Positions 1-64,000 of a stretch of 64,000 nucleotides of DNA are shown piece after piece. Position 1 is the stretch's first letter; each line of letters opens with the position of its first letter. Both the position numbers and the translations under genes were made by a program. This stretch comes from Tubiluchus corallicola (taxonomy: Eukaryota > Animalia > Priapulida), in contig JAQGDQ010000060.1 in assembly GCA_030141605.1 (NCBI GenBank), positions 620,001 through 684,000 on the forward strand, in the 5' to 3' direction. The notes below the pieces were generated by a model. It searched no databases and was not told where the DNA came from. It was given only the letters and a program-made list of their open reading frames with translations.

Positions 1-10974
<10,974 letters not shown>

Positions 10975-11556
10975 ATCTACAGTAGTTTAGCTTTGATACA
11001 TGTAAAGCTTTTATATGTGAAGTTGAAGACATTCCACGTGTCTGGAATACCGACCATAAACAGTGAAAACTAATGTGGTTGCTGTTCAGGTTACTTGCTT
11101 TCATTTTGTCACTTTTGTCACACGGGGTAAACGAACTCAGGTGGGATGACACATTTTGCCTGGCAACCTTTTAACCTGTTATGTCTTCTAAGTTGCTACT
11201 GATCTTGTTCACTGTTCCATTGTAAAGAGTGTAGGTAGACTGTATATGTAACTGTAATCACTAATCAATTAATTAACCATTACGTGATTTGTTGACTACA
11301 GAATTAACTACTATGTAAATTATGTATGAATTTCTGCATAATGGTATTGTACGTATAAAAAGGTGATAATGACAATAATAGTAGAAATAGTAATAGTATA
11401 GAAATAGTAATAGAAATAGTAAAAATAATAGTGTTATGGGCAAATTGCCCATACAATTTGTTTTTTCTTTTTCCCGCACGAGGGACCCAAAAACTGAAGC
11501 GGACGGGTGGGAATTGCTGGCAGAGTTATCTGGTTTTTTGTGGATAATGCAATGTG

Positions 11557-11929
11557 TTGTAATGTCGATAGTGCAATTTTGATGTAAGGAATTGGTTTTA
11601 TGCTTCAGCCATAAACGGTGTGCGCTCTTTGGCCGCACGAAGTGAGTGTTTTTTGTATATTTAATACATAGCAATTTTCTGTGTAATTTTTTTGTTCAAC
11701 TTCTGTGTTTTTTGTTCAAATTGCATTGCTGCAGATTTTATGTATTGTTTTGTTTTTCAAAGACTCCAGTGAACACATTAGGAAAGGAACTCTCGTGTTT
11801 GGCTGTATTAACATTTATTCTTTCGGCTGAAATGGACCGTGCATGCTGTTGGGTGTATGGAGCATAAACTGAAAGCGAGGAGCCATTTTTACTACCTTGA
11901 CACGGACGAACTAGTTTCATACATCACAG
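11557..11929 (+). mobile_element. Candidate 5' LTR of the BEL/Pao element
   Basis: TGT...ACA-bounded, T-rich non-coding segment about 365 bp upstream of the gag ATG. No second LTR is present to confirm the boundaries. Confidence 0.25.
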
Positions 11930-12293
11930 GAAGCCAGGCTGTACAAGCAATCAACTTACCTGTTTTACCCGTCTGAAGAACTTGGCTGCAGGGTGAATTA
12001 TGGAAAGTCAACCAGCTGTATGAAGTTACAGGTTTCTATCAACTAAATACACGTTTGAAGAAAACTTTTTGATGTAATCTGTATTGATACTTCATTGCAA
12101 TATTTCAATATTGAGAGAGAAAAATTGATCTAGCCTGTATACATGCTAAAAGACAGAGCTATGTTACAATTTGATGGTATAGTCTTTACAGTATTGGGTT
12201 TTTGGATATTATGCCAAGTTGCCATTACATTGTTGAATAGGTGTTGCATTGTTTAACATTGTTCTTGTTATAGTTTGTGCTAATGCTTTTATA

Positions 12294-14530
12294 ATGTCTG
12301 ATATAGAAAATTACACTGTTGAGCAGTTGAGAAAAAACTTGAAAGAGAGAGGGTTAAAGGTATCTGGGTCAAAAACCGAACTTATTGATAGATTAAAGGA
12401 GAGCATTACTAGGTTTTTACCTATTGAGCCCGGCCCTTCGGCCATCCATGAAGAAGATGCGCATAAGAGACAAACTTTAATGTCTAAATCTAATAAAGGA
12501 TCATCCAAAGCATCAGCTATTTCTTCTGTATTATCAAAAAGGGTAGCAGCAGAAGCTAGAAAAGCTGCTTTGCTGGTAGAAAGGAATGCCTTAGTGCAAA
12601 AGCAAGAGCTTGAACAAAAACAAAAAGAAATGGAACTGCAACAACAACGATTAAAGCAGCAACAAGAGCGCGTAGATCTGGAGACGAGACTCAAAGTAGC
12701 AAATGCCGAAGCTGCAGTGTACTCTAATTATGAAGCGAGTGAGCGCTCAATTTCCGAAGCAAGCTCTGAAAATAAAATAAGACGAGCCACTTCATGGGTA
12801 AAGGCACAGCAGACAAAGGATAAATTGGAAACCCCAAATGAAGCTCATGTAACCCTTGCAACTAATGACTTTTATGCTCAAAGCGCTATGGTCTTAGCTC
12901 ATTCTTTGCGAAAAACAAATACTAGGCATAGCATAGTTGTCATGGTAACAGCGCAGCTCTCGTCGAAGATTATGATACAAATGCAGACAATTTTTGATGA
13001 CGTTGAGCTTGTTGAAGAACAAATCTGCGACGGTTTAGAGGCGCTATATGCAGGACGTCCCGAGGTGAGAGCAACATACACCAAGCTTCATTGTTGGACT
13101 TTGACACGTTACTCTAAATGCATTTTCATGGATGCAGACACGATTGTCCTGCGAAATATTGATGACTTGTTTGAAAAAGAAGAACTTTCGGCGTCTCCTG
13201 ATATTGGTTGGCCTGACCATTTCAGCAGTGGTGTCATGGTCATCAGACCAAGTCTTGACACTTATAACAGTCTCTTAACCTTTGCCAGAACATTCCCAAG
13301 CTTTGATGGAGGAGATCAGGGCTTGTTGAACAGCTTTTTTAAAGACTGGAATCGTCTCCCCTTTAGGCCTTTACTTATAATGTTTCGGCATCTACGTGCT
13401 GCACATATCTACCTGCATTTGAAGCTTGTAGGGATGAAATAAAAGTTGTACATTTCCTTGGGAAAGAGAAGCCTTGGCAACACCATTAGAACAAGTTAAG
13501 AGATGTCATTACGCCACCATTTGGCGAGCCATTAAAGTATAATGCAGAGCATTTACGTTTATGGTGGAAATATTTCAATGAAATACAGACCACAAGCCAG
13601 CCTAATATTAATGAAAGCGAAACACATTTCTTTCAGCAGCCACGTGTACAAGATCAGCATTTTGGCAACCAACCAATTCAGTGTCAGCAACCTTATAGGC
13701 AACCAGGTAACCAAGCAACCATCTATGCATCTAACCCATGCAATCAACCTTTACAGCTTGAATATACCCCTGCAATGAATACAGGTATGCCTACCTATGG
13801 CGCCTTTAGCGGTTTTCCATTGCCTAGCATCCAACTCGAAACATTTGACGGTTCAGAACTCCAGTATGCTAGATTCATTAGACGTTTTGAATCAACTGTA
13901 GAGAATAACACGACAGATAGTGTTGCGAGACCTTCCCTTCTCCTGCAATTTTGTAGCGAAAAAGTGCGAAAATATATCGACTGTTGCATGAATATGCGCC
14001 CAGATATTGGTTACATGCGTGCCAAACAAATGCTGAAGGAGAGGTATGGTGATGAATTTTCCATTACGCAGGCCTGGTTGAAAGAAATATCAAGCTTCAA
14101 ATATATAAAAGCGTCCGAACCAGAGCTGCTTCGTGATTACGCTGATACTTTAAGAAGTTGCTCAGAAGCTTTATCTGCAGTTGGACACATATCTGAGGTA
14201 AACACGCAAGGAAACCTATCCCAGATTGTTGACAAATTACCGCCTGGAATTCATGCGTCATGGAGAAAGGAAGTCTATAAAATACGAACTTCAGGCAGAG
14301 ATCCCAGGATTGAAGATGTTGTGAGTTTCATTGAACTTCAGGCAAAAATAGAGAACAACCCAACGTATCGCAAGAAGCCTGTAGATAGAAAAGAAAGCAA
14401 GGAAAGCACAAAGCCCAAGTTTGGGAATGCCAAGACCTTTGCTAACACAAACACACAACAACCGCAAGCTGCAGATGATCCTAAGAGCAATGACAAGAGC
14501 TTAAGGATCCTAAGAGGTTTCAAATTTTAA
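12294..14530 (+). pseudogene. Gag N-terminal fusion: SAP domain + coiled coil + glycogenin GT8 + Q/P linker + capsid (disrupted)
   Basis: ATG at 12294 (MSDIENYTVEQLRKNLKERGLKVSGSKTELIDRL = SAP). Removing an 8-bp insertion at about 13365-13372 and reading through TAG at 13487 gives one continuous frame into ORF 13775-14530. Confidence 0.85.
12840..13582 (+). pseudogene. GYG1: Intronless glycogenin-like glycosyltransferase family 8 domain inside Gag
   Basis: EAHVTLATNDFY; TKLHCWTLTRYSKCIFMDADT (DxD); NIDDLFEKEELSASPDIGWPD; SFDGGDQGLLNSFF; after the frameshift LPFTYN..TYLPAF..IKVVHFLGKEKPW and EHLRLWWKYF. All collinear with animal glycogenin. Confidence 0.92.
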
Positions 14531-14532
14531 AA

Positions 14533-16670
14533 TGCATTTCCTGCTCAGGAGAACATCTACTAATTAAATGTCCTGCTTTCAAGAAGTTATCTGTTCAAGA
14601 ACGTCGCGAGTTTGTTACTCAAAATAAGCTTTGCTTCAACTGCTTAAAGCGCAACCACATCAGCAGAGATTGCAGATCTGAGAAAAGATGTAAGGTTTGC
14701 CATAAAGGGCACTCCAATTTTTTGCACCTGAAGAGGGAAGATACAGCAAGCGCCATACCAAACAGAGATGTTACACAGATTAAAGAAGCATATGGAAAGC
14801 GTAACCAATCTCCCAGAGTTGAGAACAACGCAAAGAAAGATAGAGATGCATCACCAAAGCCAAACTCTCACAGTGCATATGTAAAGCAACAAAAGCCAAA
14901 TGCAAGAACAGCTTTGCCTATACTACCAGTTCAAGTAAAGGTACCAGGCGGTGTACCAACTATGACTCTAGCTTTACTGGCCAATGGTTCAATTAATACA
15001 TTTTGTTCAGAGCCATTGCGTCTAAGACTAGGTACTCGGGGAAGGAGGATGTTTTACGTCTAACAACTCTGGAAAGGAAGATGAGTGAAAATAAGACTAC
15101 TGTTGTCAAGCTCAAAGTCTCGCATATTGACAATCAAGATTTCATGGATCTGCTATTCGTCTTCACCAGACCTTCCTTGATGTTCGATATGGAGAATATG
15201 CCAACGCAAGACCATCTAAAAGAATGGCTGCACCTTCAAGGGCTTGATTTCCATTGCCTAGATGGCAATTGCAGCAACTTAGATGTAGGTCTTTTAATTG
15301 GTCAAGACATACCTGAAGCACTCATGTCACTGGAGATTAAGACAGGTCCAAAATATGCACCTTGGGCGACACGTGCTAAACTTGGATGGACTTTGAATGG
15401 TCCGCTATGTTCAGGAGAAACTAAGATTGCCTTAAGTCATTATGCTCATGTGGAAGGGCTGCAGGAAGTGATTCAAAAATTTTGGCAGTTGGAAGAATGT
15501 CAAAATGAAACTGTCGGCATGTCTGTAGAGGATGCGAAAGCTATTAAAATTTGGAAAACTTCAGCTGTTGTAACTCCAGATGGGCATTACCAGATAAGAA
15601 TACCATTCAGAGACAAAAATCCTCAACTAGGGATAGTAAAGTCGTTGCTCTGTCCCGATTAACTTAGCAAAAAGATTCAGGCAGGACAGCATTTTTTCAT
15701 AATAAATATGCAAATGAAATTGCAACGTTGCTACGAAACGGACATGCAGAACTCGTTCTTAAGGATCATGAGCCTGTGCCCGGTAAAGTGTGGTACCTCC
15801 CACATTTTGCTGTCAAAAGTGAAAGCAAACCAGATAAGACCAGAGTGGTGTTCGACTGTGCAGTTATTTTTCGTGGAACAACTCTCAATAAGAATGTTTT
15901 ACAAGGACCTGACCTAACTAACAACCTTGTTGAGGTGTTGGTCAGGTTTCGTGAAAAGCCTATTGCAATTGCAGCAGACATCGAGAAGATGTTCTACCAA
16001 GTTTAAGTGCATCCAGATGACAGAGACGTTTTACGATTTATTTGGTGGCCTGATGGACACGTGGATTTAGAACCACAAATCTACCGGATGACAGTGCACA
16101 TATTTGGAGGCATCTAGTGCCCTAACATTGCATCCTTTGCATTGCGGAAGAGCAGAAGACAACATAGGGGACATAGATGAGGACATAGTCATTCAGACAG
16201 TTTTAAGGAACTTTTATGTTGATGATCTTCTGGCAACCACACAAACTGTAGCAGATGCTACCTCTCTGATCAAGGACCTTTCTGAATTACTTCACCGTGG
16301 AGGCTTTCACTTGACAAAATGGTCCAACAACAATCGGGAAGTAATATCTTCTGTAGCACCCAAAGATCGCAGCAATTACGTCAAAGAAATCGATCTTGAC
16401 CTAGATGCTACAGCTACTCTTCCTGTGGACAGGGTCCTTGGTATAATGTGGGACCTGGAATCAGATACTTTTAATATTAAAGTCAAGAAGGGCAGACCTA
16501 TGACCCGACGTGGGCTTTTGAGTGTCACAGCTTCGACCTATGACCCATTGGGTATAACCAGCCCATGCATCTTGAATGCCAAGCTTCTGTTTCAAGAAGA
16601 AACACGTCTAAAGAAAGATTGGGATGATGATCTTTCTGACCACATTAAGGCTAAATGGCAGGCATGGCTA
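14533..16670 (+). pseudogene. BEL/Pao zinc knuckles, aspartic protease and reverse transcriptase (frameshifted)
   Basis: ORF fragments 14722-15063, 15003-15662, 15728-16006 and 16104-16697 carry consecutive Pao pol motifs. Confidence 0.92.
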
Positions 16671-18849
16671 TTATATATAGCAACGATATATACATAACGT
16701 TGCTGTAAGGTAATATAATTTTAAAGCGATTTTCGTGAAACCTACTTTTTCTTGTCCTTTGTTAATTCAAGAATAGTTTTGTCCCATATGGCTTATTTAA
16801 TTTCCAAATTTAAGTTTCGACTCATTTATTGAGAGAAATGAGAGAAATCGTGGCATCTGAAAACCTGCTAGCTTCTACATTGATTATGTTAAAATGTATA
16901 CTTTTATCAGATTTGAAAATGGGATAGCACATGAAAAATTATCCTGTCTTCCTTTCAATGAAAAGGAATAGGAAGTAATTACTTTGGAACAGACAGAGTT
17001 TTTATAAATTTGAAAAGGTTTCGGTCATGCTGTCTCTACACGTTTTTTAGCTTGAAAAACTTACAAATATGACTCTTTCTAATTTTTCCAGGTACTATGC
17101 GTCTGCGTTACTGTTACCCAAGTAGAATGCCTCTTGATGCAGAAAACTTGTATGATTTTAAAAAGAAAAAATAATAATTGGACATTGCGCGGTGGCCCAC
17201 ACTGGTTGATTGTCGCCTGCCGATTTTGTATTGTTGTCCAGTTTGTCGAAAAAGTGATTCATGGATTGGACTACAGATTTACCTTAGGAACGACGAAAAA
17301 AACGGCCATCGTTTGACTTTGGTCACCTCACAACCATAAATCATCATCAGTTAACGTTAAAAGTGAAGCTAAGATCTATTAGTAACGCCAAGTTAAGCAG
17401 TTGTTATTAGGAAACTACATCTAATAATTTCCATAACATAACTAGCTTAATTATACTCGCTTAGCTGTAGTTAGAAAACAAATAAACCTGATTAGACTAG
17501 CAGCTGGGAGATTTGAACTGTACTACAGAGACTACAGTCAAGTAGTCAAAAACCAGCATGTAAATGTGCATATGGGTGATTCAGAAAAATGGTGTTTTAT
17601 TGTCACTTGGGGTCAGTGTCATTAAAAGCTGGCTGCTGTCGCAGGTTTAAAGTTAAAATAACTCAACTAGGTGGCATTTGAGGTGGCATAAATGTATTAA
17701 CAGCAGATTTAAAAATGTGGGTGGTCTATCAGAAAAATAGTATTTCAAGGTCAAACTCAATCAAACGGTCTGCAGACGAAGATTTATAGTCAAAATAACT
17801 CAACTAATTAACACCTTACCAGTTGATACAGGTAATGGTCTATCAGAAAAATCGTACTTCAAGGTCATTCAAGGTTATTGTAAATAACTGAAGTAGTAAA
17901 CATTACGGTTACATAACTATACTAGTAGCCGACATAGAAGTGCTGTATCATCACTGAACTGGTTGTTCACAGTCAAGGTCATACAAAATGGTCGCCGATG
18001 CACCTTTGAAGTCATCATAAAACATTAGGAAGCATGGTAGGCTGCATATCGGATTGTCTTTAAAGGGAATTTGGTCCCTGAATTCAACAATTTTGTTTCA
18101 CTGCATGAAATGGCTATATGCGGCTCTCGTGCTTTCTTGACAACAAATCTTTGGCAATGCTTAAACTGTGAAAACCAGTTTAAGAGAATTTCAGGTGTTG
18201 TAGTCCAGAGGATTCCGTCGCTTTTTTTTCTTGACAACAAATCTTTACCAGCGTTTAACTTTCTGTGGTGAAAACCGCTTTAATAGAATTCCAGGTGTTG
18301 TAGTCCAGAGAAATGCGTCCCTTTTTGCTTGACAACAAATCTTTACCAGCGTTTAACTTTCTGTGGTGAAAACCACTTCATTAGCCAACATTATTCATTA
18401 CTCTGGTATACTGCAAACGAATGCTTTCCAGCCATAATTTCAAAAACCACTAAATCTGTAAACTTGTAGTTTCTCACGACCAAAAGGTAATGTTTCCTGC
18501 TATCTCATCATTTTTGTGGAACTGGAATTTGAAGTTCCCGTGTCTTCAGGCTCAGTGTGCATCCATTTCTGAAACGTTACCGATTCTTAAGTCTCAGTCA
18601 GTTTAAACACACAACTTTTTTTAAAAACTTTAATTTACAATTAAAAACATGTCCAAAAGTTTCAACAGCAATCAGCTGTCATCATCAGTGGTAAATTTAT
18701 ACAAACAACAACCAGTTTATATAGGCAGAGCCTACAGTATACAAAATTATATAAATTAGAAATTATGTATTGCTTCATTTAATGTCTCGTATCAGAGAAT
18801 CTTTTTCGATGCTTATAAAAAATGTTCATGTTAATAATGCAGAACTGAT

Positions 18850-18879
18850 AATAATATTAATGATAATGATGACGACGAC

Positions 18880-18936
<57 letters not shown>

Positions 18937-18950
18937 AATAATAATAATAA
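18850..18950. repeat. (ATG)n/(ATA)n microsatellite
   Basis: Trinucleotide runs. Confidence 0.95.
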
Positions 18951-19222
18951 CTAGAAAAATTATCAAAATTGTATTTCTTATGACTATCTTCAATTCTTTA
19001 TCTATGTTTCCTTATCTAGCTGTTGTAAGTTGACAGATCGCGAGTAAAAAGAATTTTAGAAGTCTTCATGCGTCCAGGGACATTATTTTGTTCACCTCTG
19101 TTCTACTGGTTGTTGAATGGCTATTTCTTCGCTGGACTACCATCAGGTAGTCTGTACACAACCTATCTTAAACGACGCGTTTTATTTTCCTAAAATGTTT
19201 TAGAAGAATAAACTCCATACTT

Positions 19223-19318
19223 GTTACCATGGAATTAGTAAGCATCATCATCGCCCGAAAGTGCGTCATGACACATTACGTCATTCATATGAAGATAACA
19301 ATTCGCTGCCATGGCAAC
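19223..19318. promoter_or_regulatory. Two RFX X-box-like motifs (candidate ciliary-gene promoter)
   Basis: GTTACCATGGAATT (19223-19236) and GCTGCCATGGCAAC (19305-19318) versus the X-box consensus GTTNCCATGGNAAC; CRE-like TTACGTCA between them. Confidence 0.4.
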
Positions 19319-19746
19319 GATTGTTCTTCGTTCTTGCAGTGACCTAATAGACGTCAGTCTTTGTTCGGCCTCATTTCTTTCTTTGCTTTCGATGCGAGAA
19401 GGTGCGTTATTATTATTATTATTACTTGCAAGTCTCTTGTGCGTTCTTTAGTGGGCTATCATGGGGTGTTTTGATTTTTTATGCAACTGCGAGCGCCGTG
19501 AGGACCAACCGGTGCCTAGACGCTGGAGGATCCGGACCATATGGTCTAGGACCCGGGGGCTGTCGCTCCTATGCCCTCAGTCCATTCGTCTTCTGGGACC
19601 TCCACGCGTTGTAGTGGTGAGGGAGAGTCTTCCGGGACAACCACGGGGGCGGTTCGTCTTGGAAGCTCGAGTAGCATGGGTCTCCCTCTGGTTGAGTGCT
19701 GAATGTCATTCTTAAGTACTAACCTTACCGTACCATGCTCTCACAT

Positions 19747-20455
19747 CTGGGCTCTGATTAGGACAGCTACTATTGGACTGGCAGAGCCCCGTAATGTGAT
19801 AGGTGGGTTGAACGAAAATCTGGGCTCTGGTCAGGACAGCCACTATTAGACTGTCAGAGCCCCGTAAGTTGGTAGGTGGGGTTGAGCGGAAATCTGAGCT
19901 CTGGTCAGGACAGCCACTATTAGACTGGCAGAGCCCCATAAGTTGGTAGGTGGGTTGAACGAAAATCTGGGCTCTGGTCAGGACAGCCACTATTGGACTG
20001 GCAGAGCCCCGTAAGTTGGTAGGTGGGGTTGAACGAAAATCTGGGCTCTGGCCAGGACAGCCACAAATGGACTGGCAGAGCCCCGTAAGTTGGTAGGTGG
20101 GGTTGGGCGGAAATCTGGGCTCTGGTCAGGACAGCCACTATTGGACTGGCAGAGCCCCGTAAGTTGGTAGGTGGGGTTGAACGAAAATCTGGGCTCTGGT
20201 CAGGACAGCCACTATTGGACTGAGCCCCGTAAGTTGGTAGGTGGGGTTGAGCGGAATTCTGGGCTCTGGTCAGGACAGCCACTATTGGACTGTCAGAGCC
20301 CCGTAAGTTGGTAGGTGGGGTTGGGCGGAAATCTGGGCTCTGGTCAGGACAGCCACTATTGGACTGTCAGAGCCCCGTAAGTTGGTAGGTGGGATTGAGC
20401 GGAAATCTAGGCTCTGGTCAGGACAGCCACTATTGGACTGTCAGAGCCCCGTAAG
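19747..20455. repeat. 74-bp GC-rich tandem repeat, about 9.5 copies, each with an internal hairpin
   Basis: Unit CTGGGCTCTGGTCAGGACAGCCACTATTGGACTGGCAGAGCCCCGTAAGTTGGTAGGTGGGGTTGAACGAAAAT; GGGCTCTG/CAGAGCCC inverted repeat. Confidence 0.95.
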
Positions 20456-20479
20456 GTGCCTCGGGGGGAGGGGGGGCCT

Positions 20480-20656
20480 GGCTCACGGTAGTGCGTGCAC
20501 TACAGGGGTGTGTGATGCGTTAGGCGTAATTGCCTACTAAAGCTAACTGTAGACGAACAGTTGGCACACAGCCTCTCCACACCCAAGACTCCTGCGTAAC
20601 CTCCACGAGGTGCGAGCTGGTAACTGCCCCATTACAGGAGCAGGCTAATCAGCAGG
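20480..20656 (+). ncRNA. HDV-like self-cleaving ribozyme fold
   Basis: P1 GGCTCAC(20480-86)/GCGAGCT(20612-18); P2 CCTGC(20591)/GCAGG(20652-56); P3 ACC/GGT; L3 TCCACGA; P1.1 CC/GG(20619-20); P4 CTGCCCC/GGAGCAG; J4/2 GCTAA with the candidate catalytic C at 20645. Confidence 0.7.
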
Positions 20657-21466
20657 GAATCTCGGAGCAGTATGGAGCCCCAGAGGTGCAGTGCTGAAAG
20701 GCACTCACCATTCCATACCCCGACTATGGGTTAAATAGCATAATATATTTCAGAGCAGATCTACGTGTACTTAAAAACAGAAGTTTTTTTGTATTTTCTC
20801 TCATTATAATAAAAATTATGTTTAATAAACAGTTAACAGGTTAACTGTATTGTTTACAGTTTTTTTTGTTTGATTTTTGTATGTATAGTAGATGAAACGC
20901 TTTTAATTGTTTGGAATATTGATGCAGAAAATCGACTTTAAATGAAATTTGTCTTGTCTAAATTTATTTTATCTCCTCTCCTCTCTCTTCTCCTCTCCTT
21001 TCCTCTCCCCATTCTCTTTATTATTGTAACAAATTATTATTATTGTAATTTTTGTATTTGTGTAAGTTTGTGTGATTTGTTTGTATGTTGTAAATACGTC
21101 AATTATAATATGAGCTTCAGTTTGAAATAAAGGATTAATTAAATCAAATCAAATCAGATCAGATCAAATCCTTTTCGCTCCTCTCTCGTTTCGCCTCTTT
21201 CGTCTAGCACATCTAGTCCTACGTTAATTTTAATGCTAATGAACATGGAAAACTTCATTAAATTTCCGTACAAGGCAGTGGTGGATAAGGCACGGCTTTA
21301 TTAGTTGCGCCCAGGGGCCTCCACCAGCTGAGGAGCCTCCAGAGATTACGTAAAGACAAATGACCTTGAAATTACTACAGAATGAGAGCAGAATTATGCT
21401 GAATTTTTCCTTTGAAAAGGGCTCAATTAATTAATATGCCGTAGAATAATACATTATTATCGACAT

Positions 21467-21842
<376 letters not shown>

Positions 21843-23027
21843 TTGTAAGGTTCTTACACATAGCTAAACTAGATATTGCTGTAGTATAGTCTGTGGGAAG
21901 GGTTTCCTACCTATCACCCCTCCTTTCGTAATATACTATAACCTATCCATGCATAACATGATCTTGGAAAGTGCATGACACAGATATCCAGGGGAGTACA
22001 GTGTAACTGCTGAATCTGAAAGCAGCCAAAAATGCTTTAACTCTTAACTTTAACTTTACTTTACGAAAATGGTTAAAATCCTAAACTTGATTATAAGAGT
22101 CTTTGAAGCACTAAACTTGTGCACATCTACTATTTGACTGATCTAACATAAAGAGACTATCAGTGGTGATACCAAACTACTTCAGTTTTGATGTTGTGGA
22201 TGGAGCTTCATTCACACTGATGAGATGTTGGAACTCTCTACGATGTGTCTTATTCTAAACTACATGAAAATGCGTGACTAGCCACCAGTGTCCAGACGTT
22301 GTGGATTGTGGACGTATCCTGAGTCAACCACAGAGACTTGTGAGCCATTCCTTAGTTCATGTTTGATTGGTGCTGCAGCCGGCGTCATCACCGTTGATTG
22401 TTATGGCCATAGACTTGAAGTCGTTGATGTGTTGCTGTGACTGACTGGAGTGAGCTACGTCCGCGGACTCCTTTCCTATGTCCTTGTCCTCTCAGGGGAA
22501 GGGTTAACTGATAAGTAGACGTTTTGTTTTCTTTTCACTTTGTCATTTTTGTTATTATGCTTTTATGCGAAACTGTTATTGATAATTTAACCTGTTCTAA
22601 TTTATCTAAACAGAGTAAAAAGTGAATAAAAATAGTAAACATAATCATAATCTTTTCCTCCATTTCATATAAGATTTTGTTGTTGGTATGTTTGGAATCT
22701 ATGTATGTCATGGTCAACATGGAAAACCATAACGCCTAAGTAGACCCCCGTAAAACGTAACATCAAGCCTTAGACCCGCTGGTTTTTCAAGTGAGCCCTT
22801 CGACATTGCAACCTCACTAAAGATATATTAATTATACCTGTGTCGTTGAATTTTGGTTCATATGCCTTGTTGCCCTCTGGAAAATTGTAGGACAACAACC
22901 GCCCACGTATGTTGCACAACCCTTTTATTGTGAATAAAAGATGACGCGACAGGGTAGTCAGATTTGTGGATGAGTTGGGAGGTAAAGAGTTGCACCCCCA
23001 CCATAAAAATCTACTAGCTCCCAACAA

Positions 23028-23653
23028 CAATACAATACAATACAATACAATACAATACAATACAATACAATACAATACAATACAATACAATACAATACAA
23101 TACAATACAATACAATACAATACAATACAATACAATACAATACAATACAATACAATACAATACAATACAATACAATTCAATACAATACAATACAATACAA
23201 TACAATACAATACAATACAATACAATACAATACAATACAATACAATACAATACAATACAATACAATACAATACAATACAATACAATACAATACAATACAA
23301 TACAATACAATACAATACAATACAATACAATACAATACAATACAATACAATACAATACAATACAATGCAATGCAATGCAATGCAATACAATACAATACAA
23401 TACAATACAATACAATACAATACAATACAATACAATACAATACAATACAATACAATACAATACAATACAATACAATACAATACAATACAATACAATACAA
23501 TACAATACAATACAATACAATACAATACAATAAAAATCAATACAGTATAATATAATATAATACAACACAACACAATGCAATGCAATGCAATGCAATACAA
23601 TACAATACAATACAATGCAATCAAATACAATACAATACAATACAATACAATAC
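23028..23653. repeat. (CAATA)n pentanucleotide satellite, about 625 bp
   Basis: Direct inspection. Confidence 0.98.
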
Positions 23654-24906
23654 AGTAAACCTAAACACTTGGTTTAGCATCAGTGAAATAAATAAAGTTC
23701 CGAATAAAGTAATAATCATCTTACCTGTTGCTAGTAAACGTTGTTGTTGTTATGTCCAGTGATATTCTCATTTCAGAAGCATGTTTCTTGAAGGGTACAG
23801 GAAACGTTGTTAGCTGAACAGTATCTTCATATAGAAGCCATACAAGCTATAACAGCAACAGCTAAATGAAGTTTCATATTAATGCTTCGGAAGTTGTAAA
23901 GTTGTAATCATAAAATGGAATTATTATCATTTTTGTGACGACGAAGATTGCAGCTAATTAGCTATTGTTATCAAGTCGGTTAAATGATTATGCTGCATAG
24001 GCGACCAGTGTGTTGAAAGCTCATGGGAGTACAATTGCAATTTCAAATCATGTTGAACATTCACCATAGAAACACACAAAACACACTTTTGTAACGCCCT
24101 TGAGCATTACGTCAACGCATAAGATGCACAATGCTCAACCATGTATTAATTTCAACGTTTTCTTTGCATAGCGAAGTTTACTTTGTTCAAAGGACAAAAA
24201 TACTGAATGTATAGAGAACCAACAAAGAGAACCTCTGAAGGGAAAGTTGCACACGTGATGTTACGTCAAACGAAGCCATTTCTGAATCATTGCCAGGTAA
24301 CAAAGCTTGCTCTTTGACTATGAAAAACTGCTTAAATATGTTCATTGTTAAAACTAATGTACTAATAATTGTAGTTTAAAGTATCCACACTATGAAATTT
24401 CTCTATACCAATACAGATAGATAAAAACTCATAAAGATAAAGTAGAAAACTACATTATCTACTTTTAGCATAAATATATAGTATGCATACTTTGAACTAT
24501 AATTATTAGTTTTTCTCTGTACTAGAGATTTTGTATTTTAGCAATTTTACTAATTTTAATAATTTTGCTATTTCAATTCAAGTGCAAATTCATTAAGTTT
24601 TATATCGGAATCGCTTTCTTAGATTAATTTATACTAAAAGTACATGTCATATTTGTCTCTGTGCTAGATTGTAAGATATCTTTTTGTATTTGTATTTATC
24701 GATTGATTTTATAATAATTTTTAAGGCGCTTTTTCTAAATCCTTCATTGGGTACCCCTTTCTTGTTTTTAAAGTTTAACAAGTGAATAAGTTTACATTTA
24801 TATACGAAGTTAAAATTTTTGCTATAGCATAAATCAAACTCGTTATAGTCTAAGGCTTTATATAAAACACAGAAATAGTTTTCTGTCTGATAATAAGGCT
24901 GTTTAA

Positions 24907-26285
24907 AGGAAAAGTCAAGCTTTTTAAGCGGTTAGACTTATTTCAATGTTCGCAAAAAATGTTAGAAGGATTTAGTAATAAAACTGCAATAAGCGCCTCG
25001 TGTAACTAATAAAATCACTTTAATGTCGTGATCACTTCATGCTTGGGCGCTCCCATTTTCAATGTCCATTCTTCTTCCAATGACTTCATTTGTCTTAAAG
25101 AAAAGTAGTGCTTCGTCAAAAGCTTCGTCAAAAGTATTGTTGCGCTGGCAAAATGGCATTTATTTTTTACCACTCCCCTATTCATTGTGATGGTTTGATC
25201 CATTACGAAGCCATTGCATAACAGCACTGCATAGCAGCTATAAGAATGGCTTCATCGGTTCAGTCGGCAGGTGGACAGGTGCGTTTATCACCTAAGCACC
25301 TGTTCCGTGGTCACAATCAGCATGTGAAACGCAGGGAAAGATCTGACAAGTTTTCATCTTACTTTTCTGTTTACATTTTTATATTTCTTTTTTTTATTTT
25401 CACATCCACAACGTTTGTCTGCAACATGGTTTGGCTGATCTAGATTTGAGCCCTTGACCATTTGGCCGCCACCGTAACAGTATAATAAGTTTTCACAAAA
25501 TAATTAGATAACTAATTTTGTAATATTTTTACGTGAACATTGCGTAAGCTGCATAAATTTGAAGTAGTTTAAGCTGTGCGCTTTTGGAAAGCCACGAAGT
25601 CTCCCAGTTACGTAATGATTTTCAAGTGAATGGCGGCAACCATCACGCCTGAAAAATTGTATTCAGCAGTAGTCGATTTTAAATCTAGGCTCTTTGCCAA
25701 TTTCGTTTATTATATTTTTTAAAACTTTAAGTGATGACAGTAAAATAGATTTAGATATTTATTTATTAGTGTCAAAAATACATACAAGACATACATACAA
25801 TTTCAGTTTTGAAATATACAAAAAAACAAGACATATATAATTTCAATTTTGAAATATACAAAAAACAAGACATGTATACAATTTCAATTTTGAAATATAC
25901 AAAAACCAAGACATATATACAATTTCAATTTTGAAATATACAAAAACCAAGACATATATACAATTTCAATTTTGAAATATACAAAAAACACGACATATAT
26001 AATTTCAATTTTGAAATATACAAAAAACAAGACATATACACAATTTCAATTTTGAAATATACAAGAAACAAGACATATATACAATTTCAATTTTGAAATA
26101 TACAAAAAACAAGACATATACACAATTTCAATTTTGAAATATACAAAAAACAAGACATATATACACTTTCAATTTTGAAATATACAAAAAACAAGACATA
26201 TACAATTTCAATTATGAAATATAATAACACTATAATTATGCAAAAAAAATAATGACCCAACATGCTAAGTGAATTGTTATTTCCT
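24907..26285. mobile_element. Kolobok-type MITE (family B) carrying a 41-bp tandem array
   Basis: TTAA|AGGAA...TTCCT|TTAA; homologous in inverted orientation to 32407-32943. Confidence 0.7.
25785..26222. repeat. About 41-bp AT-rich tandem repeat, about 10 copies
   Basis: Unit CAATTTCAATTTTGAAATATACAAAAAACAAGACATATATA. Confidence 0.93.
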
Positions 26286-27107
26286 TTAAAGAACGAAGTT
26301 TTCATATAGTATGAGCTCGGGTAACTGGGATAGTTCGCATAAACCGGACAAATAGTTTTGCACCAGTTCCGTCAAGCAATGAATTTACTGCATGATTTGT
26401 ACGTTACTCTACTCCTTTAACTGCTTGAACAATTTCCTGATTAATGCCCAGAATTTACGGAGACCAACAGCTAGAGAGGGTTTGCTTGCTGATATAACGT
26501 TATTAACATTAAGGGTTATAAATAAACGTTATGACGCTAGTAACGCTAATAAATAAAACAAATCGAATTGACGACACACTATGAAACATGACGTTCGAAA
26601 GTACCTTGTTATCAATGATGATTTCTATAAATGTTGACATTGTAATAATGGTAACCATCTCCTCGTCCAATTTAGAAAACTCTGCTCCACCTGCCGCCAC
26701 TGTTGCAAAAGAGAACGACAGTATAATAGCGTATGGATTTTGAAGTAACATACATTTCAATGCCACCTTAATACAACTAATACTGTGCTTTGTACTGCTG
26801 TTGAGTTAGGAAGCTTAAGTTTGTTTAGTTAATGAATTATAATTCTAATTAGTAATCCATATTTTAACCATTTTACAATAAAATACTAGCTATTAAATAT
26901 TAACTTTTAATTGTTTGAACCAACTACCAATAATAATAATAATAACAAAGAGATTAAGATTTTACACACGCTTCTTACGCATTATTCGCCACAATCGTAT
27001 TTTCATTGGCATTCAGATAGTTTAGTCGTAAGGGATGATCTGAAATCGGAAAAAATGCGATTATCGATTGTAAATCGAGGTGTAAATGCAGCCTGGCAAA
27101 TACAAGC

Positions 27108-29334
27108 ATGATGGCGGCAATTACATTTCCCAAACTTTTTTACGTGCAAAAGAGTTTTTGTAAGTTAATGCATAGCAGTATAAGGTACTTTATATATTTT
27201 ATTGGCCGTCTTAAAAGAAATAACAGCTGAGAATCCTTTATTTTGCATAGAATCACGAGCTAAACACCTGTTCCTTGTTAAGCATGCTAAGTGACTGTCT
27301 CTTGTTCATAATCATAAGCAGGCGAGATTTGAACTAAGAACCTTGCGATCGCATGTTGCTGCGAAATCTTAGGTCAATCATGGCAAGCTCACAATTTTTG
27401 AGTGCCTGCCTTCATTAATTAATGATTATTGTTAAATTGTTTCTTCTGTGCAGTTTTTGTTCTTTCCAGAAGCATTTAGTCGATTTACTTAGCATCATGG
27501 AGTTGGACTCGTGAACTCAGTTTTATAACTTTGATGCAATAAGTAGTTTGTTATTTCCAATGGCCTGTGAAGTCTCAGTGCCAATTCATTAGTGTGACGA
27601 TATAATAGATGACCTTGAGTCCAAATTTTTAATATCATGCATTTGTTTTCAGGGTTTGTGTTCACACTACTAGCGTGCTGGAGAAACAGACTGCTCATCA
27701 CTTAGAAGGATTTCCCACTCTGCCGAAGAAGCCGGCCAACCCCTTTTCGCTGTTTGTTCAAGAAAACAAGGAATTTTTTAAAGGGGGTATGTCGCTATAT
27801 TTGAGAGGAGTTTTTTAATTATCTGCATAGTAGATGACTAGCTACGTGACTTGCTTTACAATTTGTTCATGATGCGAGGGTACTGTGCATGTACTGTACT
27901 TGTTTCTGACTTGCTTTACAATTTGTTCATGATGCGAGGGTACTGTACGTGTTCGTGACTTGCTTTACAATTTGTTCGTGTTGCGAGAGTACTGCAATTT
28001 GTTCGTGTTGCGAGGGTACTGTACACGTACTGTATGTGTTTGTGACTTCCTTTACAATTTGTTCGTGATGCGAGGGTACTGTACACATACTGTACCTGTT
28101 CGTGACTCGCTTTACAATTTGTTCGTGATGCGAGGGTACTGTATGTGTTCGTGACTTCCTTTACAATATGTTCGTGATGCGAGGGTACTGTACGTGTTCG
28201 TGACTTCCTTTACAATATGTTCGTGATGCGAGGGTACTGTACATATACTGTACGCGTTCAGACTAGCGAATTTTCTTTCACGAGTTTCTTTCTAATGGCA
28301 AACTCGCAAGTGTGAACTGCTTTGCGAGTTACCATTGGCAAGAAATTAGAAACCCTCTAACAGTTGCTGGAAGTTGATTCACTGTCTAGTGTGAACACAG
28401 CAGAATGCTTCAGCAAGTTAATGTCGACGCTTTTTGGAGTGAATAAAGAAGTGGATGTTGGCTCACGCTTGCTGTTGGAGAGTAATTTGCAGAAGTTTTG
28501 TTCTCTAGTCTGAACACGACTGTGTTTTACTTGGCGAGTAAACGCCTAGTCTATGCTGTAAAATGTAATCCGTAATTGTCATGTTGCATAAACCAACATA
28601 GCCTAAAGATAACAGAGAAAAATAAATTCTAGTGTAATGCAATGTTTTTTTTAATTTCTCCAGCGTGTTACTGCAGTTCAAACTTATTGCTTCACAAAAC
28701 TGCTTTTTAATGATATGCAATGCTTTTTCCTGAAGAGTATGTAGGTGGGTGCTTGATTGTTACTTTTGAGCCTGTGTTTGTCTGATCTGCATACTTCCAA
28801 GAGGCAAATTTAACTTCCTTAGAAACACAATGATTAAGTTAGTCAGTACTGTAAGTGCAATACTAGTATTTACTAGGTTAATGCATTGTAAATCTGCAGC
28901 AAAGGTTGTGTGATTTTGCATTAGTTGCGTGTGCATTTTAAGTCGTTTTGATTTTATAGGTCAACTCAGAAAAGGCTTTCCACCAGAATTATTGTCTAAA
29001 TGGACCAACATGGATGAATCAAAGAAACAGGTGCGTCCACGTACATTCACGAATGTCTTGCATTGTTTTACTCTGCAGAAACAGAATTACATTTGATCAC
29101 CTGGGATGTGCTGTTCTGTGTTATTTGGTTATACAGTTGTATTGTGTATTTTATCTGACGTGAACAATTTATCAAAATTGAAATTAAGAATGAGTCTGTG
29201 GAGTTTTTGGTTCACACTAGTAATAACCATTTGAAGAAGGAACCATCCGTATTGTTTGATAGCTTGCCTGAAGTTTTTAAATCATTTTTAGTTTGTATCA
29301 TATCAAAGAGAAAGTAATGTTGGTGTCTATCTCC

Positions 29335-29391
<57 letters not shown>

Positions 29392-32300
29392 CTTCCTTTT
29401 TCTCGTATGTACAATCTCTCCGTATCTTTCTTTTCATGCATGCTTCATTTTTTTGTAATATTTAGGAAATGGCCCTGGAGTTCAAGGAAAAGATGAAGGA
29501 ATGGAAGGAAAACTGTGATAACATTCTGTCTCGACTGAGTGAAGAGGAGCGCAAACAGTTCCATACAGTCCGACTAAAAGATCACCGACAACGAATCCGC
29601 GAGAAAAAGCGTCGGAAATTAAAAAAGGTGAATTGTTAACTTTCTTGGCGAGCAAGTGTCTAGCACTAAACGGAAAATTGTGACAGGTGCAAATCCAATG
29701 CAACCATTACCAAGAGTAATCCACTACAAACCCTTTTTTCCTCTACAATTCTCTGAACTGGCAGATGTGTCTTAGCAACGTTTAGATGCACACACACGCA
29801 CACACGCATGTGCGTGCTTACAGTCAGAGAGAGCCCTAAATTATGCAAAAGCCTAAAAGTTTTGGTCGTGAAATGAAAAGCCACGTTGACTAAAAATAGA
29901 TGATTCTAGTCTGAAATGTTTCACTGCCAGTACCTTTGTCTCCATATCAGGGTACAGTCTTGTGGGTTTCATGCATTTTTCTTTCTATTTTTTCAGGTAG
30001 AGAAAGAGTTTGGAAAACCGAAGGCAAACCGCCCGGCTTTCTTATTCTTCATGTCGGATCATTTTGATCGCAGTAAAGCGGGTAAAGAGGGTTCTCTCAC
30101 AGCAACAGTGAGTTATTTTTTTGTTTTATTTGATGTGAAGAAAGTAAGAAAGATTTTTAGCTTGCTGTTTCTTTGCAAACGTATTTAAATTTAGTGTTAT
30201 GCAAATATGTGTAGTTATTTGCAAAAGTATTATATTTATTATGTGGAATGCCTGTACAAGATGGCTGAAATTAATGAAAGGAAAATTCTAAACTTAGATT
30301 TTTAGAATTTAGAGTCTCCATGATGATCTGCATTGTCATATATGCCATATAAAGACAGAAAGAGAAAAGATACTAAGGATTGCTTATACCAAAAAACTAA
30401 AACATTTTTTTATATAATTCTTGAACAAGTCAAGTAAGATAGACTTAATGTTACTGACGATATTCGTTGCGAGATCTTGCTGATACGTAATTTACAATTA
30501 GTCGGTAAAACCGGGTTCCCTGAACTTTCAAATTTTTCTGTAATTATAAAAGATTTATACACTTTTGTTCCTGTAAACATGTATTCATTTTTTAAATTTG
30601 AGCAAAAAGTTGAAATTAAAATAAATGAAAAAGTTTGCGAAATTCATATATCGTTGAATATACGAATTTACATAGATTCACATTGATCAACTCATTTCTT
30701 CACGTCATTTTCATATAGCAAATCATTAAAAAGAAGCCTACAGTTATTTCTTACATTACAGCTATTGAGGCTAATTTTTAAATTTAATTATGTTTTCTTT
30801 CTACAGCAGACACAAGTGAAAGAGCTCAGCGTCAAATGGACATCGTTATCAGACTCAGAGAAGCAAGTAAGGATTATTCCTGTATGCTCATATCTCGGTT
30901 TACCAGACCTCGGGTTTTACAGATATGAGAAGAATCAGACAAAATCAGGACCGTTAACAGTCCAGCAAACTATGGACACAGTCCGTTGTTTCGCAAGCTG
31001 ACTGCTAGTTGGCGGGCCGTCACTTTGCTTACATCATTACGTCAGTGTAACCACGTGCATATCTCTATATATAAAAATAACGAGTCAATTATGTGGAGTT
31101 ATTTGAGTCAATTGCAGACAGTTTTTATATACTTTTGCATAGGAATGGCCTGTGCTAGACGCTTTTACCGTGAGTCTAATGCACGGCTCTTATTGTATTA
31201 GCTTAATATCGATAAATACGGACAATCTTTACATTCGGACTGATGTCTCCACGCTTTTATTTGGCAAACCGAGATATGAATATATATAGTCTTGAGTAAA
31301 TCAGTGATGTTATCGCTTATTATTATCAGCACTGTTAGCTGTATTTGTTATTAACCAATAGCTTCATAAATTAGCAAAATTGCCGTTAAAATGACTGTGC
31401 CTAGTGGTCACCGCGAGAGTTTAAATTTACAAATTTTACGTTCCGTTACTACTGACACAAACTTTACGTGCAATAAGACAGCATGTAAGTGATCAAAAAT
31501 TTCAAGATGAAGTTTTTAAGCTTTTTTTATACTTTGATACAGAAATATCATGAGAAGGCAAAAGCTGACGCGGAACGTTATGCCACCGAACTCCAGGAGT
31601 GGGAGGACAGCATGCTAGAACAAGGCAGATCAGACCTGCTGCGTAAGAACACCATGAAAACATTAGGATTGGCGACAGAAAAAAAAACAAAGAAAAAGAG
31701 GAAGCAAAAAAAGAAAAAGGCAAAGAAACTGGCTTTGAAGCAGAAGAAACATTTGGCAGAAGAAAAGCGTTTGGTACGTGAGTTGTATGTTTCAATAGGG
31801 ACTCATTTCGCTATTTTTGCAATTTTAATGCATCTTGTAGTTCACTGACTGTGATAGTAATAGACAATCACGGTCAGGAAAAATCCCGGAAAATCCTTGA
31901 AAATACAGGCAATCCTGGAAAGCCGGGAAAAAGACAATTTGGTAAAAAGTCAGAGAAAATTATGAAAATGGGGCAAAAAGTCCAGAAAATTGGAAAGAGT
32001 TACAAAAATAATCGCCGTGAACCGATTTTTTTTCCAAACAGGTTTTCCAGCGATTCGTGTTGAAATAAAATTTTGCTATGGCAGGCTCCCAGTTTCCACT
32101 TCTGTTCTAAAAATAATGATTGGAAAAAAAAAAAAACACACACCAACGTGCCACACATTATATATCAGTATATGTATGAACAAAAATGTTTAAATATGAA
32201 TACTGATAATGCAATTTCTGCTTACCTTCGTCATGGAAAATCAATATTTGGTCAGGGAGAAGTCAGGAAAATTTATTTTAAAATTCTGTGGGAACCCTGA

Positions 32301-35300
32301 TAATTTATGATTTATGTCTCATCCAGGTACAGCCGTCATGTGTAGCTACATTCAAGTTCTGTTTCACTGAATCTGTTGGTCGAGGCTTATGTATAATCTT
32401 TGTAAAAGGAGAGAACAATTCACTCCGTATGTTGGGTTTATTTTACTGTTATCACTTAAACTTAGAAAAATATAACAAAGAAATTTGCAAAGAACTGCCT
32501 ATAAAGCATAAATTTAAAATGTACTGCCTCTGAATAGAAATTTTCGGGCGTGGTGGTTGCCGCAATTCACTTAAAAATTATGACGTAACTGGGAGACTTC
32601 GTGACTTTCCGTAAACGCGGGCTGCTCATATTAATTCACACTTCTGCAGCTTAACCAATGTTCACACAAAATTATTACAAATTAGCTATCTAATTTTTTT
32701 CTAAAAACTTATTATACCTTTGCTGAAGATTGACAGTGCGCTAATTTTCTTGAAGACGAATGACATCGTTGGAAGAAGAATGGGTATTGAAAATGGGAGC
32801 GCCCAAACATGAAGTGATCGCGACTTTAAAATGATTTTACTAGTTAGACGAGACGCTTATTGTAGCTTTATTACTAAATCATTCTAACATTTTTGTACGA
32901 ACAATGAAATAAGCCTAACCTCCTATAAAGGTTGACCTTTCCTTTAATATGTCGAACTACAGTTTAGTGTTTGAAGACCTTCTACTTTAGTTAATTCACT
33001 TTATTTTTATAATTTGTTGTTTGTGTGTCCCATGGTTAATGTCATAAGGCATTTAGTTAACTATGTTGACCCATTGCTTAAAAAATGTACATGTTTATTG
33101 TGATAACTTTATAAGCTATGGTTAAACTGACGTAATTCAGTGTTTTTTCGCTACTTCCATTTGAATCACTGTTATTGTAATGTATTGTACCTGCTTTTTA
33201 AATCTTTGTCCCCATTTGCTTAGTGCTCACAGTTCTGTTGCATCATTGTGGATACCTAAGCTTTGGAATAAAGTGGGAAAATAATGTGCACATTATTTCA
33301 TTTTTCCAGAAAAATGTGGAAATGGGAAAGCCTAAGCGACCACTATCCATGTTTAGCTTGTTTATGCAAGACAGGGCGGCAGAAAGAACACCGGATGATA
33401 TGCCTGGAGTAAGAATTTTTTCTGGCCCATTTCTTGCTAATAGAACAGCTTGCCCATAGGAGTCTTGTAAAGTTGCTATTTATTGAACAATACTCGGGTT
33501 GGTCCGGAGATTTTTTCTTTGTAAATTGTCAATTCTAACTTGGCAGTTTTCTTAGATGAGAATTTTAAAGGAAATCACTTTACAGATTACAGAATGAAAT
33601 CCACACCTAAACTGTAAACAGTCACATTCAATTTTGCTCTGTGCTCATGTCTTTTTGTTTACATTGTATGGTCTATTTATACGCAACTGCATCAGATTAC
33701 ACAAAGTCATTGCATACATGCAGTATTAATAATAACGCCAGGGTCACATAAGGTCGTCATAGTTATCCATTGACTCAGTTATTAGATCTACCAAGAATAA
33801 GAAACATTTTAATAGCGCTCTAACAGCTCGCCTCGAATTTTAAAATGACTCATCTGCATATTTGAAAAGACAAGAGCTGTTCCGGTGATGTTATATGCGT
33901 GCTTGCACAGCATCATCATCCGTAATTTGGCATTTAATTTTTTCTAGTTATTCACACGTCCTGGGTCTCCATTTCATGAGGATCATTTTGATACAAAGCT
34001 CTATGTTATTTCTAAGCTGAGATAATCAACGTTGAAGTTGAGTTGCACGCTATGCACTGAAAAACATAATCTTGAGTAAATCACTGTTATAGTCGGCCAT
34101 TGTTTTCTATCGCATATCTACAAAACATTTAGCAACATCGCAAATGTTGGTTGCTACGGACTTTACAAGAACACATTGAAACTATATTTAAATCCAGTAG
34201 ATGGCTCTTTCTGACAAAGATATGGGCTTGGCAACAAAAAAAAACCCGAAGCAAAATGACAGCTTCCATGCGCTTTTTACAATTACAGTACTAGTTTCTA
34301 GATAAGAAATTGACATTTGAACAAATTTTTGGTGCATTCTACTTTGAAGTATCATAACGTAGTTTTAACTAAGTCGACTTATGAACGGTTTTGGTTTGCA
34401 AACACACATATAATCTTTATTTATTGAAAGTGGACAAAACAGTTATAAGTCTCTTCACAGAATCATTTTCTGCTCGTTGTCTCAAAAAACGAGAAGTAAA
34501 CCATTTGCATTATTTTTACAGCATTTTCTCAAGCATTGCGCTGACCAGTGGGCAATGATGCCAGCTAGCGAGAAACAGGTAACTGTTTATTTGTTTGTAC
34601 TGGACTCCAACTATTTGTTCCAGGTTTGTACGTGTCTGCGTTCAACAACTTTTTTGCTTTCCAGATTTTCTATATTTGATGTTGAGCTACAGTTCATAAA
34701 TCAACATTAAATTTAATTTATCGTGATATTGTTGATTATCAATAATAAATTATCGTCGTGTTTTGATTTGATGTAATTAAGAATTATGAAATTCTTTCAT
34801 TATGAAATAATTTTAAAGATTTATTTCAGCCATACAGGGCCCCTTTACAATGCCAGCCTCGCCTAATACCCAAATTTTTAGCAGAACAAATATCTATATT
34901 TGCATAGACATGTATGTATAAATGCACCTCGTCATAATGCCAAACTCGCTTAGCGCCAACTTTTTTGGCAATTCCAAAGTAGATGGCGTAAAGATGTTAG
35001 ACTGTATACCATTTAAATGACACAGAGACTTGACTGTTAAAGCAAGACAGGATGATTTTTTAAAAATATCCCATTTTCAAATCCGACAAAAGTATACATT
35101 TTAATACAATTAATACTGCAAAAGTATTTCTGATGATTAAATAATAAATTAAAAACTTAATTACAGCGGGTGAGCCCAACTATTTATGACATCACAAACT
35201 AGCATAATTTTCGACAGCAAATATATTCCATGAGCGTGTTGAACGTATTTGTGAAAGTGAAAGTTAAAGTACAGTGCTACTGTCAGATATTCAATGTGTT

Positions 35301-36163
35301 GTACTAAAACTAGGTAAGTTTTAAGATAAAGATTCAAATTTACCGCTGTGCTTGTGCATGAGCTGTCGAACGTGTGCAGTTCGTCAGAAACACACATCTG
35401 AACTGAGATGTACAGCACCTGCTTTTGTACAATGCGTTTCTGAAATGCAGGCGCTAGTGCCCGTCTAACAAGCGAATGGCGAAATGCGTGTAACAGCGAA
35501 GAACTAGTGGCGAGAACGTGAATTTGTGTTTGTGTGATAATAATTCGTTCAAGTAAGTCATTTTGGAAAAAATAGTTTGTTTCCTTTCAGTATTTTAGCG
35601 AGTAGATTGTTTTGACCTAAGGTCTGGTTTTGCTTTGAAGCCTCAAAGTCGCTTGAGCACCTGAGTTACACAAAATTGCAGCACATAATAGCAAATCGCA
35701 AAAAAGTTACAGATACATGAAATAAACCATAAGCATTTCGTATTTTGTGCATAATTTACGTTAATCGTTTAAACGGAACTCAGTAAGGCTATGTGAGTAA
35801 CAAACGTGACCTTTATTAGGCCTTGCACTGCATTGCATATGACCCAGATTGCCCAGAGGAAATATTTCTTCTGGGACAGAATATGTTTAACAAGGTAGAA
35901 AATATGATAATCAAGGGAACATATTTATTCATGAATTACAAAATTTGGACTTATCATAACATTCAAACTTGCAAGAAACTTTCTATAAACATTTCGTGAT
36001 TTTACAGATGTACCAAAATAAGGCCAAAGCAGAAAGCAAAAAATACGAGGAGGACTTAGCCGAGTGGGAAGACAGGATGATAGAGGAAGGGCACATGGAC
36101 CTCGTTCGAGAGAAAGTGCTAGCAAAAATTAAGAAACATGACGAAGAACTGCATTCCGAATAG
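27108..36163 (+). CDS. TFAM: Mitochondrial transcription factor A with three HMG boxes (10 exons, about 385 aa)
   Basis: Exons 27108-27184, 27653-27786, 28960-29030, 29466-29627, 29997-30107, 30807-30866, 31543-31773, 33310-33408, 34522-34578, 36008-36163 splice in frame. Presequence-like N-terminus; HMG boxes PKKPANPFSLFV, GKPKANRPAFLFFM, GKPKRPLSMFSLFM; TFAM tail motif twice (WEDSMLEQGRSDLLR, WEDRMIEEGHMDLVR). Confidence 0.9.
27846..28258. repeat. Imperfect tandem repeat, about 48-62 bp units (TFAM intron 2)
   Basis: Recurring GTGACTTGCTTTACAATTTGTTCGTGATGCGAGGGTACTGTAC. Confidence 0.9.
29339..29387. repeat. (CT)n microsatellite
   Basis: Direct inspection. Confidence 0.95.
30888..31279. 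mobile_element. Inverted-repeat MITE in TFAM intron 6
   Basis: TCATATCTCGGTTTACCA ... TGGCAAACCGAGATATGA subterminal inverted repeats. Confidence 0.5.
32407..32943. mobile_element. Kolobok-type MITE (family B), internally deleted, inverted relative to 24907-26285
   Basis: Shared blocks such as GAAAATGGGAGCGCCCAA.CATGAAGTGATC; ends CCT|TTAA. Confidence 0.7.
35041..35634. mobile_element. Kolobok-type MITE (family A), uninterrupted copy
   Basis: TTAA|AG start; reverse-complement match to 7538-7655 plus 9220-9730. Further fragments at about 10255-10325 and about 16885-16955. Confidence 0.75.
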
Positions 36164-36572
36164 CTTCTTAACAAGATGTGGTGAAATTGATGCTGGTATT
36201 TGGCTACTAGCTTAAGTGTTTTAAAATGTTGATGTCTCAGTTCACTGGAGTGGTGGCAAAATGTTTATATCACTGTATAATAATTATAAATATCTACTAC
36301 ATATCTACTCATTTTTTGGTAATAATTGATGTATTAATCTTTGTTTTGACATTGGAAAATAAATATAAAGACAGAGTGAAACATGCAATCTTTAGATTAC
36401 TCTTGCTGATTGAAATCAGATTAAATCCAAAAGCTTCTCCCAAAAGTATAACGATTGCTGCAGTCAGAAGTGACTTTGTCTATTGTTTCTGTCAGTTGTA
36501 TGTTTACATTTTCACTCTGTTCTTTTACTTCCTAGAACAGATGTCATGTTGAAGTATTATTGAATGCAAATA

Positions 36573-37758
36573 CGGTAAGTCCTCGGTTAACAAAGTCGTA
36601 CTTAACGACGTTTTGTTTTGTCGACACTAATCTTTCGATGCCTTTTTTCACTTAACATCATGTTTCGTTTAACGACGATCTTTTAGCCCTACTTTAAGGA
36701 TCAAATCTTGCTTACTGTGTCCGTGCTCTGTAAATGAAGCAAACTACTTTTATCAGACCTCTTGTGTCATGCTTTGTAAACAAAGCAAACTACAGTCTAG
36801 CCTCGTTATCTCGCCACTGTCTGTCTAGGGCAAATTTTTGCCGAGAGGCGAGTATGGCGAGATAACGGGAATATAACGAAGTTAGTCTATATGTATATAC
36901 ATACTGTACATAATAGTTGATTAACATAGTGTTCCTCTATGTACATATAAAATATGTTTCGCATTATGATACCAATCAACATTAAATCAGAAATGAAAAA
37001 ATGTCATAAAAATAATCTTAGAATGTTACTTTTTTATTTAAAAAACCTTTTTCGAGTATACACGTAAATGCAATAAACTTAGCAAAAGATTTAGAAATGT
37101 TCACAAATGAGTTACTGACGATTCTGAAATAATTCAGAAGAGACGACTGTTTCATTGATGATACACGCAAGCAGTCAACACGACGCTTACAGACAAAACA
37201 GTTTTCGCTTCAGAGACATCATGTAAAGTTGCTCACACTTAAATGCAGCTTTGGTGTTATAGAGTAAGGATATCGGTGACGCTTTAGTTTCTCTGCGCAT
37301 TAACCAACCACAGCACTCCTAATCTAATCCTGGTGAGACACACACTAGATTAATTATGTCTGTCTATCGAGTACAGCAGCATTGTCTACATGCCGCGGTT
37401 ATATTGATCGACACGCGGTATGTGTATTGATCGATTCACCTCTGAGTTTGTCTGTTTGGCGACATAACGAATATAGTTTACATAAGCACTCATCCTAGCA
37501 TGACGTGGCGAGGGTGGCAACTTAACGAGGTAAATATCAAAGCAGGAAATCCGTCCTGGTACTTTCTATGGCGAGAGAGGAGCTTGGCGGCATAACGAGG
37601 GGCGAGATAACGAGGCTAGACTGTACTTAACTCAGATCACTGTGTTATTATTATAGGGGTAATAATTTGCCTAACTAAACTGAACTGAATTGCAAAATAT
37701 TTTGCTTAACGGTATGTTTTGTTAGAATGCATGAATGAAATTAATCGAGGAATTACTG
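36573..37758. mobile_element. Older Tc1/pogo (Tigger-like) MITE hosting a nested MITE
   Basis: TA|CGGTAAGTCCTCGGTTAA ... TTAATCGAGGAATTACTG|TA imperfect TIRs. Confidence 0.65.
36793..37623. mobile_element. Young Tc1/pogo-type MITE
   Basis: Perfect TIR CAGTCTAGCCTCGTTATCTCGCC / GGCGAGATAACGAGGCTAGACTG with TA target-site duplication. Confidence 0.9.
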
Positions 37759-38486
37759 TACAATTATTATTACTATGTCAAGTGTAGATATTGTTGTATC
37801 TGTTTATTAATCATGAATCATTGGTCATAAATTGGTCACTATGAGTATGAATCATGAGTTTAGCTGTGAAAAATTAGTTTTGGTAGCAAGAGTGATTCAC
37901 ATTTATACATGACAAATAGCGACATTTGGGGTGAAATTTGTCTTTCTCTGTCATAAGGTGGTTTTGATAAGTCAAGCAATTTTTGCAAACTAATCCAATG
38001 GCAGTCAAAAATTCTCTCCATTCCAATTTGAAATGTTGACCTTGGTGTTGCAGTCATTATGATTTAGTTATCAGCGCTTGACAGTTGTTCAGTTGCTTAA
38101 TGGCTAGCTCCACATGATAACATATTGTACAATAAAACTATTAAAATCTCTCATTAATAGACCTCGTTAGTTGATCAGTAGTTTATAGCTTCAGGAAACG
38201 ATGAGAGAAATGTGGATAAAATCGATGAGTTCTGTAAATAATTATTATATAAATTACAGTAGTTTATTCATTAGTATTATTTGTAGGTTATAGGTTTCTC
38301 AGCTAAAGTAGAATGATTTTTATAAAAAATAAAAAAAATTTTGTAAATTTAAAGTCGGATAAATCAGATTGTCCATCGTTTTTTCTCTTATTGTTCAAAG
38401 TGGCTAAGTAGTGTGATATCATCATTATGGATATAGAGTCACATGGGGTTTTGATCTTAATTTTTAATTTGTGAAGATTTGAACTA

Positions 38487-38939
38487 CAGTCAACCTTGTA
38501 TATAAGCGACACCTCAGGACCAGGAAAAAACGTCCCTTATAGCCGAGGTTGAGTCAGACCGAGGGTGTATCTAGACCTGTACTTTTACCCATATTTTTAT
38601 GGATTATTGCTACACATTCAGTGCAAACGGTATGTAGGAAGCTTCTTCAATGATGCGAGACGTATGTGACCGTGGAAAGCGAGCTGTTCGAAGGCCGAGT
38701 TTACGAAAAATTGAGCTTAAGAATCGATCAATTTCGCTTTGATCATAGGGTCCCTTATATGCGAGGTAATTTACATGGGTTTCTATTACGCAGGACCTGA
38801 AGATATCATCCCTCATAACCAAAAGTCGCTTATATCCGAGTACGTTATACACGAAGACTTTTACATAAAACATTACGATAAATTGGGACTTGTGTTGGTA
38901 GTCCCTTCTAAGCGAGTGTCCCTTACCCGAGGTTGACTG
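38487..38939. mobile_element. Tc1/pogo-type MITE
   Basis: TA|CAGTCAACCT ... AGGTTGACTG|TA. Confidence 0.8.
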
Positions 38940-39715
38940 TACGTTCTTATTTGTATTGAGTGATTTGAGATCTTCCGTTTGACCAAGGACATTTTCTAAT
39001 ATGTTGTGATCAGGGCCGGATTAAAACCCCAAGAGACCCTAAGCACTGAAAAGATTATTATTATTATTATTAACCTTTTATTATAGTAGACCCATGCATA
39101 TAAGCGTCATTCAGAATAAAAACGGTACTAAACAGAAAAATGAACTTTTACCTATCTAAGTGAAAAAAGTTGCAGTAACAATAAAGATTTGTTTACAATA
39201 GTCACGTAGTCAACATCACCATCATGTGATAAAATACAGACACTCAAAAGCAACATTATCCTGTTTTCAGTATCACCATATTTTTCTAAAGCGTGACCGC
39301 ACTTGAAATATACTATGACACGTTATATAATCAATTAGTGTCACCATATGGGCAATGAGGAGCCCAGGTTACTAAGTAACCAGAATCTTGATATATTGTA
39401 AACAAACACAGAAACTGCCATGTCTTCCGATGTTTTTTTTAGTAATTATTCGATTTCAAGAAATTGTCGGTCTCTTCCCCTTTGGCTCTAATGCTTATTT
39501 TGTTTAATGGTTAATCCTGGGTTGGTTCAGATAAAAAACAACAATCATGATTTATTAAAAAAAATGTCATGCCATAATTAGTATAAATTTAATACTACAG
39601 TAGACAATGGGTATGTGAGTTCGACTTATATTTCTATTAAAATATTTTCATTATTTACATGTAACAAAAACCTGAATTTCTGCACACAAAAGTACGCAAA
39701 GTTTTACACAAAACT

Positions 39716-42700
39716 CTAGACACCAATGATATCAAGCGTTCCATTCAGAGTGACAAACGTGAAGAAAAAGATGGAAAAGTCCCTCGTCACGTCTCCAGCT
39801 GTTGCTATTGTCTTACCAAGCATCTTAACCCTTTCGTCTGTCATTCCAGCGAGGATAAGCGCTCGCAGTAACAAGCTCAGTTCTTCTTTTACTGGTGTAG
39901 GCGGCATTTTCTATCATGAAAAAGATGCAAAACAGTCTTCTTGATTATTTTATTAGAACGTGAGCTAAAACGTGCTTACTAAGTACGAGAAAACCGCCTA
40001 GAAAACTATTAACTGCTACATTGGTAGTAGTTGGCACACTGCCATCTACACTCAAACACATTAGACTTGGTCTTTAGAATTAGTCATTATTATTTGAAAT
40101 ATTGCATAACAGTGCAATGAAGTACGTGCCAGGAAGATCAAACTATTTTTTGTAAAAGGGATTACTGAAGAAACGCTACCAAAAACAAACTATGATTTCT
40201 TTACGAAGAGATTAATTATTCAATATTAATTGCTTATTAATATCTAGAAAACTTTCAGACCACCAACAAAGATACCAATAAATGGATTGTTAAGTTTAGC
40301 AACACGTAAAAAAGTACAATAGATTATTGTATTCCCCTAATTGCTATGATGTAGCTAACTCATTGTAAAAGCATCCAGTATAATTATTAAGTCTGGCAGT
40401 TAAGGACGAAAACTCAGGCACCAATGGTTGTTTTTATTTTAAACAAAAATGTTTTTAATTTCTTCACTGCCACAGAGTGTTAGCAATTGGGTACCCGAGT
40501 ACTCGACAGGTATAAAGAAAGGGGTACTCAACTCCTTTGCTACCTGCGTAAACATTTTGTAGTCACCACCATTAACGAATTAGGCCCAATTCTGCTTGAC
40601 TTCATAAGCATACACGATGACCACTCAGCTACACTGTTTGGTGTAATTAGTCTGTGTGGAAAAATAATCTCACACAAACTGAGTGCACTTTTTCGTCTTT
40701 TTCCGGTACTTAATTAGTCTGTGTTGCATTGCGCAGCACAGGTTTTGAACACTTGAAACACTTGATCATGCAACCTGGCAACCGACTCTGTACAAGTAGT
40801 TAATACCCGGCAAGACGAACACGGCATGATATTTGCCAGCAAGGCAATGATACGCACTGGCCTGACACTGGATGCAGACGACAAATGGAAAACAATGCAA
40901 CCGTAGTCAGAGTCGCAGGAAATCGTAGCAAAGGCACCAGGAAGGGTTTAATGGAAGCTAGTCGATGAAGAAAACTTTAGTTTCAAGTTTGAACACGCTG
41001 AAGAAGATTCTGTTTTTGAAAAGCAAAAAATTGTTTCTGTCATTTGATTTAGATTGAAATTAAACTGGAAGGAAAAAATATTGTATAAAATTAGTCTGTG
41101 TAAAGAATTATAATAACACAGACAAATTTTGATACAGTGCAAGTTGAAAAGCTGGTTTCAAATTTAGTTTCTCACACACTAATTACATTAAACAGTGTCC
41201 TTGCCCAGTAATGATATCTAAAATTTGTTTTATAACCACCCCGTCTGCTACAAAACAATGCGAAGAAGGCATGATGATGATGATGTTTACCTGTGTTACT
41301 ATTTTTTCGTAGCCCAGTATCACTAGCTCCAGGATGATAAAGGAACAGACAATACTTTCCGGGAACAGGAAACTCAAGCCGATGGGAGACGATATCCGTA
41401 TCAGCACCGCAAGAGCTACTGACAAGTATAGTCTGGCAATGGGCAGGTACTTCAATGCAGTTGCTGCCTGAAATGACAAAACATATTTAACACCAGGAAC
41501 TTGATGTACCAAGTTAAGTGGCATTTACATAGCATCTGGATGCGTTTTCCACCAGCGGAACAGCCTGTGGAAAAAGAATAATGTATATGTGAGCTACACA
41601 AGCAAGTACATTGAAAACAATACAGACCAATTTTATCTATTCCGCACCACCCAAAATGCATGAGCATCCGGATGATACGTAAACTCCATTTTATTCCTGC
41701 AAACCTAGACTATTTCGATGACCAAAGAAGGCTAGGAAGACACTAAAAAACATCTTTGTATCTGCAGGGTTCTCAGTTTGGCACAGCACTACTTATGCTG
41801 ATTCAAATTACTTTTAAATAAACCATTTCCTACTTGCATGTCATATTTAAAAATACAGCAAACAGTGCAAATGCATATTGCTGTCGTCCATGTTTAATGC
41901 AAATGCACATTGGTGTCCCTCATGTTTAATGCAAATGCACATTGGTGTCCCTCATGTTTAATGCAAATGCACATTGGTGTCGTCCATGTTTAATGCAAAT
42001 GCACATTGGTGTCCCTCACGTTTAATGCAAATGCACATTGGTGTCCCTCATGTTTAATGCATAGGCCATCCATGTTGTGAAAACAGCTAGCCTACCTTGG
42101 TTAAGAATGTCTTTATTTTGCTGGGTTCAAGTTAATTGTTCAGTAGGCATAGGACTATTCACACTGATCAGATAAAATTGCTAGATGACCAGGGGAGTCG
42201 GCACATTGAACTATGGACTCTGGCCCCGACTCCTAGAATTTTAGATGATCCAACTCCGACTCCAGCTCTTAAAATTTTAGATCCAACTCCGACTCCAGCT
42301 CTTAAAATTTTAGATCCGACTCTGATTCGTAAAATTTTAGGAGCGACAACTCCGACTCTGATTCCTAAAATTGTAGGAGCCACAACTCCTGCTTTTAAAT
42401 AATAGTTTGTAGCACTCTCAATATTTAGCTACAGTGGCATTTCATCACTACTTCTTATGCTCGAAAAACAGTCTAGCTGCATAAACACCAATACGAAAGC
42501 GTCCCAAATTGGAACTTATGCATAAATGCATTAAAAGTAACTGGAGTTTGAGTTTGTCTATTTTGTACCGACTCCTCTAACAATAAGTGTACTCCCAAGT
42601 CCAGACTCCCACTCCAAAACCCTAAGTTTTAACAACTCCAACTCTTCTAGCAGTAAATTTACTATTGGTGTCTATGCCGACTCCCACTCCACAGCCCTGA

Positions 42701-43923
42701 TTATGACTAAAGTGCATGTACATGTAATGTTATTAAACACCCACTTAGGAAACACAAATTATCTTAAACCAAGTCATTTCAGGAGATTTATAAAGGTGTT
42801 AAACAAATAAAGGTTGTTTATCAAACTTTGAGCAAATCGGGTTAACAAGAGTTAAGAACAGAGTTGACCAAGAGCATAGCAAAGAATGTGTCGAAAGTGA
42901 AAACCACCGCGGTCTTCACAAGATCTCTGTTAGAAGCTGTTTTAGACTACTAGCCCACTTGAAAAAGAAATGGCTTTGGAAGAGAGAACCTCAATTTCAA
43001 AAAAAAGATAACGGTACATAGAAAAAATTCTGAAATAAGTGAAACCAGTAGACCACCTTGTTATCCACTTTTCAGGAACATGTTTTTAAAGACTACGTCT
43101 AACCTGAATATACACTTCAGTTTTACGATCAGAATCTTCCATCCGTTTCGGAACTTCTGTAGATTTGATAACAGTATCACCAGCATCATCATGCAGCTTC
43201 CGTCTCGTAAGCTGAGGCTTGTCCTTTCTGCCTATAGATGGCATATCTGTAGTGTCATCACAGCATGGCTCACTGACAGCTTCAATTTGCAGAGTGCCTT
43301 TTTTATTCTCACACAAGGCTTCCTTGTCAAATAGCTTTTTGTTGGCAGACTCGCCTCCATTGCTGACATCTTTCAATTCATTTTCATCACTATTCAACAA
43401 GAAAGTGTCTTCGCTAGGCGTAGAAGCACATTCTGCAGAAAAAGTTCCAACTATTTTGCCACTCACAGATGATTCTCCTAAAGAAGTTGTATCTTTTGAA
43501 TGTGTACTTGAGTCAATAGCGCCATCTGCAAGAAAAAATAAAATGGAATGATAGATCCAGCACCCTATAGATCGTTTTTACCACAAGTTAATCATGAATT
43601 CCATCAAACTAGGAATTGACGCAAGACAAGAACATCTTTATACAAGGTAAAAATAAAATATTCTGACGAGATTGCAAGGATTTTTTTGCAATATGCTCTT
43701 TAATTGTATTGAAGGCGTGTAACAATAATAATAAGTCATATTTCGCTAATTATTATAACCGACTGGCGCTACTGTTTTCCTAGTTTATAAACTAAATTGT
43801 AACTGCACGAAAGATACCTGACACGGTACTTTCCAAACCCATAACTTTCTTCAAACGATCTTCAGAATTTAATAAAATTCGGTTTTTCCGCGCCTCGCGT
43901 CGCCTGGCAGCAGACTCAGCCAT
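39716..43923 (-). CDS. CAMLG: Guided entry of tail-anchored proteins factor CAMLG (GET2 homolog)
   Basis: Exons 43923-43818 (MAESAARRREARKNRILLNSEDRLKKVMG, the conserved CAML N-terminal motif), 43525-43104, possible micro-exon 41564-41529, 41467-41291 (two hydrophobic helices), 39910-39716 (ALILAG..RDFSIFFFTFV, third TM helix). Confidence 0.85.
41867..42060. repeat. About 32-bp tandem repeat, about 6 copies
   Basis: Unit TGCAAATGCACATTGGTGTCCCTCATGTTTAA. Confidence 0.9.
42190..42699. mobile_element. hAT-like MITE with GACTCC subterminal repeats
   Basis: CAGGG..GAGTCG ... GACTCC..CTCCACAGCCCTG, near-matching 8-bp flanks (TAGATGAC/ATTATGAC); second copy at 61922-62362. Confidence 0.75.
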
Positions 43924-44148
43924 GACATCGGAGTTACAGAAATTTATTAATAATTTGAAAAAGTTTAAATTAAAAAGGCACAAATGTAAAACACAATTTC
44001 AAAGCTAAACGAAAACCGTCATTGTTGATGTAACGCCAGCAATAGAAGAACTCTTATAATTGATTACACGCTGGATTTGATTTTCACCTTTACGGTGATA
44101 TCGACACTACTTGTCCATTTCTTTATGAATTAGAAGTTACAACAAGGG

Positions 44149-44545
44149 TAGGGGTGAGCATCGAACGTTCGAGTTCGATTCGAACGAGTTTTTTTAGTTC
44201 GAACTCGATTCGAATCCAAAACTTATAGATTCGAATAATTCAGCACTTCAATCACACACGTTCTTTATCACTAAAACGATTGAAACATCATGCAATTAGC
44301 ATAATTTAGCTGTGATTTCTGCGCATAATTTTAAAGAAATTACTAGTCGTTTTATTGCAGAACAAAATCTAGTGATATGCATGATCTTTGTAAGACTAAT
44401 TTTTGCTGGTGGTTCGAAAACTTGTTCGAAAATCTTTCGATCTCAATTCGAATTCGAAACACTGAAGTTTGGTTCGATTCGAATTCGAAAGTCACAAATT
44501 CGGTTCGATTCGAATTCGCTTTCTGGTAGAGAATGCTCACCCCTA
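44149..44545. mobile_element. hAT-like MITE just upstream of CAMLG
   Basis: TIR TAGGGGTGAGCAT/ATGCTCACCCCTA; perfect 8-bp target-site duplication AACAAGGG; many TTCGA motifs. Confidence 0.92.
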
Positions 44546-47488
44546 AACAAGGGCCATACAGTGGGCTATGGATTTCATGAAGTCTATGAAGATCAGATAA
44601 AAACTTGAACCTAATATTTTTTTCAATTGGTTCTTGTTAATAGATACCAGGTGTTATGCATGCAGTAATTTACTAACAAAATTCCTTGAATGCATGGAGA
44701 ACATAGGGTATGCTGTCTTTTCAATTTCACATTTAAAGTCAAACCAGGGAACAAAGCTAGATTTTTGTAGTTGCAAATAATTAAGTAAGTAAGTTTATTA
44801 GTTTATCACCATTTTTAAAACAGCAAAATACATAACCATACCTAAATGCAAGGTGAGAAACTATGAAATTATTGATTCTGCTACTTCTGCGGAACCTCTA
44901 CCCTGCCTGAATGACTATCGTCAGTTTTTCTCTGCCACAGAGTTATCTAGAAAGTTCCAAATTGCACAATGGTAGGGTAAGGAATAAATTCGGAGCATTT
45001 TGTGTGAGTTGGCGACGATTTGGATTATTTACAGTTTCTTAAAGATTTAGGTGTCACATGAAAATAAAAATAAAAGACGCTGTAGAATTTGGCATATACT
45101 TAGACTACCTGATGATATTCCAATGAAGATAGCTCTTCAACAGGCCATACAACCAGCTAAGAACCTGCAGGAGGACAAATGTTAGCATAATATTTAGATT
45201 TTGCACAGAAATATTTAATCACTTCAGCACTGATCCTTAGAAATAAATGCACTTAGGGTATTGCAGCGAGTAGGGAGCCTCGGTACAGAGAATCATGTCC
45301 CTGGACGCATGATTCATTGGATGACGATGGTAATGTTGCACATGAACACGGTAGTGGTGCTGACAAATAACCAGTATGGTAGTGTTTAGTTTTTTGCTGC
45401 TGTGTTTATCTGTGTTGAGGGCAGATTTCTTTTTATTTCAGATGTCTTGAGGGCAGATTTATTTTATTTTACGCCTGTCCAACGCCTACAGTAGACGTAA
45501 TGGGCATAATTATGATGATGATGTGTCACATGAAATGCCTAGGAATTTTATCAAAAATTCTAAATTTTGCACATTGCCTGTAACAACGTCATTAAATTAA
45601 TGTTTACAATAAAGCCAGTTGTAAAAAAACCGCTTTAACACTGTAAACTGTATTAAAGTCGCTACGTAGATAACACTAAGATTGTGCTACCAGCAAACTG
45701 TCACTCTCTAATGTGGGAAGAGGATCCAGTAGATTTCACCAGATTATCAAATAAAGTTCAAGACTCAAAAAGGTGAAGAGCCCCTGTATTACACGGTGCG
45801 CGACAAAAATGCCACAGGTAAAATGGCCTGCCCAATGTCTACAATTGATGTAATGGGCATACGATCACCATATATACACCTAACCCACACGCCCGCACGC
45901 ATATAATTAAATGCATTACATAAGTTGTTAGTACAAAAGTAAAGACGAATTTTCTGGATATTAAGTACTATTATCATAATTTATTCGACTTAAACAAGAC
46001 TAATAATAGAAGGTGCAACAGGTGCAACTTCGCGTATTTGGACAAGCAAAAATATAATTATCGACAACAAATGCAACTAGTTTGCAAAAACAATCAGGGC
46101 ATCGCAAAACGATTACTTCAGACACTGCAAAACGGTTTCAGATTAAATGTTTTTCCTTGACATTTTTTTCCAGAAAACTGACACATGGCAGCACGGCCTA
46201 CTGTCGACAAAGTGCAGTAATTCGAACAAAATCATAAAACAATAAATACAAAATAAACTAGGGATTATACAGGCACGATGTGCAGAGAAGAAATGCAATA
46301 ATTACTTTACAAAATGTCTCTATCATACAATTTTTTTTGACTAATAATGCTAAAATATATACTTGATTATCATTCAAACTAACTCAGTCAGCCTCCACCA
46401 AATACTATTACATCCTATTGTAATTTACAGTATATTTAATACATAAGCTAAATTTAGAACACAGAATTATTATATCATGCACCCTGCTTTGTATAAGCAT
46501 ACAATCGCCCGGAAGGCTCTATCCAACTTCATCACTTAATCAAGTCAAAAATATCGATCGAATTGAAAGACATCCTTACAAGAACAATAGAATGGCTGCT
46601 CCATTTGAATTATTTAGAACCGAAGAATAAAATACATTGGCCACATCGAAGATTTTAATTTGTACATACTTTACAATGCAACACTAGCCAACACTTTTAA
46701 AAAGACGTAGTCCACGCACAAGACGAGATAAAATTATTACACTTACAAACCTATTTCGTAAGACAATTAATGATTTTAACAGCGTAACAGCAACAGAGAG
46801 AGGGATGGGAAGTATGCAAATTTCATAAGAACGAATTAAAATATTCATTTAAGAGACACATTATCTGGCAGAGCATATAACACACAAAGATAAACTAGCA
46901 GAAAGGTATAATACATCATGATGAACCACGGATGTCAGTTCTCCAGCTTAATAGTATTAATGTACATAGCTTTAGTAACACTTACTAGTACGTAAACAAA
47001 TTGACACGTTTTAGTACTGATTTTAACAGAACTTCTTTGGATAGTACAAAAGTTAGGCTTGACTACAGTTTTTTTACATAATATCTACAGAGCGAAGTTC
47101 TAATTTACACCTGTAATTTGCAAAACAATATGACAGACAAATTAGTTATGTACATATAAACATACGCGAATTAGCAACATGCACTACCTTTCCTGCTGAT
47201 AAAAAGTTATAGTTCAAACAACTTAATATGCATGAAGACTTTCAAGAGCGTTACCTGGATGAATACAGGATAACATTAAAATTCCTCACAACCAATTAAC
47301 ACGTGTTGCAGAAAATGTTTCTCCCGACTTTTTACACAACTTCATTTTCCATACACAGTAAATGTTTTTACTAAATTATTGTAGTTCGGGGCAGCATGCT
47401 TAGGGGACAACTAAGACATGTAAATTCCTCTTTGCAATAGGCATGTCAGCAGTATAAGAAGATACATTGTATAAGAAGATGCATTACT

Positions 47489-63858
<16,370 letters not shown>

Positions 63859-64000
63859 CTGAAAAAATTACATTCAATTTATTTGTTAAATTGCTACGTT
63901 TATTAAAATGATGCAAAATTTAATCAACATACGTAAACCAAACTTTATTCATAATATAACTTATACATCCTGTAACGTACCTGCCACGCTAAATGATTCA

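Follow-up and report, generated by a model that had tools for sequence, protein, structure and literature searches.

The 64-kb window, i.e., the whole stretch of DNA that was analyzed, contains a dead, 3′-truncated BEL/Pao relic in which a glycogenin GT8 domain lies in frame within gag. The locus was compared with read data from S1 (runs X1-X3), S2 (X4) and a third sample (X5), the latter over 12740-13700, and three further versions of the sequence from these data are called B, C and D in the following. The features of the locus are:

10800..11850, no strand assigned: repeated 5′ region, candidate LTR, approximate ends from variant contigs and depth
12294..12407, + strand: Gag start codon and SAP domain (PF02037, E 7.1e-11, aa 3-38)
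12519..12770, + strand: coiled coil of a BEL-type Gag N-terminus (same region in BEL polyprotein P0065)
12837..13582, + strand: catalytic GT8 domain of a glycogenin without introns, beginning at human residue 3 and ending with the WW helix
13361..13372, + strand: 8-nt frameshift, window version only (absent from version B in X1, X2 and X4)
13400..13402, + strand: site equivalent to the self-glucosylated tyrosine Y195 of human glycogenin, occupied by cysteine in the window and by the family residue in B and D
13487..13489, + strand: stop codon inside GT8, common to the window and version B of S2
13583..13819, + strand: Q/P-rich linker of 79 aa, Gag or glycogenin in origin, containing the true 3′ join
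13820..14419, + strand: BEL/Pao capsid domain DUF1759 (PF03564, E 9.3e-7)
14533..14730, + strand: three zinc knuckles behind a frameshift (middle knuckle zf-CCHC, E 5e-4; all three from translation)
14877..15620, + strand: protease region (26% to P0065 aa 670-922; from translations)
15683..16670, + strand: reverse transcriptase (RT) and start of Peptidase_A17 (43-45% to P0065 aa 945-1270)

The SAP (PF02037, E 7e-11) and GT8 (PF01501, E 3e-11) domains share a single frame in the ORF at 12294-13442, and the ORF at 13490-14530 holds the last glycogenin helix with its WW motif, the Q/P-rich linker and DUF1759 (E 9e-7), likewise in one frame. The original prediction of a frame leading from SAP through coiled coil, glycogenin and linker into a capsid domain, followed by zinc knuckles, protease and RT, was thereby confirmed by ORFs, Pfam and tblastn. 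One long relative of the capsid ORF was found, the BEL polyprotein P0065, which carries no GT8; it matches the capsid domain at 31% (aa 325-525) and the coiled coil at 26% identity over 92 aa (pairwise E 0.006), the latter being a weak match of low-complexity sequence. The capsid domain was placed with DUF1759 clusters of the Atlas at scores of 0.92-0.94, while all Atlas matches for the N-terminus of the element scored below 0.9 and none of the solved structures matched the capsid ORF. Three zinc knuckles are typical of BEL elements, and the BEL/Pao order of DUF1759 capsid followed by zinc knuckles is present here. Colinear tblastn matches to P0065 aa 573-1270 (up to 45%) further revealed a BEL-type RT and the order protease, RT and Peptidase_A17/RNase H, with Peptidase_A17 (PF05380, E 2.7e-13) covered over only the first 56 of its 162 positions and the element ending at about 16690. 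Past aa 1270, P0065 matched nothing in the window by tblastn, so that RNase H and integrase sequences beyond the RT were not found, and neither an integrase nor a 3′ LTR was found within the 64 kb. Since the match to P0065 ends at aa 1270, the locus represents a truncated BEL/Pao relic and not a whole member of the group. Numerous variant contigs cover the candidate LTR (as many as 10 at 11500), and its summed depth in run X2 was well above that of the coding part, depth being no measure of copy number. No second copy of this region or direct repeat was found in the 64-kb window; BEL/Pao LTRs are described as 0.2-1.2 kb long, with two per element (PMC3118150).

The identity of the GT8 domain is clear from its match to human glycogenin-1 (GYG1), which begins at human residue 3; by E value the closest family is that of the solved glycogenins (1e-58), followed by the next family at 7e-27. 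In a tblastn search, residues 8-257 of a snail glycogenin aligned continuously across 12840-13582 in two frames and without an intron, as had been proposed. The domain has the DxD (13131-13139), H212, GGDQG, TKL and K-P-W motifs as well as the dimer contacts Y197, D160 and W128 named in PMC12267440, the latter assigned by motif. It keeps 53 of 62 near-invariant glycogenin columns and 14 of 72 variable ones; 95% of host glycogenins have fewer departures than its 9. Conservation of the C loop is poor, and the loop after GGDQG is 6 residues shorter, as in 7 of 189 host sequences with this motif. In a quick tree of 48 rows the domain fell among animal and choanoflagellate glycogenins, its exact place not being fixed, with an end branch of 1.51 (median 0.46); three named rows were left out of this tree for coverage, and it cannot name a donor. 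In agreement with the original prediction, the glycogen-synthase-binding tail motif, carried by 149 of 281 host glycogenins, had no match in the six frames of the window. By GC3 and CpG content, GT8 was not distinguishable from the rest of the element.

The domain sits in sense within the low-complexity linker that separates coiled coil and capsid. Both joins are in frame and are crossed by contigs of S1 (X1-X3) and of S2, in which one X4 contig covers the 5′ join (12756-13019) and another of 1120 nt runs from GT8 into the capsid (13012-14137). No contig at 80% likeness or above skipped the GT8 domain. The joins had also been called domain-precise, which was not established for the 3′ side: in host glycogenins, too, the catalytic domain is followed by variable linkers rich in Q and P, and the weak alignment of an annelid glycogenin (31%) extends to 13759, so that the 3′ join is placed only within 13583-13819.

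As predicted, the GT8 domain is interrupted by an 8-nt frameshift and one TAG, the former placed from 13361 onward by read comparison and at 13365-13372 in the original prediction. Two lesions had been missed, namely the replacement of the acceptor tyrosine by cysteine and the loss of the catalytic aspartate of the protease. Further damage consists of a frameshift at about 15060 and, in the RT region, stops at about 16004 and 16115 and a frameshift at about 16150. Three of the four window-specific changes lie in columns that are 99-100% conserved in glycogenins and at which B and D retain the family residue. Nothing was found in favor of programmed read-through at the 13487 stop.

Version B differs from the window by about 2% and has damage of its own, with 6 and 9 nt missing from the conserved core; one X4 version has an insertion at 13019, and in S1 there are rearrangements at about 13517-13591. 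Over 13012-13700, the X4 contig and the window differed by 12 substitutions and 23 gap letters, none of them at the stop (13487-13489). In X2 the window version and B occur at equal depth (about 170-210 each), and the two may be alleles of one dead locus. Version C, a 431-nt intronless contig of S1, is about 80% alike; between 13296 and 13484 it differs by 24 substitutions and 19 gap letters. Version D is about 89% alike and consists of four X5 contigs, all below 90% likeness; at the window's frameshift site a D piece is also 8 letters shorter, and one contig extends beyond the WW motif as far as 13602, with a single difference over 33 nt. X5 contained D and no near-identical copy of the window domain, while the D-like 89% sequence was absent from the deep S1 runs. 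This absence, together with non-triplet gaps in the D contigs, implies that D is not a working host gene of individuals of that kind. S1 and S2 also contained sequences related to, but diverged from, the SAP and coiled-coil parts, at a depth similar to that of C and in the same runs. Of the four versions, only the window and B are physically linked to the capsid, and none of the versions seen has a reading frame that stays open from GT8 to the capsid.

Searches for a comparable GT8-BEL Gag fusion in protein databases and in the literature yielded none. It was absent among 64 long GT8 matches, among the 120 of 402 near-length matches listed (the best at 59%) and among the 150 of 4806 representatives listed. 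Likewise, 201 proteins showed no match to SAP/coil, capsid, knuckle and BEL polyprotein queries, and a Pfam scan of 27 glycogenin-like matches revealed no retroelement domain. Viral contigs gave no match, and metagenome contigs gave three loci, all of them ordinary glycogenin genes without BEL sequence. The lack of a fused protein in the databases implies that the family is either narrow or unsampled. Domain capture by LTR elements is known as such, but a glycogenin cargo is apparently new.

To what extent the domain was maintained can be judged from the differences between versions. Of the D-only differences, 11 of 17 were synonymous (4.9 expected, p 0.002), and with the site beside the frameshift dropped and CpG context matched 10 of 16 were (5.0 expected, p 0.009; omega about 0.27 for this set), these counts representing 16-17 of up to 43 places from the 40 listed of 79 differences and resting on D contigs with a depth of 2.5-3.7. 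Differences between the window and B were neutral (4 of 17 synonymous, 4.6 expected, omega about 1.2), and the two sets differ (Fisher p 0.037). Selection on GT8 among copies, the measure named in the original prediction, thus appears in the D-only differences (10/16) and not between window and B (4/17). We favor purifying selection on GT8 between copies, on the basis of a partial list and low-depth contigs.

Taken together, diverged intronless versions, synonymous bias and kept catalytic residues support a fusion in an active family. At a rough probability of 55%, GT8 would have been captured long ago from host mRNA and would have become a selected, self-glucosylating working part of the family's Gag; judged from its residues, the domain was probably active there. 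The original prediction of a fusion in an active family instead of a retrocopy accordingly gains from the diverged versions and the synonymous bias, and is weakened by the lack of an open copy and by B being the only other version linked to the capsid.

An unlikely but serious alternative is that C and D are dead intronless host duplicates, that a single copying event into a BEL element gave rise to the window and B, and that selection acted before capture. It is consistent with the capsid linkage of these two versions alone, with their common stop and neutral differences, and with the match of D beyond the WW motif (to 13602), which may represent glycogenin's own linker. LTR-mediated retrocopies are moreover described as a common occurrence in animals, and their frame often agrees with that of the parent gene (PMC5131818), and sense orientation with two in-frame joins would arise by chance in about 1 in 18 cases (arithmetic, before the selection exercised in making the original prediction). 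The long branch and the kept residues could also predate capture if a host glycogenin or paralog evolves fast. However, this explanation requires broken intronless glycogenins that are 80-89% alike and show synonymous bias, a pattern that characterizes transposon copies. The missing tail motif, the diverged SAP/coiled-coil relatives at a depth like that of C in the same runs, and the element's own gag and pol parts flanking the cargo, where typical retrocopies have replaced interiors, also speak against it.

It is rather improbable that the fusion belongs to the family but was kept as a non-catalytic module for dimerization or glucan binding, by which Gag would be cross-linked or anchored to glycogen. 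Six near-invariant positions depart beyond those shown to be recent decay, the C loop is poorly conserved, and human GYG2 is described as having the fold and the tyrosine while hardly self-glucosylating (PMC12267440); yet DxD, H212, GGDQG, TKL and KPW have all been kept along a long branch, and B and D retain the acceptor tyrosine. Quite improbable, too, is a single insertion domesticated as a host gene of the type SAP-coil-glycogenin(-Gag), first under purifying selection and then dead, with D representing this locus in a cryptic species or a population that has diverged. In its favor, X5 has D without a near-identical copy, a B copy ending at the shared stop would encode SAP, coil and GT8 in about 390 aa, and cases are known in which Gag was co-opted and fused to host genes, one of them involving Bel-Pao (PMC8321522). 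Against it, C is a third version within one sample, all versions seen carry damage, and pol retains 43-45% identity to an intact BEL polyprotein and hence has not decayed far beyond gag. An assembly chimera joining a retrotransposon to a glycogenin gene or transcript, named at the outset as a possible refutation and suggested by nothing beyond the odd arrangement, can be dismissed, since contigs from three S1 runs and from the independent sample S2 cross both joins.

If GT8 was a working part of Gag, capture may have occurred by template switching during reverse transcription, and constraint would afterward have acted in replicating elements, with each inserted copy then decaying. From glycogenin biochemistry, Gag packing would unite the GT8 domains as dimers, which with UDP-glucose could build an α-1,4 chain of 8-12 residues on the acceptor tyrosine. 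With GT8 N-terminal to the capsid, this glucan might, more speculatively, face the cytoplasm and tie Gag or particles to germ-cell glycogen stores or mask them. Without the C-terminal tail, glycogen synthase would not be recruited in the usual way, which weakens docking via this enzyme. A BEL/Pao lineage whose self-glucosylating Gag served a sugar-coated particle or storage with egg glycogen is a tentative proposal, more doubtful than not. If true, it would represent a retroelement with its own carbohydrate-building enzyme inside the capsid precursor and a natural capsid protein glycosylating itself in the cytosol, and it would link glycogen metabolism to the assembly of retrotransposon particles or to germ-line storage. 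What limits a mobile element in its host is indicated by the domains it captures, and the captured domains in the LTR-element literature compared here concern RNA, chromatin, membranes or apoptosis. Under the single-copying explanation, the locus would still be of modest interest as a clear instance of a domain captured in frame.

Like glycogenin-1 as described in PMC9188544, the captured domain comprises the catalytic domain, the metal-binding DxD, His212 and, in B and D, the acceptor tyrosine; unlike it, it has no C-terminal synthase-binding motif, has a shorter loop after GGDQG, is fused at both ends and, in the window copy, is broken. An intronless piece of host mRNA lying in sense within an LTR element is also what is described for LTR-mediated retrocopies in animals (Tan et al., 2016; PMC5131818), and by this analogy the mechanism of capture was likely the same. 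Most of those retrocopies are reported to be of recent origin, nearly identical to the parent gene and bordered by element parts that are not continuous with one another (PMC5131818), whereas the cargo in the window is at best about 57-59% identical to known glycogenins and gag and pol continue in frame. Capture of a host enzyme and its fixation in a lineage of LTR elements are likewise described for the AlkB/2-ODD demethylase of orchid Gypsy elements, which is active in vitro (PMC9289625); in contrast to the window, it is a separate ORF of plant Gypsy elements with many intact consensuses and acts on RNA, and no glycosyltransferase is among the 15 frequent additional domains that the text of that study names. 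The GDSL esterase and DEDDy enzymes of bdelloid LTR elements were similarly captured by animal LTR elements, but form a separate ORF3 after pol (PMC5408684), while the enzyme studied here lies inside Gag. Host-like domains in frame within an LTR element polyprotein are also described for the giant Gypsy-like Burro elements of planarians, with BIR, BCL2, MATH, ankyrin and ubiquitin-like domains (PMC6431247). Burro differs in being a Gypsy element of 25-30 kb with thousands of copies, and its cargo is regulatory and placed behind Gag, whereas the BEL/Pao element in the window carries one metabolic enzyme upstream of the capsid domain.

An unbroken frame starting at position 12294 encodes, according to translation and domain searches, a SAP domain followed by a coiled coil and the greater part of the GT8 domain, which is identified as glycogenin by its match to human GYG1 (E 1e-58, starting at GYG1 residue 3, vs. 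7e-27 for the next-best family). An 8-nt frameshift near 13361-13372 moves GT8 into the frame of the capsid ORF, and a single stop inside GT8 after the frameshift (13487-13489) precedes the following frame:

13490 onward, + strand: open frame of 346 codons, covering the final helix of glycogenin, then 79 aa of Q/P-rich linker, then the capsid domain (DUF1759)

Apart from these two lesions, the domain matches bear out the original prediction of a glycogenin domain lying in frame within a BEL Gag. Knuckles, protease and RT, found 3′ of the capsid, are colinear with P0065, an intact BEL polyprotein lacking GT8. Comparison of the coil-to-capsid spacing of P0065 (93 aa) with that of the window (33 aa, the GT8 domain and 79 aa) places GT8 within the usual coil-capsid linker; its exact 3′ join is not fixed, since variable linkers also continue host glycogenins. 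The window element is dead, as shown by several pol frameshifts and stops, the absent protease aspartate and an early end near 16690, and neither an integrase nor a 3′ LTR was found in the window. Within GT8, the loop after GGDQG (window 13340-13375) is short, with 13 residues vs. 18-19. The same applies to 7 of 189 host glycogenins, including annelid, amphipod, tardigrade and aphelid sequences, and since short-loop sequences do not group in the tree, this loop arose several times.

Directly after the element's broken end lies a short high-copy repeat (16827-16955) with relatives at 9664-9732 and 35039-35114. The rest of the window contains:

5073-5942: minisatellite, 38 nt
19709-20513: minisatellite, 74 nt
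21.6-23.5 kb: long (TATTG)n arrays
25738-26264: minisatellite, 41 nt
41834-42089: minisatellite, 32 nt
47489-50149 and 60212-61108, - strand: large host-gene exons, with an 886-aa frame ending acidic, then Q/P-rich
63055-63860: minisatellite, 44 nt

With this composition, the end of the 886-aa frame is presumably similar to the C-terminal part of the KAT6 (MOZ/MORF) acetyltransferases; a Pfam search of this frame yielded no match.

Sequencing reads contained the stretch in four of six listed runs, coming from two samples. Both GT8 joins are spanned by contigs of sample S1 and also by contigs of S2, an independent sample, with a single contig of the S2 run X4 reaching from 13012 (GT8) to 14137 (capsid). 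These contigs counter the assembly chimera named beforehand as a possible refutation, and an artefact is exceedingly improbable. No contig bypassing GT8 was found among those at least 80% alike, a cut-off outside of which relatives more diverged at the join would fall, so members lacking GT8 may exist. Four versions of the GT8 stretch were present, namely the window copy W and versions B, C and D. Version B, found in S1 and S2, differs from W by ~2%, lacks W's frameshift and carries additional lesions of its own, and the stop at 13487-13489 is common to both (in the X4 contig, each of the 12 substitutions and 23 gap letters lies at another position). W and B had equal depth in X2, a run of S1, and may be alleles. 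Version C is an intronless 431-nt contig in S1, roughly 80% alike, and version D (about 89% alike, depth 2.5-3.7) stems from run X5 of a third sample with the same species label, contains non-triplet gaps and extends beyond the WW motif to 13602. No D-like sequence occurred in the deep runs of S1, where the contigs below 90% numbered three: C and two pieces of B containing gaps. If that sample represents a single diploid animal, the three versions in it would imply at least two loci. The reads also contained diverged relatives of the SAP and coil regions. For window 12083-12634 (runs X1, X2 and X4), one contig aligns from the coiled coil onward, another seems to omit ~519 nt with the SAP domain (12089 to 12609), and the match of a third is confined to the SAP region (86%). 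In X4, one version diverges from the window after 13019 and another contig starts at 13012, suggesting a later insertion into GT8 with an 8-nt target duplication.

Substitutions were compared in 40 of 79 difference rows, including 21 of D's 47 places, picked by depth and position. Among these, 11 of 17 D-only differences were synonymous (4.9 expected, p 0.002); after removal of two frameshift-adjacent sites and CpG-context matching, 10 of 16 were (5.0 expected, p 0.009, omega about 0.27). Sequencing errors in low-depth contigs would weaken this bias rather than produce it. Of the 17 W and B differences listed, 4 were synonymous (omega about 1.2; Fisher p 0.037 for D-only vs. W and B). All four W-specific changes were non-synonymous, and three fall in columns 99-100% conserved across 281 glycogenins, including that of the acceptor tyrosine. 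These sequences suggest neutral decay of the tips with constraint between lineages, the pattern expected for transposon copies.

We favor, at a probability of about 0.55, a family-level, selected, catalytic glycogenin fusion in Gag. That the fusion was part of an active family and not a chance retrocopy is partly supported by the selection evidence and the several versions, with clear limits: C and D have no physical link to the capsid and the host's glycogenin sequence is missing from the comparison, so the constraint could predate capture. A one-off passenger copied from a fast-evolving host duplicate is the foremost rival, if a rather unlikely one. Independently of the substitution counts, constraint is also suggested by conservation: W's median identity to host glycogenins is 48%, lower than for 278 of 281 host sequences, and its end branch measures 1.51 in a quick tree (median 0.46), but it retains 53 of 62 near-invariant columns vs. 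14 of 72 variable ones, and neutral drift that far would have erased most of these invariant residues. A non-catalytic module is still less probable, and slightly behind it comes a domesticated chimera.

Glycogenin acts as a dimer that attaches an alpha-1,4 chain of 8-12 glucoses to a tyrosine of its own, and its ~34 C-terminal residues serve to recruit glycogen synthase (PMC9188544; PMC12267440; PMC7046021). By sequence comparison, the captured part retains the motifs for catalysis and the contacts of the dimer, but not this tail. Capture most likely took place when reverse transcription switched templates to a spliced mRNA (compare PMC5131818). An assembling Gag lattice would crowd the GT8 domains, leading to dimers and self-glucosylation. 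The N-terminal part of retroviral Gag faces outward, and by this likeness the GT8-bearing part might do so as well. One may speculate that the glucan serves storage with glycogen, or masking.

In a literature search outside subscription papers and Repbase, none of the papers listed showed a Gag carrying glycogenin or another glycosyltransferase, and no glycogenin-Gag fusion was among the matches listed in protein database searches. A eukaryote glycogenin gene on a metagenome contig (L001:3104-4116) has apparently one short intron; nearly intronless host glycogenins thus exist. Judged by the order of capsid, knuckles and RT, with LTR ends not part of the assignment, the element is a truncated BEL/Pao relic, and its cargo is by sequence a glycogenin catalytic domain that, lacking the tail, is at most glycogenin-primer-like and not a full glycogenin. 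Accessory domains fixed in LTR elements are on record for Burro polyproteins (PMC6431247), for orchid AlkB (PMC9289625, whose supplementary chart may include rarer domains) and for rotifer elements with esterases and exonucleases (PMC5408684), as is gag co-option with host fusions (PMC8321522).
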